This document shows, in pieces, positions 1-64,000 of a stretch of 64,000 nt of DNA (positions are counted from its first letter, which is position 1; each line of letters starts with the position of its first letter). The DNA comes from an uncultured Lachnospiraceae bacterium. Lineage in GTDB: Bacteria; Bacillota; Clostridia; Lachnospirales; Lachnospiraceae. The stretch spans positions 4,171-68,170 of the forward strand of contig CAJTLU010000013.1 of the NCBI GenBank assembly GCA_910577175.1. Direction: 5' to 3'. Position numbers and translations under genes: made by a program. The notes below the pieces were generated by a model, which saw only the letters and a list, made by a program, of their open reading frames with translations, did not search any database and was not told the DNA's origin.

Positions 1-648
1 ACCTCCTCCGGTTTAAACGAGGTAGTGACAAGCAGGTCAGTATGGCTGAGTATTTTTATTGTTTCGCTGATGCCGGCAGTCTGTGAGGAGGCAGTACACC
101 GCGGATTCATTTTGCATACGTTCCGGGGCGTAAAAAGAGAATGGGTAACGGTGCTTGTCATGGGTATTATCTTTGGCGTGTTCCATACGGACCCGATGCG
201 TTTCCTTACTACCGCAATATTAGGTGCATGTATTACCTGGGTCATGCTAAAGACCGGAAATATGGTACTGCCGATGCTGTTTCATGCAGTCAACAATCTG
301 GTGCCGATACTGATTAGCGTTGTGATGAGCTCTGCTGCAGGGCTGTTAGAGAAGGTGGCGGAACAGACCGGGCAGACGGCAGGTGTATTGGAAGCAGCTG
401 AGTTTGACAGCAGGATGTATCTGGTTGCACTTGGTTACTATCTGTTTATCTCTGCGATTGCACCAATTCTGTTGTTAGGAGGCACTACCCTGTTAAAGCC
501 GAAGGGAGAAAAGCTAAAGACAACATATCTTATCATTGCAGTGGTACTGGGTGCAGTCCTCGCGGTGAGCGGAATTGCCATTATTGCGGCAAACTTTACG
601 TATATCTTAGAGATGCAGGGGCTTTCCTTGGAAGACCTTGGATTATAA
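1..648 (+). CDS. CPBP (CAAX-protease) family intramembrane metalloprotease, 5' end outside window
   Basis: Frame is open from nt 1 with no stop before 25. CPBP motifs EEAVHRGF, FHTDPMRF and FHAVNN; several hydrophobic helices. Confidence 0.8.
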   Translation, partial: TSSGLNEVVTSRSVWLSIFIVSLMPAVCEEAVHRGFILHTFRGVKREWVTVLVMGIIFGVFHTDPMRFLTTAILGACITWVMLKTGNMVLPMLFHAVNNLVPILISVVMSSAAGLLEKVAEQTGQTAGVLEAAEFDSRMYLVALGYYLFISAIAPILLLGGTTLLKPKGEKLKTTYLIIAVVLGAVLAVSGIAIIAANFTYILEMQGLSLEDLGL

Positions 649-678
649 ATGGCAAGTCAGACGAAAGGAGTATACAAT

Positions 679-1455
679 ATGATTGAAATTAAGAATCTGA
701 CAAAGGTGTATAAGCTCAGTAAAAAGAAAATGCAGGAGTTGAAGACAAAGGAGACGGTAAAGCGTGCCGTGGATGATGTTTCCCTCACCGCAAGGCCGGG
801 AGAAATCTATGGCCTGCTGGGACCGAACGGTGCAGGAAAGACGACAACGCTGCGCTGTGTGGCAACCCTGCTGAAGCCGACGGAGGGCACGGTAAGCGTC
901 TGCGGCTTTGATACGGTGCAGAATCCGGAGGAGGTGCGGGAGTCGATTGGCTTTCTGACAAATGAAATCAAGCTTGACCCGCACTTTTCCCCGAAGTACC
1001 TTTTTGGCTTTTTCGGCAGGATGCACGGAGTCAGCGAGGAAGAGATTGAAGCACGCCGTAAGGAGCTGTTTGAATACTTTGAAATTACCGAGTTTGAAAA
1101 TAAGAAAATCGAGGAGCTTTCCACCGGTATGAAGCAGAAGGCGTCCATAGCGGTTAGTCTGGTACATGACCCGAAGGTAATTATCTTCGACGAGCCGACA
1201 AACGGACTGGATATCATTACGGCGCGCAACGTGACCGATTTGCTTCAGAAGCTCCGTGACGAGGGAAAGCTAGTCATTATTTCCACCCATATTATGTCCG
1301 AGGCAGAAAAGCTTTGCGACCGTGTCGGCATTATTATCGACGGCAAGAAGGTAATGGAAGGAACCCTGAAGGAACTGCTGACACAGACAGAGACGGCAGA
1401 CCTGGAAGATGCCTTTTTCACTCTTTACAAAGAACATCATAAGGAGGAAAATTAA
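679..1455 (+). CDS. ABC transporter ATP-binding protein (NatA-like, ABC-2 type)
   Basis: Walker A GPNGAGKTT, signature LSTGMKQK, Walker B IIFDEPTNGLD. SD aaaggag lies 8 nt before ATG 679. The track start at 649 abuts the upstream stop and has no SD. Confidence 0.9.
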   Translation: MIEIKNLTKVYKLSKKKMQELKTKETVKRAVDDVSLTARPGEIYGLLGPNGAGKTTTLRCVATLLKPTEGTVSVCGFDTVQNPEEVRESIGFLTNEIKLDPHFSPKYLFGFFGRMHGVSEEEIEARRKELFEYFEITEFENKKIEELSTGMKQKASIAVSLVHDPKVIIFDEPTNGLDIITARNVTDLLQKLRDEGKLVIISTHIMSEAEKLCDRVGIIIDGKKVMEGTLKELLTQTETADLEDAFFTLYKEHHKEEN

Positions 1456-2676
1456 ATGAAGGATATATTCAAAAAAGAGATATTTCGTGTGTTCAGTGAC
1501 AAGAAAATGATTTTTTCCTTGTTCATCCTGCCGGCAGTTCTGATGTTTGGTATCTACGGCCTGATGGGTGTAATGGTAAAAAACATGGTTTCCGATGTGG
1601 AAAAGCATGTTGCGATTGTTTATGTGCAGAATGCGCCGGAGGGCTTAAAGGACTTAATCGGACAAAGCGGGTATCTGGAAACGGCGGAGGTGACATATCT
1701 TGCCGCAGATGCCGCAGCAGAGGAAATCCAGAAAATCAAGGACGATATCCTGACAGGGAATGTACAGCTGATGGTGCAGTTTGAGACAGACTTCCTTGCC
1801 AAAGCACAGAATTATAAAAATGCAGGCGACCCGATTCCGGAAGTAACCGTATGCTATAATTCCACGCAGAACTATTCCTCTTCGGCAAGAGGAAACTTTA
1901 ACAGTATGATTCTTGCACCGTTGCAGACCTCGCTTCTGCAGAACAGATTCGGCAATCTGGATTTGCTGACCGTATTTAATACGCAGGAGGAGCTTATCAT
2001 CAATGAAGAAAAGGCAAACGGAGAGTTTCTGGCAACTATGCTTCCGTACCTGATTACGTTTATGCTGTTTGCGAGCGCTATGGGACTTTGCGTAGATGCA
2101 ATTGCGGGAGAAAAAGAGCGTGGGACGATGGCAAGCATGCTGCTTTGCCCGGTAAAGCGCAGTTCTATTGTATTCGGTAAGCTGTTCGGACTTTCTGTGC
2201 TGTCTTCACTTTCTTCTATCGTATATGCGGTTTCTATGATTCTGGCGATGCCGATGATGATGGGCGGAATGGGGGAAGAGACCGGACTTGCAATGAATAT
2301 TTCTCTGTCGCCGGTACAGGCGTTAGAGCTGTTTGCACTTATGGTGAGCCTTGTTCTGATTTATGTTGGCGCACTTTGCCTTGTATCCGTATTTGCAAAG
2401 AATGCTAAGGAGGCGAATGCCTATGTAATGCCGTTGTATATGATTGTGCTGGTACTCGGTCTGATGACGATGTTTAAGAGCGGTATGGAAACCTCGCAGA
2501 CAATGTATGCAATTCCGGTATACGGGACGGCCCTTTCCATTCAGGGAATTATAACAAGTGAGATTACCTTTCTGCAGTTTGGCAGCAGCGTGCTCAGCAA
2601 TCTGCTCTGTACGGTAATCATCGTCATTGCTGTGGCAAAGGTATTTAATAATGAAAAAATTATGTTAAACGCATAA
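1456..2676 (+). CDS. ABC-2 family permease (NatB-like)
   Basis: 406 aa: N-terminal TM, large loop, C-terminal cluster of TM helices. SD aaggagga. Starts directly after the ATPase stop. Confidence 0.8.
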   Translation: MKDIFKKEIFRVFSDKKMIFSLFILPAVLMFGIYGLMGVMVKNMVSDVEKHVAIVYVQNAPEGLKDLIGQSGYLETAEVTYLAADAAAEEIQKIKDDILTGNVQLMVQFETDFLAKAQNYKNAGDPIPEVTVCYNSTQNYSSSARGNFNSMILAPLQTSLLQNRFGNLDLLTVFNTQEELIINEEKANGEFLATMLPYLITFMLFASAMGLCVDAIAGEKERGTMASMLLCPVKRSSIVFGKLFGLSVLSSLSSIVYAVSMILAMPMMMGGMGEETGLAMNISLSPVQALELFALMVSLVLIYVGALCLVSVFAKNAKEANAYVMPLYMIVLVLGLMTMFKSGMETSQTMYAIPVYGTALSIQGIITSEITFLQFGSSVLSNLLCTVIIVIAVAKVFNNEKIMLNA

Positions 2677-2691
2677 AAGAGAGTAAGAAGA

Positions 2692-2765
2692 GGGGCTGTC
2701 ACACGAAGCGCAGCCCCGGCTTACAAGCGGCGGATATTTTCCTACTGCAAGGAGATCCGCCGCTT
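2692..2765 (+). terminator. Two consecutive GC-rich hairpins downstream of the ABC operon
   Basis: ggggctg/cagcccc (2692-2717) and an 11-bp perfect stem aagcggcggat/atccgccgctt (2725-2765). No clear U tract. Confidence 0.4.
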
Positions 2766-2898
2766 AATCATACGTCCATACCATGTCCTTTCTTCCTTAC
2801 AGCTTTTTCTGCTTCACACTTTTTTGTGTTTTATCCAGTATATCATAAAATTGTACAGATTCCATCAAATTTCGAACAGTCTCACAACATTTTATTTC

Positions 2899-2932
2899 AT
2901 AATATTTGCTGCGATAGAGCAGCAAATATTAT
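2899..2932. promoter_or_regulatory. C-box-like operator: 14-bp perfect inverted repeat
   Basis: ataatatttgctgc-gataga-gcagcaaatattat. A third GCAGCA half-site sits at 2950-2955 inside the promoter spacer. Located just upstream of the HTH gene. Confidence 0.6.
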
Positions 2933-2939
2933 ATTTTTG

Positions 2940-2968
2940 TTGCATTTATGCAGCAGGTGTGCTATACT
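2940..2968 (+). promoter_or_regulatory. Sigma-A type promoter of the HTH-methylase operon
   Basis: -35 TTGCAT (2940-2945), 17-nt spacer, extended -10 TGcTATACT (2960-2968). Confidence 0.6.
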
Positions 2969-2989
2969 ATCCAAAATAGAGGTGATGAT

Positions 2990-3349
2990 ATGGCTAAAAC
3001 ACTTGGACAATATCTGAGGGCAATAAGGGAACAAAATAAATTAAGCACAAGAGACGTGGAAAAAGAGACCGGCATAACAACTTCACAATTAAGCCGCTTA
3101 GAATGCAGCCACACACGCAATCCGTCTCCCGTTGCTTTAAAAAAACTGGCTCTATTATATAACATAAAACTAATAGACTTGTTCCAAAAAGCAGGATATC
3201 TGGACTCCCAAGACGTAGATTCTTACATGGAATCCTGTTTCAAAGGCATTGAAAAATTAGACCAGGAAGACAAAAAACAAATACAGAATCAAATTGACTA
3301 TTTGATTTTTCAGCATGAAAAAGAAAGAGAGGACAGAAATGATTTATAG
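2990..3349 (+). CDS. XRE-family HTH regulator, probable controller (C) protein of the R-M island
   Basis: HTH_XRE signature LSTRDVEKETGITTSQLSRLE. SD agaggtga before ATG 2990. 3' end overlaps the methylase start. Confidence 0.8.
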   Translation: MAKTLGQYLRAIREQNKLSTRDVEKETGITTSQLSRLECSHTRNPSPVALKKLALLYNIKLIDLFQKAGYLDSQDVDSYMESCFKGIEKLDQEDKKQIQNQIDYLIFQHEKEREDRNDL

Positions 3350-4403
3350 ATTAGGAGAACTGTTCTGCGGCCCCGGCGGAATTGCGTGGGGAGCCCTTAA
3401 TGCCGATATCGGGGATGATAACTATAAAATTGTCCACCAATGGGCAAATGACTATGACAAAGACACCTGTGAAACATACCGGTATAACATCTGCAGCGAC
3501 AATCCAAAGAGCGTTTACCACAAAGACATCCGTGAATTTAACTTGGAAAATCTGCCAGAAATTGACGCCCTGGCTTTTGGATTCCCGTGCAATGATTACA
3601 GCGTAGTCGGAGAGCAGAAAGGCATGGACGGCGTCTTCGGCCCCCTCTATTCATATGGAGTAAAAGTATTAAATATATACAACCCTATATGGTTCGTTGC
3701 AGAAAATGTAGGCGGACTCCGAAATGCCAATGACGGAAAAGCCTTTACCAAAATCATTGACGAACTGAAAAAAGCAGGAACCCACGGCGGATATACTGTC
3801 GTCCCGCATTTATATAAATTTGAGGAATACGGAATCCCCCAGGCCCGCCACCGGATTATCATAGTAGGCATCCGGAAAGATATTGACGTTGCATACCATG
3901 TTCCTTCTCCGGAACCATATGCGGACATTGACAATACCTGCCGGAAAGCAATAGAAGACCCGCCCATCCCGACAGACGCCTTTAATAACGAACTGACAAA
4001 ACAGTCTAAAACCGTCATTGAAAGGCTGGACCATATCCTTCCCGGACAGAATGCATTTACTGCCGACCTGCCGGACGAACTGAAACTGAATGTCCACGGC
4101 GCGAAAATCAGCCAGATATACAAACGGCTGGACCCTGATAAACCTGCATACACCGTCACCGGAAGCGGCGGCGGCGGAACCCATATTTACCACTGGAAAG
4201 AATCCAGGGCCCTGACAAACCGGGAACGCGCCCGCCTGCAGACCTTCCCCGATACCTATAAATTTATCGGGAGCAAAGAAAGCGTCAGAAAACAGATCGG
4301 CATGGCCGTTCCATGCAAAGGGGCGAAAATCATATTTGAAGCCATCCTGAAAAGTTTCGCCGGCATCGAATACCCCAGCATTGAACCAAACATCAATGAA
4401 TGA
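3339..4403 (+). CDS. DNA (cytosine-5)-methyltransferase
   Basis: All C5-MTase motifs present: I ELFCGPGG, IV GFPCNDYS, VI AENVGGL, VIII QARHRIIIVG, IX RERARLQTFPD, X IGMAVP. SD agagagga before ATG 3339. Confidence 0.95.
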   Translation: MIYRLGELFCGPGGIAWGALNADIGDDNYKIVHQWANDYDKDTCETYRYNICSDNPKSVYHKDIREFNLENLPEIDALAFGFPCNDYSVVGEQKGMDGVFGPLYSYGVKVLNIYNPIWFVAENVGGLRNANDGKAFTKIIDELKKAGTHGGYTVVPHLYKFEEYGIPQARHRIIIVGIRKDIDVAYHVPSPEPYADIDNTCRKAIEDPPIPTDAFNNELTKQSKTVIERLDHILPGQNAFTADLPDELKLNVHGAKISQIYKRLDPDKPAYTVTGSGGGGTHIYHWKESRALTNRERARLQTFPDTYKFIGSKESVRKQIGMAVPCKGAKIIFEAILKSFAGIEYPSIEPNINE

Positions 4404-4410
4404 CCTTATA

Positions 4411-4440
4411 GTAAAACCGGAGCTTTAGCCCCGGTTTTAC
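4411..4440. terminator. Bidirectional hairpin terminator between convergent M and R operons
   Basis: 10-bp perfect stem gtaaaaccgg/ccggttttac with a 10-nt loop. Confidence 0.6.
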
Positions 4441-5396
4441 TACACAGAAAAATCCATATAATACTGCTCATCATCCAGCTTATAAAACGTAACATCTGTA
4501 CGTCCATATTCCTCCAGATCACTTCTCCAAATATAAGCGCCATTTGCCAGCCCCAGCCGGTTCCTGAAATACTCCCCAAGCTGTGCATTACTAAGCGGTG
4601 TAGTAATTGCCTTATTCCCCTGCTGTTCCACCCTCAATATCAGCTGATGGCCGTCATCCGTAACAACCGTAAAATGCTGTTTATTCAACGGGAAAAAGCC
4701 CGTCCGAACCATCGGCGCAGGAAGCGGTATGTACGCCTCATTCTTATTCCGCCTGCTTCTCTGCCCCCAGTTCAGCCCCGATTTCGTCCCCACTTCCCCG
4801 TTTTCCGAAAGCAGAGAAAGCGTAATTTTTTCTATATTTTCACCTGACAGACTGCCGACCGGCTTATTTTCCATATCCAAAACACTGTGCGTGGGATACA
4901 GCACCACATATTCCTCAACTTCGGCATGATTACAGAATATCGTATCATTCTCTACACTGCAGTAATACCGGTACGCTTCCAGGGCATCACACTCCACCAT
5001 ATATTCCCTGCGCTTTTCCCCAAATGCACTCTGCGTAAAATTTGCCGAACCTGCAAATGCTGCAACCGGCTCATCCCCTTTAAGCCAGACATACACTTTC
5101 GCATGTACCGGCGCAGAATCATACACATAACTGCACTGATAATGCGCCACCTCCTGGGGCATCTTCTCCTTCTGCAGCTCCTTAAATCCCTCATGGACAG
5201 CAATGCTGAGGCCGTCAAAAGGAACCATTCCCACAATCAAAGATATGTCTATAGGCCCGGATTTAAACTCCTTCAAATTCTTGATCAGCCACGAAGCCAT
5301 GTTCGGCGTTGCGTACCCTGATAAAATACACAGCCTGTCCGCCCCCGTGCGGAGCGGTTCAAACAATACCCTTCTCGCCAGTTCTGAATACTTCAT
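4440..5396 (-). CDS. PLD-family restriction endonuclease with C-terminal B3-like DNA-binding domain (NgoFVII/CglI R-protein type), copy 1
   Basis: Single HKD motif HAKVYVW...GSANFT. C-terminal FTVVTDDG...GNKAI...LGEYFRNRLGL...EEYGRTDVTF. Confidence 0.8.
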   Translation of the reverse strand: MKYSELARRVLFEPLRTGADRLCILSGYATPNMASWLIKNLKEFKSGPIDISLIVGMVPFDGLSIAVHEGFKELQKEKMPQEVAHYQCSYVYDSAPVHAKVYVWLKGDEPVAAFAGSANFTQSAFGEKRREYMVECDALEAYRYYCSVENDTIFCNHAEVEEYVVLYPTHSVLDMENKPVGSLSGENIEKITLSLLSENGEVGTKSGLNWGQRSRRNKNEAYIPLPAPMVRTGFFPLNKQHFTVVTDDGHQLILRVEQQGNKAITTPLSNAQLGEYFRNRLGLANGAYIWRSDLEEYGRTDVTFYKLDDEQYYMDFSV

Positions 5397-5425
5397 GGCA
5401 CCTTCCTTTCAAACACATAATACCA

Positions 5426-7279
5426 TTATTCACTGTCATCTGTTATATCATAATACACCATCTTATCCGGCAGTTTGATATTCGGAACCCAGATTTTCTC
5501 TCCGCCCCAGCCTTTTTCTCCTGTCATCTGATACATCGTAAGAACAATCTTGTCCGTGACAGATGCGCCTAACTGCCAGTCATTAGGAGACAGCAGCGCA
5601 CCCGTACCCTTCGCCACGTTCCTGTTCCTCCTGACAATCAGAACCCCCTGGCCTGCCGGTTTTTCAGCAAGCACCATATCAATAATAGAACGGAAAACAC
5701 TTACCTTAAAATCATCCTCCGACTTGATATGGGAAAAAACCTCCTGCATCAGACGAAGGCTCACCTGATAACACGGCTGTGAATCATCAAATGCCTCCAG
5801 AAGCCGGTCAATGTCAGCAATCGTATCGTTCTCCGGCGAATATGGATAATAATTTGTCCCCCCTGAAATCATGGCCAGCTTCTTATTATCCAGAACATTC
5901 TTCCTTGTCGGATTCAATCCCTCCGGATAATAAATCTTCACATCCGCAGTTCCCCTCTCCACCTGGGAAATAATAGAATTATTCGTTGCATTGATATCCG
6001 CAAACAGCTTATACAAATGCTCGTCAATAAACACCTTCATAAGCCCGGCATCCCTGTCATAGCCGAACATGCGGCTGTGCTGCCACATCGTATCTGCCTG
6101 CGGCTTCTTAGCCGTCCTGGTATAATAAATCGTCTGCAGCCCCGCAAAAGTAACACCCCGTCCAAGCGTATTCCCGCCGATAATCACATTAGAGCCCGAT
6201 GCATAATCATCACTGCCTACATCGGAACTTCCGTTCATGACCAGAACCTTAATTTCATCATTTTCCAGCAGTTTCTGTATAAAACCCAAAACCTCTCCAA
6301 ACGGCTTCTTCTCAAATTTAACCGGGTTCAGCTGCTCATACCACTGCCTGGCCTGCACAGTAAATCCGTCATCCCTGCACCTTTCCTTGAAATCCCCCAA
6401 AACCTTAAACACATCCTGCTGGTATTTTCCATGCACCGCCTTCCGAACACTGGGATGAATTAAAAAATTTGCCACCCCTTTTCCCGCTGTCAGCATGATA
6501 CCCGATACCACCAGATGATGCATTAACGCCTCTTCCAACGGATCTCTTAAAGAATCTATATAAGAAATACACTCCCCGGCTCCTTCCGCCGGAAAGAAAA
6601 AGTCTCCCCCAAGATACCCGTTTCCCGGCCGGAAATAATAAGCAAAATATGGGTGCCACCCTGATGACATTGTCTGCAGCAACAGCGCCTGCGGCGTCCC
6701 CGTAACCTGCAGATAAATACTGCACGCCGATCTCGCCTTAATATCATCCAGATACCTGTTGATAGAAGACCTGCTGTTTCTGTTGACCATCGTATTCAGA
6801 GAAGCCGCATCTGCCTCATCATCAATAATGAACAGTGGGTTCCCCCTCATAAACCCCGTAGAACCCAGAATATTAGACCACTGCTTCAAAGTCCTTACAT
6901 TCTTCTTTAACACAATAATGGCCGGCTGCATCAGACAGTTCTCTGCAAAAATCTCCGAATCATATTCGTCACATATACAGAATCCTTCCAAGTCCTCCCT
7001 CACCCGCTCAATGGTCTGCTGCTGCAGTATGACATTATCTGTTGTCAAAATCAAAAATACCGGAAAACCCAAATCCGCCGCCACAGAAATCACGCCGAAC
7101 ATCTGCCCTGTTTTTCCGGACTGCACATTTCCAAAGAGAAGCCCCACCTCATGCTCACAAAAAGAAAACCCTTCTAAATATTTCGGCGCGATATTATCCA
7201 CCGTTTCCTGGATAGAATCAGCTAACTGCTTATTCCCCCGCCCCTCTATCTTCTTCAAGTACGTTTCAAGATATTTCAT
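5426..7279 (-). CDS. Z1-domain P-loop ATPase (N-protein type of CglI/NgoAVII restriction enzymes)
   Basis: Walker A GNVQSGKTG, Walker B/DEAD-like FIIDDEADAAS, about 617 aa. Start set at ATG 7279 with SD ggaggcaga. Overlaps the upstream gene by 14 nt. Confidence 0.8.
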   Translation of the reverse strand: MKYLETYLKKIEGRGNKQLADSIQETVDNIAPKYLEGFSFCEHEVGLLFGNVQSGKTGQMFGVISVAADLGFPVFLILTTDNVILQQQTIERVREDLEGFCICDEYDSEIFAENCLMQPAIIVLKKNVRTLKQWSNILGSTGFMRGNPLFIIDDEADAASLNTMVNRNSRSSINRYLDDIKARSACSIYLQVTGTPQALLLQTMSSGWHPYFAYYFRPGNGYLGGDFFFPAEGAGECISYIDSLRDPLEEALMHHLVVSGIMLTAGKGVANFLIHPSVRKAVHGKYQQDVFKVLGDFKERCRDDGFTVQARQWYEQLNPVKFEKKPFGEVLGFIQKLLENDEIKVLVMNGSSDVGSDDYASGSNVIIGGNTLGRGVTFAGLQTIYYTRTAKKPQADTMWQHSRMFGYDRDAGLMKVFIDEHLYKLFADINATNNSIISQVERGTADVKIYYPEGLNPTRKNVLDNKKLAMISGGTNYYPYSPENDTIADIDRLLEAFDDSQPCYQVSLRLMQEVFSHIKSEDDFKVSVFRSIIDMVLAEKPAGQGVLIVRRNRNVAKGTGALLSPNDWQLGASVTDKIVLTMYQMTGEKGWGGEKIWVPNIKLPDKMVYYDITDDSE

Positions 7280-8414
7280 CTTCTGCCTCCTGCTGATGCC
7301 TGCTCTCCGGAAGGAAAGATAGCATCCATACTTCCAGCTCCGTACCATCCTCCGTCTTCGTCACAATATCTGTCTTTGTCAGCGTAATCGTATCCCGCCC
7401 GTATTTATTCAGCATCTTATGTGTAATAACACCTTTCCCACCCAGGTCACTTTCCACCCGATTCACCGGCTCCACCAGGCCGGCCGCTACAAGACGCCCC
7501 TTGATCCAGCGCCCCATAATCTTCAAATCGTCTTTTGAATACAAATTTTTGTTATTCTGCCCGCATGTCCAGGCCTGGAACTTCCAGCCGTCATCCGTAA
7601 CCGCCATAAAGGGTTGCTGATGCAGGGGATAGCCCGGCAGGTCCCTGATAGACTTACTAACCACCATTTCAATCTCCCACCAGACACGCTTTCTTCCGCT
7701 CGCATAGCAGACATTGATATTGGAACCCCTCATAGACTGATCATTCTCATCCTCCGGCACTTTCAACGGAAGCTCAAAGGAAACCTCCGTCATCCTCTTC
7801 TTATAAGCGTCCACCTCCTCCGGCGTAACCTTGGAAACAAATTCCTGATCCACCAGCGCCCGGTTGACCTCCCGAATCAATGGCACATCCCGCAGGTCAG
7901 CAATATTAGCCGAACACTTCGGAAGCATAATATCCCTGACATGGGCAGAAATCTCCTGCAGTTCCCCCGGTTCCTCCGTCACTGCTGACAATTCATACTG
8001 GCGCAGATTGGATGCCTCCAGCTTGACTGCTCCCAGATTATGCGAACCAACCACAGCAGAAAACGGCTTTCCATTCTTATAAAAAGCATACACTTTCCCA
8101 TGATATTTAAACGCCCTCACCAGACGCACTTCACCAATCCCGCGCCCGGTCCAGTCCTCATTCAAAGCCGCCGCTACATTATATGTACCCTCCGGCATAC
8201 CCTCATGATAATACATACCGATTGTCAGACAGACCCTCTTTATTCCAGCCTCGTCAACCAGCCCCTGCAGCTCTTTTAATGCCGCCTTCGACACATACCC
8301 CACTGCAATATCTATTTCATCCGCCTCACGCACAGCATCCATAAAATAATCTATAAAAGCTGTCTGCCCGTCTCCCAGCTTTAACGGGAGCATATTAGAA
8401 TATAATAACCGCAT
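7266..8414 (-). CDS. Second, divergent PLD-family nuclease with B3-like C-terminal domain, copy 2
   Basis: HKD motif YHGKVYAF...VGSHNLG. C-terminal FMAVTDDG...NNKNL...MGRWIKGRL...NKYGRDTITL is paralogous to the 4440-5396 product. Start set at ATG 8414 (SD ggagaaggg). Confidence 0.75.
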   Translation of the reverse strand: MRLLYSNMLPLKLGDGQTAFIDYFMDAVREADEIDIAVGYVSKAALKELQGLVDEAGIKRVCLTIGMYYHEGMPEGTYNVAAALNEDWTGRGIGEVRLVRAFKYHGKVYAFYKNGKPFSAVVGSHNLGAVKLEASNLRQYELSAVTEEPGELQEISAHVRDIMLPKCSANIADLRDVPLIREVNRALVDQEFVSKVTPEEVDAYKKRMTEVSFELPLKVPEDENDQSMRGSNINVCYASGRKRVWWEIEMVVSKSIRDLPGYPLHQQPFMAVTDDGWKFQAWTCGQNNKNLYSKDDLKIMGRWIKGRLVAAGLVEPVNRVESDLGGKGVITHKMLNKYGRDTITLTKTDIVTKTEDGTELEVWMLSFLPESRHQQEAEDEIS

Positions 8415-8477
8415 TTTCCCTTCTCCATTTTCATTAGTCACTGCAATTATAGCAGACATACCCGGCACTTTCTACCA

Positions 8478-8957
8478 TCACTCATCATCCACCCCATAAA
8501 ACGTCCTGTCTCCCTGCACGTTCAACTCAAAAATGCATTCTTCAATCACCCGGATACACTCCCCGCAGTTCTTTAAAATATCCTTTCCCCAAAACCGGAT
8601 CACTGTCCAGCCCATGAACATGAGAGCCTTATTCACCTCATCATCCCGCTCCATATTCCTCAATATCTTTTTCTTCCAATACTCCGGATTGTTTCCCGCC
8701 TCCAGACGCGGCTTCAAAACCTCCCAGTCCTTCCCATGAAAAAATTCACTATCACAAAAAATCGCTATCTTATACTTTGTCAGCGCAATATCCGGCTTAC
8801 CCGGCAGGGCGGCATAATTCTTCCTATACCGAAATCCCCTTGCCCACAGCTCTTTCCGCAGCATCACCTCAATGCTGGTATCACTGGACCTGATATTCCG
8901 CATATTCTTATGCCGCTGTTCCTTCGTAAGATTGTCCACTTCATCAGCCCCAAACAC
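8478..8957 (-). CDS. vsr: Very short patch repair endonuclease
   Basis: Classic Vsr block RSSDTSIEVMLRKELWARGFRYRKN...LPGKPDIAL...IAIFCDSEFFHG. Exact start uncertain (GTG 8957 or GTG 8939). Confidence 0.9.
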   Translation of the reverse strand: MFGADEVDNLTKEQRHKNMRNIRSSDTSIEVMLRKELWARGFRYRKNYAALPGKPDIALTKYKIAIFCDSEFFHGKDWEVLKPRLEAGNNPEYWKKKILRNMERDDEVNKALMFMGWTVIRFWGKDILKNCGECIRVIEECIFELNVQGDRTFYGVDDE

Positions 8958-8988
8958 AACATAAACAACTTTTAACTATTTCCATCAC

Positions 8989-9381
8989 CTATCCAAGATA
9001 CTCGATTTCAAGGCTGTTAGGAGAAGTAAAAGTCACCCTGACTTCCCCGCCTACTTGTGCGCCAACGCTTCTGTACCAATTACCTATGCCCTTTAGATTT
9101 CCTTCCTCCGCAAACTGCTTTGCATAAACATCCCCTGCACTGCTGCACCCCTGCGCAAGCAAAATACCAGAATAACGTCCATTTACAGCAACACAGCGGT
9201 ACCTGGGATTTGTTGTAGGATGATTGTCATTAAATATACCAAACCTCTCTGCATACTGCCGCGGTATCTTAATATAACCTTCCCCATAAATTGGATCACG
9301 GGTATTAGTATAGCGGTATGTACCCCACCCTAAATGGGACGGCTTCAAAGTAACTGTAAATGTGTCTCCTGCTCTTGGCAT
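8989..9381 (-). CDS. 130-aa stand-alone protein resembling the B3-like DNA-binding domain of the two PLD nucleases
   Basis: SD aagggggg. Blocks LGWGTYR...GEGYIKIPRQYAERFGIF...RVTF parallel GLNWGQR...EAYIPLP...GFFP...DVTF of the R-protein C-terminus. Eye alignment only. Confidence 0.45.
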   Translation of the reverse strand: MPRAGDTFTVTLKPSHLGWGTYRYTNTRDPIYGEGYIKIPRQYAERFGIFNDNHPTTNPRYRCVAVNGRYSGILLAQGCSSAGDVYAKQFAEEGNLKGIGNWYRSVGAQVGGEVRVTFTSPNSLEIEYLG

Positions 9382-9583
9382 AAAAATTCCCCCCTTGTAC
9401 TTTCAAAGTTTAATTTTTTCAACAGACCGTTTTCTTCTATAAATATTATCGGCTCGAAATCATGTTTTAAAAATCACATAATTATAAAAGTTCATGTCTT
9501 TTTACAGTTCTTCCCTTTTATTATACCACAAAAAGAAAATAATTGCTTCATCTTGCTAAAATTCTAAATGGTCCCTAAGTATT

Positions 9584-9656
9584 GGTCAGACACTAGAACT
9601 CCCTAGGGGCCTGACCAGCCTTAGAGGAAGTCCAGTGAAGCGTTGCGTCTGCAAAA
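9584..9656. repeat. Stem-loop plus 36-nt conserved box, copy 1 (copy 2 at 43334-43413)
   Basis: ggtcag...ctgacc stem followed by ttagaggaagtccagtgaagcgttgcgtctgcaaaa. 30/36 identical to 43378-43413. Confidence 0.6.
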
Positions 9657-9708
9657 TCAGATAGTGCGCAGTCTCCGGAGTGTAAGGGTGTATATAAAAT
9701 GTAGAAGT

Positions 9709-9996
9709 TCAAGGCTTCCGGTCCGGAAAGAGCGTGACGTCAAGCATTTTGTTTTCCTGTGCGGCGTCTTTTAAGACCGTAAGGAAGCGCTCGCCGTAGC
9801 TTCCAGTGCAGGAAAGCAGATGCTCTGTGTAGGTAACGGTCAGGAAAAGCGGATGTGTAATTTCACACAGGCAGTCATGCAGGGCATCCAGGTTTTTCCC
9901 ATAGTGGGCAGGAAGCTCCAGCTTGTTCGCAAGATAATCGTGTAAGGCTTCTTTGGAAGTCATTTTGTTTCCGCTGAGTGTGACGCGCTGCTGCAT
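9709..9996 (-). CDS. Barstar-family ribonuclease inhibitor
   Basis: LELPAHYGKNLDALHDCL matches the barstar core (LALPEYYGENLDALWDCL). SD aaggaga. Directly downstream of the RNase gene. Confidence 0.9.
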   Translation of the reverse strand: MQQRVTLSGNKMTSKEALHDYLANKLELPAHYGKNLDALHDCLCEITHPLFLTVTYTEHLLSCTGSYGERFLTVLKDAAQENKMLDVTLFPDRKP

Positions 9997-10037
9997 GGGA
10001 TTCTCCTTCTGGCGTTTGCCCCCTGTTTCGGGGCTAC

Positions 10038-10730
10038 CTAATATAGTTTCGTAAAGGTCTTATAATGGTCGTCTGTGTAGTAAATCAGGCCGTCGTTGGA
10101 GTAGAGAATCCGTTCTGCACCGCGGTAGCCGCCACTATAGTTTACATCGCATTCATACCAGATGCGGCCCTTAGCCTCTGGCAGAAGTCCTTCGTAGTTG
10201 CCGAACCGGTTGCCGCCGATGGACATTTTGTCCGTAACGTCCCAAAGGTTTCCTTTTTCACTGTCCCAGCCAAGCTGTTCTGCCTCATTTTTGGTAATGT
10301 AATTGGAAGGCAGCTTATGGAAGTTATGGAGATAAGCTGCGACCAGCTCCGGGGAACTGTAAGTGCCGTCTTCCTTTACCAGCTCTTCTGGTGACTTTGA
10401 GGGTTCTGGCGTTGGCGTCTCTGTCGGCGCCGCCGTTACTGTAGAAGCGGGTGTGGTCAGTGCCTCTGTTGGCGCCTTCGTTGCCGTGGGGGCAGGCGGG
10501 GTCAGCGTATGTGCCGGGGCTTCTGTCGGTGCCGGAGTCACGGTATCGGAAGATGGGAGCTCCGGTCCTTTGTTCTCTGGCGCTTCTTCATCCAGCCCGA
10601 CCGCGAAAAGTCCGGAAAAAACCTGTTTCAGGTCTTTCCCGTTTGCCAGTGCAAGCACGACTGCAATCAGGAGAACAAGAATAGAAGCGCCAAGTCTTTT
10701 CTGCTTCTTTGTAAAAGTTGGTTTATTCAT
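10038..10730 (-). CDS. Secreted or membrane-anchored barnase-type guanyl-specific ribonuclease
   Basis: C-terminal 110 aa are collinear with barnase (HKLPSNYITKNEAEQLGW...GGNRF...RIWYECDVNY...RILYSNDGLIYYTDDHYKTFTKLY). N-terminal TM/signal and a Pro/Thr/Ala-rich linker. Confidence 0.9.
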   Translation of the reverse strand: MNKPTFTKKQKRLGASILVLLIAVVLALANGKDLKQVFSGLFAVGLDEEAPENKGPELPSSDTVTPAPTEAPAHTLTPPAPTATKAPTEALTTPASTVTAAPTETPTPEPSKSPEELVKEDGTYSSPELVAAYLHNFHKLPSNYITKNEAEQLGWDSEKGNLWDVTDKMSIGGNRFGNYEGLLPEAKGRIWYECDVNYSGGYRGAERILYSNDGLIYYTDDHYKTFTKLY

Positions 10731-10798
10731 TAAAATCCCTCCGTAATGTTCCTGAGATAATCATCTGATTGCTACAGTATAGCATGAAGAAGGGGAAC

Positions 10799-10827
10799 TT
10801 GTCAAAAGGAGCGGGACATAGTATAAT
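10799..10827 (+). promoter_or_regulatory. Promoter of the ABC exporter gene, followed by a structured leader
   Basis: -35 TTGTCA, 17-nt spacer, -10 TATAAT. An 11-bp perfect hairpin at 10831-10865 sits right at the predicted 5' end. Confidence 0.6.
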
Positions 10828-10988
10828 TGTCTGAGGAAGCGCTGATGAAATCACCGCTTCCTCAGAGCCTCCGGCGGATGCACACGGATTTGCCGCAGAA
10901 TCTGCTGCTTTGTAGCGCAAATCCGGTGCGGGAAACGCTTTCATCAACATTTCCCTAAAGAAAAACAAAGCCCCTGTAAAGGAGGAAT

Positions 10989-12755
10989 ATGGCATTGAAG
11001 AAACAGGAATATCCTACTGGGGAGCTGATATGGCGTTTCCTGCCGTATTTTAAGCCCCATACGAAGGTGCTGGTGTTAGATTTACTCTGCTCCGCGCTTT
11101 CTACCGGCTGCGAGCTGGTGCTTCCGCTGATTCTCCGGTATATTACGAATACCGGGATGACAGAGTTAGAAAAGCTGACGGTTTCGGTCATCGGAGGACT
11201 CGCAGGAATCTATCTGCTGCTTCGTGTGGTGGAATGTTTATGTAATTATTATCGTGCCTATATGGGACATGTCATGGGCGCCGAAATTGAAACAAGCATG
11301 CGGCGGGATGCGTATGCACATCTGCAGAGGCTTTCCATTACCTTTTTCAATAATACCAAGGTCGGACAGATTATGGGGCGGCTGACCAACGACCTGTTCG
11401 ATGTGACGGAGTTTGCCCATCACTGTCCGGAGGAGTTTTTCATTGCGGGCGTAAAAATCATCGTCTCCTTTGTGATTCTGCTTACGATTAACGTGCCGCT
11501 CACCCTTGTGATTTTTGCAATGCTCCCGGTGATGGCGTATGTCTGTATTAAATTAAACCGCAGGAACCGTGCGGCATTTGCAAAGCAGCGCCAGCAGATC
11601 GGCGAGCTGAATGCGGAGGTGGAGGACAGCCTGTTAGGGCAGCGGGTCGTAAAGGCATTTGCGAACGAGACGTTAGAGGAAGCGAAGTTTGCGGAGGGAA
11701 ATGAGCTGTTTCTGGACATCAAGCGGGAAACCTACCGCTATATGGCGGCATTCCATACAAGTACGAAGGTATTTGACGGATTGATGTACCTGGTCGTGAT
11801 TCTGATGGGCGGGGTGCTTCTGATTCGCGGCTACATAACACCGGGCGACCTGGTAGCATACACAATGTATGTTGGGACGCTGTTTGCGACAATCCGTACC
11901 ATTGTTGAGTTTGCGGAGCAATTCCAGCGGGGCATTACCGGAATCGAACGCTTTTTACAGCTTATGGATGCGGAGATTGATATTTTTGACGAGCCGGGTG
12001 CGGAGCCGCTTGAGAGGCCGGCAGGGAGCATTTCCTTTGAACATGTCTCCTTTGCTTATCCGGATGACAGCAACACGGTGTTCCACGATTTCAGCCTGGA
12101 GGTGGCGGCAGGCGAAAAGCTTGCGATTGTGGGACCCTCCGGCAGCGGGAAAACGACGTTCTGCCACCTGCTTCCGCGGTTTTATGAAATTGACAACGGG
12201 ACAATCCGGATTGACGGAAAGGATATCCGGGGCGTGACCTTAAAAAGCCTGCGGGACTGCATCGGGATTGTGCAGCAGGATGTATATCTGTTTTCCGGTA
12301 CGATTTTAGAAAATATTTTATACGGGAAACCGGGTGCGACGGAGGAAGAAGCGGTCGAGGCGGCGAAAAAGGCGGGAGCCCACGGCTTTATCCTGGAGCT
12401 CCCAGAAGGATACAGAAGCTATGTGGGGGAGCGGGGCGTAAAGCTTTCCGGCGGGCAGAAGCAGCGGATTAGTATTGCGAGGGTGTTTTTAAAGAATCCG
12501 CCGATTATGATTTTAGATGAGGCAACCTCGGCGTTAGATAACGAGAGCGAGTTTGAGGTGGCAAGGTCGCTGGAGGAGCTTACGGCAGGCAGGACGACGG
12601 TTACGATTGCGCACCGTCTGTCCACGATTCAGAACGCGGACCGTATTATTGTGCTGACGAAGGAAGGGATTTCCGAGGAGGGGACGCATCAGGCGTTAAT
12701 GGAGCAGAAGGGGCTGTACTATGAATACTTTACCATGTCGGAGCGGCTCCGGTAG
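10989..12755 (+). CDS. ABC exporter, fused permease/ATPase (MsbA/multidrug type)
   Basis: Six-TM N-terminal half. Walker A GPSGSGKTT, signature LSGGQKQR, Walker B ILDEATSALD. Confidence 0.9.
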   Translation: MALKKQEYPTGELIWRFLPYFKPHTKVLVLDLLCSALSTGCELVLPLILRYITNTGMTELEKLTVSVIGGLAGIYLLLRVVECLCNYYRAYMGHVMGAEIETSMRRDAYAHLQRLSITFFNNTKVGQIMGRLTNDLFDVTEFAHHCPEEFFIAGVKIIVSFVILLTINVPLTLVIFAMLPVMAYVCIKLNRRNRAAFAKQRQQIGELNAEVEDSLLGQRVVKAFANETLEEAKFAEGNELFLDIKRETYRYMAAFHTSTKVFDGLMYLVVILMGGVLLIRGYITPGDLVAYTMYVGTLFATIRTIVEFAEQFQRGITGIERFLQLMDAEIDIFDEPGAEPLERPAGSISFEHVSFAYPDDSNTVFHDFSLEVAAGEKLAIVGPSGSGKTTFCHLLPRFYEIDNGTIRIDGKDIRGVTLKSLRDCIGIVQQDVYLFSGTILENILYGKPGATEEEAVEAAKKAGAHGFILELPEGYRSYVGERGVKLSGGQKQRISIARVFLKNPPIMILDEATSALDNESEFEVARSLEELTAGRTTVTIAHRLSTIQNADRIIVLTKEGISEEGTHQALMEQKGLYYEYFTMSERLR

Positions 12756-12832
12756 TTTTTTTCAGAAAAAAGGGGAATACTAAGCCCGTAATTTGGAAAT
12801 AGCTTTGTGCTCTTTGTACGGAGGGATATGGA

Positions 12833-14062
12833 ATGGAAGAATTATGGCAAAAGGAGCTTTTGCAGGCAGCGGAAAAAGAAAAGGAACAGCTTATCGCATG
12901 GCGGCGGTATCTGCATGCGCATGCGGAGACCGGGTTTGACCTGCCGGAGACGCTGGACTATGTTGAAAAGGAACTTAAGGCAATGGGGCTTGCCCCAAAG
13001 CGCTGTGGACGGGCAGGAATGATTGCAGAGCTTGGGAATGGAAACAAGGATAATACCTTTCTGCTACGTGCGGATATGGACGCGCTGCCGATACGGGAGC
13101 AGACAGAGAGCACCTTTGCCGCAGAAAATGGAAATATGCATGCGTGCGGACATGACATGCATACGACAATGCTTCTGGGCGCGGCAAAGCTTCTGAAGGA
13201 GAGGGAGAAGGAGCTTAACGGAACAGTACGGCTGATGTTCCAGCCTGCTGAGGAGCTGCTTTCCGGGGCAAAGGATATGATAGAAAACGGTGTTCTGGAG
13301 TCCGCAACGGTAACAGGCGCGATGATGCTTCACGTAATGAGCGGAGTAGAGATTCCTGTAGGAACAGCGATTGTGGCTGTGCCGGGGGTAAGCGCACCGG
13401 CAGCGGACTACTTTACGATTCTTATAAAGGGAAAGGGGTGCCATGGCTCATCGCCGAATCTCGGGGTTGACCCGGTGAATGCAGCGGCGCACATAGTGCT
13501 GGCACTGCAGGAGGTTCAGACGAGAGAGCTTTCGGTGGTAGAGAGGGCAATGCTTACGATTGGCAGTATCCAGGGCGGAGAAGCTGCAAATGTCATTCCG
13601 GATTGTGTCGTTTTGAAAGGAACGATGCGTGCTTACCGGGAGGATACAAGGGAATTTTTAAAAGAACGTCTTGTCTCGGTAGCAGAAAAGACCGCAGAGG
13701 TTTTCCGTGCATCTGCCGAGGTAACCTTTTCCTGCGGCTGTCCGGCATTAAAAAATGATGCTGAACTTTCCGCACGCGTACTTGAGTATGCAAAAAGCCT
13801 GCTGGGAAAGCAGCGTGCGCTTGGTGCAGGAGAGCTTGCCGGGGGCGCGATATCAGGCCGGGCGGAAAAAACAGGAGGCTCGGAAGACTTTTCTTATATC
13901 AGCGAGAAGGTTCCTTCGGTCATGGTCGCACTGGCGGCAGGTACGCCGGAAAACGGCTGCGAGTATCCGTTACACCATCCGGAGGTTACCTTTGAGGAGG
14001 AGGCAATGCCATCCGGAAGCGCATTGCTTGCGTATACGGCGCTTTGCGAACTTGGGAGGTGA
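12833..14062 (+). CDS. M20D-family amidohydrolase (N-acyl-L-amino acid amidohydrolase type)
   Basis: RADMDALP...ACGHDMHT...FQPAEE metal-binding blocks. SD ggaggga. Confidence 0.85.
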   Translation: MEELWQKELLQAAEKEKEQLIAWRRYLHAHAETGFDLPETLDYVEKELKAMGLAPKRCGRAGMIAELGNGNKDNTFLLRADMDALPIREQTESTFAAENGNMHACGHDMHTTMLLGAAKLLKEREKELNGTVRLMFQPAEELLSGAKDMIENGVLESATVTGAMMLHVMSGVEIPVGTAIVAVPGVSAPAADYFTILIKGKGCHGSSPNLGVDPVNAAAHIVLALQEVQTRELSVVERAMLTIGSIQGGEAANVIPDCVVLKGTMRAYREDTREFLKERLVSVAEKTAEVFRASAEVTFSCGCPALKNDAELSARVLEYAKSLLGKQRALGAGELAGGAISGRAEKTGGSEDFSYISEKVPSVMVALAAGTPENGCEYPLHHPEVTFEEEAMPSGSALLAYTALCELGR

Positions 14063-14143
14063 AGGAAACTCTTTTAGGGAATGCTGTACAAAGCGCACCC
14101 TTTTTGCAAGCGGAGAAAATTGCTTGCTGTAAATAAGATAGCT

Positions 14144-14170
14144 GCCGCCTTTCGTGCGGCGGCTGTTTTT
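14144..14170 (+). terminator. Rho-independent terminator
   Basis: gccgcc/ggcggc stem with an 8-nt loop, then tgtttttt. Confidence 0.6.
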
Positions 14171-14220
14171 TAACTATTCAAAAATGTGAAGGTGTCAGCG
14201 AGGCGGTAGTATACAATTTT

Positions 14221-14248
14221 TGTAACGAAATTTAAGTTTTTTCGTCTA
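14221..14248 (+). promoter_or_regulatory. ECF-type promoter (probably autoregulated)
   Basis: TGTAAC-16 nt-CGTCTA matches the ECF -35 AAC / -10 CGT pattern. Sits 40 nt upstream of the sigma gene. Confidence 0.55.
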
Positions 14249-14288
14249 AAGGATAAAGGGTAATAATGAAAAGGATGGAGGTGGGAGT

Positions 14289-14774
14289 ATTCGTAAGTTT
14301 GAGCAAATATATGAGGAACAGGCAAAAAAGGTGTTTTCTTATCTCTATTCACTGACAAGAAATTATCATGTGGCGGAAGACCTGACCCAGGAAACCTTTT
14401 TCCGTGCGTATAAGCATCTGGATGATTTTCGGGGAAATTGTTCCCTGACTACCTGGCTATACCAGATTGCAAAGAATCTTTTTGTGGACTATTTGCGTGA
14501 GGATAAAAAATACGGGAAGCTGGAGCTGAATGAGGAAATTGCCGGTGGAGATAATGTGAGTCTTGTGGAAGAGAAAGAGAATCTGAAAAGGCTTTATTAT
14601 ATCATACATCAGTTAGATGAGCCTTATAAGGAGGTCTTTTTATTACGCTATAACGAAGAACTTTCCTTCCGGGAGTTAGGAGAGATATTTCATAAATCGG
14701 AAAATTGGGCGAGGGTAATATTTTATCGTGCCAGGGAAAAATTAAGAAAAAAAATAAAGGAGGATATGGGATGA
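14289..14774 (+). CDS. ECF (sigma-70 family) RNA polymerase sigma factor, start codon non-canonical or frame-shifted
   Basis: Region 2 (AEDLTQETFFRAY) and region 4 (LSFRELGEIF). The conserved IRKFEQIYEEQAKK lies upstream of the first canonical start (GTG 14331). SD GGAGG is 7 nt before ATT 14289. Confidence 0.75.
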   Translation: MRKFEQIYEEQAKKVFSYLYSLTRNYHVAEDLTQETFFRAYKHLDDFRGNCSLTTWLYQIAKNLFVDYLREDKKYGKLELNEEIAGGDNVSLVEEKENLKRLYYIIHQLDEPYKEVFLLRYNEELSFRELGEIFHKSENWARVIFYRAREKLRKKIKEDMG

Positions 14775-15682
14775 AGGAGTGCTGTTTGATTCAGGATAGT
14801 ATGCCGCTTTACCTTGATGGAATATGCAGTGACGCAACAAAGGAGTACATAGCGGAGCATTTACAAAGCTGCGAGGAGTGTAAGAAGGTTTATGAAGACA
14901 TGAGGACATCTTCTGTTCCGGAACCGGCGGCAGAATTACCACAGAATTATCTGGATGAGGTTGAACCGCTAAAAAAGATAAGAAAAAATCGTAAAATGAA
15001 GAAAGGTATCCTTTTGTCTCTTTTGGGTCTCCTGTTTCTTTTATCAGTTGTTTTTTTCTTTTGGTACAGAAGGCTCGGACCGGAAAGTAGAATTTATTGT
15101 AGTTGCGATTCATTTGAGATATTGGCAGTGGTTGCGGACTATTTTGCGGAGAAAGGCTGTTTAGAGAATCTGGACTTTGTAATCATAGATTCGGATGGCG
15201 GGTTTACGGGTAAGAGCGATGGGTTTATCCTTGAGCCCCTTATCGAGTTTGAGCTTATTCTTTTAGATGAGAACCGGAACTGCCAATATAAAGTGATGGG
15301 AAGCCCTGTCAGTGACTCCGCACAGAAAAAACGGATGACATGGATGGAAATAGAGAAAGAGCCGTATTCTGCAACCAACTGTGCAAAAATCAATTTTGAG
15401 TCTCTGCTGGCAGGTATCAGTGAAGTCAGCAAAAGAGAAGGAGGAGAGGTTACTGCCAGTCCGGTGCAAATAGGAAAGCCAAGGGAATTTGGAAGTGGTG
15501 GATACGACTATATGTTTGAAGGGTGCGACTATATTTATGAAATGAAAAGCGGAAGGCTGGATACTTCCTCTGATGTGCCGGAAGCTGTTACGAGGCTGGA
15601 GCCTGTATGTAGGATTAGTTTTTTTAGCCGGGAAGAGGGGGATGGGGCGTTGTGCGATATAATTTTTATAGAAGAGGAATAG
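14771..15682 (+). CDS. Anti-sigma factor (zf-HC2) with one TM helix and an extracytoplasmic domain
   Basis: N-terminal H-x3-C-x2-C (HLQSCEECKK). ATGA overlap with the sigma gene. TM ILLSLLGLLFLLSVVFFFW. Confidence 0.8.
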   Translation: MKECCLIQDSMPLYLDGICSDATKEYIAEHLQSCEECKKVYEDMRTSSVPEPAAELPQNYLDEVEPLKKIRKNRKMKKGILLSLLGLLFLLSVVFFFWYRRLGPESRIYCSCDSFEILAVVADYFAEKGCLENLDFVIIDSDGGFTGKSDGFILEPLIEFELILLDENRNCQYKVMGSPVSDSAQKKRMTWMEIEKEPYSATNCAKINFESLLAGISEVSKREGGEVTASPVQIGKPREFGSGGYDYMFEGCDYIYEMKSGRLDTSSDVPEAVTRLEPVCRISFFSREEGDGALCDIIFIEEE

Positions 15683-15695
15683 GGGTATTTGACTG

Positions 15696-15724
15696 TAAAG
15701 CTGTTTTACCTTTACGACACAAGG
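15696..15724. repeat. Left arm of a ~30-bp inverted repeat
   Basis: taaagctgttttacctttacgacacaagg. Matches the reverse complement of 16497-16526 at 25 of 30 columns with 1 gap. Confidence 0.7.
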
Positions 15725-15747
15725 ATTTAAGAAAGGAGAAGAATTTT

Positions 15748-16434
15748 ATGAAGAAGAGGATTTGTCTGGCAATCGCAGTCTGTCTTCTGGTTCCGACGGT
15801 TGCGGTAAATGCGGCTGCGGCGGAGAGCTCCGGACGGCAGGAGATAACGAAGCAATGTGCAGAGCCGACGCCGGAACCTGTGATGAGAGAGATTGGAGAT
15901 ACGGCGGATAAGGCAGCAGTGTCTCTTGCAGTCTCTGATTATCCGGGATGCGTGAAAGAAGAAACGTATTTTTTTCATGGCGACGAGTGGAAGATTATCA
16001 GTACCGTGGAAGAAAAGGCAGGAGCTTCCTTGGACGATGCGGAAGTACCGGAGGCGCCGGAGGGACTTTTGGAGATAGAAAGGGTGGAAAGGAGGTTTGG
16101 ACTTCCGGAGTTTTATGCAGATTCCGATTACACTGTAGTCAAACGTGAAAATACAAAAAAGTATTTAAAAAACGGAGAGTTAGTTGCCAATGTTACACAA
16201 TCATATGACGTGTGGTATTTTGAGAGCGGAAAGGTTCATATCTATACGTCCTGTGTTTCCCTGCATACCGCAGCAGGATATAAAGAAAGTTACCTGACGG
16301 AAGGAGACGTTATAAACACGGACGGTTCGGTCAGCTATACGGAAGGTTATAAACTGACAGTAATCGGACGTTCTTATTATACAGAGCACGAGCTGGGCTT
16401 TATTGTGACACCTTCTTATTACAAGTTTTACTAG
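15748..16434 (+). CDS. Secreted hypothetical protein
   Basis: Start moved to ATG 15748 (SD gaaaggagaa). Signal peptide MKKRICLAIAVCLLVPTVAVNAAA. No family recognised. Confidence 0.65.
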   Translation: MKKRICLAIAVCLLVPTVAVNAAAAESSGRQEITKQCAEPTPEPVMREIGDTADKAAVSLAVSDYPGCVKEETYFFHGDEWKIISTVEEKAGASLDDAEVPEAPEGLLEIERVERRFGLPEFYADSDYTVVKRENTKKYLKNGELVANVTQSYDVWYFESGKVHIYTSCVSLHTAAGYKESYLTEGDVINTDGSVSYTEGYKLTVIGRSYYTEHELGFIVTPSYYKFY

Positions 16435-16496
16435 GGAAGATGTAAAGAGTAGATTTTGTTTGCTTTTTCGGAGAGAGTGTGCTATACTTACAAGGT

Positions 16497-16526
16497 CTTT
16501 GTGTCGTAAAAGTAGAAACAGCTTTT
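16497..16526. repeat. Right arm of a ~30-bp inverted repeat
   Basis: ctttgtgtcgtaaaagtagaaacagctttt. Lies just downstream of the helicase -10 element (TGcTATACT, 16480-16488). Confidence 0.7.
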
Positions 16527-16564
16527 GATGCGGGAAAATAAAAAGTAAGGATAGTAAAAAGAAC

Positions 16565-18235
16565 ATGAGATTTGATGAGACAGAGCTGACCGCGCCGATT
16601 CTGCGTGCCGTGGCCGAAATGGGATTTGAGGAAATGACACCGATTCAGGCGGCGGCTATTCCGGTAGTGTTGGAAGGAAAGGATATTATCGGACAGGCGC
16701 AGACCGGTACAGGAAAGACGGCAGCGTTCGGGATTCCGCTGTTGCAGCGGGTGAACCCAAAGGACAGGAGCCTGCAGGCACTGGTACTTTGCCCGACAAG
16801 AGAGCTTGCGATTCAGGTGGCGGAGGAAATCCGGAAGCTTGCAAAGTTTATGCATGGGATTAAGGTGCTGCCGATTTACGGCGGACAAGATATTACAAAG
16901 CAGATTCGTTCCTTAAAGGGCGGCGTACAGGTGATTATCGGGACGCCGGGCCGTGTAATGGACCATATGCGCCGTCATACCCTGAAAATGGAGACGGTAA
17001 AGACCGTAACGCTTGACGAGGCGGATGAGATGTTAAACATGGGATTCCGGGAGGATATTGAGCTGATTCTGGGCGAGCTTCCCGAGGAGCGCCAGACGCT
17101 TTTATTTTCTGCGACGATGCCGCAGCCGATTATGGAACTGGCAGCAACGTACCAGAAAGACGCGGAGCTTGTCCGTGTGGTAAAGCGTGAATTAACTGTG
17201 CCGAAAATCGAGCAGTATTATTATGAGGTACGCCAGAAGAATAAGCCGGAGGTGCTTTCGCGTCTTCTGGATATGTATGACCCGAAGCGGGCGCTGGTAT
17301 TTTGCAATACGAAAAAGCTTGTGGACGAGCTGGTTTCGGATTTGCAGCTGCGGGGCTACTTTGCAGACGGGCTGCATGGCGACTTGAAGCAGCAGCAGAG
17401 AGACCGCGTCATGGAAGCGTTCCGTAACGGAAAGATTGATATTTTGGTCGCTACCGACGTTGCCGCAAGAGGGATTGATGTGGATGACGTGGAAGCGGTA
17501 TTTAACTATGATATTCCGCAGGATGACGAGTATTATGTGCATCGTATCGGCAGAACCGGCAGAGCCGGGCGTGTAGGAACCTCTCATACACTGGTAGTCG
17601 GCAGGGAAATCTACAAGCTGAAGGATATCATGCGCTATTGCAAAACAAAGATTCACATGCGCCCGGTGCCGTCGGTAAACGACATTAACACGATACGGGC
17701 GGAAAAGCTGATGAGCCGTGTGGATGAGCTGATTGCAGGCGGCGAGCTCCGCAGTATGACAGAGATTATCGAAAAGCATATGGAGGAAGCCGATTGTACT
17801 GCGTTAGAGATAGCAGCAGCACTCTTAAAGCTTTCAATGGGCGAGTCTTCCGAAACGATAATGGACGAAGGACTTGACATGAGCGAAGGAGAAGGGAAGG
17901 CTGCAAGAGTCCGCCTGTTTGTGAATGTCGGTAAGAAGGACAATGTACGTCCGGGCGATATTGTCGGCGCGATTGCGGGCGAAAGCGGCATGCCGGGTCA
18001 GCTGATCGGAGCTATTAAAATGTACGATAACTATACCTTTGTTGAGGTGCCGGGCGAGTATGTGGATGAAGTGCTGCAGGCAATGAAGAATGTAAAGATT
18101 AAGGGAAGAGACGTACATATGGAGCGGGCGAACAAAGGAGGAAAATCCGAGGACAGAGGAAGCGGAAGAAGCAAAAGCGGAAAGTCCGGCGGAAGAAGTA
18201 CAAAGGGAAGAGGAAAAAGCGAAGGAAAGCGATAA
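16565..18235 (+). CDS. DEAD-box ATP-dependent RNA helicase (CshA/DeaD-like) with DbpA-type RNA-binding domain and basic tail
   Basis: Q motif, AQTGTGKTAAF, DEAD, SAT, HRIGRTGRAG. C-terminal G/S/K/R-rich tail. Confidence 0.95.
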   Translation: MRFDETELTAPILRAVAEMGFEEMTPIQAAAIPVVLEGKDIIGQAQTGTGKTAAFGIPLLQRVNPKDRSLQALVLCPTRELAIQVAEEIRKLAKFMHGIKVLPIYGGQDITKQIRSLKGGVQVIIGTPGRVMDHMRRHTLKMETVKTVTLDEADEMLNMGFREDIELILGELPEERQTLLFSATMPQPIMELAATYQKDAELVRVVKRELTVPKIEQYYYEVRQKNKPEVLSRLLDMYDPKRALVFCNTKKLVDELVSDLQLRGYFADGLHGDLKQQQRDRVMEAFRNGKIDILVATDVAARGIDVDDVEAVFNYDIPQDDEYYVHRIGRTGRAGRVGTSHTLVVGREIYKLKDIMRYCKTKIHMRPVPSVNDINTIRAEKLMSRVDELIAGGELRSMTEIIEKHMEEADCTALEIAAALLKLSMGESSETIMDEGLDMSEGEGKAARVRLFVNVGKKDNVRPGDIVGAIAGESGMPGQLIGAIKMYDNYTFVEVPGEYVDEVLQAMKNVKIKGRDVHMERANKGGKSEDRGSGRSKSGKSGGRSTKGRGKSEGKR

Positions 18236-18242
18236 AACAGCC

Positions 18243-18276
18243 GGGGCTGCGCTGCGTGCGACAGCCCCATTTTTAT
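18243..18276. terminator. Terminator between the convergent helicase and MATE genes
   Basis: ggggctg/cagcccc stem followed by attttta. Confidence 0.65.
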
Positions 18277-18343
18277 AAATTTTTATAAGTCCCTTTTCTG
18301 ACTGTCAATACAGCTACAGCCTTATTTCTGTAAACACAACGTA

Positions 18344-19726
18344 TCACCGGACATCCTTTCTCTCTTCCTCCTGGAAGATGCGGAACAGCACCAGGACTGC
18401 GGCAATTGCCAGAATAAATTCGGCGGTAAGCTGCGCGTAGGCAAGGCCGTAAAGCGGGACCAGCCAGTTTAAAAGGTAGAGCGCTGGTATTTCAAGCACG
18501 ATTTTCCGGAGCAGCGCAAAGAGAAATGCCTTTTTTCCCATGCCGCATGCCTGGAATACGCCGACAGCAAGAAAGTCCATACAGAGAAACGGAAGGGAGA
18601 GGCACATGCCGCGGAGGAATTTTGCACCATAGTCTACGATTGCCTCATTTTTCATAAACAAGGAAATCCAGAAAGACGCGCCGATATAGTAGCCGACCGT
18701 AATGAGTGCCAGAAAGGCAAGGGAAAGTTTGGCGGAGAAGGTGACGGTCTGTTTCATGCGGGCAGTATTTCTGCTGGCATAGTTATAGCTGATAAGCGGC
18801 ATAATGCCCTGCGAAACGCCCATGGTAATATACATCGGCACCATATTGACCTTTTGCGCGATGCCCATGGCGGAAACTGCGTCCGGTCCGTAGACGGAGG
18901 TAAAATTGTTCAATACGGTCATGCCGGTGACATTCAGCAGGTTCTGGATGGAGGCAGGAATCCCGACGCCGCATACGCCGAGAAGAATTGCCCGTTTCAT
19001 GCTAAAGGCGCGTGGTGAAATGCAGACAAAGGTGCTTTTGCGTTTTACAAAGAGAAAAACAAAAAAGTATACGCAGGCAACACAGTTTGCAAGGAAGGTT
19101 GCCAGTCCCGCGCCTGCGGCGCCCATATTGAACCCCCACGGGAGAATGAAAACCGGGTCCAGTATAATGTTTAATATGCAGCCGCTCATGGTACCAAGGC
19201 TTGCGTGGAGCGTGGAACCCTCCGAGCGTACAAGGTAGGCAAGTACCACATTCAGAATTGCCGGTACCGCGCCAAAGGATACGGTCCATTTCAGATATTC
19301 CCCGGTGACTGCGGCGGTCTGCGCATCTGCGCCGAGCAGAGTAAGAAGCGGGGTTTTCCCGATGGTAACAAGCAGGGAAAACAGGGCGCCGCAGAAGATG
19401 GCGCAATAAAAGCCAAAGGCAGAGCTGCGGCGTACCGTATCATAATCCTTTCTGCCCAATGCCCGGCTCATCATGCTGGAGCTGCCGACACCGAACAAAT
19501 TGTTGACTGCATTAAAGGCTAACAGCACTGGCGCCGCCAGAGTTACGGCAGAATTCTGGATAGAATTATTTAACATACCAACAAAGTAAGTATCCGCAAG
19601 ATTGTAAATTACCATGACAAGCGAACTGATAACGGTCGGTATGGATAAGACCAGAATTGCCTTCGGGACAGGCGTCTGTTCAAATAAAGCTGTTTTTTTA
19701 GCTGCTTTTTCCTGCTCTTCGTTCAT
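18344..19726 (-). CDS. MATE family efflux transporter
   Basis: 460 aa, 12 predicted TM helices, typical MATE N-terminus (PTVISSLVMVIYNLADTYFVG). Confidence 0.9.
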   Translation of the reverse strand: MNEEQEKAAKKTALFEQTPVPKAILVLSIPTVISSLVMVIYNLADTYFVGMLNNSIQNSAVTLAAPVLLAFNAVNNLFGVGSSSMMSRALGRKDYDTVRRSSAFGFYCAIFCGALFSLLVTIGKTPLLTLLGADAQTAAVTGEYLKWTVSFGAVPAILNVVLAYLVRSEGSTLHASLGTMSGCILNIILDPVFILPWGFNMGAAGAGLATFLANCVACVYFFVFLFVKRKSTFVCISPRAFSMKRAILLGVCGVGIPASIQNLLNVTGMTVLNNFTSVYGPDAVSAMGIAQKVNMVPMYITMGVSQGIMPLISYNYASRNTARMKQTVTFSAKLSLAFLALITVGYYIGASFWISLFMKNEAIVDYGAKFLRGMCLSLPFLCMDFLAVGVFQACGMGKKAFLFALLRKIVLEIPALYLLNWLVPLYGLAYAQLTAEFILAIAAVLVLFRIFQEEERKDVR

Positions 19727-19900
19727 CTTCTTACACCGTAAAATCCCTTTTCATCTGTCTGCTTCGTCTGCTGCTACCGCGGAGACCTTTGCAGGAAATG
19801 CCGGAATTTTCCTTTCTTATTCTATTTTACTCGAATTAAGATAAAATATCAAGCGAAGAGCAAGCGCCCTGTTTGGTCTCCGCATTTTGTATATCCCCTT

Positions 19901-19946
19901 CTGCAAGCGCTTTGCGCTTGCAGAAAAGTCGGTAAGGGGGTATAAT
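19901..19946 (+). promoter_or_regulatory. Promoter with a palindrome overlapping the -35
   Basis: ctgcaagcgc-ttt-gcgcttgcag (19901-19923). -35 TTGCAG, 17-nt spacer, -10 TATAAT (19941-19946). Confidence 0.55.
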
Positions 19947-20066
19947 GATAAGAAATACGATTTCATTGTTTTAGGAAACGGTATTAATGTGGATTTTGCT
20001 GAAATTCAAAAAAGTGTTGTATTGAATGCGGGATATATTCTTGAAAAATGGAAGGAGAAGAATGGA

Positions 20067-20984
20067 ATGAGAAAAGTGAGTAGTCTCATTTTGATGTTCG
20101 TATTGATGCTGGCCTTAAGCGGTTGTAAAATTTCACGTCTCGTTGAGGACAAATGGAGTAGTCATTATGATCCGTTTTATGCAGAGACGGTAGATTCATT
20201 ATTGAAATATATAGACGACGGCGATAAAGACGGCGTAAAATCGTTATTGTGCAACGGTTTGAAAAATTCTAAGGATATCGATGCGAAGATTGAAGCATTG
20301 GTGGAAGGATTTGAAGGCGACATAGTTCGTACCACCAAACATGATACAAATACTTTTAGTGAAGGCTCAGCCGGAAAGAATTACAACAGTGCATTTCTTA
20401 GTCAAATGTTTTATATTATAACAGATAAGCAAAAATATGGGATATATGTAGCGGTCTGCCCTATTGATGAGAAGGATGAGGAGGGTGAAGATTTAATCGG
20501 CATTTATAATGTGTACATAAGAACATTGGATTATCAAGCAGGTGACATTAAAGCAAAGGAAGTCGAAGAGATTAAGATTGCAAACCATATTTGCCGTGTG
20601 ACTTCCAATTATGGTGACAGCAGTAATTACTTAGTAGCCCAGACAGGTACGAAATTTGAAGTTATTGACCTTTATAGAATCATAAACCCTCAAAGCATTG
20701 TAACATATGACGATATAACTGCATGGACAAGCAGGGATTTTAGTAGTTTCCAAGATAAGTTCGGATCTCCATATGCAGAGCGCCTTGATAATGCCAGCGA
20801 GCATGCAGCGGTTGACGTATATATCTATGAGATTTCAGATAGCGATAAATATGCTATAGTAGCGGTTGGTAGAGAAAGCGGGGTGATTAATGCACTTTCT
20901 GTGGTAGATATAGACAGCCCGTGGAGTAAGGAGAGTCAATATGAACGTATCATTCATTTGGAGAAGGGCTCTGGAGATGAATGA
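20067..20984 (+). CDS. Lipoprotein, function unknown
   Basis: Start moved to ATG 20067 (SD ggaaggagaa). Lipobox LALSGC. Confidence 0.7.
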   Translation: MRKVSSLILMFVLMLALSGCKISRLVEDKWSSHYDPFYAETVDSLLKYIDDGDKDGVKSLLCNGLKNSKDIDAKIEALVEGFEGDIVRTTKHDTNTFSEGSAGKNYNSAFLSQMFYIITDKQKYGIYVAVCPIDEKDEEGEDLIGIYNVYIRTLDYQAGDIKAKEVEEIKIANHICRVTSNYGDSSNYLVAQTGTKFEVIDLYRIINPQSIVTYDDITAWTSRDFSSFQDKFGSPYAERLDNASEHAAVDVYIYEISDSDKYAIVAVGRESGVINALSVVDIDSPWSKESQYERIIHLEKGSGDE

Positions 20985-21040
20985 AAAGGAAGTTTAAGGG
21001 ATGAAAGATTCCCTCTTGACTTTATTTATTTATTTTTTTA

Positions 21041-21054
21041 TAATATCAATATTA
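21041..21054. promoter_or_regulatory. Candidate Fur/PerR-type box
   Basis: TAATAT-ca-ATATTA inverted repeat in the AT-rich region 36 nt upstream of the Fur-family gene. Confidence 0.35.
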
Positions 21055-21089
21055 GTAACTCCTATTGTTTTTAGAAATGGGGAATTAAT

Positions 21090-21482
21090 ATGATGAAACA
21101 AAGCAAACAGCGGAATGCGATTTTGGACTATTTGCGCAGTACAAATTCCCATCCTACCGCCGATACGATTTATGAAAATGTCCGGAAAAAAATACCGAAT
21201 ATCAGTCTCGGTACAGTTTACCGGAATCTGAACATGTTGGCAGAGACAGGCGAGATTCTCCGCCTTGTCTGCGGCGGCAGCAGTGACCGGTACGACGGCT
21301 TTACAAAGCCGCATTATCATTTTCTGTGCAGGGAATGCGGCAGTGTGTCAGACCTTGAAATGGCTTCTCTTGACCATATTGATGTGATTGCCGGCGCAGG
21401 CTTTACAGGAACAGTCGAAGGACATTTTGCTTATTTTTACGGGGTATGTCCGGCATGTTTAAGACAGGAGGACACACCGTAG
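21090..21482 (+). CDS. Fur-family transcriptional regulator (PerR-like)
   Basis: QRNAILDYL...HPTADTIY...ISLGTVYRNL winged helix. HYHFLCRECG and CPAC zinc motifs. Adjacent to rubrerythrin. Confidence 0.9.
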   Translation: MMKQSKQRNAILDYLRSTNSHPTADTIYENVRKKIPNISLGTVYRNLNMLAETGEILRLVCGGSSDRYDGFTKPHYHFLCRECGSVSDLEMASLDHIDVIAGAGFTGTVEGHFAYFYGVCPACLRQEDTP

Positions 21483-21634
21483 CCCGTTTCTTCACCGACG
21501 GTCCTTGGAAATTAAAAGATTTTTTTAAAAGCACTTGACAGGCAGTTAAATCTTTGTTAAACTAATATCAGTAAAAGTTACTGTTTTCTGTTGCGGCACT
21601 GCCGCTCAATCATATAAAAGAAAAGGAGGATGCT

Positions 21635-22213
21635 GTGCGTAAGACGGGTGCGCGGCACAGCGAAAAAAGTATGGCAAAATATGTATGTCAGGTATGTGGT
21701 TATGTGCATGAAGGTGATTCCGCTCCGGAAAGCTGTCCGGTATGTAAGGCTCCTGCTGAGAAGTTTGTAGAGCAGGCGGGCGAGAAGGTATGGGCTGCAG
21801 AGCATGTGGTAGGCGTTGCAAAGGGTGTCAGCGAGGATATTTTAAAGGATCTCCGCGCAAACTTTGAAGGCGAGTGCTGTGAGGTCGGCATGTACCTTGC
21901 AATGGCAAGAGTGGCTCACCGTGAGGGGTATCCGGAGATTGGCATGTACTATGAGAAGGCAGCTTATGAAGAGGCAGAGCATGCGGCTAAGTTTGCAGAG
22001 CTGCTTGGTGAAGTAGTGACCGACAGTACGAAGAAGAACTTACAGCTCCGTGTAGATGCAGAGAACGGTGCGACCGCAGGCAAGACCGATCTTGCAAAGC
22101 GCGCAAAGGCTGCAAACCTCGATGCAATCCATGATACTGTGCATGAGATGGCAAGAGACGAGGCAAGACATGGCAAGGCGTTTGAAGGTCTGTTAAAGAG
22201 ATATTTCGGCTAA
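21635..22213 (+). CDS. rbr: Reverse rubrerythrin (N-terminal rubredoxin, C-terminal ferritin-like di-iron domain)
   Basis: [10 protein letters not shown]...CPVCKAP, then ExxH di-iron motifs ([20 protein letters not shown]). GTG 21635 has SD aaggagga; ATG 21671 is the alternative start. Confidence 0.9.
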
Positions 22214-22231
22214 GAAATAGCCATAAATTAA

Positions 22232-22264
22232 GGGGCTGCCGCAGAAAGCGGCGGCCCCTTTTTC
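22232..22264 (+). terminator. Rho-independent terminator
   Basis: 11-bp stem ggggctgccgc/gcggcggcccc, loop agaaa, then ttttt. Confidence 0.8.
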
Positions 22265-22424
22265 CAAGCAGAGAAAATCTTTATATTGTAACAGGGAAAG
22301 CCGTTGCTTTTTTTCAATAAAATGGTTGATTATCTCAAAAAAGCCTTGATATACGGGCATACACGCAGGATTTCAATCCTGCCCCCGCTTTTGTCCGCTC
22401 AATGGCTGTGTACTGGAAAAATTT

Positions 22425-22650
22425 TTACCGGTGACGTCTGCGCATGTTCCGGATGAGGGAAGCCTCTTCCACGGTATCTGGTTTATGATGGTGCGGTCTG
22501 TGGAAGCGGCAGCGCAGGGATCCGGTGAAGCCGTTATAACGGCGCTTCGAGCGGTGGATATACTGCCTGTTGGCTTGGTATTTGCAGGCAGCGTCGGAAA
22601 CACCATGCTTTTCAACATATCCTGCAACCTTTATACGCGAAAAGCAGAAA
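22425..22650 (-). pseudogene. Relic of an IS transposase/integrase N-terminal HTH region
   Basis: Unlisted minus-strand frame reads RIKVAGYVEKHGVSDAACKYQANRQYIHRSKRRYNGFTGSLRCRFHRPHHHKPDTVEEASLIRNMRRRHR*. It has no start codon, is bounded by TGA upstream and TAA at 22425-22427, and has no catalytic domain. Confidence 0.5.
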
Positions 22651-22653
22651 TTT

Positions 22654-22709
22654 CATTGATTTTCTGAAAGAAATGTGGCATAATATTACATCAGGGTTGT
22701 TCTGATGTA
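22654..22709 (+). promoter_or_regulatory. Promoter plus 5' hairpin ahead of the AT-rich methyltransferase gene
   Basis: -35 TTGATT, 17-nt spacer, extended -10 TGgCATAAT. 8-bp hairpin tacatcag/ctgatgta at 22687-22709. About 180-nt leader. Confidence 0.5.
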
Positions 22710-22871
22710 TCGAAAGGAGCAATCAAATAGCAATTCAAAGTAACTTATCCACATTATAGGAAAAACAGAGTTACAATTAAATGTGTACACGAACAAACAG
22801 GATTAGTGCGAAATACGAGTTCAGACCTGTATAATGACAAAGCAACAAGAGTTGATTGAGGAGGGGGCATT

Positions 22872-23873
22872 TTGGCGAAATACATTTCAAGTTTTATTAC
22901 TGGATTTGACTCAGTCATTGGTGTTGCCATGACTCGTTTACTTCCCGGGGTTAAAATTATAAACGTATATGATGGTTTGGTATATTATTCTTATAGTGGT
23001 AATGCACAAAACATAAATCGTTTGTCTTTTTTTAATAATTCTTTTTTGGTTTATAAAGTATATAAAGGAAGTTCTTTGTCTTTTGATAAAATGGTATCTC
23101 AGGCATCTGTTCCCGTGGATAGGGGAGAAAGACCAGGAACATTTCGAGTTAGATTTTCTAAAGAAAATCAATTTACCAAGGTGGGAAAACAAACTGCTTT
23201 TGTTGCAGAGAAAATAATTTCTAGTAAGAACAAAATGAAAGTTGATAGGATTAATCCTCAAAGTGAATATTGGTTTATTATCCGGAGCGAAAATATAGGT
23301 TTTTTTGGGAAATTATTACGTAAAAGGAAGACAACAGAAAAAGCGTTACACAAGGGTGAATTAAGACCTGAATTTGCTTTTCTTATGTGTGCTTTTGCAG
23401 GAATTAAGCATAATGAAATAATATGTGATCCTTTTGCGGGTTATGGAGCTATACCCATTCAGGCTGTACAGTCGCATGGGATAGGGAAAATATATGTTTT
23501 TGATAATGACAAGAATCTTGTAGACAGGCTAAATAACATTAAGACATTGAAACATTGTGCATGTAAGGTTAGTATAAAATGTGAGGATGCTTTGCAATTG
23601 GAATCTATTAAAGATAATGAGATAAGTCTGATTTTAACAGACCCGCCGTGGGGCTATTATGAAGACATTCCGAATATTGAGGAATTTTATAACGCCATGT
23701 TTAAGTCTTTTAAGCGAATATTGAAGACCGAAGGCAGAGCAGTAATATTATCTGCAAGGAAGAATGAAATTGTTGCTGCTGTAAAAAATGAAAAAGGATA
23801 TATAACTAAACACATAGATACACTTGTTAATGGAAAAAAAGCGGGTATATATATGGTTCAGTTTGATAAATAG
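22872..23873 (+). CDS. SAM-dependent methyltransferase, THUMP-like N-terminus plus UPF0020-type (DPPWG) catalytic domain
   Basis: CDPFAGYGAIPIQA (SAM motif I) and LILTDPPWGYY (motif IV). TTG start with SD gaggaggggg. Visibly AT-richer than neighbours. Confidence 0.75.
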   Translation: MAKYISSFITGFDSVIGVAMTRLLPGVKIINVYDGLVYYSYSGNAQNINRLSFFNNSFLVYKVYKGSSLSFDKMVSQASVPVDRGERPGTFRVRFSKENQFTKVGKQTAFVAEKIISSKNKMKVDRINPQSEYWFIIRSENIGFFGKLLRKRKTTEKALHKGELRPEFAFLMCAFAGIKHNEIICDPFAGYGAIPIQAVQSHGIGKIYVFDNDKNLVDRLNNIKTLKHCACKVSIKCEDALQLESIKDNEISLILTDPPWGYYEDIPNIEEFYNAMFKSFKRILKTEGRAVILSARKNEIVAAVKNEKGYITKHIDTLVNGKKAGIYMVQFDK

Positions 23874-23905
23874 GATGGTACAAATAATCTCTACATTTCC
23901 ACATT

Positions 23906-23948
23906 TTTGAGATGGGGGTGCGGACAAAAACCGGACTCCCATCTCAAA
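23906..23948. terminator. Bidirectional hairpin between convergent genes
   Basis: 11-bp perfect stem tttgagatggg/cccatctcaaa. Confidence 0.6.
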
Positions 23949-23953
23949 ACGAA

Positions 23954-24859
23954 TCATTTCAGGTCAGGGCTGCTGCTTTTTACCGGTATCCATAGTTCGC
24001 AAAAGATATTTTCCGGATTTTTATCAAAGTATACCTCATAATCAGTTTCGATACAGCTCTCATAACCGCTGTAAGGGAGAAATTCCTTATAGAAATTTTC
24101 CCAGGCGCGGGCAATACAATCCCCTTCATTCCCGATACATTGAAATACCACATAGGTGCAGGGTTCCGTTTCCCAGTAACGGTAGTGGTGCTTTTTTAAA
24201 AAGGCATCGTCAACATCCGGGTGGTTATCGTTTAACAGGATACCAATTCCATATTCAAAACTGGTTTCCTGTTCTTTTAAAGGAGCGCAGAGCCCGTATA
24301 AGTGCCCTTCGTTTCGACATTGCAGGGATTTCATGGGTTCTATCAGGTGTCGGGCATAGCATTCGTTCCAGAAATCAGGAATGTCCTGCCTGCTGTCATC
24401 GCAGATGATTTCAGTAGGAAATTCCCTGACAACGGCAATAAATTTCTGCCGTTTTGTCTGTTCTATTCTATAATCGATTTTTTTGCCTCCCTCAAAGGAT
24501 ACGTTTATGGTCAGCGGGTTAAACAGGACAAGCTGTGAACCTGCAGCCTTTGCATGTTTTGGTGCAATTCCGTGAAAACGCGTAAATGCCTTTGTAAATC
24601 CGGCTTGTGATTCAAAGCCATACTTTATTGCAAGCTCAATGATTTTTTTGTCTGTTTCAAGTAGTTCCTGTCCTGCCAGAGAGAGCCGCCTGTTCCGGAT
24701 ATAGGTATTTAATGTCATTCCTGACATAAAGCTGAACGCTCTGTGAAACTCATATGGCGATAGGTTTACCTGTCTTGCTACATCATCAAAGCGAATGTCT
24801 TCCAGCAGGTGTTTTTCAACATAGCAGATTGCCTTTTGCAGCATCATAATCCATTCCAT
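23954..24859 (-). CDS. AraC-family regulator with GyrI-like effector-binding domain
   Basis: HTH_AraC (FDDVARQVNLSPYEFHRAF...GFESQAGFTKAF). Start moved to ATG 24859 (SD aaggagg). Confidence 0.85.
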   Translation of the reverse strand: MEWIMMLQKAICYVEKHLLEDIRFDDVARQVNLSPYEFHRAFSFMSGMTLNTYIRNRRLSLAGQELLETDKKIIELAIKYGFESQAGFTKAFTRFHGIAPKHAKAAGSQLVLFNPLTINVSFEGGKKIDYRIEQTKRQKFIAVVREFPTEIICDDSRQDIPDFWNECYARHLIEPMKSLQCRNEGHLYGLCAPLKEQETSFEYGIGILLNDNHPDVDDAFLKKHHYRYWETEPCTYVVFQCIGNEGDCIARAWENFYKEFLPYSGYESCIETDYEVYFDKNPENIFCELWIPVKSSSPDLK

Positions 24860-24969
24860 CGCCACAGCCTCCTTTTTGTCAATAATGCTATTTTTCTTGA
24901 GTTTCCGCATTTTGCATATACCTTTGTGTCCTGGTGACTAAAAATTGCGGAAACTCAAGTGCTATTTTG

Positions 24970-25905
24970 TCAGAGTTCCAATTTCTGATTCATGTTTAAT
25001 ACCGTTTTTAATGTAAGGAAGGCCTCCTTTACATCCAGACAGGATGTCTGACCGGATTGTAAACATTGGAATACATGTTTTAAGACCGCTTCGTAACAGT
25101 CGGACTGTAATAAGGGGATTTCCTCTTTCTTTTCATTACAAAACAATTCAAGTGCAGTTTTCATTTGTCCGTCGGAGTATCCGTCTTCGTAATAGCGAAT
25201 TACGGCAGATTCAAAGACTGCCTCATATCCGACCGAAAACGGGAAGGTTCCCGGCATTGCTGAAGCGCCTCTGACAAAGGCAAGGGCATCTTTATAGGCT
25301 AAGCAAGCCGTCACTAGCGACTGCTGTTCCCGCACCTCTGTTCCGTTTACGGAAATTCGTTCCGGCTCGCCCATGAGTCTGACGACAAAATCGATATCAT
25401 GGATCATTAAATTGATTCCGATATGCTTTGTATCCAGATTTCCCCACCATGGCGGCGTTTCTCTCTTTACTTGTAATTCTTTTAACTGTCCGTAGGAATT
25501 CTCCCTTACAATATGATAGAGATATTGATAAGCGTATTCAAACCGCAAAAATAAATCCACAAATGCCCGTTTGCCGCACCGGTCCGCTGTTTCTAAAATC
25601 GCCGTTGCGTCCTCTAAAGACTCTGCCAGAGGTGTTTCTATTAAAACATTCTTTCCGGCATGAAGCGCTTTGATTGCAGTCTCTTTATGCAGATGATTCG
25701 GAAGGCAGATGTCTACCAGTTCAATTTCATCATCGCTCCATATTTTTTCCATTGTACCGGTAATTTCTACATGAAATTTTTCCTGTAGCTCTTTTAATTT
25801 TTTTTCCTGCCTGCCCCATACAATTATTTGTGCGGCGTCTGTTATCTTTGTCCATAATTCAACATGATATGCCCCGAAGCCGGTACCCAAAACAGCAATC
25901 TTCAT
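24970..25905 (-). CDS. Gfo/Idh/MocA-family NAD(P)-dependent oxidoreductase
   Basis: N-terminal Rossmann MKIAVLGTGFGAYH; EKP-like block LIETPLAESL. Confidence 0.8.
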   Translation of the reverse strand: MKIAVLGTGFGAYHVELWTKITDAAQIIVWGRQEKKLKELQEKFHVEITGTMEKIWSDDEIELVDICLPNHLHKETAIKALHAGKNVLIETPLAESLEDATAILETADRCGKRAFVDLFLRFEYAYQYLYHIVRENSYGQLKELQVKRETPPWWGNLDTKHIGINLMIHDIDFVVRLMGEPERISVNGTEVREQQSLVTACLAYKDALAFVRGASAMPGTFPFSVGYEAVFESAVIRYYEDGYSDGQMKTALELFCNEKKEEIPLLQSDCYEAVLKHVFQCLQSGQTSCLDVKEAFLTLKTVLNMNQKLEL

Positions 25906-25996
25906 AAGCAGTTCCTCTTTCCTGTAAATTTTTATGAAAGAAGTATATCATTTATTTTGGTTCCGTTCTTTGCCCGGCTTGCGCAGTTTTGTCAAG

Positions 25997-26509
25997 TCAG
26001 TGTTGCGTTCGTTCGTGTTCCAGCAAAAGACGCTTCAGTTCAATGCCGCCCGCGTAGCCGGTCAGGCTTCCGTCTGTGCCTATGACGCGGTGGCACGGAA
26101 TAATAATGGAGATCGGGTTATGACCGACGGCGCCGCCGACTGCCTGGGCAGACATGTGTTCCTTTTTAGTGAGCGCTGCCACCTTTTTGGCAAGCCCGCC
26201 GTAGGTCACGGTCTGCCCGTATGGGATTTCAAGCAGCAGCTTCCAGACCATCTGGCGGAATTCTCCTCCGGCGGGAGCAAGCGAAAGCCAGACAGGGTCC
26301 GGTTTCCCGCCTGCAAAGTAGCGGTCAAGCCATGCTTTTGTCTTTTGGAACACCGGCAGATCGTCTCTTTGCTGTGGCGTTTTAGCGAGCGTGTCGGAAA
26401 AATACTTTTGCCCTTCTATCCATAAACCGACAAGGGCATCGTCCGTACCGGCTAAGGTCAGGACTCCGACCGGAGAGGAATAGCGGGTAGAATAGATAGT
26501 GGAATGCAT
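25997..26509 (-). CDS. ogt: Methylated-DNA--protein-cysteine methyltransferase
   Basis: Active site IIIPCHRVIG. Start moved to ATG 26509 (SD aaaggag). Confidence 0.9.
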   Translation of the reverse strand: MHSTIYSTRYSSPVGVLTLAGTDDALVGLWIEGQKYFSDTLAKTPQQRDDLPVFQKTKAWLDRYFAGGKPDPVWLSLAPAGGEFRQMVWKLLLEIPYGQTVTYGGLAKKVAALTKKEHMSAQAVGGAVGHNPISIIIPCHRVIGTDGSLTGYAGGIELKRLLLEHERTQH

Positions 26510-26730
26510 AACGGCTCCTTTCCTGTTTTTGTATGCGCTTACGCTTTGACGGACTTCCTCCTGGTGTACTGTCCGGCTCATATTTCGCCAAATTGCCTGC
26601 CTGAATTTCCATCTGCCGCGTTGTCATCAATCGACGTAGCCACCGCTGCGCCTCCTTCCTCCGCCTTGCAGACTGAAAATTCATTCTGCGTCATTTGGCT
26701 GAAAATGAACCAGAGAGCACACTAGTGCTG

Positions 26731-27663
26731 TTAAGGCGTCCGGGTGCGTTCTCGCGCCTGACCAGCGCTAAGAGGCGATTCCGGAAACGAAACGGTGATG
26801 GAAAGCGTCCTGCCTTGGTAGTCAGCACGGATGCTGCCACCCATTTCTTCTGTGAGGTGTCTGGCAATGGAAAGCCCGAGACCGGTGGAGTTTCGGCTGG
26901 CCTCTACCGTATAAAAGCGGTCAAACAGCTTGCCAGCAGTCACCAGCGTCAGGTTTTCTGCCGTATTGGAAAATGCAATGCTGCCTGTTTCGTCCATCAC
27001 TACGGAAAAGTCCCCGGCGCTGTATTTTATGGCGTTGCTGATAATATTGGAAAAAATACGGCTGACGGCGGCAGGGTCGAGAAGTCTTATAATATGCTGT
27101 TCCGGTATCCGGATGTCCGGGGTAATGTTTTTTTGTTTCAGGGCGCCGTAAAACGACAAAAGACTGTCCTCCAAAATACGGCACAGGTTTACTTCCTCAA
27201 GGGTGAAATCTTTTTCAGAAAGCATCACGGAGTAGCAAAACAGCTCCTCTGTAAGCTGCCGGAGCGCTTCGGAGCGGTTCCGGATATAGGAAAGGTAGCG
27301 TTCGGTCGTTTCACTTTTTTCTTCCCGTTCCAGCAAATCCAGATAACCGCAGATAGCAGTCAGCGGGGTACGCAGGTCGTGGGAAATGTTTGTCACAGCT
27401 TCCTTTAATTCCAGGTCACCCTGGACAAAGCGGTGCCGCTCCCTGCGGAGCTGCCGCAGCTGCGTATTGACCGCGGCAGCCAGCTTCCGCATGGAACGGT
27501 CGCGGCTGGAAATATCGATGAGCGTATTGGTATCTGTTACGAGCCGGTCGGCAAAGGCTTCTGCAATTTCTCCTGCCGACTTTTGCAGCAGGTAAATCTT
27601 GACCGACAAAATGAAAATTACAAGGATGAGTGCCACAATCAGGCTCCATAACAATTCTACCAT
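26731..27663 (-). CDS. Sensor histidine kinase (short extracellular loop, HisKA + HATPase_c)
   Basis: H box ISHDLRTPLT, N box ISNAIKY, G boxes NSTGLGLSIA. Confidence 0.9.
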   Translation of the reverse strand: MVELLWSLIVALILVIFILSVKIYLLQKSAGEIAEAFADRLVTDTNTLIDISSRDRSMRKLAAAVNTQLRQLRRERHRFVQGDLELKEAVTNISHDLRTPLTAICGYLDLLEREEKSETTERYLSYIRNRSEALRQLTEELFCYSVMLSEKDFTLEEVNLCRILEDSLLSFYGALKQKNITPDIRIPEQHIIRLLDPAAVSRIFSNIISNAIKYSAGDFSVVMDETGSIAFSNTAENLTLVTAGKLFDRFYTVEASRNSTGLGLSIARHLTEEMGGSIRADYQGRTLSITVSFPESPLSAGQARERTRTP

Positions 27664-27675
27664 AACGGAAAACTC

Positions 27676-28506
27676 CTATCGGATGTCTTTTTTTTGAAAC
27701 AGCAGGATGCCCGCAACCGTTACAATAACGACTATTCCGGTGGAGCACAAAAGCGCCGTTATCGGCTGGGAAATATTCAAGTATGCAATCTGCTGACCTT
27801 GTCCCGTAGGAAGGAGAAGCAGAAGGAACTGAAACAGCCGACGCAGGGAACCGCTCACATAGAGCGGGTTCGCGACCGGATCACCAAACTGCATGCCATC
27901 CTCTGTGGTTATTATAAGATCCTGTGTAAACTCCGGTTCCTGAAGTCTGGAGTCAAGCCAGCTGGCAACAAGAAACAGGAAAAAGACAAACAGGATAGAT
28001 ACGACGGAGGCCACTGCCTTGTTTGAGCAAAGCATGGAAATAAAGGCAGCGATTGCGCTGTATGCCGCTGAAAGCAGGATAATAAGGCAAAGATACAGCA
28101 AAAGCACAGAAATGTCAAGCTTCCACAAACCAAGAGTGGGGATACCGGCAAGTCCGCCAACCAGTGCAGCCAGGGCAAAGGAAAGCGTTGCGATAAAGCA
28201 GAGCAGCAGATTTGCAAGGTAAACAGAACTGCGGTTGTGTCCGACCGACAGCTTATTGCGGATGCTGCCGTCAGAATATTCCGTTCCGAGGAAGAGACCG
28301 GAAAAAACTGCACAGAAAATGCCAAGGGCGAGGATAAGCATGAAATAGGCATCCTCCAGTGCGAATTCGAGCGTCTTGTTTATAGAAGCCTGCCGGCAGA
28401 CATTCAGCATATTGCCTGTCGAAAGAAAAAGCATCGTAAAGAGTATAATCCAGAAAAGCCTGCTTTTTAAAAGTCTTCTGAAATCTGCGGATAACAATTT
28501 ATACAT
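27676..28506 (-). CDS. ABC-2 type permease (lantibiotic/bacitracin immunity type)
   Basis: Six TM helices. Start set at ATG 28506 (SD ggagg, 8-nt spacing). Overlaps the ATPase gene by 8 nt. Confidence 0.8.
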   Translation of the reverse strand: MYKLLSADFRRLLKSRLFWIILFTMLFLSTGNMLNVCRQASINKTLEFALEDAYFMLILALGIFCAVFSGLFLGTEYSDGSIRNKLSVGHNRSSVYLANLLLCFIATLSFALAALVGGLAGIPTLGLWKLDISVLLLYLCLIILLSAAYSAIAAFISMLCSNKAVASVVSILFVFFLFLVASWLDSRLQEPEFTQDLIITTEDGMQFGDPVANPLYVSGSLRRLFQFLLLLLPTGQGQQIAYLNISQPITALLCSTGIVVIVTVAGILLFQKKDIR

Positions 28507-29413
28507 GGCTGCCACCTCCGATCAGACTGACATAATAACTTTCCAGGCTTTCGTCGCGTTCCTGGACGGAGGTAACAGTACAGCCCTCCTGGAAGAGCGC
28601 GAAGGTCAGCTCTGAAATGTTGATTTTTGCAAATATATCTGCCTGTGTATCAGACAGAATCTTGTATTCCACCTTCATGGAATCCAGTACGCGTGCAAGC
28701 GCCTTTGTGTCGGAAACCTCAAGGTGCAGGCGCTTCTGGCAGGCTGCCTCCAGTTCCTCTGCACTGAGCTCCTTGAGAATTGAGCCGCTGTCGATAAACC
28801 CGTAATGGGTTGCAAGCTTTGACAGCTCATCGAGAATATGGCTGGAAATCAGCACGGTAATCTGGCGCTCCCGGTTCAGCTTTAAAATCAGTTCGCGTAT
28901 TTCGATGATGCCCTGCGGGTCCAGTCCGTTGACCGGCTCGTCCAGCACAAGGAAATCCGGGTCTCCGGCAAGCGCAACCGCAATTCCAAGCCGCTGCTTC
29001 ATACCGAGGGAGAAATTTTTTGCTTTTTTCCTGCCTGTATTTTCCAGTCCGGCCAGCTGCAGAAGCTCCGGTATGCCGTCAAAAGAGGGCAGGCCGAGAA
29101 TACGGTACTGCTGCTTTAAATTATCCTCTGCTGTCATGTCAAGGTAAATCGCCGGTGTCTCCACCACAGCGCCCATGCGCCGCCGGCTTTTGACAATATC
29201 TTTAGCGTCATTTGGAACACCGTACAATGTAAAATGTCCGGAAGTCGGCTTCTGCAGACCGCAGATAAGCCGGATTAATGTGGTTTTTCCGGAACCGTTT
29301 TTTCCTACGAAGCCGTAGACGGCGCCCTTCGGGACGTGCATGGAAAGGCGGGACAGCGCTTGAAACTGCTTGTACTGCTTGCATAGCGCATCCGTAGTCA
29401 GAACATACTCCAT
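28499..29413 (-). CDS. ABC transporter ATP-binding protein (BcrA/lantibiotic-protection type)
   Basis: Walker A GKNGSGKTT, signature FSLGMKQR, Walker B LVLDEPVNGLD. SD taaggagg. Confidence 0.9.
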   Translation of the reverse strand: MEYVLTTDALCKQYKQFQALSRLSMHVPKGAVYGFVGKNGSGKTTLIRLICGLQKPTSGHFTLYGVPNDAKDIVKSRRRMGAVVETPAIYLDMTAEDNLKQQYRILGLPSFDGIPELLQLAGLENTGRKKAKNFSLGMKQRLGIAVALAGDPDFLVLDEPVNGLDPQGIIEIRELILKLNRERQITVLISSHILDELSKLATHYGFIDSGSILKELSAEELEAACQKRLHLEVSDTKALARVLDSMKVEYKILSDTQADIFAKINISELTFALFQEGCTVTSVQERDESLESYYVSLIGGGSHV

Positions 29414-29636
29414 AAAATAGTACCTCCTTAGCTTTTATGACGACAGTATACAATCAAACAGTAAAGATAGCGGTCAAGAAAAGAGTAAAGAAATCGTAAA
29501 GATTAACCGCATCAGGGAAGTCCCCCGCTTCTTTCAGTGGGGGAACTTCCCTATTTTGGCAGGAGTTCAGGTTCCTGCAAAAGTGCCGCGAAGCGGCAAG
29601 GAGGTTATGAGCAAGAAGCGAAGCGGATTGCGAATA

Positions 29637-30308
29637 TCAGCTTGACAAGTCTGTCAGCTTAAAGCCGATTCCCCAGACTGCCTCAATATAGTCCCTGCCG
29701 GTTACGTCCCGCAGCTTTTTCCGCAGATTGCTGATATGCTGCTTGAGGGAGCTGTCTGTGCAGTCCGGCGTGTCTGCGCTGATGCGGTCCAATAAAATGC
29801 CCTTGGCAATGACCTGATGCGGGTTTTGCAGCAGCAGCTTTAAAATGGCATACTCCGTTTTGGTAAGTCTGACCGGTACGCCCTGTACTGTGACTTCATG
29901 GGAGGCGAGGTCCAGCCTGAGCTCCTGAAAGGAAAGAACCCCGGCGGGCTGCCAGGCTTCGGTTTTTCGCAGCTGCACCGTAATGCGGGCAAGTAATTCC
30001 TTTGTATCGAAGGGCTTTGTCATATAATCGGCGGCGCCGTTCAGTAAAAGACTGACTTTATCCTTTACATCTGTCCTCGCGCTTAAGATAATGACCGGAA
30101 TTCCTTTGAGCTGTGCAAGTACCTCTTCACCCGAAAGCCCCGGCAGCATTAAATCCAACAGAAGAAGGTCCGGCTGGGTTCCGGAAAGCAGATAGAGCGC
30201 TTCGGTACCGGAATATGCCCGCAGTACGCCGTACCCCTCCGCCTGCAGTACCTCCTGCAGCATATCGCCAATGGCGACGTCGTCGTCGATGATTGCGATG
30301 GTTTTCAT
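29637..30308 (-). CDS. OmpR-family response regulator
   Basis: Receiver MKTIAIIDDD...DLLLLDLMLPG...K. Winged-helix C-terminus (LTKTEYAILKLL...GIGFKL). Start moved to ATG 30308. Confidence 0.9.
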   Translation of the reverse strand: MKTIAIIDDDVAIGDMLQEVLQAEGYGVLRAYSGTEALYLLSGTQPDLLLLDLMLPGLSGEEVLAQLKGIPVIILSARTDVKDKVSLLLNGAADYMTKPFDTKELLARITVQLRKTEAWQPAGVLSFQELRLDLASHEVTVQGVPVRLTKTEYAILKLLLQNPHQVIAKGILLDRISADTPDCTDSSLKQHISNLRKKLRDVTGRDYIEAVWGIGFKLTDLSS

Positions 30309-30442
30309 ACCGTTTTCCCTCCTTTCGCAGTGAAAAATAAGCAAAATAAATTTCTGATGGTGCAATTATAACATAGAATTGCCCGGGAAGCACGCATCAA
30401 TCCTTAAAAGTGTAAACCGACGTCTTTCGCTACTATCTCAGA

Positions 30443-30460
30443 AAGTGAGAGCTCTCACTT
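30443..30460. promoter_or_regulatory. Perfect 18-bp palindrome in the divergent intergenic region
   Basis: aagtgagag|ctctcactt, 113 nt upstream of the XRE-TPR gene. Confidence 0.5.
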
Positions 30461-30572
30461 AAAACGTGATATGGACTTTTTATGGGGAACTGGGTATGCT
30501 TAACTCAAGAAGCTTCTAAGGAAGCGCTGATTAAAGCGTTCCCCAAAATATAAAATGAAAGGACTTGATTTT

Positions 30573-31496
30573 ATGAACGAAATATTTTCAAAAAATATCA
30601 GAAACCTGAGGCTTGCAAAGAATCTGACACAGGAACAGGTGGCGGAGCGGCTTCAGGTAAGCGCACAGTCAGTTTCCCGCTGGGAGTGTGGGGCGACGTT
30701 TCCGGATATTCTGCTGCTGCCGGAAATTTCAAGGTTATTCGGCGTGCTTGTGGATGATTTATTCCGGGAGAATCCTGACGGCTATGGAAATCTGGCAGGG
30801 AGACTGCTTGCCGTGTATGAAAGCTCGCATAAGCGGGAGGATTTTGTGAATGCTGCCCTGGAGTTTGACCGTCTGATAAAGTCTGGCACCGCCGGGGCAG
30901 AAGATTACCGTAAATATGGTGTGCTGCATCAGTATATGGTGGGAGATTGTAGGAAAAGGGCATGTGAATGCTATGATAAGGCAATGGAACTAAGCAGGGA
31001 AAATGACACAGAGCTGTTTTACCGGACAAAGGAGCAAAAAGTTATGCTGCTTTCCCAGACAAGGCAGGGTGAAGGCTGTATTGCAGAGCAGAAGCAGGCA
31101 GTAAAGGAGATGCCGCAGAGTTTCGGCGAATGGAAGTGTCTTGTGGCAGGGTACTATTGGTCGGGACTTATGGAGGATGCATATCAGGCAGTGAAGGAAG
31201 CAATTGCAAGGTTTCCAGAGGAGGCAGGGCTTTTTATGTATGCCGGGGATATCTGCCGGAAGCTGGGTAAGCAGAAGGAAGCATTCCCTTACTGGGAAAA
31301 GGCAGCTGCACTGGACACGAGGTATCTGGATTCAAAGTATTCCATGGCATTCTGCTATGAGGAGCTGGGAGAATATGAAAAGGCATGCAGCGTCTGGGAG
31401 GACATTGCTGCCGTACTGACAGAGCGTGGACTGGATGTAGATGCAAAATGGCCGGCAGAGATGGCGGAAAGGTGCAGGAAACAGAAGAAGCAGTAA
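30573..31496 (+). CDS. XRE-HTH regulator with C-terminal TPR domain
   Basis: LTQEQVAERLQVSAQSVSRWE HTH. TPR-like repeats (AYQAVKEAIARFPE..., AFPYWEKAAALD...). Confidence 0.8.
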   Translation: MNEIFSKNIRNLRLAKNLTQEQVAERLQVSAQSVSRWECGATFPDILLLPEISRLFGVLVDDLFRENPDGYGNLAGRLLAVYESSHKREDFVNAALEFDRLIKSGTAGAEDYRKYGVLHQYMVGDCRKRACECYDKAMELSRENDTELFYRTKEQKVMLLSQTRQGEGCIAEQKQAVKEMPQSFGEWKCLVAGYYWSGLMEDAYQAVKEAIARFPEEAGLFMYAGDICRKLGKQKEAFPYWEKAAALDTRYLDSKYSMAFCYEELGEYEKACSVWEDIAAVLTERGLDVDAKWPAEMAERCRKQKKQ

Positions 31497-31793
31497 GGCT
31501 GCTGAAATGGAATCAGGAGAGGGAGAAAGAGAAGGGGCTGTGCATGGAGTGCAGCCCCTTATACATTGGAAGCTTCCGGACCGGTAAAAATATTTCCGAT
31601 AGAATATCAATGCAGTATCTGGTATAATGGGTAAGCAGGAGAGTAAATAGACGGTGCGGCTTCCATGCATAAAAGCATTGGGGCAAGGAAAAAATTTCTG
31701 ATGTGGGAAGCAAAAAATGTTCCGCAGGATGCGCACCTACACGGGTACAAGATAACTTATCCTCATTGTTTTTTGCAAATCAATAAATGAGAA

Positions 31794-33821
31794 ATGGAGG
31801 GAATGAAATTGATTAAAAAATATACCTTTGGCACGCCGTTTCCGACGGAGAGCATTGTCGTTCCGGTCGAGGCCAGCGAGGGAATGCCGCCATATGGAAC
31901 CATAAGTCTTCCGGAGGAAGGTGCCGGCGGTTTTACCTTTTCTTATTCGATGGGTGCCGACGATATCGTATACGGTCTTGGTGAGGCAAACCGCGGCATC
32001 AATAAGAGAGGCTTTATTTACAAAAGCTTCTGCAGCGACGACCCGAATCATCTGGAGGAAACGGTTTCCCTCTATGGTGCGCACAATTTTATCATTGTTT
32101 CCGGGACAGCTACCTTTGGGATTTATATCGATTATCCTGCTGCCCTGACCTTTGATATCGGCTACACGCGGGCAGATGAACTGGTGATTTCGTGCGAGTA
32201 TGCGGATTTGGATTTTTATCTTATTGAGGGAGAGAATGCGTACGAGATTACCAGACAGTTCCGGAAATTGATTGGCAGAAGCTATATTCCACCGAAGTTT
32301 GCGTTTGGTTTTGGACAGAGCCGCTGGGGCTATAAAACTGCAAAGGATTTCTTCGATGTGGCAGACGGTTACCGGAGCAACCATATTCCGATTGATATGA
32401 TTTATATGGATATTGACTATATGGAGGATTACAAGGACTTTACCATAAGCAAGGAATTTCCGGACTTCCCTGCCTTCGTTCAGGAGATGAAACAAAAAGA
32501 TATCCGGCTGGTTCCGATTATCGATGCCGGTGTTAAGATAGAAGAGAATTACGATGTCTACGAAGAGGGCGTAGCGAACAATTATTTCTGCAAGAGAGAG
32601 GACGGAAGTGATTTCGTCGCTGCGGTCTGGCCGGGAGAGACCCATTTCCCGGATTTCTTCCAGCCGGAGGTCCGCGCGTGGTTCGGTGCTAAGTATCAGC
32701 GGCTGACAGAGCAGGGAATTGAGGGCTTCTGGAACGATATGAACGAACCGGCTATTTTTTATACGCCGGAGGGAATCAAGAAAATCAAGGAGCAGGTCAA
32801 GGAATTTCTCTCGAAGCCGGAAACCAAGGATGGCGTATGGGAAATGCAGGGGAGGTTTGCAAATCTGGCAAACGCTGCGGAGGATTATGCGTCCTTTTTC
32901 CACAACGTCCAGGGAAAAATGGTCCGCCATGACAGGATTCACAATTTGTACGGCTACCAAATGACGAGAGCGGCGGGAGAAGCCCTGCAGGAAATATCCC
33001 CGGAGAAACGGTATCTTCTTTTTTCCCGTTCCTCCTATATCGGTATGCACCGCTATGGCGGCATATGGACGGGGGACAATAAATCCTGGTGGTCGCATCT
33101 GCTTCTGAATCTGAAAATGCTGCCTTCCCTGAATATGTGCGGCTTCCTCTATGTCGGTGCTGACCTTGGCGGCTTCGGGGCAAATACGACCCGTGAGCTT
33201 TTACTGCGGTGGCTGGCGCTCGGGGTATTCACTCCGCTTATGCGGAACCATGCCGCTATCGGAACAAGGGAACAGGAATGCTACCGTTTTGAGCATGCCG
33301 AGGATTTCAGACATATCATCGGGGTACGTTACCGTCTGCTTCCTTATCTTTACAGCGAATATATGAAAGCGGCGTTAAATGACGAGATGTATTTCAAGCC
33401 TCTGGCATTCGAGTACCCAAAGGATGCTATGGCGGCGAATGTGGAGGACCAGCTGATGCTCGGCGGTGAGCTGATGATTGCCCCGGTATACACCCAGAAT
33501 GCGAAGGGACGCTATGTTTATCTGCCGGAGGAAATGATGTATGTCAGCTTCCTGCCGGATGGTACTCTTTCCAGGGAAATCATGCCAAAGGGGCATCATT
33601 ATATCAGTGTCCCGTTAAATACCGTACCGCTTTTTATACGATACGGTAAATGTATTCCTGTCGCTGGTATGGCAGAATGTGTGGCAGAGATTGATTCTGC
33701 GCATATGGAGCTGGTCGGTTATGAGAAAAGCTCATATAGTTTGTATGAGGATGACGGTAATACAAGAAATTATGATTTAGAAAAGCATTCCAGGACGCTT
33801 TTTATGGAGACCGGACTATAG
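31794..33821 (+). CDS. Glycoside hydrolase family 31 (alpha-glucosidase/alpha-xylosidase type)
   Basis: GFWNDMNEP nucleophile block; GGIWTGDN; RNHA. 675 aa. Confidence 0.9.
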   Translation: MEGMKLIKKYTFGTPFPTESIVVPVEASEGMPPYGTISLPEEGAGGFTFSYSMGADDIVYGLGEANRGINKRGFIYKSFCSDDPNHLEETVSLYGAHNFIIVSGTATFGIYIDYPAALTFDIGYTRADELVISCEYADLDFYLIEGENAYEITRQFRKLIGRSYIPPKFAFGFGQSRWGYKTAKDFFDVADGYRSNHIPIDMIYMDIDYMEDYKDFTISKEFPDFPAFVQEMKQKDIRLVPIIDAGVKIEENYDVYEEGVANNYFCKREDGSDFVAAVWPGETHFPDFFQPEVRAWFGAKYQRLTEQGIEGFWNDMNEPAIFYTPEGIKKIKEQVKEFLSKPETKDGVWEMQGRFANLANAAEDYASFFHNVQGKMVRHDRIHNLYGYQMTRAAGEALQEISPEKRYLLFSRSSYIGMHRYGGIWTGDNKSWWSHLLLNLKMLPSLNMCGFLYVGADLGGFGANTTRELLLRWLALGVFTPLMRNHAAIGTREQECYRFEHAEDFRHIIGVRYRLLPYLYSEYMKAALNDEMYFKPLAFEYPKDAMAANVEDQLMLGGELMIAPVYTQNAKGRYVYLPEEMMYVSFLPDGTLSREIMPKGHHYISVPLNTVPLFIRYGKCIPVAGMAECVAEIDSAHMELVGYEKSSYSLYEDDGNTRNYDLEKHSRTLFMETGL

Positions 33822-33848
33822 CACAAGGATAAGAAATTTCATATGGAG

Positions 33849-33890
33849 CTGCTCCGGAAGTTTCCGGAGCAGGATAGGCTTCTTTTTTCT
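33849..33890 (+). terminator. Terminator after GH31
   Basis: 11-bp arms ctgctccggaa/ttccggagcag, then cttctttttt. Confidence 0.6.
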
Positions 33891-33981
33891 GACCATTCAC
33901 GATATTTTCTATTTTTTTCCGCTGGAACTGCCGATATAATAAGTAGAAGAAAATTTGGAATAAAGGAAGGGGGATATCGTA

Positions 33982-34740
33982 ATGGAGACAGGTTTTATTT
34001 ATCAAAATACCTATTTGGCAGCAAAGGTTTATCAGGATATGAAAAATGGGAAAAAGCCAGAGGATACACAAGCTCCGGAGGAGGATGGCATTTTTTTGGA
34101 TAAAATCACGGAAAAGGTTCCTGTTTCGCCAAAGGACATGACATTGGAGGAATATAAAGAATACTTTAATGAGAAAGTAGAGGCTTTGTATACCCATCCT
34201 TCGCAGAAAGATATGAACTGGTTTATCGATATTACGGATGCCGCTTATCGGAGAATGCAGGCAGACCCCGCTTATGAGCAGAAGGTTTTGGATTTACTGG
34301 CAAAGAATAAGGCGGTGAATTTCGGAAGCTATGCACCCCGTTTTGCATATACCCATATTGGTGATACTATGGAGAAGTGCTATGGCTACACACAGGGCAT
34401 CCGGGATGAATACAGGCGTGCAAGGCGTCTTGCAGCAAAGCGGAGGGATGAGCTGGAGCAGCAGAGAAAGCAGAGACGGAAGGAGCTGCTCAAAAAATAT
34501 TTGAAAAAACGGGCAGAGGAGAAGGAACTGCGTCGGAAGCTGTTAGAGCAGCACTTTAAAAAGAAGAGACTGGAGCGGGACCGCCAGCAACGGGTATGGG
34601 TGAATAAACGACTGCTGTTAAAGGCGTCCAACGCCTATGAAGCTAATATTATGCTGGAAGAGTCTGCCGAGGAAAAGGCAAGGATTGCACAGATGGCAGA
34701 GGAACGCAGCCAGCAGCAGGATATGCTCAGGGAAGTTTGA
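33982..34740 (+). CDS. Hypothetical protein with highly charged K/R/E-rich C-terminal half
   Basis: SD aaggaaggggg. No recognisable family. C-terminal RRARRLAAKRRDELEQQRKQRRKELLKKYLKKRAEEKELRRK. Confidence 0.55.
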   Translation: METGFIYQNTYLAAKVYQDMKNGKKPEDTQAPEEDGIFLDKITEKVPVSPKDMTLEEYKEYFNEKVEALYTHPSQKDMNWFIDITDAAYRRMQADPAYEQKVLDLLAKNKAVNFGSYAPRFAYTHIGDTMEKCYGYTQGIRDEYRRARRLAAKRRDELEQQRKQRRKELLKKYLKKRAEEKELRRKLLEQHFKKKRLERDRQQRVWVNKRLLLKASNAYEANIMLEESAEEKARIAQMAEERSQQQDMLREV

Positions 34741-34767
34741 GTTCCTATATTTTATATGTTTTTGCAT

Positions 34768-34797
34768 GGGGCTGTCACATGAAGGGCAGCCCCTTTT
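34768..34797 (+). terminator. Rho-independent terminator
   Basis: ggggctg/cagcccc stem followed by tttt. Confidence 0.7.
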
Positions 34798-34926
34798 GTA
34801 AGCAGTGAAAAGCTTTATGCTGTCTTGTAAGAATCTGCCATGCCCGGTGTTGCTGCATTTCACTTCGTGCGATGGTCCATTGTTCAAATCACTTAAAAAT
34901 ATGGAACTATAAGCCTCAGGAACCGC

Positions 34927-34984
34927 TTGACAAATAGTGTCCCGGAGTCTATAATGAAATAGGTAGATAAGAGTCTACCTATTT
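34927..34984 (+). promoter_or_regulatory. Consensus promoter followed immediately by an 11-bp perfect palindrome
   Basis: TTGACA-17 nt-TATAAT (34927-34955), then aaataggtaga-taagag-tctacctattt (34957-34984). Confidence 0.65.
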
Positions 34985-35020
34985 ACGAGAGTGTATCTTA
35001 AGTGAATGGAGGTGAATGAA

Positions 35021-35386
35021 ATGAAACTGACAAAAAGAGGATTTTTAGCAACCGCGCTGGTTGCCGCCTGTGGGATTTCCTGCTTATTCCATGTTGCCGC
35101 CGCGGCGGAGAATGATGGCGCCGGAGCGGAAGTTGTCTCTCCGACCCCGGTACTTTCCGGAGAAAAGGCAGAGCTGCAGTTGCCAGAGGGCTTCGTGATT
35201 CCGTCTGAGCCGGCATGCCGTTCTAATGATGTTCTGCTTACTACGGACACGGATTATATGATTATCGTTGATAATTCTGTTAAAACCGACGGGAAGTTTA
35301 TGGAACTGCCAGAAGGTAGTGTAAGCGTAAGCGGCAAAGAGTCCGTCTGCGTGACACCGACTCCGGTACCGTCTGTCGGGGAGTAG
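35021..35386 (+). CDS. Small secreted protein, unknown function
   Basis: Signal peptide MKLTKRGFLATALVAACGISCLFHVAAA. SD ggaggtga. Confidence 0.6.
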   Translation: MKLTKRGFLATALVAACGISCLFHVAAAAENDGAGAEVVSPTPVLSGEKAELQLPEGFVIPSEPACRSNDVLLTTDTDYMIIVDNSVKTDGKFMELPEGSVSVSGKESVCVTPTPVPSVGE

Positions 35387-35514
35387 CCTCGTTTCTTCCG
35401 GCAGGGAGGAACAGAGCAGACACAGGATGTGACAAAAGTTTTGGGGCTGCACGAAGGAAGGGCTTTGTGCAGTCTCTTTGAGAAATAGATTTGGACTGGA
35501 AAGTGAGCAGGGAG

Positions 35515-35892
35515 ATGAATATTACAAATTCGGAATGGAAGATTATGAAGCTTTTATGGGAGGAGCCGAGGACGATTATACAGCTGACAAAGGCTTTGGA
35601 GGAGGAAACCGGCTGGAAAAAGAATACAATCATCAACATGCTGAAGCGGCTGGAGGAAAAAGCTGCGGTAGTCCATACAGAGGGAGGGAAGGCAAAGGTT
35701 TTTTATCCGAACTGCAGTAAGGAGGAGGTAATTTCCGAGGAGTCGGAGGCGTTTTTGCATAAAGCCTTTGAGGGGAATGTTTCGCTGTTTCTGAATGCGT
35801 TCGTAAGGAAAGACAGGCTTTCGGAGCAGGATGTGGATGAAATCTGTAAGCTGTTGGATTTAAAAAGAAAGGAAGAAAAGGGAACGAAATGA
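35515..35892 (+). CDS. BlaI/MecI/CopY-family transcriptional repressor
   Basis: ITNSEWKIMKLLWEEPRTIIQLTKALEEETGWKKNTIINMLKRLEEK winged helix. Confidence 0.85.
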   Translation: MNITNSEWKIMKLLWEEPRTIIQLTKALEEETGWKKNTIINMLKRLEEKAAVVHTEGGKAKVFYPNCSKEEVISEESEAFLHKAFEGNVSLFLNAFVRKDRLSEQDVDEICKLLDLKRKEEKGTK

Positions 35893-36854
35893 TAGAAGCC
35901 AATCTTTCTGCAAGTTTGCTGGTATTAGGAATACTGCTTCTGCGGAAGCTGCTCGGAACAAGACTGAGCCGGAACTGTATTTACGCGGTCTGGCTTTTTG
36001 TGCCGCTCCGGCTGTTTCTTTTTTCTGTTTTTAATATCAGGAATCCCTTGTTTCGGAAGGGGGTGCTTGGAAGTGTTGTCACCGGGCTTTCTTTTGTAGG
36101 AGGAACGGAGCTTCCGGTGCGGCAACGGACGTTGACGGCAGGCTATATTGCGGATAAGCTGTGGCTTGTCGGGTTTTTTCTGCTTGCGGCGTATTATGCG
36201 GTGCTTGTCGTCATGCTGCTGTGGAAAGTAAAAAGAGCTTCCGTGCCCGCTCCGGAGAGCAGGGAGGGGCTCCGGGTCAGAATCGTAAGAAATAGAAATA
36301 CTGCCTTTCTATTTGGAAATACGATATATTGTTCGGAAAAAATCTATCAGAATCCGGAATGGATGCGGTATGTGACGCTGCATGAGGAAGAGCATGCAAA
36401 GCAGGCAGACCAGCTTTGGGGACTGCTCAGGATTATGTTACTGTGCAGCTTTTGGTATAATCCCTTTGTCTGGGTAGCCTGTTATGTTTCGAAGCAGGAC
36501 TGCGAGCTTGCCTGCGATGAGCGGGTGGTAAAAAGGCTGTCAGGTGGGGAGCGCAGAGCATACGGGAAAGCTCTGTTGGAAATTGCAACAGACCGGGAGT
36601 TTGCATTTGGTGCCCCGGGGCTTGGACAGGAAATTTCCGGCGGCAGTCTGAAAGCAAGAATTTTTCATTTATATGGAGAGAGAAAGAAGAGCAGAAAAGC
36701 GGTACTTGCCGTAGTTCTTTTTCTGGCGGTTCTCACCTGTATTACGATAGGAACCGGGCAGGTTACGCCGGCAGCCGGACAATGGAAATCGGCACGGCAG
36801 ATGAAAGAAAAAATAACAGGGTCATCAGACTATTACATTACCAAATATAATTAA
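35889..36854 (+). CDS. BlaR1/M56-family membrane metalloprotease (signal transducer)
   Basis: ATGA overlap with the repressor gene. N-terminal TM helices. HEEEH zinc motif (HExxH). Confidence 0.8.
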   Translation: MIEANLSASLLVLGILLLRKLLGTRLSRNCIYAVWLFVPLRLFLFSVFNIRNPLFRKGVLGSVVTGLSFVGGTELPVRQRTLTAGYIADKLWLVGFFLLAAYYAVLVVMLLWKVKRASVPAPESREGLRVRIVRNRNTAFLFGNTIYCSEKIYQNPEWMRYVTLHEEEHAKQADQLWGLLRIMLLCSFWYNPFVWVACYVSKQDCELACDERVVKRLSGGERRAYGKALLEIATDREFAFGAPGLGQEISGGSLKARIFHLYGERKKSRKAVLAVVLFLAVLTCITIGTGQVTPAAGQWKSARQMKEKITGSSDYYITKYN

Positions 36855-36941
36855 GACAGCATGGAAGCATTGTAACGACATAGAAAAATCTGCGTTTTTA
36901 ACGCTATTGCAAGAAACATTATAGTTCAGGAGGAAACCATA

Positions 36942-37937
36942 ATGCAGAACACAAAGAAGCCATATGTTAATCCGTTTATTTTGGAGAGAGCGGACCCCTA
37001 TGTAATAAAGGGACCGGATGGATATTACTATTTTACGGCGTCGTATCCGATGAAGGCGGAGAACGACCCGGAAGGGTATGACAGAGTCATTCTGCGCCGT
37101 GCAAAGAGCCTGGAGGAGTTAGCGGCGGCAGAGGAAGTGACAATTTGGAAGGCGGGGACGGCAACCTTAAGCCACCGCTTTATCTGGGCGCCGGAGCTGC
37201 ATTGGATTGGCAGTAAGTGGTATGTGTTTTACGCGGGCAGCTGTGATACGGAGAACCGTTGGGCGTTTGACTGCCATGTGTTGCAATGTGATTCTGATGA
37301 CCCATATACAGGGACATGGACGGAGCGGGGAAAGTTTCAGAAGCGGTCTGACGATGCGTTTTCATTTACCGGCTTCTCCCTGGATATGACTTATTTTGAG
37401 ACGGCTGGAAGGTCATATGTAATCTGGGCGCAGCACAACGAAGAAAAGATATCCTGTCTGTATCTCGGCGAAGTGACAAAAGAGGAGCCTTGGAAGTTAA
37501 TTTCCCTGCCGATGCTGCTCACAAAGCCGGAATATGAATGGGAAAAGGTGCGCTATGCGGTCAATGAAGGACCTGCGGTGCTGCAGCATAACGGACGGAT
37601 TTTTGTCTGCTTTTCCGCTTCTGGTACAGGGCCTGAGTATTGTGTGGGCGCGTTGGAGGCAAAAGAGGGAAGTAATCTGCTCGAAAAGGGTTCCTGGAAA
37701 AAGTATGAGAAACCGCTGCTTACTTCGGAGGATTTAATGGACGAATATGGTCCGGGGCATAACTCCTTTACAAAGGATGAAAACGGAAACGATGTATTTG
37801 TGTACCATGCCCGGAGCCGGGAGTGCTTTGAGGGAAAATGCGGCTATAAGGGGAACGACCCGTTGTATGACCCATGCCGTCACGCAAGGCTGCATACCGT
37901 ATCATGGGACGAAACGGGAATGCCGGTCTTACGATAG
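36942..37937 (+). CDS. Glycoside hydrolase family 43 (arabinofuranosidase/xylosidase type)
   Basis: ADPYVIKGPDGYYYFTAS and WAPELHWIGSKWYVFYAG blocks. No signal peptide. Confidence 0.85.
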   Translation: MQNTKKPYVNPFILERADPYVIKGPDGYYYFTASYPMKAENDPEGYDRVILRRAKSLEELAAAEEVTIWKAGTATLSHRFIWAPELHWIGSKWYVFYAGSCDTENRWAFDCHVLQCDSDDPYTGTWTERGKFQKRSDDAFSFTGFSLDMTYFETAGRSYVIWAQHNEEKISCLYLGEVTKEEPWKLISLPMLLTKPEYEWEKVRYAVNEGPAVLQHNGRIFVCFSASGTGPEYCVGALEAKEGSNLLEKGSWKKYEKPLLTSEDLMDEYGPGHNSFTKDENGNDVFVYHARSRECFEGKCGYKGNDPLYDPCRHARLHTVSWDETGMPVLR

Positions 37938-37944
37938 GCGCTCT

Positions 37945-38313
37945 TTAGCTGCGTACAAAATCGAGATAGCGCGTACCCTGAAAGGTAAGCCGCCCGTAAT
38001 CTCCTTCTGCAAGCATACCGTACTCGGAGCCGCTTACATGCAGTTCCATACGGTCACCGCTTTCGACCTCGAAGGTCACATAATAGCTGGTACTGGTACT
38101 GTGGGAGACTGCCATGTTTGCATTATGATGATGGTGATGGCTGACATTGGTACGTTTTGCAACAACAGATGCGTTTACGGTAAGCCGCGGGGAGTGGTTG
38201 TTTTTGTTCCACTGGCGTATACCCTGGAAAAGCATTACAAAAAAGGCACCAAGAATCAGAAAAAATATCAGGAAAAACATGATTTCAAATCCACTGTTAG
38301 AAAGAAGTCCCAT
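37945..38313 (-). CDS. DUF2500-like small membrane protein
   Basis: One N-terminal TM, then RLTVNASVVAKR...YYVTFEVESGDRMELHVSGSEYGMLAEGDYGRLTFQGTRYLDF. Start moved to ATG 38313 (SD aaggagg). Confidence 0.65.
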   Translation of the reverse strand: MGLLSNSGFEIMFFLIFFLILGAFFVMLFQGIRQWNKNNHSPRLTVNASVVAKRTNVSHHHHHNANMAVSHSTSTSYYVTFEVESGDRMELHVSGSEYGMLAEGDYGRLTFQGTRYLDFVRS

Positions 38314-38556
38314 GCCATCCGCCTCCTTAGTCCGGGAAAGTGTCGGCTGAAAGCCTGTATATGGTTTTATTATAGCAGGAAAGCGCGACGGGGGCAAGGA
38401 GTTCTTATAATTTGAGTATTCGCACTTTTTTCGTCATTTTTAGAAGTTGCAAACACAGAATACAACTCGCGGTTGAGCAAGAACTACGCTCAACCGTTGT
38501 TTGCTTTTTCGAAAAAATTCTGTTATCGTAAAAGTATCAAAAAGGAGGTGCATGAG

Positions 38557-39492
38557 ATGAGTTTGGATTTGTTTCAGGAAAGGCTTGCCAACGCCAGAAG
38601 AGAGAAGGGAATGACACAGACGGAGCTGGCAGGAAAGCTTGGCGTAACGGCGCAGGCAGTATCGAAGTGGGAGAGAGGAGGCGCATATCCGGACATTGAG
38701 CTACTGGATGGAATTTCAAGTGTATTGGATTGTTCGCTGGATTATTTGTTCCAGTATGAGCAGGGAGCAAAGTCTTCCGGAAAGCAGGACAGTCTGGTGC
38801 GGCGCGCAGAACTGGAGACACTGATGTTAAAGGACAGTATTGCAATTCTGTTCGGCTACGGTCTGGTGGATTTATTTCTGGAGGAGGGAAAAAATAAATA
38901 TGCTATCCTCCATGAGATGCGCAAGGAGATAGCAGGAAAGTATGGCTTCTGTGTTCCGACAGTGCGCCTGATGGACCAGGCGCTGTGCAAGCCGCAGGAG
39001 TATAAAATTTTGTTTTACGGCAAAGAGGTTGCAAACGGCACAGTAGAGCCGACAAAACGTTTTGTAGTGAACGGAAAGGCAGAAGATGAGGAGGATATTG
39101 CAGTAACTGGACCGGTATGGAATCTCTCCGGCGTCTGGACAGACAAAACGGAGGAAGGCTGCAGCCCGATGCGTTTTATTATGATACATTTAGAGCAATG
39201 TATTATGGAGCATCTGCCGTTGGTTTTTAATTGTCAGATGGCAGCGGACATGGTAGAAAATGTAGGGAAAAAGTACCCGAAGGTGGTGGAAGGCGTTGTT
39301 CCGGAACGGGTTTCCTATTCTTTTTTAAAGCGGGTACTGTTAATCCTTCTTTGCGAAAAGAAGTATGCGGTGAATCATATGGTACGGATTATCGAAGTGC
39401 TGGATGAGATAGTAGACGAGCATCCGACGCCAGAAGAAGCAGCCGGGCGTGTTGCGGCTGCTTTAGGAGAAAGCTATCGTTATGACCGGTAA
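38557..39492 (+). CDS. XRE-HTH fused to a FlhA/FHIPEP-type cytoplasmic (C-terminal) domain, no TM region
   Basis: HTH MTQTELAGKLGVTAQAVSKWE. The C-terminal 230 aa are collinear with FlhA-C (FGYGLVDLF; YGFCVPTVRLMDQALCKPQEYKILFYGKEVANGTV; YPKVVEGVVPERVSYSFLKRVL). SD aaaaaggagg. Confidence 0.7.
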   Translation: MSLDLFQERLANARREKGMTQTELAGKLGVTAQAVSKWERGGAYPDIELLDGISSVLDCSLDYLFQYEQGAKSSGKQDSLVRRAELETLMLKDSIAILFGYGLVDLFLEEGKNKYAILHEMRKEIAGKYGFCVPTVRLMDQALCKPQEYKILFYGKEVANGTVEPTKRFVVNGKAEDEEDIAVTGPVWNLSGVWTDKTEEGCSPMRFIMIHLEQCIMEHLPLVFNCQMAADMVENVGKKYPKVVEGVVPERVSYSFLKRVLLILLCEKKYAVNHMVRIIEVLDEIVDEHPTPEEAAGRVAAALGESYRYDR

Positions 39493-39565
39493 TCAGAATA
39501 CGCACAAAGAATACGGGGCCGCTGCCCTTTGAGCAGCAGCCCCTTTTTACAAGCGTCTCTGGTAT

Positions 39566-40633
39566 TTAATCCCAGATTCCGGCATAATGCGCAATCAACA
39601 ATGCCCGGAACGTGACATCGCATTGTTTGCGGATTTTTGCCCGCCAGTCGGTTTCTAACTGCGCGCCACCGTACGGCCCCCATCCTTTGAACTCGCCGTC
39701 ATACATTTCAACAGAGCAGATTCCGTCCGGATTGATATTGTCAAGTACAAAGTCGACTTCCTCCCTAAGCTCCGGCAAATAAGGATATAAGCCGCAGCGC
39801 GACAGCCATTCGACCTTTTCCAGATTGGTCCGGCGTACTTCGTCGGTTGTATGATGATTCAGGCTGTCCCCGGAGACAGAATAGCCCTCATTTAACAGCC
39901 AGCAGGGACCTACGGCATGATTGCCTACCCAGCATGCGACAGGAGTATTTATGATATCCTCCCGGTCTGTCCGCAGCAGTCTTTGAAAGGATTCGGCAAG
40001 CATAGCGGTATTTTTCTCATTTTTCCATTTCTCTGTCGTAAATGTCAGTATTTCGAGATGATATCTGCATGGCCACCGCTCGTTTTGGTGAAACAGCCGG
40101 CCGTTTTTTACGGGACGGGAGACATCCTGTATCGAATCGACCTGTGTCACTCGTTCGAAGGATTCCAGGGAAAGCCTGATTTGCGGTGAGATGTCGATGA
40201 TATCGTCATAATGGGCTCTTGCAATACAGGCGCATCGGATGATATTCTGACCCTGTGCCGGAATTTCAAATTCGCTCCAGTATTGCCCTCTGGTTCCATA
40301 AATCCAATCGGTTAATGGCGTAGTAACGTAAGCATCCATGGCACGGTCCAAGAGCGCGGTTCCTTTCAGACCCTTTTCGCCCATGTATTTTGTCGCAGTT
40401 TCCTGATTGTCATACTGACCGGCATTTTTGTTGCCTCCATGAAAGCCCAGACCGATCCAGCCGTTTTCCTGTTGCTTTTCTCCGATAAACCGGAGAAGTT
40501 TTTCCTCCAGTATCTGCTCCTGTAATGCTTTTTCTTCCTGCGCTGTAATAGTTTGCAGGATTTCTTTTTTTACCCGCAGCTGAATCGATGGATTTGCATG
40601 GGTCAATAAGAAATCAATCATCTTTTGCTTCAT
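39566..40633 (-). CDS. Hypothetical cytoplasmic protein (355 aa), unrecognised family
   Basis: Clean ORF inside the CAZyme cluster. No signal peptide and no motif I can name. Confidence 0.6.
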   Translation of the reverse strand: MKQKMIDFLLTHANPSIQLRVKKEILQTITAQEEKALQEQILEEKLLRFIGEKQQENGWIGLGFHGGNKNAGQYDNQETATKYMGEKGLKGTALLDRAMDAYVTTPLTDWIYGTRGQYWSEFEIPAQGQNIIRCACIARAHYDDIIDISPQIRLSLESFERVTQVDSIQDVSRPVKNGRLFHQNERWPCRYHLEILTFTTEKWKNEKNTAMLAESFQRLLRTDREDIINTPVACWVGNHAVGPCWLLNEGYSVSGDSLNHHTTDEVRRTNLEKVEWLSRCGLYPYLPELREEVDFVLDNINPDGICSVEMYDGEFKGWGPYGGAQLETDWRAKIRKQCDVTFRALLIAHYAGIWD

Positions 40634-40687
40634 ACTGCGTATTCCTTTCTTTTAAAGACAGTAATCATAAAAATATTAAAATTATGT

Positions 40688-40730
40688 ACACCGCCGCTTA
40701 TGGGCAATACCATGGCGGCGGTGTTTTTTG
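40688..40730. terminator. Hairpin terminator between the esterase and the downstream gene
   Basis: 10-bp perfect stem acaccgccgc/gcggcggtgt followed by tttttt. Confidence 0.65.
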
Positions 40731-40754
40731 CCGGGAAAGGGCAGAGGAGGATTA

Positions 40755-41552
40755 TTACTTGAAAATCTGCTTCGCAAAGTGATAGAGTCCGTTTTTCCAG
40801 ACAGTAAAGTCGTGACCGCCTGGCATCGTGTAGTAAAGATGCTCGATGCCGTTCTTTGTCAGGGTCTCCTCATAATAGGCGGCAATCCTGTGTACGATGT
40901 CATCCTGCTCTCCATTGCAAATCATAATGAGGTACGGAACCGGAGCCCCTCCCGGAATCGTAAACTCCTCTTCTGAAAACTGTCCCGGATAGTTCAGGGC
41001 AGGCGTAGGAAGCAGTCCCGGAGCCGGGCTGAAGGCGCCGATATAGCCGAACGTATCCGGCAGGGTGAAGCCGATGAAAAGAGACTCTCTGCCGCCCATG
41101 GAAAGTCCGGCGATAGCAGTGTTTTCACGTCCGGTTTTTATAGAATAGTGCGCTTTGATATACGGCATTAAATCGTTCGTCAGGTCGTTGATGAAATTAT
41201 CAAAAGCAGCGATGTTTTCCGGGGAAATAACCTCTGCCGGAATACTGTCATCTGCCGCCGCGCGTGCATTCGGAATGACAACAATCATTTCCTTTGCCTC
41301 TCCGGCAGCAGCGAGGTTGCCGATGACGTCGGCAGGTTCGCCGTAAAGCCATTCCTTGTGGTCGCCGCCGATGCCATGCAGAAGGTAAAGCACAGGATAG
41401 GTTTTTTCCGGCGTATAGTCCGGCGGCAGTATCAGGGTAAAAAGCCGGTCTGTCCCGGTAGTTTTGGAAGGATAGGTAACAGTAGTTACATTCCAAGGGG
41501 TGAGAGACGGATTTTTCTTATCGAATCCGTCCGGGGTATGGTAATCAAACAT
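40755..41552 (-). CDS. Alpha/beta-hydrolase esterase (CE1 'putative esterase' type, feruloyl/acetyl-xylan esterase-like)
   Basis: YPVLYLLHGIGGDHKEW; nucleophile elbow GLSMGG. Confidence 0.8.
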   Translation of the reverse strand: MFDYHTPDGFDKKNPSLTPWNVTTVTYPSKTTGTDRLFTLILPPDYTPEKTYPVLYLLHGIGGDHKEWLYGEPADVIGNLAAAGEAKEMIVVIPNARAAADDSIPAEVISPENIAAFDNFINDLTNDLMPYIKAHYSIKTGRENTAIAGLSMGGRESLFIGFTLPDTFGYIGAFSPAPGLLPTPALNYPGQFSEEEFTIPGGAPVPYLIMICNGEQDDIVHRIAAYYEETLTKNGIEHLYYTMPGGHDFTVWKNGLYHFAKQIFK

Positions 41553-41828
41553 AGCAAAATACCTCCTTTACATTTTACGAATTAGAAAGCTAACGAGCTT
41601 ATAAATTAACGATACCGCAAGACAGGGGAATTGTCAAGGAATCTTTTCACTCTTAAATTTTTGTATTTTTAGTAGGTTCATAAAGTCCCGGAGGCGGTAC
41701 AGTTTCCGGAACTTTACAGAATTCCTCAAAAAAGTCAAGAAAAGCGGGTTGGTCTGGTGTATACTAAGCTTATAGCACGATGGAAGAAACCATAGTAACT
41801 ATAGTAACTATGAGAAAGGAAGTCCGGA

Positions 41829-43313
41829 ATGAGTTATTCAGTACCAACGCATGCTGTTATCGCTTATATTGAAGCGCATCTGAAGGAAGAAAAGATAGAC
41901 CATGAGGCATTGGAGAGAAGTGTCGGATTTTCATATGCCCATATACGGGATTTTTTCCGCAGGAATACCGGTGATTCTCTTGCACACTATGTGCGGGCGA
42001 GGAAAATCTGTGCCTCTGCGTTTGAACTGCTTCATTCGGAGAAAACAGTCCTTGAGGTAGCGCTGCAGTACGGCTTTTCCAGCCATGAAAGCTATACGCG
42101 TGCATTTAAGGCGATTACAGGCAGTACGCCGTATGCCTTTCGTAAGGCAAGGCCTCTGATGGGGAAGAAAGAGCTGACGACAGGTGTGTATGGAATCCGG
42201 TTCCTGGAGCAAAAAGAGCGAAGAAGCGATGTAACGATGAAAACGAAAAAGGAAAAGTATAAGGACAATGACAGTACGGTTTTGTACGGTGTTCCGGAGG
42301 TTGCATGGGGGACTTACGGCGGCAATACGCCATATCCGATGTGCTTAAAGGCGTGTGCGGATTATCTGGGAGAGGATATGGAGTATGCTTTTTTCATGGT
42401 ATCCTGCGGCGCTGCGTTCCGTTTTACATGGAATGAAGAGGAATGGGATTTAGGAAATGTCGATGTTTACCATACCTTCCGGGAGTCGGATGATGTTTAT
42501 CGGCTTGGCGTGGAGGCATTGGGACGTGAGTTTGACATGCTGGGAAGAAACAAGGAAACGACAAAGGAGGAATTTATCCGGTTTATCCGGAAGCATGTGG
42601 ATGAGGGTTATCCTTGTATCGCACTGGGGATTATCGGGCCGCCGGAGGCCTGCATTATTACGGGTTACCGGGATAACGGGGACACTCTGCTTGGCTGGAA
42701 CCTATTCCAAAAGGACCAGATGGTTGCAGAAGGAGTTCAGACAGATGCCAGCGGATATTTCATCAGCAGGAACTGGTGGGAAAATACGGATACCCATGCC
42801 GTCATGTGTATGGGAGCGATTGCAGGAGAAAGGCTTTCCGTAAAGGATATTGTGAAGAATGCCGTTCTGGCAATGTCCGGAAGAAAGGAAGGAAATTATT
42901 GTAAGGGAATCAAAGCGTTTGATGCCTGGAAGAAGATGCTTTCGGAGGAGAGTTGGTTTCGTGTCGGGGAAAACGATTCCGTATTATCCGGAAAAATGCT
43001 TTGCCAGAACGATGCGATGTGCTGTCTGTCTGACGGGAGCGGCTCTGCGGCGGCGTATTTCGGAGGACTGGCGGAGCAGGAGGCATTGACGGGAGTAAAA
43101 GAAACAGCCGTAAAGTACCGGGAGTTGGCAGCGCTTTTTTCCGGGGTAAAGAAGGTAACAGGCAGAATGAAGGAGCTGTTCGGTGACTACTATGATATGG
43201 ACGGCAGACTTTCTAAACTGGCAGATAGCGGTGTACGGGAAAAAGCATGTAGCTATATAGAAGAAATAAAACGACAGGAGGAAAAAGCACTTCGCTTAAT
43301 GGAAGAACTTTAG
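41829..43313 (+). CDS. AraC-family HTH regulator with a ~370-aa C-terminal domain of unrecognised family
   Basis: N-terminal HTH_AraC (VALQYGFSSHESYTRAFKAITG). Remainder not assignable by eye. Confidence 0.75.
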   Translation: MSYSVPTHAVIAYIEAHLKEEKIDHEALERSVGFSYAHIRDFFRRNTGDSLAHYVRARKICASAFELLHSEKTVLEVALQYGFSSHESYTRAFKAITGSTPYAFRKARPLMGKKELTTGVYGIRFLEQKERRSDVTMKTKKEKYKDNDSTVLYGVPEVAWGTYGGNTPYPMCLKACADYLGEDMEYAFFMVSCGAAFRFTWNEEEWDLGNVDVYHTFRESDDVYRLGVEALGREFDMLGRNKETTKEEFIRFIRKHVDEGYPCIALGIIGPPEACIITGYRDNGDTLLGWNLFQKDQMVAEGVQTDASGYFISRNWWENTDTHAVMCMGAIAGERLSVKDIVKNAVLAMSGRKEGNYCKGIKAFDAWKKMLSEESWFRVGENDSVLSGKMLCQNDAMCCLSDGSGSAAAYFGGLAEQEALTGVKETAVKYRELAALFSGVKKVTGRMKELFGDYYDMDGRLSKLADSGVREKACSYIEEIKRQEEKALRLMEEL

Positions 43314-43333
43314 GGAGAAGGAATTGCCTTTTA

Positions 43334-43413
43334 GTACCGTTTAGGCGTAAGGACGCACCTGAGCGGCCAGGCGGTACTTAGAGGAAGTCTGGCGGAGCAT
43401 TGCGTGTGCAAAA
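43334..43413. repeat. Stem-loop plus 36-nt conserved box, copy 2
   Basis: gtaccg...cggtac stem followed by ttagaggaagtctggcggagcattgcgtgtgcaaaa. 30/36 identical to 9621-9656. Confidence 0.6.
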
Positions 43414-43826
43414 ATAAGGCAGATTTTCTTGCCTTCTTCACATTTTAGCGATATACGGTATTTAATAAAAACGGGACACCCGGTTCTTTTATCATTTTAT
43501 CTTTTGGTGGAATCCCACCGCAAAATTCCAAAATTACTTGACGTCAGAGAAAAAAGCAGTTATGCTGGGAATAAGAGGCTGAATGAAGAAAAAAACCATA
43601 TTGCCAAAGAGGAATTGTACGGACATCTGGGGAAAGAGACCTGTTATGACTTGCTGGAGGTTGTAATGGTCTGCCTTGGGAAAGAAGAGGATAAATGAAG
43701 TGTATCAGGATGTAACACGCGAGGGGGGGTTAAAGTATTATTAGCGGGCATAAAGATGGGGCGGGGTCCGCTCCGGGAATGTTCCGGATCCGCTTGATTA
43801 TACCGGAGCAAGAGCCTAGAAACAGC

Positions 43827-43854
43827 TTGACAGAGGGAGGAAACCGGGTATAAT
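43827..43854 (+). promoter_or_regulatory. Promoter of the MarR gene
   Basis: TTGACA-16 nt-TATAAT. Confidence 0.6.
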
Positions 43855-43963
43855 TGATAGTAGTTAAGATTGTTCAGAACTATAGCAGAACAGCTGTGTT
43901 ACCGGAAATTTATGGAATATGGGGATTATCAGAAGATAAGGAGCCCTGCGCATAGGAGGAACC

Positions 43964-44383
43964 ATGGGAAAACAATTACATATGGCTTTAATGGAGACAT
44001 CAGCGGCACATGGGAAAAGTACCTGGATGGAATTTCGGAGGCTGGATTTGTCTCCGGGGCAGCCAAAGGTTTTGTCATGGCTTCGCTCGCGGGAAGGCTG
44101 TCTGCAGAAGGAGCTGGCGGAATTTTGTCATGTCGAGCCTGCAACGATGGCAGTGCTGCTGGCTAATATGGAGAAAAAGGGCTTAATCCGGAAGGAGACG
44201 ACGCATGTTTCCGGGGGCAAGCGGGCGTACCGGGTCTATCTGACGGAAACCGGACGACAGCTTGCGGAAAAGGTAGGGGAGATTGTGCAGGAGGTAGAAG
44301 AGAGAAGCTATCAGGGGTTTACAAAAGAGGAAAGAAAGCAGCTGATAGCGTTATTGGAGCGTATTACAGAAAATCTGAAGTAA
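43964..44383 (+). CDS. MarR-family transcriptional regulator
   Basis: LSPGQPKVLSWL...QKELAEFCHVEPATMAVLLANMEKKGLI winged helix. Confidence 0.85.
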   Translation: MGKQLHMALMETSAAHGKSTWMEFRRLDLSPGQPKVLSWLRSREGCLQKELAEFCHVEPATMAVLLANMEKKGLIRKETTHVSGGKRAYRVYLTETGRQLAEKVGEIVQEVEERSYQGFTKEERKQLIALLERITENLK

Positions 44384-44449
44384 AGCGTTAGGGTTGATTT
44401 CTGAAATACAGCTTTATAGGAAATCTGTAAAGAGAGAAGGAGTAATGCA

Positions 44450-45871
44450 ATGAGAAGGATGTTTCAAAAGCTGATAGCGGGGGTATGCTGTATGATGCTG
44501 CTTTGTGGTACGGTTGCGTGTAACAGCCAGGGAAAGCCGGCAAACGGAAATGGAAAGGAGCCGGAGGTAACGTTGACACCAGAGCCGACGAAGGAACCGG
44601 ATGCAACAAAGAAGCCGGAGGCTACCATGGAGCCAACGAAGAAGCCGGAGACGACCAAAGAGCCGACAAAGGCACTGGAGGCGACTGCGACGCCAGAGCC
44701 GACGAAAGAGCCGGATCCGCAGGCAGAAGGAACCATTATGGAGGCGGCAGCAAAGCTTGGTTTCAGCTTTGGTACGGTGGCAAATGCTTATACCATCCGT
44801 GATTTGACGTTTAAGATGATGCTGATGGATGACTTTAACAGTATTACGGCAGCAAATGAAATGAAGGCCTATTCCCTGCTGGACCAGAAGGCATCCCAGT
44901 GGAGTTCGGACGGCATGCCGGTAATGAATTATACCCAGGCGGATGCGATTGTATCTTTAGCAGAGCTTTTGGGAATCGGCGTCCGTGGTCATGTGCTTGT
45001 ATGGGATGCCTATATGAGTGATTGGTTTTTCCGCGAGGGCTATACAAATAACGGTCCGTATGTAGATACGGAAACAATGAAGATACGGTTACAGTATTAT
45101 ATCGAAAAGGTAATTACGCACTTTGAGACGGAGTTTCCGGGCGTGGTTTACTGTTGGGATGTTGTGAATGAGGCGGTCGGCGACAGTACGTCGGATTATG
45201 ACGCTTCGGATGCACGCCATATCAGGACCCTGCGGAGCGGCGTCAAGAACCAGTTCTATCATATTATCGGTCACGATTACGTAGAGCTTTCGTTCCTTTA
45301 TGCAAAGAATACGGTAGAAAAGCTGCAAAAGGAAAATCCGGAGGTCAGCATTACTTTATTTTATAATGATTATAATACGTTTTTCCCAGAAAAGCGGGAT
45401 GCTATCTGCGCGTTGGTAAAGAGCATCAATAGCTATGCAAAGGACGCGGCCGGGAATTACCGGAAGCTTTGCGAGGGCGTCGGTATGCAAAGCTATATTG
45501 GCGGCTATGGCGTGCAGGAAGGGTGTATGAATCCGGAGGACATCGGGCGAATCAGAGAGGCAGTTTTAAAGTACCATGACCTTGGTGTAGAGGTGCATGT
45601 AACGGAAATGGCAGTCCGCAATTATGATGAGGAGCGGAAGGCGGAGCATGCAGAGTTTTACGGGGAATTGTTTAAGATGTATGCGGAGTTGAATGCGGAG
45701 GAAACATTAATCACGAATATCTCTATTTGGGGATTGAATGATAATCCGTGGATGGATAAGGAGAATTACAGCTATAAGATGAACGGTCCGTACTGCGGCC
45801 TGTTTGATGAGGATTACAGGAAAAAGGATGCCTATTATAAGGTGCTGGATGCATTGCAGCAGGCAGAATAG
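44450..45871 (+). CDS. Lipoprotein-anchored endo-1,4-beta-xylanase, GH10
   Basis: Lipobox GTVAC; E/P/T/K-rich linker. GH10 blocks VRGHVLVWD, WDVVNEA (acid/base), VHVTEM (nucleophile region). Confidence 0.9.
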   Translation: MRRMFQKLIAGVCCMMLLCGTVACNSQGKPANGNGKEPEVTLTPEPTKEPDATKKPEATMEPTKKPETTKEPTKALEATATPEPTKEPDPQAEGTIMEAAAKLGFSFGTVANAYTIRDLTFKMMLMDDFNSITAANEMKAYSLLDQKASQWSSDGMPVMNYTQADAIVSLAELLGIGVRGHVLVWDAYMSDWFFREGYTNNGPYVDTETMKIRLQYYIEKVITHFETEFPGVVYCWDVVNEAVGDSTSDYDASDARHIRTLRSGVKNQFYHIIGHDYVELSFLYAKNTVEKLQKENPEVSITLFYNDYNTFFPEKRDAICALVKSINSYAKDAAGNYRKLCEGVGMQSYIGGYGVQEGCMNPEDIGRIREAVLKYHDLGVEVHVTEMAVRNYDEERKAEHAEFYGELFKMYAELNAEETLITNISIWGLNDNPWMDKENYSYKMNGPYCGLFDEDYRKKDAYYKVLDALQQAE

Positions 45872-46047
45872 CTGTGTATTGTCTGCGGTTGCCTGAAAAT
45901 GACGGAGCGCAAGGCTTTGTCTGCTTGACAACCAGGTGAAATGCGGTATAATGAAATTGACTGCCGGTTAGAAGGCTGACCGGAGGGAGCTTCGGTTTTA
46001 GAGGAAAGCGGCAGAGAAAAAGAGAAGAAAAAGAAAGGGGAATTACA

Positions 46048-47091
46048 ATGAGAAGGATACAAAAAGTGGCTGCAGGTGTATGTTGTCTGGCACTGCTTGC
46101 CGGTATGGTTGCGTGCAAAAGTGCGGAAGAGGGAGAGTCAAAGGTAACGGAGCCTCCAACGGCAACTGTAACACCGACCATAGAGCCGACAGCAACCGTA
46201 ACGCCGACACCAAAGCCAACGGCAACGCCGACGCCGACGAAAGCTCCGGCAAAGATTGAGGATGCGGAGATTCCGGCAGATTACAAGAAGCTTAATAAGG
46301 AGTCTTTGGGAAAGGTAGAATATATTGAGTATCAGACGCATGATTATTTCGGAGACGGTGCTGAGATTACGAAACATGCTTATGTGTATCTGCCGCCGGA
46401 ATATGATGAGGAGAAGCAGTACGATGTGCTGTATCTGATGCATGGCATTGGCGGAGATGAGAAGGAATGGGGAATACATAACGCCTTTTCTACAGTAAAG
46501 ATTGCACTGGATAATCTGATTTATTACGGTGAGGCAAAGCCGTTTATTGTAGTAGTGCCGAACGGCCGCTCCAGTGCGAATCATGCAAGCACAGGTTCAA
46601 ACTTTAATTCTTTTTATGTATTCGGACAGGAGCTTAGGAACGATTTGATTCCGCACATAGATGCGAACTATGCCACCTATGCGGAGTATAGCGCAGACGG
46701 GTACGATTTGACGGCTGCTCGTGACCATCGTGCTATGGCAGGTCTTTCCATGGGAGGAATGCAGACAATTAACATCGGCTTATGTGAGTGCCTTGATATT
46801 ATGAGTTATTTCGGGGCGTTCTCGGCAGCACCGACAAGCAATACTGCGGCAACCATAGCCGAGAAGCTGAAAGACTTTGAGGAGTATGACATTCATTATT
46901 TCTATAACATCTGCGGCCTGAGTGACGGAACCGCGCTTGCGAGTGCAAGAGGTGCAGTGACCGGACTGGATGCCCTGACAGATAAGCTGACTGAGGGAGA
47001 GAATTTTATGTGGCAGACGGTAAGCGGCGCCCATGACTTTGGCGTATGGGATCTTGGCTTTTATAATTTTGCACAGCTTGTATTCCAATAA
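46048..47091 (+). CDS. Lipoprotein-anchored esterase (CE1 'putative esterase' type)
   Basis: Lipobox GMVAC with a signal peptide paralogous to the GH10 one. T/P linker. YDVLYLMHGIGGDEKEW; GLSMGG. Confidence 0.85.
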   Translation: MRRIQKVAAGVCCLALLAGMVACKSAEEGESKVTEPPTATVTPTIEPTATVTPTPKPTATPTPTKAPAKIEDAEIPADYKKLNKESLGKVEYIEYQTHDYFGDGAEITKHAYVYLPPEYDEEKQYDVLYLMHGIGGDEKEWGIHNAFSTVKIALDNLIYYGEAKPFIVVVPNGRSSANHASTGSNFNSFYVFGQELRNDLIPHIDANYATYAEYSADGYDLTAARDHRAMAGLSMGGMQTINIGLCECLDIMSYFGAFSAAPTSNTAATIAEKLKDFEEYDIHYFYNICGLSDGTALASARGAVTGLDALTDKLTEGENFMWQTVSGAHDFGVWDLGFYNFAQLVFQ

Positions 47092-47117
47092 GCCATATAA
47101 AATAGGAATAAGATAGG

Positions 47118-47157
47118 AAAAGAGCGGGCGCCCGGAAGGGACCGCTCTTTTTTCTCA
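47118..47157 (+). terminator. Rho-independent terminator
   Basis: aaagagcgg/ccgctcttt stem followed by a T-run. Confidence 0.75.
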
Positions 47158-47265
47158 TAAAGAAATACCGTGTTCCGCGAGTATATTGTCATTGCGCATA
47201 ATTCCTTGTTTCAGGGCTGCATCGCATACATTCGCATGAGCGATTTTATAGAGAGTTGTTATCCT

Positions 47266-48585
47266 TTATTCATATTGATATCCTTCAATCACCCAGTCAT
47301 ATTCCTTTAAATCCAAACCTTGTCCGCAATATTCACATTTGCCGCCGTTTAGCAGTGACAGACTTGTGCCGCAGGAATTACAGCGGTACACATTTACATC
47401 GTTGATACTTTGTGTCAGTGCGCGGATGCTTTTGATAAGACCAAGCTTCAAATAAGCCTTCTCCTGACGTACCCGGCCGTTTTCGTATCTGGTCAGCATC
47501 ATCCCGACTTTTACCTGCAAATGCTGAAAGTTATCGTCTGTCTGATAATCCATCAGAACGCATTCTAACAGTTTACAATCAATCACTCCACGATACCTTG
47601 CGATGAGCGTGGTCATGTCGCATACCGCAAACGGTCCGATTTCCTCCGCCGAACTTGCATAGCAGATACTGAGCAGTTTGTTGGAAAGATTTCCGATTAG
47701 AGTCTCTATTGAGAAATGTTTGTCCACATTTCGTATCTTTTCAAGCGTCTGACTTGTCTTGGCGGGTCCGCCAGTCATACTCTCCTTGGATTTCTTTCCT
47801 ACGAAAATCATCGTGAATACCGCCATTACACCAAATGCAAGCAGTGGAGCCAGCATCATCATGGAGCCGCCTGTATTGCTTCCAATCGCTAAAAGGGCAA
47901 TTACAATAATAACAAGAACCACATACATGGGTACAAAGTTCTTATGAATCGTAAAACCGTCCCTGCGTTGCGTCCAGTCCCCCGGGTTATATACGGAGGA
48001 AACCTTCTGCTTCAAATCTTCAATATGGAATTTGGTCTGACAATAGTCGCAACCGTCCACAAAACACTCCAACGTTCCTTCCCAGCCGCAACTCGGACAG
48101 ATATAATTCCCGTTCATGCTTTTGGACTGGATTATATAGTATTCTCCCTGCGATTTTTTCCTCTCATCCGACCAGACACAGCGGTTCCCGTCATAAAAGG
48201 TTTTTCTGTAATTCATCTCATCGCTGATTTTGCAAATTAAATTTTTACCGTCATGGCTATAGTCCCAATATGGATAACGCCGGTTTTCTTTCTTTACATA
48301 CTCTGTAGGCTCTATGTAATCATAATGCGCCTTCAGTCCGAGCGCCATGAGCCGCTTTTTATTGAGATAATGTGTATACCACAGGTTCTGTGTTGTCGTC
48401 ATAAATCCGTTTTCTGTAATCTGCGGACTGTTGTACCATGCCATCTCTTCCTGCTTGTATTCATTGACCAATTCCGTCATATCATTGTTCCAGACCTGGC
48501 AGGACGCGCTGTAACGGTTCTCATTCAATAACTGTGTCGTAACTTTTTTGAACTGGTTCCAATTATCTTTCAAATTATTCGCCAT
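47266..48585 (-). CDS. Membrane protein with two CxxC...CxxC zinc-ribbon motifs, unknown function
   Basis: CPSCGWEGTLECFVDGCDYC and CNSCGTSLSLLNGGKCEYC. Two central TM helices. AT-richer than flanks. Confidence 0.65.
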   Translation of the reverse strand: MANNLKDNWNQFKKVTTQLLNENRYSASCQVWNNDMTELVNEYKQEEMAWYNSPQITENGFMTTTQNLWYTHYLNKKRLMALGLKAHYDYIEPTEYVKKENRRYPYWDYSHDGKNLICKISDEMNYRKTFYDGNRCVWSDERKKSQGEYYIIQSKSMNGNYICPSCGWEGTLECFVDGCDYCQTKFHIEDLKQKVSSVYNPGDWTQRRDGFTIHKNFVPMYVVLVIIVIALLAIGSNTGGSMMMLAPLLAFGVMAVFTMIFVGKKSKESMTGGPAKTSQTLEKIRNVDKHFSIETLIGNLSNKLLSICYASSAEEIGPFAVCDMTTLIARYRGVIDCKLLECVLMDYQTDDNFQHLQVKVGMMLTRYENGRVRQEKAYLKLGLIKSIRALTQSINDVNVYRCNSCGTSLSLLNGGKCEYCGQGLDLKEYDWVIEGYQYE

Positions 48586-48586
48586 A

Positions 48587-48633
48587 TCATTGCCTCCTTA
48601 ATATATTATTTTACCATATTGAGGAGGCAATGA
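48587..48633 (-). promoter_or_regulatory. SD-sequestering hairpin in the 5' leader of the 47266-48585 gene
   Basis: 12-bp perfect arms tcattgcctcct (48587-48598, complement of the SD on the mRNA) and aggaggcaatga (48622-48633), with a 23-nt AT-rich loop. The arm abuts the start codon. Confidence 0.55.
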
Positions 48634-48750
48634 CAATGAGCTCATAGTCTCCTTAGAGCCTGCGGTGGATACGCATGAATTTGTAACAAAAGAGCAACAG
48701 CATTGTACCATGACAGAGTTTTCTTTTTGCATTTGTGGGCTTCTTTGGGA

Positions 48751-48798
48751 TTGAAGGCGTAACAATGTTATGATATAATAATACTGTAACATTGTTAC
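48751..48798 (+). promoter_or_regulatory. Promoter bracketed by two GTAAC-N3-GTTAC palindromes
   Basis: -35 TTGAAG, 17-nt spacer, -10 TATAAT (48774-48779). gtaacaatgtta at 48759-48770 and gtaacattgttac at 48786-48798. Confidence 0.55.
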
Positions 48799-48819
48799 AC
48801 AAGGAGGAAGGAGGCGCGA

Positions 48820-49221
48820 ATGGGACAGGAATTGATTTCAAAAAAGGAGCTGCTGGAATGCTATTCTATTTCCTATGGCGCGTTATACCGCTGGAAACGG
48901 AAAGGACTGATTCCGGAGGACTGGTTTATTAAAAAGTCGACGACAACCGGACAGGAGACATTTTTCCCAAGGCAGCGGATTTGTGAGAGAGTGGAACTTA
49001 TCCAGAGCCAGAAGGACGAGTATTCCCTGGATGAGCTGGCAAAGCAATTCAGTCAGGAATCGGAGCAGAAGGCGGCGCTCATTATCCGGACGGTATTTGG
49101 CGAGAAGGTATTTTATTTGAATGAAGTCCGGTCAGTGCGCTTAGAACGCGGAGACGGAAGCAGCACAGAAATCACAAGAGAGATTCTTGGACTGGCAGGC
49201 AAAAAAGAGAGGAGCTTATAA
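48820..49221 (+). CDS. YhbD/DUF4004-like MerR-type HTH protein
   Basis: [47 protein letters not shown]. Followed by a bactofilin gene, as at the B. subtilis yhbDEF locus (from memory). Confidence 0.7.
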
Positions 49222-49222
49222 T

Positions 49223-49954
49223 ATGGATATGACAATTTCAGGAAGCGGACAGATTGCAGCGGGGGAGTACGACAGGGTGAGAACGAGTGGAAGTGGACGG
49301 CTGAACGGTCTTGTGCGGTGCAGCAGTTTTCATTCTTCCGGTTCCGTAAACGGCGAGGAAATCGAGTGCAAAAATGCGTTTGTGACATCAGGCAGCAGCA
49401 GGTTCTCTAAAAGTGTAAGGGCGGAAAGTCTTTCCACGTCCGGCTCTTTTGCCTGCGGGGGAGATATTACGGTAAAGAAAGGGATGGGTTGCTCAGGGAG
49501 CAGTGAAAGCGGCGGAAACATTAAGTGCGGAACACTTATTGCGTCCGGGAGTTTCTCTGCCAGGGGTGATATCGAGGCGGAAACGGTTAAAATTGACGGG
49601 AAAGTAAAGTGCGACGGACTTTTGAATGCAGAGGAAATTACAATAAAATTTAAGTCCGGGTCGAAAATCAGGAATATCGGCGGCAGTAAGATAGTAATTT
49701 ACGGGCACTCCAATCCGGAGAAAAGGGTCAGATTGCCGTTGTTTTCTTCTTTAATGAAAAAAGGCGGGGGCGATTCTTTGTGTGTAGAAGAATCCATTGA
49801 AGGGGACAGTATCGCACTCGAAGGAGTCGCAGCGCAAAGGGTTTCTGGACGGGTTGTTGCAATCGGGGAGGGGTGTGAGATAGAGATGGTCCAGTACAGC
49901 GAAACTCTGGAAGTGTCGCCGGATGCAAAGGTTGGCAGAACAGAGAAAATTTAG
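49223..49954 (+). CDS. Bactofilin-like polymer-forming cytoskeletal protein
   Basis: Repetitive beta-helix-type pattern of G-S-x-x-(V/I)-x-G repeats. Start moved to ATG 49223 (SD agagagga). Confidence 0.7.
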   Translation: MDMTISGSGQIAAGEYDRVRTSGSGRLNGLVRCSSFHSSGSVNGEEIECKNAFVTSGSSRFSKSVRAESLSTSGSFACGGDITVKKGMGCSGSSESGGNIKCGTLIASGSFSARGDIEAETVKIDGKVKCDGLLNAEEITIKFKSGSKIRNIGGSKIVIYGHSNPEKRVRLPLFSSLMKKGGGDSLCVEESIEGDSIALEGVAAQRVSGRVVAIGEGCEIEMVQYSETLEVSPDAKVGRTEKI

Positions 49955-49990
49955 GGGGGCGGATTTTGAACGCCCCGCTTGAAAAGAAAA

Positions 49991-50020
49991 GGGCCGCGCC
50001 TGACGCGCAGCCCTTTTTTT
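49991..50020 (+). terminator. Rho-independent terminator
   Basis: gggccgcgc/gcgcagccc stem followed by ttttttt. Preceded by a second hairpin ggggcg/cgcccc at 49956-49976. Confidence 0.75.
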
Positions 50021-50139
50021 GTACTCTTTCTTACCATTCACGGCCCCTTCACACACATGCGCAAAATCAGCCGGCAAAGCTGTCTGGTGCTGTTGCGCAG
50101 CATTCTGTTTTGTTTATGTGGTGGAACGACTGATTTCAA

Positions 50140-50222
50140 CCGCATAAGAATTTTATACAGTTTCTTACAAGCAGGCTTGACGAATCTGTCTGCTGATTCT
50201 TATGCGGCTGTGAATCGTAACT
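50140..50222 (-). repeat. Hairpin element H2 immediately 3' of the hydA stop
   Basis: 12-bp perfect stem ccgcataagaat/attcttatgcgg with a 44-nt loop. Box ctgtgaatcgtaact. Paralogous to 52018-52107. Confidence 0.7.
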
Positions 50223-50227
50223 ATTTT

Positions 50228-51979
50228 TTACAGATTGTGAATCTTTCTCTTTACATAGGTCGTGTGGAGAATCTCATGTGCCTTATGACTGCCTGGCTCG
50301 CCGAGATAGCTCTTGTAAACCTCCTGTACGTCCGGATTCTCGTGGGAGAAGCGGAGCGTATTTGCTGCATCATACTCATAGAGCGCCTTTGCACGGATTG
50401 CACGGACATCCGTGAAGTTACGGACAGAAGCCTCAACCTGCGGTTGACCGCCACCGTTGACACAGCCGCCCGGGCAGCCCATGATTTCGATAAAGTGGTA
50501 ATTTGCTTCGCCATTCTTTACCTTTGTAAGAAGCTCCTTCGCATTCTTTAAGCCGGAAGCAACGGCTACATTAACCTTCATGCCGGCAACTTCATAGGTA
50601 GCTTCCTTGATGCCCTGTGTGCCGCGTACTTCGGTAAATTCAATCGGAGAGTCGTTCTTTTCTCCGGTGAGCTTCCAGACTGCGGTACGGAGAGCTGCCT
50701 CCATAACGCCGCCGGTTGCGCCGAAAATAACGGCAGCGCCGGTACCGGAGCCTAACGGGGAGTCAAACTCTTCGTCCGGAAGGTCGGTGAATACGATACC
50801 AAGACGCTTAATCAGTCTTGCAAGCTCCCTTGTAGTAATGGAAATATCTACATCAGCAACGCCTGCTGCGTTCTGGTCGTCACGGCCGATTTCAAACTTC
50901 TTTGCGGTACAAGGCATTACGCTGACGGATACGATATCCTTTGCATCGATGCCTTCCTTTTCTGCATAGTAGGTCTTTAATACAGCGCCGAACATCTGCT
51001 GCGGGGACTTACAGGAGGAAAGGTTCTCAGTCATATCCGGGAAGTAATGTTCGCAGTATTTAATCCAGCCCGGGGAGCAGGATGTAATTAACGGCAGTAC
51101 ACCGCCGTTCTGTACGCGGTCAAGGAACTCGTGGGATTCCTCCATAATCGTCAGGTCAGCGGAGAAATTGGTATCGAATACCTTCTCAAAGCCGATACGG
51201 CGGAGTGCCGCAGCCATCTTGCCCTGTACGCCGGTTCCCATCGGGTAGCCGAATTCTTCACCAAGAGCAGCACGGACAGCAGGAGCTACCTGAACAAATA
51301 CATGCTTGGACGGGTCTGCAATCGCTGCCAGAACTTCATCAGTGGAATCCTTTTCGTAGAGAGCACCGGTCGGACATACTGCGATACACTGTCCGCAGGA
51401 TACGCAGGCGGTTTCGCCAAGTCCCATATCAAAAGCGGATGCAATGTTCGTATTGAAGCCGCGGTCATTTGCGCCGATGACGCCAACGCCTTGTACCTTT
51501 TCACAGACAGCGGAGCATCTGCGGCAAAGGATACACTTATTGTTATCGCGAACCATATGAGCGGCACTTTCATCCAGCTCGTAGGTATTAACCGAACCAG
51601 TGTAGGCATCCTCGCACTCTACCTTTAAGTCCTTACAGAGCTTCTGAAGCTCGCAGTTTCCGCTGCGTACACAGGAGAGACACTTTCTGTCATGGTTGGA
51701 AAGGATGAGTTCCAGGGTCTTTCTTCTGGATGCCAATACCTTAGGCGTATTTGTGAATACTTCCATACCCTCGTTTACCGGGTATACGCAGGAAGCAACG
51801 AGGCTTCTTGCGCCCTTTACCTCTACCACACAAATACGGCAGGCGCCGATTGCGTTAATATCCTTTAAATAGCACAGCGTCGGAATCTCAATGTGAGCGA
51901 TTCTTGCTGCCTCTAAGATAGTAGCGCCTTTTGGTGCGGTAACGGTCATACCATTAATCTTTAAAGTAACGGTTTCCAT
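50228..51979 (-). CDS. hydA: [FeFe]-hydrogenase catalytic subunit (HydA of the HydABC / HndD type)
   Basis: N-terminal 2Fe-2S and 4Fe-4S cysteine motifs. H-cluster motifs TSCSPGW, MPCTAKKFE, EIMGCPGGCVNGGGQP. Confidence 0.95.
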   Translation of the reverse strand: METVTLKINGMTVTAPKGATILEAARIAHIEIPTLCYLKDINAIGACRICVVEVKGARSLVASCVYPVNEGMEVFTNTPKVLASRRKTLELILSNHDRKCLSCVRSGNCELQKLCKDLKVECEDAYTGSVNTYELDESAAHMVRDNNKCILCRRCSAVCEKVQGVGVIGANDRGFNTNIASAFDMGLGETACVSCGQCIAVCPTGALYEKDSTDEVLAAIADPSKHVFVQVAPAVRAALGEEFGYPMGTGVQGKMAAALRRIGFEKVFDTNFSADLTIMEESHEFLDRVQNGGVLPLITSCSPGWIKYCEHYFPDMTENLSSCKSPQQMFGAVLKTYYAEKEGIDAKDIVSVSVMPCTAKKFEIGRDDQNAAGVADVDISITTRELARLIKRLGIVFTDLPDEEFDSPLGSGTGAAVIFGATGGVMEAALRTAVWKLTGEKNDSPIEFTEVRGTQGIKEATYEVAGMKVNVAVASGLKNAKELLTKVKNGEANYHFIEIMGCPGGCVNGGGQPQVEASVRNFTDVRAIRAKALYEYDAANTLRFSHENPDVQEVYKSYLGEPGSHKAHEILHTTYVKRKIHNL

Positions 51980-52017
51980 GTTTTACCTCCAATTCGTTTT
52001 AAGATTACCAAGCTACT

Positions 52018-52106
52018 ATTCGCAGAATTGTATATCAAAGCAAACTCCTGCTTATAAGTAGGCTTGGCGCAGTCGCTTACTTTGATAAGCAGCTGCGAAT
52101 CGTAAC
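52018..52106 (-). repeat. Hairpin element H1 in the hydB-hydA intercistronic region
   Basis: Stems attcgcag/ctgcgaat and tatcaaag/ctttgata. Box ctgcgaatcgtaac abuts the hydB stop. Confidence 0.7.
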
Positions 52107-53897
52107 TTACTTCTTAGAAATTGCGCCAAACTTACATTTCTCGATACAAGCACCACATTTTACGCACTTATCGGTGTTAATTACATGCGGCTCTTTCACT
52201 GTACCGGAAATAGCACCTGCCGGACACTGTCTTGCACAGAGCGTACATCCCTTACACTTGTCAGGGTCAATTGCGAAGGACAGGAGGTCCTTACATACGC
52301 CTGCCGGACATCTCTTCTCGACAACGTGGGCAATGTACTCATCCTTGAAGTAACGTAAGGTGGAGAGTACCGGGTTCGGAGCAGTCTGTCCGAGACCGCA
52401 CAGGGAATTGTCTTTAATGTAATAACAGAGCTCTTCCAGCTTATCCAGGTCTTCTAAGGTAGCCTTACCCTTGGTAATCTTATCTAACAGCTCATAGAGA
52501 CGCTTTGTACCGATACGGCACGGCGTACATTTGCCGCAGGACTCGTCAACGGTAAACTCAAGGAAGAACTTTGCAATATCTACCATACAGTTGTCTTCGT
52601 CCATAACGATAAGTCCGCCGGAGCCCATCATGGAGCCGATGGCAATGAGGTTATCGTAGTCAATCGGAATATCAAAGTGCTCTGCCGGGATACATCCGCC
52701 GGACGGACCGCCGGTCTGTGCTGCTTTGAACTTCTTGCCGTTCGGGATGCCGCCGCCGATATCCTCTACGACTTCACGGAGGGTAGTACCCATCGGGATT
52801 TCTACCAGACCGGTATTCTTAATCTTACCGCCGAGGGCGAATACCTTCGTACCCTTGCTCTTTTCGGTACCCATGGAAGCAAACCAGTCAGCGCCGTTTA
52901 AGATAATCTGCGGAATGTTAGCGTAGGTTTCTACGTTATTCAAAATCGTTGGCTTCTCGAAAAGACCCTTTTCTGCCGGGAACGGAGGTCTCGGTCTCGG
53001 TTCGCCGCGGTTGCCCTCGATAGAAGTCATAAGCGCGGTTTCCTCACCGCAGACGAATGCGCCTGCACCAAGACGGAGGTCAATATCAAAATCAAAGCCG
53101 GTATCGAAAATATTCTTACCAAGCAAGCCGTATTCTCTGGCCTGTCTGATTGCAATGTTCAGGCGGTCTACCGCAATCGGGTACTCCGCACGGACATAAA
53201 TGTAACCCTGGTTTGCACCGATGGCGTAACCTGCGATTGCCATTGCCTCAAGCACAACGTGAGGGTCGCCCTCTAAGACGGAACGGTCCATGAAAGCACC
53301 CGGGTCGCCCTCGTCGGCGTTACAGCAGACATACTTCTGACCGCCTTTTACGAGGTCCTTTGCCAGCTGCCACTTCCTGCCGGTCGGGAATCCGCCGCCG
53401 CCGCGTCCGCGCAGACCGGAATCCAGAATGCATTTAATAACGTCATCCGGGGACATTTCGGTAAGAACCTTGCCAAGAGCTTCGTAGCCGCGGGTACCGA
53501 TATATTCCTCGATATTCTCCGGGTTAATGACACCGCAGTTACGCAGTGCGATACGATGCTGCTTTTTGTAGAAGTCGGTATCAATTAAAGGCTTGATGCC
53601 GCTGTCGGTGACGGTTTCCTGATAAACGTATTTGGTAACGACACGTCCCTTTAACAGATGCTCGGAAACGATTTCCGGGATATACTCCGGCTTTACCATG
53701 GAATAAAAGGTGGCTTCCGGATAAACAATCATAATCGGGCCGAGAGCACAGAGACCGTGACAGCCGGTTTGTACAACAGAAACTTCCTCGGCAAGACCGT
53801 TCTTTGCGATTTCCTTTTTCAGTAATTCAAAAATTTCCAGGCTGCCGGAGGAGGTACAACCGGTTCCGCCGCATACTAATACATGTGAACGATACAT
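52107..53897 (-). CDS. hydB: NuoF-like NAD(P)H-binding flavoprotein subunit (HydB/HndC)
   Basis: GRGGGGFPTGRKW FMN/NADH blocks, SLBB/4Fe-4S CGKCTPCR, C-terminal 2x[4Fe-4S] ferredoxin, N-terminal thioredoxin-like 2Fe-2S. Confidence 0.95.
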   Translation of the reverse strand: MYRSHVLVCGGTGCTSSGSLEIFELLKKEIAKNGLAEEVSVVQTGCHGLCALGPIMIVYPEATFYSMVKPEYIPEIVSEHLLKGRVVTKYVYQETVTDSGIKPLIDTDFYKKQHRIALRNCGVINPENIEEYIGTRGYEALGKVLTEMSPDDVIKCILDSGLRGRGGGGFPTGRKWQLAKDLVKGGQKYVCCNADEGDPGAFMDRSVLEGDPHVVLEAMAIAGYAIGANQGYIYVRAEYPIAVDRLNIAIRQAREYGLLGKNIFDTGFDFDIDLRLGAGAFVCGEETALMTSIEGNRGEPRPRPPFPAEKGLFEKPTILNNVETYANIPQIILNGADWFASMGTEKSKGTKVFALGGKIKNTGLVEIPMGTTLREVVEDIGGGIPNGKKFKAAQTGGPSGGCIPAEHFDIPIDYDNLIAIGSMMGSGGLIVMDEDNCMVDIAKFFLEFTVDESCGKCTPCRIGTKRLYELLDKITKGKATLEDLDKLEELCYYIKDNSLCGLGQTAPNPVLSTLRYFKDEYIAHVVEKRCPAGVCKDLLSFAIDPDKCKGCTLCARQCPAGAISGTVKEPHVINTDKCVKCGACIEKCKFGAISKK

Positions 53898-53916
53898 AAT
53901 GTTTCTTCCTCCTTAT

Positions 53917-54285
53917 TTATTGTGCAGCACCGAGCGTGTACTGGGTAACGACCTGTCCACGAATCAGGTGCTGTTCTACAACTTCTTCCGCCTTTTCCGG
54001 CGTCATATGAACATAAGTAACCTTTTCCTTGCCCGGAGCAATAATTTCAACAATCGGTTCATACTGGCAAAGACCGATGCAGCCGGTCTGTACGACAGCC
54101 ACATCATCAAGCTTCTTGTTCATTACCGCATCTGCAAGGGCGTTTAATACCGGTCTTGCACCGCTTGCGATACCGCAGGTAGCCATACCGACCACTACTC
54201 TTGTCTGCGTATCGGATTCGGAGCGGAGGCCGACCTGGGCCTGCATCTTTTCCCGAATTGCTTTTAACTCTTCAAGAGACTTCAT
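53917..54285 (-). CDS. Thioredoxin-like [2Fe-2S] ferredoxin (HndB-like)
   Basis: GMATCGIASGA...VQTGCIGLCQYEP. Start moved to ATG 54285, since TTG 54297 lies inside the SD ggagg. Confidence 0.8.
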   Translation of the reverse strand: MKSLEELKAIREKMQAQVGLRSESDTQTRVVVGMATCGIASGARPVLNALADAVMNKKLDDVAVVQTGCIGLCQYEPIVEIIAPGKEKVTYVHMTPEKAEEVVEQHLIRGQVVTQYTLGAAQ

Positions 54286-54358
54286 ACTTTCCTCCAATCT
54301 GCCGTTTTACGGCATTCAAGTCTGGGTGTTACAGTCATCCGCAGGAAATCCTGCGAAG

Positions 54359-54919
54359 TTACAGCTTATAAGCATTGTTGTTCGTTTCGTCATAATTTTC
54401 TTTCAGGTAATCCTTTATGTAGAGAGAAACCTCCGGCTCCTGGAAGGAGATGTCACCGAGAATTTCGCGGAATTCCCTGGTGTCTAACGAAAACTCTTTT
54501 TCATTAAAGCGGAATGTATAAAGGAAATCACATTCCGGATGCATGGTAACTAAGGTATGGATAGTTCCGTTTATGTCGCCGAGGGGCATGCGGTCGATAT
54601 GTGAAAACGTAAAAACCGCACAGACACGGGTGCCGACTCCGAGTGTTGATGTAATGGAAAAGGAACCGTCTGTACTTTCTGCAGCCTGCTTAAAAAACGG
54701 AACACCCAGTCCCACCTTTCTGGTGGTACGCGTCGTAAAAAACGGATCCGTTACAGCAGAGAGCTGTTCCTCTGACATGCCGCAGCCGTCATCTTCAATC
54801 ACAACGGTCAGAGTATCGGGAGAGGTTTGTACATCGACAATAATCGTAACTAAGGATGCCTTTGCGCGGGTGGAATTTTCTGCAACATCAAGGATGTTTA
54901 AGGATATCTCTGGCATCAT
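54359..54919 (-). CDS. Stand-alone HATPase_c (histidine-kinase-like ATPase) protein inside the hydrogenase operon
   Basis: N box NILDVAENS, G1 EDDGCGM, G2 GLGVPF. Confidence 0.8.
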   Translation of the reverse strand: MMPEISLNILDVAENSTRAKASLVTIIVDVQTSPDTLTVVIEDDGCGMSEEQLSAVTDPFFTTRTTRKVGLGVPFFKQAAESTDGSFSITSTLGVGTRVCAVFTFSHIDRMPLGDINGTIHTLVTMHPECDFLYTFRFNEKEFSLDTREFREILGDISFQEPEVSLYIKDYLKENYDETNNNAYKL

Positions 54920-54957
54920 ACCGCGAGTCCCTCCTTTCGGGAAACGAAGTCCGCAGA

Positions 54958-55449
54958 CTATTCGTACTTTGCAAGAACACCGGCGATTTCATCTGCGGTA
55001 AGACGGCCGTATACATCATCGTTAATCGTCATAACCGGAGCGAGACCACAGGCACCGATACAGCGGCAGGCATCTAAGGAGAACTTACCATCAGCAGTAC
55101 ACTGGCCGCCTTCAATCTGGAGCAGTTCCTGAAGCTTTGAGTAGATGTCGCCGGAGCCCTTTACATAGCAGGCAGTACCAAGGCAGACGGAAATTTTGTA
55201 TTTTCCCTTCGGATACAGGGAAAACTGCGAATAGAAGGTAGCTACTCCATAAACCTTCTCAAGCGGAATGCCACAGGTATCTGCAATCATGGTCTGTACC
55301 TCTATCGGGAGATAGCCATAGATATCCTGCGCCTTCTGTAAAATAGGCATAAGAGAACCCTTGCTGTCCTTTAACTCGTTGATGACAGCTAACAGCTGTT
55401 CTTCCTGTTCCTTTGTCCCCTGGAATGGAACTGTTGTTTTAGAACCCAT
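54958..55449 (-). CDS. hydC: NuoE-like [2Fe-2S] subunit (HydC/HndA)
   Basis: CLGTACYVKG...CIGACGLAP thioredoxin-like 2Fe-2S motif. SD aaaggagg. Confidence 0.9.
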   Translation of the reverse strand: MGSKTTVPFQGTKEQEEQLLAVINELKDSKGSLMPILQKAQDIYGYLPIEVQTMIADTCGIPLEKVYGVATFYSQFSLYPKGKYKISVCLGTACYVKGSGDIYSKLQELLQIEGGQCTADGKFSLDACRCIGACGLAPVMTINDDVYGRLTADEIAGVLAKYE

Positions 55450-55857
55450 TTCTTTAACCTCCTTTAATTTATGTCTTTAGGGAAGAAGACAGTTTGGCAT
55501 AATACGCAATACTTGTTAAAATCATAACGATATTATGCACAGCACGACAAAAAGCGCGCAAAAGTTACGAAAAAATAACGCGCCTTTGCGTGCGCCGTAC
55601 AGTTATTAACATTATAACATGAATTCCGGAAAAATGCTATAAGAAAAGTGCAAAAAAATTAAGGACATTTTGGATAAATTGTGATATACTTTAAACTATC
55701 AGGGAAACGCTGGTGAAAGCGTTTCCAGCGCCGGGTTTGCGCCGCGGGCGGCATATTCTTTTGCAAATCCGTGCGCATCCGCCGGAGGCTCTGAGGAAGC
55801 GGTGATTTCATCAGCGTTTCTTTAGGTAAATGAATAGAAAAGGAGGAAGGTGAAGGT

Positions 55858-56220
55858 ATGACGGTCTTAGATGTAAAGGAAATTCTGGGAGCGAGAGTGC
55901 TGGTAGGAGAGGAATGGCTTGATAAGGAGGTACATACGGCGTGCGGCTCGGATATGATGAGCGATGTGCTGGCGTTTGTAAAGGAGCAGGCAGTTCTTCT
56001 GACCGGCCTTTGTAACGCACAGGTAATCCGCACGGCAGAGATGATGGACATTGTCTGCATTGTGTTTGTGCGGAATAAGAAGCCGGATGAAGAGATGATC
56101 CGGCTTGCAAAGGAACGGGATATTGTACTGCTTGCTACGGGACACCGGATGTTTTCCGCCTGCGGAATACTTTATGAAAAAGGATTACGGGGAGGGAAAG
56201 ACTATGAGCGATACGATTAA
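55858..56220 (+). CDS. DRTGG-domain protein
   Basis: GSDMMSDVLAF...LLTGLCNAQVIRTAEMMDI...LLATGHRMF. SD aaaggaggaagg. Confidence 0.8.
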   Translation: MTVLDVKEILGARVLVGEEWLDKEVHTACGSDMMSDVLAFVKEQAVLLTGLCNAQVIRTAEMMDIVCIVFVRNKKPDEEMIRLAKERDIVLLATGHRMFSACGILYEKGLRGGKDYERYD

Positions 56221-56629
56221 GCTGCATTATACGGTTTCGACGGAGGACTTTACGCGGGCCGGCGAGGCGTCCGGCGACGTAAAGCGGAAGCTCAAGCAGA
56301 TGGGAAGCTCCCCGGAGGCGGTGCGCAAAGTGGCAATTGCTATGTACGAAGGCGAAATCAATATGGTAATTCATGCAAACGGCGGGACGATTGACGTGGA
56401 AATTACGCCGGAGGAGATTATTATGGTGCTGCAGGATTCCGGCCCTGGAATCCCGGACGTCGAAAAGGCAATGCAGGCCGGGTACTCCACGGCACCGGAC
56501 CAGGTGCGTGCGCTTGGCTTTGGCGCCGGGATGGGACTGCCTAACATGAAGCAGTATTCCGACGAAATGGACATTGAGACAACGCTCGGGGTCGGGACAA
56601 AGGTGACGATGAAGGTATACCAGACCTGA
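56204..56629 (+). CDS. Anti-sigma-factor-like Ser/Thr kinase (HATPase_c_2)
   Basis: AIAMYEGEINMVIHA...DSGPGIPD...GFGAGMGLPNM. Start moved to ATG 56204; overlaps the upstream gene. Confidence 0.8.
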   Translation: MSDTIKLHYTVSTEDFTRAGEASGDVKRKLKQMGSSPEAVRKVAIAMYEGEINMVIHANGGTIDVEITPEEIIMVLQDSGPGIPDVEKAMQAGYSTAPDQVRALGFGAGMGLPNMKQYSDEMDIETTLGVGTKVTMKVYQT

Positions 56630-56664
56630 GAAGGTCCGGACAGGCACAAGAAAAGGGGGTTTGC

Positions 56665-57951
56665 ATGAGCGAAAAATTTTTTACTTCGGTAAAGCTGGAC
56701 GCGGATCTGTGCAAAGGCTGCATTAACTGTATCAAACGCTGTCCGACCCAGGCGATTCGTGTGCGGAACGGCAAAGCGGAGATTACAAATGAGTTCTGCA
56801 TCGACTGCGGGGAGTGTATCCGTATCTGCCCGCACCATGCCAAGCTTCCATCCTATGACAGGCTGGATGTGCTGGAACGCTACGAATATACGGTAGCGCT
56901 GCCGGCGCCGGCATTGTACGGGCAGTTTAACAATCTGGATGACGTGAATATTGTCCTGACCGCATTAAAGAGGGTCGGCTTTGATGACGTATATGAGGTA
57001 AGCGGCGCTGCAGAGCTGGTCTCGGAGCTGAGCAGGGAGTATGTGAAAAACCATCCGGAGGCCCACCCGGTCATCAGCACGGCATGCCCTTCGGTTACGC
57101 GCTTAATCCGGGTGCGTTTCCCGAATCTGATTGAACATCTTCTTCCGATTAAGCCGCCGGTAGAGCTGGCAGCGGAGTTAGCGCGGGAAAGGGCAGTAAA
57201 GAAAACAGGGCTGCCACCGGAGAAAATCGGCATTATATTTCTGTCGCCGTGCCCGTCCAAGGTATCGGCCACGAAGGCGCCTCTTGGTACGGAAAAGAGT
57301 AGTGTCGATGCGGTTTGTGCAATCAAGGATATTTATACCAGACTTCTTCCGGAGATGAAGGCAGTGGCGGACAATCCCGAGGAGCTGCGGATTTCCGGGA
57401 AAATCGGTATCAGCTGGGGAACGAGCGGCGGAGAAGCCGGCGGGCTTTTAGCAGAGAACTATCTGGCAGCGGACGGTATCGAGAATGTCATCCGGATTCT
57501 GGAGGATTTGGAGGACCAGAAGTTTTCAGACCTGGAGTTTATCGAATTAAACGCCTGCAACGGCGGCTGTGTCGGCGGAGTGCTTACGGTAGAGAACCCT
57601 TACCTTGCTATGGTGAAGTTAAAGCGTCTGCGTAAGTATATGACGGTTGCAAAGAGCCATGTGCAGGATAATCTGCCGAAGGAGGAAGCATACTGGACCA
57701 AGGAGGTAACCTATGAGCCGGTATTTAAGCTCGGCACCGATATGAAAGAAAGCATTGCGCGCATGGCGCGGGTGGAGGAGCTCTGTGCCGGGTTCCCGGG
57801 GCTGGACTGCGGTTCCTGCGGTGCGCCGACCTGTAAGGCGCTTGCGGAGGATATCGTGCGCGGAAAGGCAAAGGAGCACGATTGTATTCACATTCTTAAG
57901 AAATACATACATCATCTTTCCGACGAGTTTTCCAAACTGAACGGAGAGTAG
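56665..57951 (+). CDS. HydS-like putative sensory [FeFe]-hydrogenase homologue (2x[4Fe-4S] + H-domain + C-terminal CxxCxxxC cluster)
   Basis: CKGCINCIKRCP / CIDCGECIRICP. H-domain motifs ISTACPSV, LSPCPSK, ACNGGCVGG. C-terminal LDCGSCGAPTC. Confidence 0.8.
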   Translation: MSEKFFTSVKLDADLCKGCINCIKRCPTQAIRVRNGKAEITNEFCIDCGECIRICPHHAKLPSYDRLDVLERYEYTVALPAPALYGQFNNLDDVNIVLTALKRVGFDDVYEVSGAAELVSELSREYVKNHPEAHPVISTACPSVTRLIRVRFPNLIEHLLPIKPPVELAAELARERAVKKTGLPPEKIGIIFLSPCPSKVSATKAPLGTEKSSVDAVCAIKDIYTRLLPEMKAVADNPEELRISGKIGISWGTSGGEAGGLLAENYLAADGIENVIRILEDLEDQKFSDLEFIELNACNGGCVGGVLTVENPYLAMVKLKRLRKYMTVAKSHVQDNLPKEEAYWTKEVTYEPVFKLGTDMKESIARMARVEELCAGFPGLDCGSCGAPTCKALAEDIVRGKAKEHDCIHILKKYIHHLSDEFSKLNGE

Positions 57952-57978
57952 ATGCTAAGACGGAGAAAGGACGGTAAT

Positions 57979-58329
57979 ATGACAGTAAAAGAGTTTGCGG
58001 AGCAAAGCGGCTTTCGTGTAATCAATCTGGCGGAGAATGCCGGTGAAGTTCTGATTCGCCAGAGTTACTGCTGCGATTTGCTTAGTATTGCAATGACCAA
58101 GGTGCCGGAAGGCGCCGCATGGGTAACGGTAATGAGCAACATTAACACCCTGGCAGTCGCTTCTCTGACGGAGGCGGCATGCGTAATTGTTGCAGAGAAT
58201 GCGGCCGCGGCAGGTGATTTTGCCGCAAAGGCAAAGGAGCAGGGAATTACCGTACTACATACGGAGCTGCCTGTATTTGATGCGGCACTGATGGTCTATC
58301 AGGCGCTTCATGCCGAGTCCGGCGTATGA
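57979..58329 (+). CDS. Second DRTGG-domain protein
   Basis: CCDLLSIAM...VTVMSNINTLAVASLTEAACVIVAE. Start moved to ATG 57979 (SD gaaaggac). Confidence 0.7.
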   Translation: MTVKEFAEQSGFRVINLAENAGEVLIRQSYCCDLLSIAMTKVPEGAAWVTVMSNINTLAVASLTEAACVIVAENAAAAGDFAAKAKEQGITVLHTELPVFDAALMVYQALHAESGV

Positions 58330-59041
58330 TTTGCATATCCATTCCTGCCTTTCGCCCTGCGGGGACGACGAGATGACACCGGCTAATATTGCAGGAATGG
58401 CAGCGGTAAAGGAGCTTGGGCTGATTGCGGTCACGGACCACAACAGCTGTAAAAACTGCGGCGCGGTCCTTAAGGCTGCGGAGGAGTACGGCGTGCTTGC
58501 ACTGCCGGGGATGGAACTGACGACCAGAGAGGAAGTGCATGTGGTCTGCCTGTTTGAAGAGCTCGCCGCAGCAATGGACTTTGACGCCTATGTTTATGAG
58601 CGGCTGCCGGATATCTTAAATCAGGAAAAGATTTTCGGGAAGCAGCAGATTATGGATGAAGAAGAAACTATCCTGGGGATTGCGGAAAAGCTGTTGATTA
58701 ACGCAGCGGATATTGGATTTGACGAGGTGTTTGACCTTGTGGAAGCAAGGGGCGGCGTAATGATACCAGCCCATCTGGACAAGACAACCACGTCACTGTT
58801 GTCTAATCTTGGTTTTATTCCGCCGGACGCAAGGTTTTCCACCGCAGAGGTAAAGAACCTTGCAAACCTGCACAGGCTGAAAAAGGAGCATCCATATCTG
58901 GAGCGGTGCCGGATTATTTCCAATTCCGATGCCCATTATCTGCAGGACATCCATGAGCCCGAGCACACCCTTTATGTGGAGGAAATGACAAGAAAAGCAG
59001 TCATCCGGGCATTAAGGCAGGAAATGCCGCATACAATTTAA
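58310..59041 (+). CDS. PHP-domain phosphoesterase
   Basis: YDLHIHSCLSPCGDDEMTP...AVTDHNS. Overlaps the upstream gene by 20 nt. Confidence 0.85.
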   Translation: MPSPAYDLHIHSCLSPCGDDEMTPANIAGMAAVKELGLIAVTDHNSCKNCGAVLKAAEEYGVLALPGMELTTREEVHVVCLFEELAAAMDFDAYVYERLPDILNQEKIFGKQQIMDEEETILGIAEKLLINAADIGFDEVFDLVEARGGVMIPAHLDKTTTSLLSNLGFIPPDARFSTAEVKNLANLHRLKKEHPYLERCRIISNSDAHYLQDIHEPEHTLYVEEMTRKAVIRALRQEMPHTI

Positions 59042-59065
59042 TAAAAACAGATGGAGAAGCATAGG

Positions 59066-59491
59066 ATGAAGATAAAATCAGGAATCGGACGGCTTCTCCT
59101 TTTTTTTGCTGTCCTGCCGCTTATGTTCGCAGCAGGGTGCAGTAAGGAAAAGGAAGAATACAAGAAAACAGGGGATGTGGAGTATACAGTAATGGAGGAG
59201 GCGGATGTGCCGGCAGAGCTTCTGGATATCATCAAGGAGAAAAAAGGCGGACCGTTCCGGCTGACCTATCTTGCGGAGGATGCGCTTTATGTGGCAGAAG
59301 GGTATGGTGAACAGCCTTCCGGCGGCTACAGCATTGCCGTAGATGAAATATACATGGCAGAAGAAGGTCTCTGCATCAAAACGACGTTAATCGGACCGGC
59401 AGCAGATGAGAAGGTGACAATGGCAGCAACCTATCCTTACATCGTGTTAAAGCTGAAACCAATGGAGACAGAGGCGCACTTTTTGGAGTAA
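59066..59491 (+). CDS. Lipoprotein, PrcB-C-like domain
   Basis: Lipobox FAAGC. GGYSIAVDEIYMAEEGLCIKTTLIGP resembles the PrcB C-terminal domain (from memory). Confidence 0.55.
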   Translation: MKIKSGIGRLLLFFAVLPLMFAAGCSKEKEEYKKTGDVEYTVMEEADVPAELLDIIKEKKGGPFRLTYLAEDALYVAEGYGEQPSGGYSIAVDEIYMAEEGLCIKTTLIGPAADEKVTMAATYPYIVLKLKPMETEAHFLE

Positions 59492-59538
59492 AGTTACGAA
59501 ATAAGTCAAAAGTCCTAAAAAATAATTTACCGTTCTGA

Positions 59539-59568
59539 TTGACAATAAATAACAAGATGTGGTATAAT
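59539..59568 (+). promoter_or_regulatory. Strong sigma-A promoter of veg
   Basis: TTGACA-18 nt-TATAAT with an extended TG (TGgTATAAT). Confidence 0.7.
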
Positions 59569-59639
59569 TTTTAGTAGATGAATACTATATGGGGCATTTG
59601 TCGAATACACATAGCGGGTTGCCGCAGATAGGAGCAAAG

Positions 59640-59885
59640 ATGAGTCAGCAAACGGAAATGAGTAGAATTGTCTACGACGTAAAGCACAGTGTTGGTAGAC
59701 GTGTCAAGGTTTGTGAGAACAAAGGCCGCAATAAGGTCGATGTGATGGAAGGTGTAATTTCCGCGATATATCCGTGTGTATTTACAATAAAGGTGGATAC
59801 GCAGAATCTGCCGGAATCTGCACAGACATTCTCCTATAGTTACACGGATGTATTAACGAAAAATGTAGAGTTGGTTTATGTATAA
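59640..59885 (+). CDS. veg: Veg family protein
   Basis: GRRVKV...NKGRNKVDVMEGVISAIYPCVFTIKVD...FSYSYTDVLTKNVELV is collinear with B. subtilis Veg. Start moved to ATG 59640. Confidence 0.9.
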   Translation: MSQQTEMSRIVYDVKHSVGRRVKVCENKGRNKVDVMEGVISAIYPCVFTIKVDTQNLPESAQTFSYSYTDVLTKNVELVYV

Positions 59886-59960
59886 ACCGAAAAGAAAAAA
59901 GCATATTTACCTCCCGGACAGCATAAGGTATAGAAGAACCTAGTTTCGGGAGGTATTTTT

Positions 59961-61520
59961 ATGGAAATAAAGCTGCAAAGCATTCATATGAATCGTGTAA
60001 AATGCAGAAATTCGCTTCGGCTGACCGTAGATGATGATGTGAATGTGCCGGATAATAAACCGGATGTGCGGACGGTAATCTGGGAAAAGGGGACGGTGCG
60101 CCTGAGCGAGAAAAAGCTTTCAGGCGGAAGATTGTATTTAAAAGGAACGCTGGCGTATCATATGCTGTATCTGAGCGAAGAAGAGGGAAGACCGGTGCAG
60201 AGCGTGCGCGGGGAGCTTCCTTTTGACGAATCGCTTGAATTACCGGATGCATGCGTGGGAGATACGATTAATGTGAGGGCAGAGGTAGAGGAACTGGAAA
60301 TCGCAATGATTCATTCCAGAAAGTTTGCAGTACGCGCACTGCTTGGAATTATGGTGCAGGCGGAGGAACTGCACGATGCCAGGGCGGCAGTGGAAATGGG
60401 AGAAGCGCCGTCGGTACATACGAAAACCAGGGTCATTCCGGTCACCTCCATTGTTGCGGATAAGAAGGATACCGCAAGACTCCGGGAGGAAATCTTTCTG
60501 CCGTCCGGTAAGGACGGGGTTGCGGAGCTTCTTTTCTGGGAGTTAGAGCTCTGCAATGTAGAAGCAAGGGCAAGGGAAGATGTCCTTGAGGCAAAGGGTG
60601 AAATGTCCCTGTTCCTTCTCTGGCGGAGCGACAGGGAAGAGGGTGAGCTGGAGAGCTATGAAGCAATGCTTCCGTTTAAGAGTGAGTTTGAAATCAGCGG
60701 CTGCAGAGAAGGCCTGATAGATGATGTCATGTTCCGGATTACGAACGAGAATGTAGCGGTAAAGGCAGACGAGGATGGAGAAGAGCGTCTTGTGGAAGCA
60801 GAGGCAATCTTAGAGGCAGAGATGAAGCTGTATGAAGAGGGCGAGATGGAGCTGCTTTCCGACCTTTATGCAACGGATTGCAGCATGGTGCCGGTCTATC
60901 AGACGGAGGAATATGAAAATCTGCTGTTGAAAAACGACAGCAGGCTCAGGGTTTCCGAGCGCCTGCCGCTTGCCGAGGGAATGCCGGGGATTCTTCAGAT
61001 TTGCCGCGGCAGTGCCGAAATTAAACCGGATGTCTGTACGAGGGAAGGAGAGACGCTGAATCTGTCGGGTGTGCTGGATGTAAGGCTTCTCTATATTTCA
61101 GAGGAGGATGACCGTCCGTTACAGTCCTACCGCACCGAACTACCGTTTACACATCAGATTGAAATCCGTGGTCTTACGCCGGAAAGCACCTATGATATCC
61201 GGTGCAATGTGGCAGAAGCGGTCTTTGGCATGGTGCGCAACGGAGAGGCGGAAATGAAAGCAGAGCTGGCATTTTCGGTTCTTGCCATGGAAAACCGTAA
61301 GGAAGAGGTTATTGTGGATACGGAGCGGGAGGAGTTTGACGAAAACCGTCTGGAGGAGCTGCCGAGCATGATTGGCTATACTGTCAAGGCGGACGAAAAT
61401 CTCTGGGATATCGCAAAGCGTTACTATACAACCCAGGAGGAAATCATCCGGCTCACCGAGCATGGCGGGGAAGTACGGGAAGGAGACTTGCTGCTGGTTG
61501 TAAAAACGGCAGGAAATTAA
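59961..61520 (+). CDS. DUF3794 (SPOCS) repeat protein with C-terminal LysM domain
   Basis: Repeated LPF..E/F blocks. C-terminal YTVKADENLWDIAKRYYTTQEEIIRL LysM. Confidence 0.75.
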   Translation: MEIKLQSIHMNRVKCRNSLRLTVDDDVNVPDNKPDVRTVIWEKGTVRLSEKKLSGGRLYLKGTLAYHMLYLSEEEGRPVQSVRGELPFDESLELPDACVGDTINVRAEVEELEIAMIHSRKFAVRALLGIMVQAEELHDARAAVEMGEAPSVHTKTRVIPVTSIVADKKDTARLREEIFLPSGKDGVAELLFWELELCNVEARAREDVLEAKGEMSLFLLWRSDREEGELESYEAMLPFKSEFEISGCREGLIDDVMFRITNENVAVKADEDGEERLVEAEAILEAEMKLYEEGEMELLSDLYATDCSMVPVYQTEEYENLLLKNDSRLRVSERLPLAEGMPGILQICRGSAEIKPDVCTREGETLNLSGVLDVRLLYISEEDDRPLQSYRTELPFTHQIEIRGLTPESTYDIRCNVAEAVFGMVRNGEAEMKAELAFSVLAMENRKEEVIVDTEREEFDENRLEELPSMIGYTVKADENLWDIAKRYYTTQEEIIRLTEHGGEVREGDLLLVVKTAGN

Positions 61521-61530
61521 GTAGAAAAAG

Positions 61531-61567
61531 GAAGGGGGCTGCCGCACGAAGCGCGCCCCCTTCTTAT
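61531..61567 (+). terminator. Terminator
   Basis: 9-bp stem gaagggggc/gcccccttc. Confidence 0.6.
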
Positions 61568-61710
61568 GATATCGCTCTGACAAAATTCGCTGCTATCGTG
61601 ATAAATAAAAAACAAAATTCATTGTCCGTTTCGGCAGCATGCTTTTCCAGGTTGCTTTTTAACTCATGGAGGAACATAGCTTCGTCATCGCAAATTGCTA
61701 TTTTAAACAC
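61564..61710 (-). pseudogene. Remnant of a response-regulator gene (receiver N-terminus only)
   Basis: GTG 61710 with SD aaggaga gives MFKIAICDDEAMFLHELKSNLEKH..., then unrelated sequence and a stop after about 48 codons. Confidence 0.55.
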
Positions 61711-61899
61711 ATCCGTAATCTCCTTGCTACTATGGAAAATCAAATCTGTGCGCATGTTTACGATACAAAACCAACGCTTTTACTGATAGTAAAAATCGTA
61801 TCGGAACTCAAGAGCGTTCCGCCTTGAGTTTGCACAGCTTGAAAAATATGAAGAAGTATGCTATGCTTTTTCCTAAGAGAAGAAACGAGGAGGTTTGTC

Positions 61900-62268
61900 A
61901 TGGCACAGCTTCAGGAGTCCGGTGAAATGTATCTGGAGACAATTTATATTCTTTCGCAGAGCGGGAAAAACGTGCGTGCAATTGATGTGGGAGAATATAT
62001 GGGATATTCCAAACCGAGTGTCAGCCGGGCGGTTGGGATTTTAAAAAAGGGCGGCTATCTGGAAAGCGATGCCGACGGGTTTTTAGTGCTGACAGAAGAA
62101 GGACGCCAGGTAGCAGAAAAGACGTATGAACGTCACCGGCTGCTGACAAAGTTTTTTGTAGCGCTCGGTGTGTCAGAGCAGACTGCCTCGGAGGATGCCT
62201 GCCGGATTGAACATATTATTAGTGACGAGACGTTTGCTGCGCTGAAAAAGCATGCGGGACTTGAATAG
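61900..62268 (+). CDS. DtxR/MntR-family metal-dependent transcriptional regulator
   Basis: ESGEMYLETIYIL...VRAIDVGEYMGYSKPSVSRAV...HRLLTKFF...DACRIEH. Start moved to ATG 61900 (SD gaggagg). Confidence 0.85.
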   Translation: MAQLQESGEMYLETIYILSQSGKNVRAIDVGEYMGYSKPSVSRAVGILKKGGYLESDADGFLVLTEEGRQVAEKTYERHRLLTKFFVALGVSEQTASEDACRIEHIISDETFAALKKHAGLE

Positions 62269-62353
62269 GAAAAGAAAAATAGAAAAGGCAAAAGAAAAGG
62301 ATACCAGTCCCGATAGGTTGTTTTCAGTGGAATGGTATCCTTTTTGTTTCTTG

Positions 62354-63067
62354 TTATTTGGACAGAGCGGAATTAGTTGCCTGGTTTTCAAAAGCATCCT
62401 GCGCAGCATCCGTCATATCGTCGGACTCTGTGCTGTTTTCCTTTGCCCAGTTACGAATCTTCTCGGTCGCAGTATCCAGTGTCTTCTGGCAGATGGAAGG
62501 AAGCGTATCGCCCCAGGACTTAGTAGCCTGACGGAAGCCTTTCTCCATTGCCTTAATCAAGGTCTCTGCCTTGGAAGTATCTCCGCCGGAGATAGCCTTA
62601 GCAAAGGAGAATAAACGCTCTGATGTCTGCTCAACGCCCCAGTAACCGTCGTCAGCAATGTCCTTCTGTGCCTGTGCGCGTATTTCCGGAGAAACAGCAA
62701 GCTGTCCGGTACGAAGCATTTCATACATTTTGCTGTCCGTCAGCTGACTCATGTTAAAGGTATGGTTCTGCTTTGAAATCATACTCTCAACAAGGGAACG
62801 GAGCTGCTGGGAACGCTGGTTGGCATCTGCCTTAAGCTGTGCAACAATAGCCTGGTTCTGCTTGCTTAACGTAACATAATTCTTGTTTTTCGTATTGTTG
62901 TGTGCAGCTTTTGTAGTGCTGTTCTTCTCATAAACAACGGCAGAAGTGTCGCCTGTTTTGGTAGAAGACGCTGCCTTGGTATCAGCTTCTTTGGTAGCGG
63001 AGGCCGGCTTATAAGGCTCCGTGGTCTGATATGCAGTGGTTGCAGATGTAATTTGATTTGTGCTCAT
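62354..63067 (-). CDS. Hypothetical protein with S/T/A/K-rich N-terminus
   Basis: Start moved to ATG 63067 (SD aaggaggg). No family recognised. Confidence 0.55.
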   Translation of the reverse strand: MSTNQITSATTAYQTTEPYKPASATKEADTKAASSTKTGDTSAVVYEKNSTTKAAHNNTKNKNYVTLSKQNQAIVAQLKADANQRSQQLRSLVESMISKQNHTFNMSQLTDSKMYEMLRTGQLAVSPEIRAQAQKDIADDGYWGVEQTSERLFSFAKAISGGDTSKAETLIKAMEKGFRQATKSWGDTLPSICQKTLDTATEKIRNWAKENSTESDDMTDAAQDAFENQATNSALSK

Positions 63068-63473
63068 AATCAACCCTCCTTGGTTAATGAATTTGGAAAG
63101 GAAAACGCGTCGCGATTCCTTCGCCTTGATGCGGTTTCCAAGTTTAACTAGCAGGAAAAGACCCACTTGCTTCTATGGTATATATCGGCAATTCTTTTTC
63201 TGGAATTTATAGTAAAAGGAAACTTTTTTAAATTTTTTGCTGCCGATGCCGCCTGGGTTTTTGCAGCAGCCGTTCGTGCTTTCAAACAGGTGGAGCGTCA
63301 GGATACTGCCGCGCGTTGCGAAATGTCTGTTCCCGGTAACGGCTCCCGTCGTCCAAGGTAACGACTTCCGGTGTTTTTTTCATAGTGTTCTGTACCTCCT
63401 TTTGCTTTTGCAGATAAGGTTCTATACGGCTTTTCCCTGGTACTCAGGATAGGAGCCGTATCGTTCTTTGCGT

Positions 63474-64000
63474 TTACCGCTGGTAAAATTCTGTAAGAAA
63501 GGTGCGCGGTGCGTAGCCGGTACGCAAAAAATGTGCTTTGGCATTTTTTGCCGCGGTTTCTGTGGAAAACAGCCCAAATACCGTAGGACCGCTCCCGCTC
63601 ATTAAGGCACCGTCGGCACCGAGGGAATACAGGGTTTCTTTCAGGTCAGCGATTTCCGGGACAAGACGCAGGGTAACAGGCTCGAGTACGTTGCAGAGAC
63701 GGGAGGTAAGTCCGGCATAGTCTCCTGTGGACAGGGCGTCAAGAAGCCCTTCGGTATCAGGACGTGGGATTTCGGTAGTTTGTGTCAGAGCGTCATAGTC
63801 AGTATAAACCTGTTTTGTGGAGGCTCCGGCGGCAGGTTTTACGAGAAGGCAGTAACAGGCCGGAGCCGCGGGCAGCGGCGTCAGGCGCTCACCGATTCCT
63901 TCAGAAAGCGCCGTGCCAAGCAGCAGGCAGTAAGGAACATCCGCACCGAGCTGCAACCCAAGGGAAGAAAGGGCGGCATCGGACGCCGGGAAGCCGAACA
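63474..64000 (-). CDS. ispE: 4-diphosphocytidyl-2-C-methyl-D-erythritol kinase, 5' end outside window
   Basis: GHMP-kinase motif 3 MSGSGPTVFGLF. The frame stays open to nt 64000 (...SDAAALSSLGLQLGADVPYCLLG). Confidence 0.85.
   Translation of the reverse strand, partial: FGFPASDAALSSLGLQLGADVPYCLLLGTALSEGIGERLTPLPAAPACYCLLVKPAAGASTKQVYTDYDALTQTTEIPRPDTEGLLDALSTGDYAGLTSRLCNVLEPVTLRLVPEIADLKETLYSLGADGALMSGSGPTVFGLFSTETAAKNAKAHFLRTGYAPRTFLTEFYQR

What the first reader, a model, noticed from the sequence alone, without database searches (positions are those of the whole stretch)
38557..39492. Soluble XRE-HTH protein fused to a FlhA-type (FHIPEP) cytoplasmic domain
Seen: the N-terminal 65 aa form a standard XRE HTH. 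The remaining ~240 aa align by eye, block for block, with the cytoplasmic C-terminal domain of the flagellar/T3SS export-gate protein FlhA:
- IAILFGYGLVDLF versus IEIGYGLIPLVD
- MRKEIAGKYGFCVPTVRLMDQALCKPQEYKILFYGKEVANGTV versus IRRQLALELGIVVPVVRIRDN..L.PNEY.I.IKG.EVA.GE
- KKYPKVVEGVVPERVSYSFLKRVLLILLCEKKYAVNHMVRIIEVL versus ESYP.LVEEV.P..LS.G.IQKVL..LL.E.VSIRNL..I.E.L

There are no transmembrane segments and no flagellar genes nearby; the neighbours are GH43, DUF2500 and a hypothetical gene.

Established: FlhA-C is the docking platform for chaperone-substrate complexes.

Inference: an export-apparatus docking domain has been recruited as the sensor or partner-binding module of a transcription factor. 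I am not aware of a characterised example.
Basis: partly seen in the sequence, partly recalled or inferred. Interest (0 to 1): 0.6.

Follow-up and report, generated by a model that had tools for sequence, protein, structure and literature searches.

The report
DNA-binding protein carrying FlhA ring core
This gene makes a soluble, conserved regulator of gut Lachnospiraceae in which a DNA-binding head is fused to a copy of the cytoplasmic core of the flagellar export-gate protein FlhA; it occurs only in genomes that also have a real flagellar flhA, so it may link flagellum assembly to gene control, but its function is untested.

Summary
Window 38557-39492 (+) encodes a 311-aa protein with an XRE HTH (aa 10-64, Pfam 4e-16). 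The rest matches FlhA's cytoplasmic domain: FHIPEP positions 315-551 of 657 (7e-28), Salmonella FlhA 349-585 in PDB (1e-16), and an AF2 model (pLDDT 89) superposing on 3A5I at 2.6 A.

It holds the linker-C helix and D1, D2 and D3. It has no membrane domain and no D4. It is not a fragment, because the genome has a separate 691-aa flhA and six genes with a flagellin N-domain.

The family has at least 29 clusters at 50% identity and is compatible with one origin. dN/dS is 0.07-0.10. It was found in five families of the order, and all 19 carrier genomes have full-length flhA, against 0 of 142 flhA-less Lachnospiraceae genera.

Most members have lost D2, which forms half of the chaperone dimple. 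All keep D1 and D3, which form the ring and linker-binding core, including Arg391.

A conserved GGTTGAG dyad sits just upstream of a sigma-A-type promoter in orthologues from unrelated contexts. This fits autoregulation.

Best reading: an autoregulated one-component regulator whose FlhA-derived module makes export-gate-type protein contacts. Its partner and regulon are unknown. No paper describing it was found.

The parts
38463..38466 (+). CAAC half-site. With GGTTG at 38471-38475 it forms a small convergent dyad (CAAC-N4-GGTTG).
   Evidence: Kept in close orthologues L051 and L052 while the surrounding intergenic DNA diverged. L038 has a similar CAACC-TGA-GGTTG.
38470..38496 (.). Perfect inverted repeat CGGTTGAGC-N9-GCTCAACCG. 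It is the probable operator, lying immediately upstream of the -35 hexamer.
   Evidence: Read directly from the sequence. The arms are conserved and the spacer varies among 88-91% orthologues. A GTTGA[GTA]-N15-19-[GA]TTG motif occurs in 13 of 19 orthologue upstream regions, against a mean of 0.08 in shuffles. In 13 genomes, 6 of 8 hits to the full pattern are the gene's own promoter. It can also fold as an RNA hairpin of -17.4 kcal/mol, z -3.1.
38496..38505 (+). GTTG third half-site fused to the -35-like hexamer TTTGCT. Most orthologues read GTTGTTTTACA here.
38524..38529 (+). -10-like hexamer TATCGT, preceded by TGt, 18 nt after the -35 hexamer.
   Evidence: A -10-like hexamer (TATAAT, TACAAT, TATGAT or TATAGT) lies 17-18 nt after the -35 hexamer in the orthologues where I read it. 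The consensus scanner did not list this window promoter, because its -35 hexamer is weak.
38541..38548 (+). Ribosome-binding site AAAGGAGG.
   Evidence: Orthologues start at the same MSLDLF.
38557..39492 (+). Coding sequence of the 311-aa HTH-FlhAc protein, stop codon included.
38557..38760 (+). XRE-type helix-turn-helix domain (aa 1-68).
   Evidence: Pfam HTH_3 4.2e-16. PDB hits are P22 C2 and SinR. dN/dS is 0.01-0.03.
38761..38790 (+). Flexible inter-domain linker (aa 69-78).
   Evidence: pLDDT below 50 at aa 69-73. The columns are variable.
38791..38835 (+). Helix equivalent to the C-terminal part of the FlhA linker (FlhA_L-C, Salmonella 347-361); aa 79-93.
   Evidence: phmmer alignment to FlhA 349-361. 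The model has a helix at aa 80-90.
38836..39051 (+). FlhA domain D1, first part (aa 94-165, Salmonella 362-434). It holds GYGLV (the GYXLI motif) and Arg122 (R391), Gly130, Pro134, Arg137 and Asp140.
   Evidence: Domain limits are from PMC5916509.
39052..39165 (+). FlhA domain D2 (aa 166-203, Salmonella 435-483), shortened by about 10 residues. It is retained in this clade and deleted in most of the family.
   Evidence: dN/dS is 0.10-0.20.
39166..39225 (+). FlhA domain D1, second part (aa 204-223, Salmonella 484-503).
39226..39468 (+). FlhA domain D3 (aa 224-304, Salmonella 504-583), carrying the family signature YP-x-V-x-GVVPE-x-[IV]SY. The protein ends where D4 would begin.
39515..39543 (.). 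GC-rich 13-bp stem-loop between the convergent genes. It is the probable terminator, so the gene is monocistronic.

Best explanation
The gene encodes a functional, soluble, one-component-type transcription regulator.

Anatomy (shown): the N-terminal XRE helix-turn-helix is joined by a short flexible linker to a copy of the cytoplasmic core of the flagellar export-gate protein FlhA. The copy holds the linker-C helix, D1, D2 and D3. It lacks the membrane domain and D4.

Origin (shown or well supported): the family arose from flhA of flagellate Lachnospirales, and the data are compatible with a single origin. It is kept only in genomes that also have a real flhA.

DNA binding (inferred): the protein binds, probably as an oligomer, to the GGTTGAG-containing dyad just upstream of the -35 of its own sigma-A-type promoter, and so autoregulates.

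FlhA-derived module (inferred): it does what D1+D3 do in FlhA, which is to make ring-type subunit contacts and receive a linker helix in the groove around Arg391. The protein would therefore either self-assemble or dock onto the FlhA ring or its linker. In D2-bearing members such as this one it might also dock onto chaperone-substrate complexes. Either way its DNA-binding activity would depend on the state of the flagellar export gate. The target genes beyond its own promoter are unknown.
For: Architecture and fold.

Separate intact flhA and flagellins in the same genome.

Family:
- About 100 clusters at 90% identity carry HTH_3+FHIPEP.
- At least 29 clusters at 50% identity exist among 1.84 billion proteins, and no other DNA-binding domain type was seen.
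- The family is monophyletic in the first tree, SH-aLRT 100. One clade including the slowly evolving P0221 is not rejected, AU p 0.64.
- Purifying selection acts on every domain, dN/dS 0.07-0.10.

Flagellar link: 13 of 159 flhA-bearing Lachnospiraceae genera carry the gene, against 0 of 142 flhA-less genera (Fisher p 2e-4). Six further carriers in four other families all have full-length flhA. That makes 19 of 19.

What is conserved:
- D1+D3 are present in all members. D2 is lost in most, and D4 in all.
- The Arg391 equivalent is present in 97-100% of members, and the hydrophobic groove residues F400, L401 and L512 stay hydrophobic.
- In Salmonella, Arg391 makes the inter-subunit salt bridge to Glu351 of the neighbour's linker, and R391A abolishes ring formation without unfolding the domain (bioRxiv 10.64898/2026.05.20.726703).
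- FlhA_L-C binds D1 and D3 of the neighbouring subunit, and the ring forms through D1-D3 and D3-D3 contacts (PMC5916509).

Autoregulation:
- The GGTTGAG / GTTG-(-35) / -10 arrangement travels with the gene into unrelated genomic contexts.
- It is found in 13 of 19 upstream regions, against 0.08 in shuffles.
- 6 of 8 genome-wide pattern hits are the gene's own promoter.
- The phylogenetic footprint is seen among close orthologues.
- 4 of 11 paralogous SKWE-type XRE genes of this genome carry GGTTGA/TCAACC at -59 to -99, against 4.8% of other ORFs.
Against: - There is no experimental datum, and no partner was identified.
- No flagellar gene lies next to the gene in any of the five kinds of genomic context examined.
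- No operator-like site lies upstream of the six Flagellin_N genes of this genome.
- The full bipartite motif occurs essentially only at the gene's own promoter, so no regulon could be derived.
- The donor-side linker residues Glu351, Trp354 and Asp356 are not kept. They read Arg83, Leu86 and Thr88 here.
- The domain evolves about ten times faster than FlhA.
- The co-occurrence statistics ignore phylogeny. A gene born in flagellates may simply be lost often.
- Arg391, Gly399, Pro403 and Asp409 could be conserved for folding alone.
- The dyad can also fold as a hairpin followed by a T-rich tract. Identical arms form the rpmE terminator elsewhere in the genome.
Confidence: 0.45

Rival explanations
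1. Flagellum-independent exaptation. The FlhA-derived D1+D3 core serves only as an oligomerisation or small-ligand sensor domain of an ordinary XRE repressor. The protein controls genes unrelated to flagella, for instance local carbohydrate genes. Co-occurrence with flhA is then historical.
For: - The neighbourhoods are variable and non-flagellar. They include GH43 with an esterase, ilvC with MatE, an ABC transporter, and a 2187-aa protein.
- The domain diverges fast and has lost D2 and D4.
- The closest HTH relatives carry interchangeable C-terminal domains such as TPR, methyltransferase and membrane domains.
- No operator-like site lies at the flagellin genes.
Against: - All 19 carriers have full-length flhA. 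None of 142 flhA-less Lachnospiraceae genera carries the gene.
- The surface residue Arg391, which in FlhA acts between subunits rather than in the fold, is invariant.
- The neighbours are not conserved, so a local-regulator role has no support either.
Confidence: 0.3
2. The module keeps FlhA's docking function and senses cytoplasmic chaperone-substrate complexes such as FliS-flagellin or FlgN-FlgK, reporting a backlog of late substrates to transcription.
For: - This protein and about a third of the clusters keep D2.
- In 14 D2-bearing clusters Trp465 is invariant, Pro457 is present in 13, position 456 is acidic in 11, and position 459 is aromatic in 8.
- D2 is under purifying selection here, dN/dS 0.10-0.20.
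- The genome has multiple flagellins.
Against: - Most of the family lacks D2 altogether.
- In this protein the three dimple residues are Gly185, Trp188 and Ile210, against Asp456, Phe459 and Thr490.
- In FlhA a competent dimple depends on the assembled ring.
Confidence: 0.12
3. Decoy or assembly modulator. The soluble FlhA-C core inserts into or caps the FlhA ring, or titrates its linker or FliJ, and so modulates export post-translationally. The HTH serves only for autoregulation.
For: - The protein retains the ring and linker-receiving surface.
- Its only detectable operator is at its own promoter.
- It co-occurs strictly with flhA.
Against: The HTH is the most strongly constrained part, with dN/dS 0.01-0.03 and invariant recognition-helix residues. 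That is more than simple autoregulation would seem to need. There is no direct evidence.
Confidence: 0.1
4. The gene is an artefact: a fragment, frameshift product or mis-assembly of flhA, or a decaying pseudogene.
For: None beyond the partial FHIPEP match.
Against: - An intact flhA lies elsewhere in the genome.
- The same architecture with the same boundaries occurs on hundreds of independent contigs.
- The gene has its own ribosome-binding site, promoter and terminator.
- dN/dS is 0.07-0.10.
- The fold is predicted with high confidence.
Confidence: 0.01

Closest known systems
FlhA / SctV (FHIPEP family) cytoplasmic domain, e.g. Salmonella FlhA-C (PDB 3A5I, 6AI0, 6CH1-3)
   Same: - The fold of the linker-C helix, D1, D2 and D3 is the same: rmsd 2.6 A, 25% identity.
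- A GYXLI-type motif is present (GYGLV).
- Arg391, Gly399, Pro403, Asp409, Pro529 and Glu559 are conserved.
   Different: - There is no 8-helix membrane domain and no D4.
- It is fused to a DNA-binding domain.
- The chaperone dimple residues are changed, and D2 is lost in most relatives.
- The linker acidic and Trp residues are not kept.
- It evolves about ten times faster than FlhA.
- It scores 112 bits against the 772-bit cut-off of the FlhA equivalog model.
XRE-family one-component regulators (HTH_3 head plus a C-terminal sensor or oligomerisation domain), e.g. SinR, P22 C2, and the XRE-TPR (RRNPP-like) proteins
   Same: - It has an N-terminal HTH_3.
- It is a single soluble polypeptide.
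- A dyad lies at its own promoter, which suggests autoregulation.
- The closest HTH relatives in the database are XRE-TPR and XRE-methyltransferase proteins of the same bacteria.
   Different: The C-terminal module derives from a type III secretion export-gate protein. I found no such module described in a regulator.
Assembly-coupled flagellar regulators such as FlgM/sigma-28, and FliW-CsrA-flagellin in Firmicutes (from general knowledge)
   Same: The resemblance is conceptual only. A regulator whose activity could depend on the state of the flagellar export apparatus.
   Different: There is no sequence or structural relation. Those systems work through secretion of an anti-sigma factor or through partner switching on mRNA. 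Here a DNA-binding protein carries a piece of the gate itself. The coupling is an inference, not shown.

Membership tests
FHIPEP / FlhA export-gate protein | N-terminal polytopic membrane domain (FHIPEP profile positions about 1-314) | tested here: not met
   The Pfam match covers only profile 315-551. The N-terminus is an HTH. The whole protein is 311 aa, against 691 aa for the genome's own FlhA.
FHIPEP / FlhA export-gate protein | Cytoplasmic domain fold D1-D2-D3 | tested here: met
   phmmer to FlhA 349-585, E 1e-16. The AF2 model superposes on 3A5I at rmsd 2.6 A, E 1.7e-14.
FHIPEP / FlhA export-gate protein | Domain D4 (Salmonella 584-692) | tested here: not met
   The protein ends 7 residues after the D3 equivalent. 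The same boundary holds in all relatives.
FHIPEP / FlhA export-gate protein | Full-length score above the NCBIfam FlhA equivalog cut-off | tested here: not met
   TIGR01398 scores 112.5 bits against a cut-off of 772.1.
FHIPEP / FlhA export-gate protein | Chaperone-binding hydrophobic dimple (Asp456, Phe459, Thr490) | tested here: not met
   The equivalents are Gly185, Trp188 and Ile210. D2 is absent in most of the family.
FHIPEP / FlhA export-gate protein | Ring and linker-receiving residues of D1/D3 (Arg391; hydrophobic F400, L401, L512) | tested here: met
   Arg122 is invariant (97-100%). Positions 400, 401 and 512 remain hydrophobic. Whether they still make such contacts was not testable.
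XRE-family HTH transcription regulators (Pfam HTH_3) | HTH_3 domain above the gathering score | tested here: met
   59.1 bits against a cut-off of 23, aa 10-64.
XRE-family HTH transcription regulators (Pfam HTH_3) | Sequence-specific binding to a dyad operator, often at the gene's own promoter | tested here: inconclusive
   A conserved GGTTGAG dyad lies upstream of the -35 in orthologues. Binding itself is not testable with these tools. The hairpin or terminator reading is not fully excluded.
Assembly-coupled flagellar regulators (FlgM-like checkpoint) | Activity controlled by the state of the export apparatus | not testable with these tools
   The only evidence is the strict co-occurrence with flhA.

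The most novel reading that the evidence does not exclude
HTH-FlhAc is a new kind of flagellar checkpoint regulator. Through the retained D1-D3 groove around Arg391 it docks on the linker, or joins the ring, of the real FlhA in one export state (hook-type or filament-type). It is thereby held at the basal body or released to DNA. Transcription would then read the state of the export gate directly, without a secreted anti-sigma factor.
Probability: 0.2. Interest if true: 0.85.

Novelty: new variant of a known kind. Interest (0 to 1): 0.6.

Why it matters
FlhA-C is one of the best-studied modules of type III secretion. It was known to me only as part of the membrane gate.

A conserved, selected, soluble copy joined to a DNA-binding domain shows the ring core can be reused as a regulator module. 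It is confined to flagellate gut Lachnospirales, bacteria whose flagellins are, from general knowledge, prominent immune antigens in the gut.

The protein gives a concrete, easily testable candidate for how these little-studied bacteria might couple flagellar assembly to transcription. It is also a natural minimal FlhA-C, of D1+D3 only in most members. That could help separate ring and linker contacts from chaperone docking.

Tried and rejected
1. Fragment or frameshift of flhA: rejected.
2. Conserved operon partners: none. Five kinds of genomic context all differ.
3. Regulon from the operator.
   - The full bipartite pattern hits almost only the gene's own promoter in 13 genomes.
   - The extra hits are intragenic (G000 C1, inside a kinase-like ORF; G162 C299).
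   - Nothing lies upstream of the six Flagellin_N genes, which instead show sigma-D-like promoters.
4. A second exact GGTTGAG-N11-CTCAACC in the genome (C4:178088) turned out to be the rpmE (L31) terminator hairpin. I treat it as probable chance, and it is the reason the terminator rival is kept.
5. Independent second origin (P0221, 47% identical to FlhA). The free tree suggested it, but the AU test does not reject a single clade.
6. Other DNA-binding or other soluble architectures with FlhA-C: none among the best 150 of 887 hits. The rest are FlhA or contig-edge fragments.
7. The 18-bp palindrome of the XRE-TPR gene in the same window (30443-30460) is unrelated in sequence.
9. Literature: six searches found no description of the fusion.
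10. Source names in public records are only automatic: 'FHIPEP family type III secretion protein' or 'helix-turn-helix domain-containing protein'.
Full report
**The gene and the observation**

The ORF at window 38557-39492 (+) starts at an ATG 8 nt after AAAGGAGG and encodes 311 aa. The longer TTG-initiated frame from 38473 is not used by orthologues, which all begin MSLDLF.

- Pfam gives HTH_3 at aa 10-64 (4.2e-16).
- Pfam gives FHIPEP at aa 77-302, matching only profile positions 315-551 of 657, at 7.4e-28 and 97.9 bits against a cut-off of 29.1.
- The NCBIfam FlhA equivalog model matches at 1.7e-32 but far below its full-length cut-off: 112 against 772 bits.
- phmmer against PDB aligns aa 81-306 with Salmonella FlhA 349-585 (1e-16) and with FlhA-C of Bacillus, Helicobacter and Vibrio.

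An AlphaFold2 model built on 51 relatives has mean pLDDT 89, with only aa 69-73 disordered. Its best PDB matches are all FlhA-C. The top hit is 3A5I at E 1.7e-14 and rmsd 2.6 A over 228 columns, followed by the injectisome SctV proteins.

**Which parts of FlhA are present**

Domain limits come from PMC5916509: linker 328-361, D1 362-434 and 484-503, D2 435-483, D3 504-583, D4 584-682.

On that scheme the protein holds:

| Part | Residues |
|---|---|
| C-terminal linker helix | aa 79-93 |
| D1 | aa 94-165 and 204-223 |
| D2, shortened | aa 166-203 |
| D3 | aa 224-304 |

It stops 7 residues after D3. There is no membrane domain and no D4.

**Not a fragment**

- The same genome (3.14 Mb, 29 contigs) has an intact 691-aa flhA on another contig.
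- It has six genes with a flagellin N-domain.
- The gene has its own ribosome-binding site, a promoter-like region and a strong downstream stem-loop.
- Against two orthologues of 88-91% identity, dN/dS is 0.07-0.10 overall. By domain it is 0.01-0.03 for the HTH, 0.05-0.08 for D1, 0.10-0.20 for D2 and 0.11-0.16 for D3.

**The family**

About 100 clusters at 90% identity carry HTH_3+FHIPEP at 260-330 aa. All come from Lachnospiraceae or Clostridiales metagenome genomes and carry only automatic names.

An exhaustive HMMER search of 1.84 billion representatives with the FlhA-like part alone found 887 hits. Among the best 150, at least 29 clusters at 50% identity have the XRE head. No other DNA-binding domain appears, and the remainder are FlhA or contig-edge fragments.

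In a tree of the FlhA-like parts the family is one clade (SH-aLRT 100). It sits on a long stem, and its tips are about ten times longer than those of FlhA.

One member, P0221, is a complete gene on a 1.17-kb contig. It is 47% identical to Lachnospiraceae FlhA 356-582 and has the same boundaries. The free tree places it with FlhA. The tree that holds all fusions together is slightly better, and the AU test does not reject it (p 0.64). One origin from a Lachnospirales flhA followed by very uneven rates is therefore the simplest reading.

**What is conserved and what is lost**

Most members lack D2: 85% of 34 sampled rows (see also the alignment). A D2-less member, P0087, still folds as FlhA-C with pLDDT 91. 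D4 is absent in every member.

Columns invariant or nearly so outside the HTH are the equivalents of the following FlhA residues:
- Gly368, within the GYXLI motif, which reads GYGLV here
- Arg391
- Gly399
- Pro403
- Arg/His406
- Asp409
- Pro521
- Pro529
- Glu559

There is also a family-specific signature YP-x-V-x-GVVPE-x-[IV]SY at the start of D3.

In Salmonella, Arg391 is a surface residue. It forms an inter-subunit salt bridge with Glu351 of the neighbouring linker. R391A abolishes ring formation and the hook-to-filament switch without unfolding the domain (bioRxiv 10.64898/2026.05.20.726703).

The linker C-terminal part binds D1 and D3 of the neighbour in a groove formed by Phe400, Leu401, Leu512, Glu508, Gln511 and Arg515. 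The ring is held by D1-D3 and D3-D3 contacts (PMC5916509). In the fusion family positions 400, 401 and 512 remain hydrophobic.

By contrast, the chaperone dimple residues Asp456, Phe459 and Thr490 read Gly185, Trp188 and Ile210 here. Among 14 D2-bearing clusters:
- Trp465 is invariant.
- Pro457 is present in 13.
- Position 456 is acidic in 11.
- Position 459 is aromatic in 8.

The donor-side linker residues Glu351, Trp354 and Asp356 read Arg83, Leu86 and Thr88.

So the part kept by the whole family is the ring-forming and linker-receiving core, not the docking platform.

**Link to flagella**

In one genome per genus of the family (301 genomes), 159 have full-length flhA and 142 have no FHIPEP match at all. 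The fusion is present in this genome and 12 others, all flhA-positive. Fisher p is 2e-4.

A profile search over 401 genomes of the order found six further carriers in four other families. All six have a full-length flhA. That gives 19 of 19 carriers. The same-genus genome G129 lacks the fusion. These statistics are not corrected for phylogeny.

**Genomic context**

The neighbours here are a BlaI/BlaR1-like pair, GH43, DUF2500, a 355-aa ORF without Pfam match, an esterase and an AraC-type gene.

- Orthologues at 67% identity keep GH43 and the esterase.
- More distant ones lie next to ilvC and MatE.
- Others lie next to an ABC transporter.
- Another lies next to a 2187-aa protein.

There is no flagellar neighbour and no conserved partner. 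The gene travels alone.

**A cis-element that travels with the gene**

Upstream regions of orthologues as distant as 30-40% identity, in unrelated contexts, share the arrangement GGTTGAG - N6 - (C)TCAAC - N5 - GTTGTTTTACA - N17/18 - TATAAT-like.

The window version is CAAC(38463-66)-N4-GGTTGAGC-N9-GCTCAACC(38471-38495)-GTTG-TTTGCT(-35)-N18-TATCGT(-10).

- A loose form of the motif occurs in 13 of 19 upstream regions, against a mean of 0.08 in shuffles (maximum 2).
- The strict pattern, searched in 13 whole genomes with up to 2 mismatches, gives 8 hits. Six are the gene's own promoter. The reversed control gives 2 hits.
- Among close orthologues (dS 0.4-1.0) the half-sites and the -10 are kept while the spacers and the rest of the intergenic region have diverged.
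- In this genome, 4 of 11 XRE genes of the same 'SKWE' type have GGTTGA/TCAACC at -59 to -99. Their C-terminal parts are FlhA-C, a membrane domain, a methyltransferase-like domain by relatives, and a 416-aa protein. The background is 4.8% of 3207 other ORFs, binomial p 1.4e-3.

I read this as an operator type shared by a clade of paralogous XRE heads, and as autoregulation.

The rival reading is a hairpin or terminator. The window dyad folds at -17.4 kcal/mol, z -3.1, and is followed by a T-rich tract. Identical arms form the rpmE terminator at C4:178088. A similar 11-bp-arm palindrome upstream of another XRE gene could terminate the preceding gene.

Against the hairpin reading:
- The left arm keeps its sequence in orthologues whose right arm is degenerate (L011, L013, L014, L038).
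- No covariation is seen.
- A -10 hexamer follows at fixed distance.
- No same-strand gene ends upstream of the dyad in the window.

**What could not be found**

- No operator-like site lies at the six Flagellin_N genes, which show sigma-D-like promoters.
- There is no regulon.
- Six searches found no paper on the fusion.
My alignment and second model confirm its point that the docking part is lost there.

**Verdict**

The fusion is real, old, selected and confined to flagellate Lachnospirales.

Best-supported mechanism (confidence about 0.45): an autoregulated XRE one-component regulator whose FlhA-derived D1(-D2)-D3 module makes export-gate-type protein contacts. These would be self-assembly, or docking on FlhA or its linker, and they would couple DNA binding to the flagellar apparatus.

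Rivals:

| Rival | Confidence |
|---|---|
| Flagellum-independent exaptation of the fold | 0.3 |
| A post-translational decoy | 0.1 |

It is a new variant of a known kind: an XRE regulator with an unprecedented C-terminal module.

Noticed in passing
G000 C2:297064 (L054 3060-3092), C6 near 66139, C16 near 18234: Three other XRE 'SKWE'-type HTH genes of this genome carry GGTTGA/TCAACC elements 59-99 nt upstream of their start codons. Their C-terminal parts are a multi-pass membrane domain, a 324-aa methyltransferase-like protein, and a 416-aa protein. This suggests a shared operator type, and possibly cross-talk, within a paralogous regulator clade.
   Followed up: partly
G000 C4:178088 (L053 6089-6113): An exact GGTTGAG-N11-CTCAACC, with the same arms and spacing as the dyad upstream of the HTH-FlhAc gene, forms the terminator hairpin of the ribosomal protein L31 gene (rpmE). 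It is probably chance, but the coincidence is unexplained.
   Followed up: partly
L053 5850-6030 (G000 C4:177849-178029): Two tandem copies of a GC-rich unit of about 100 nt (…ttttttccgtgcaggcatcgcac…ccgcttggtcgcgggc) are followed by a long perfect hairpin at 6027-6060, between a 601-aa gene and rpmE.
   Followed up: no
L048 96-1109 (JGI metagenome contig, protein P0221): A family member whose FlhA-like part is still 47% identical to Lachnospiraceae FlhA, against 27% for the window protein. It also has a roughly 30-residue insertion in D1. It is either a very slowly evolving member or a recent re-fusion.
   Followed up: partly
window 39566-40633 (-): The convergent 355-aa ORF has no Pfam family. 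It was flagged separately by the first stage (e1-3700565).
   Followed up: no
G000 C10:90034, C12:76441, C10:70531: Three genes with a flagellin N-domain have sigma-D-like promoters (TAAA-N15-GCCGATAT type) and long 5' leaders of 150-180 nt.
   Followed up: no
L049 6147-12710: In one D2-less orthologue context, the HTH-FlhAc gene is followed by a 2187-aa ORF with no Pfam hit on record.
   Followed up: no
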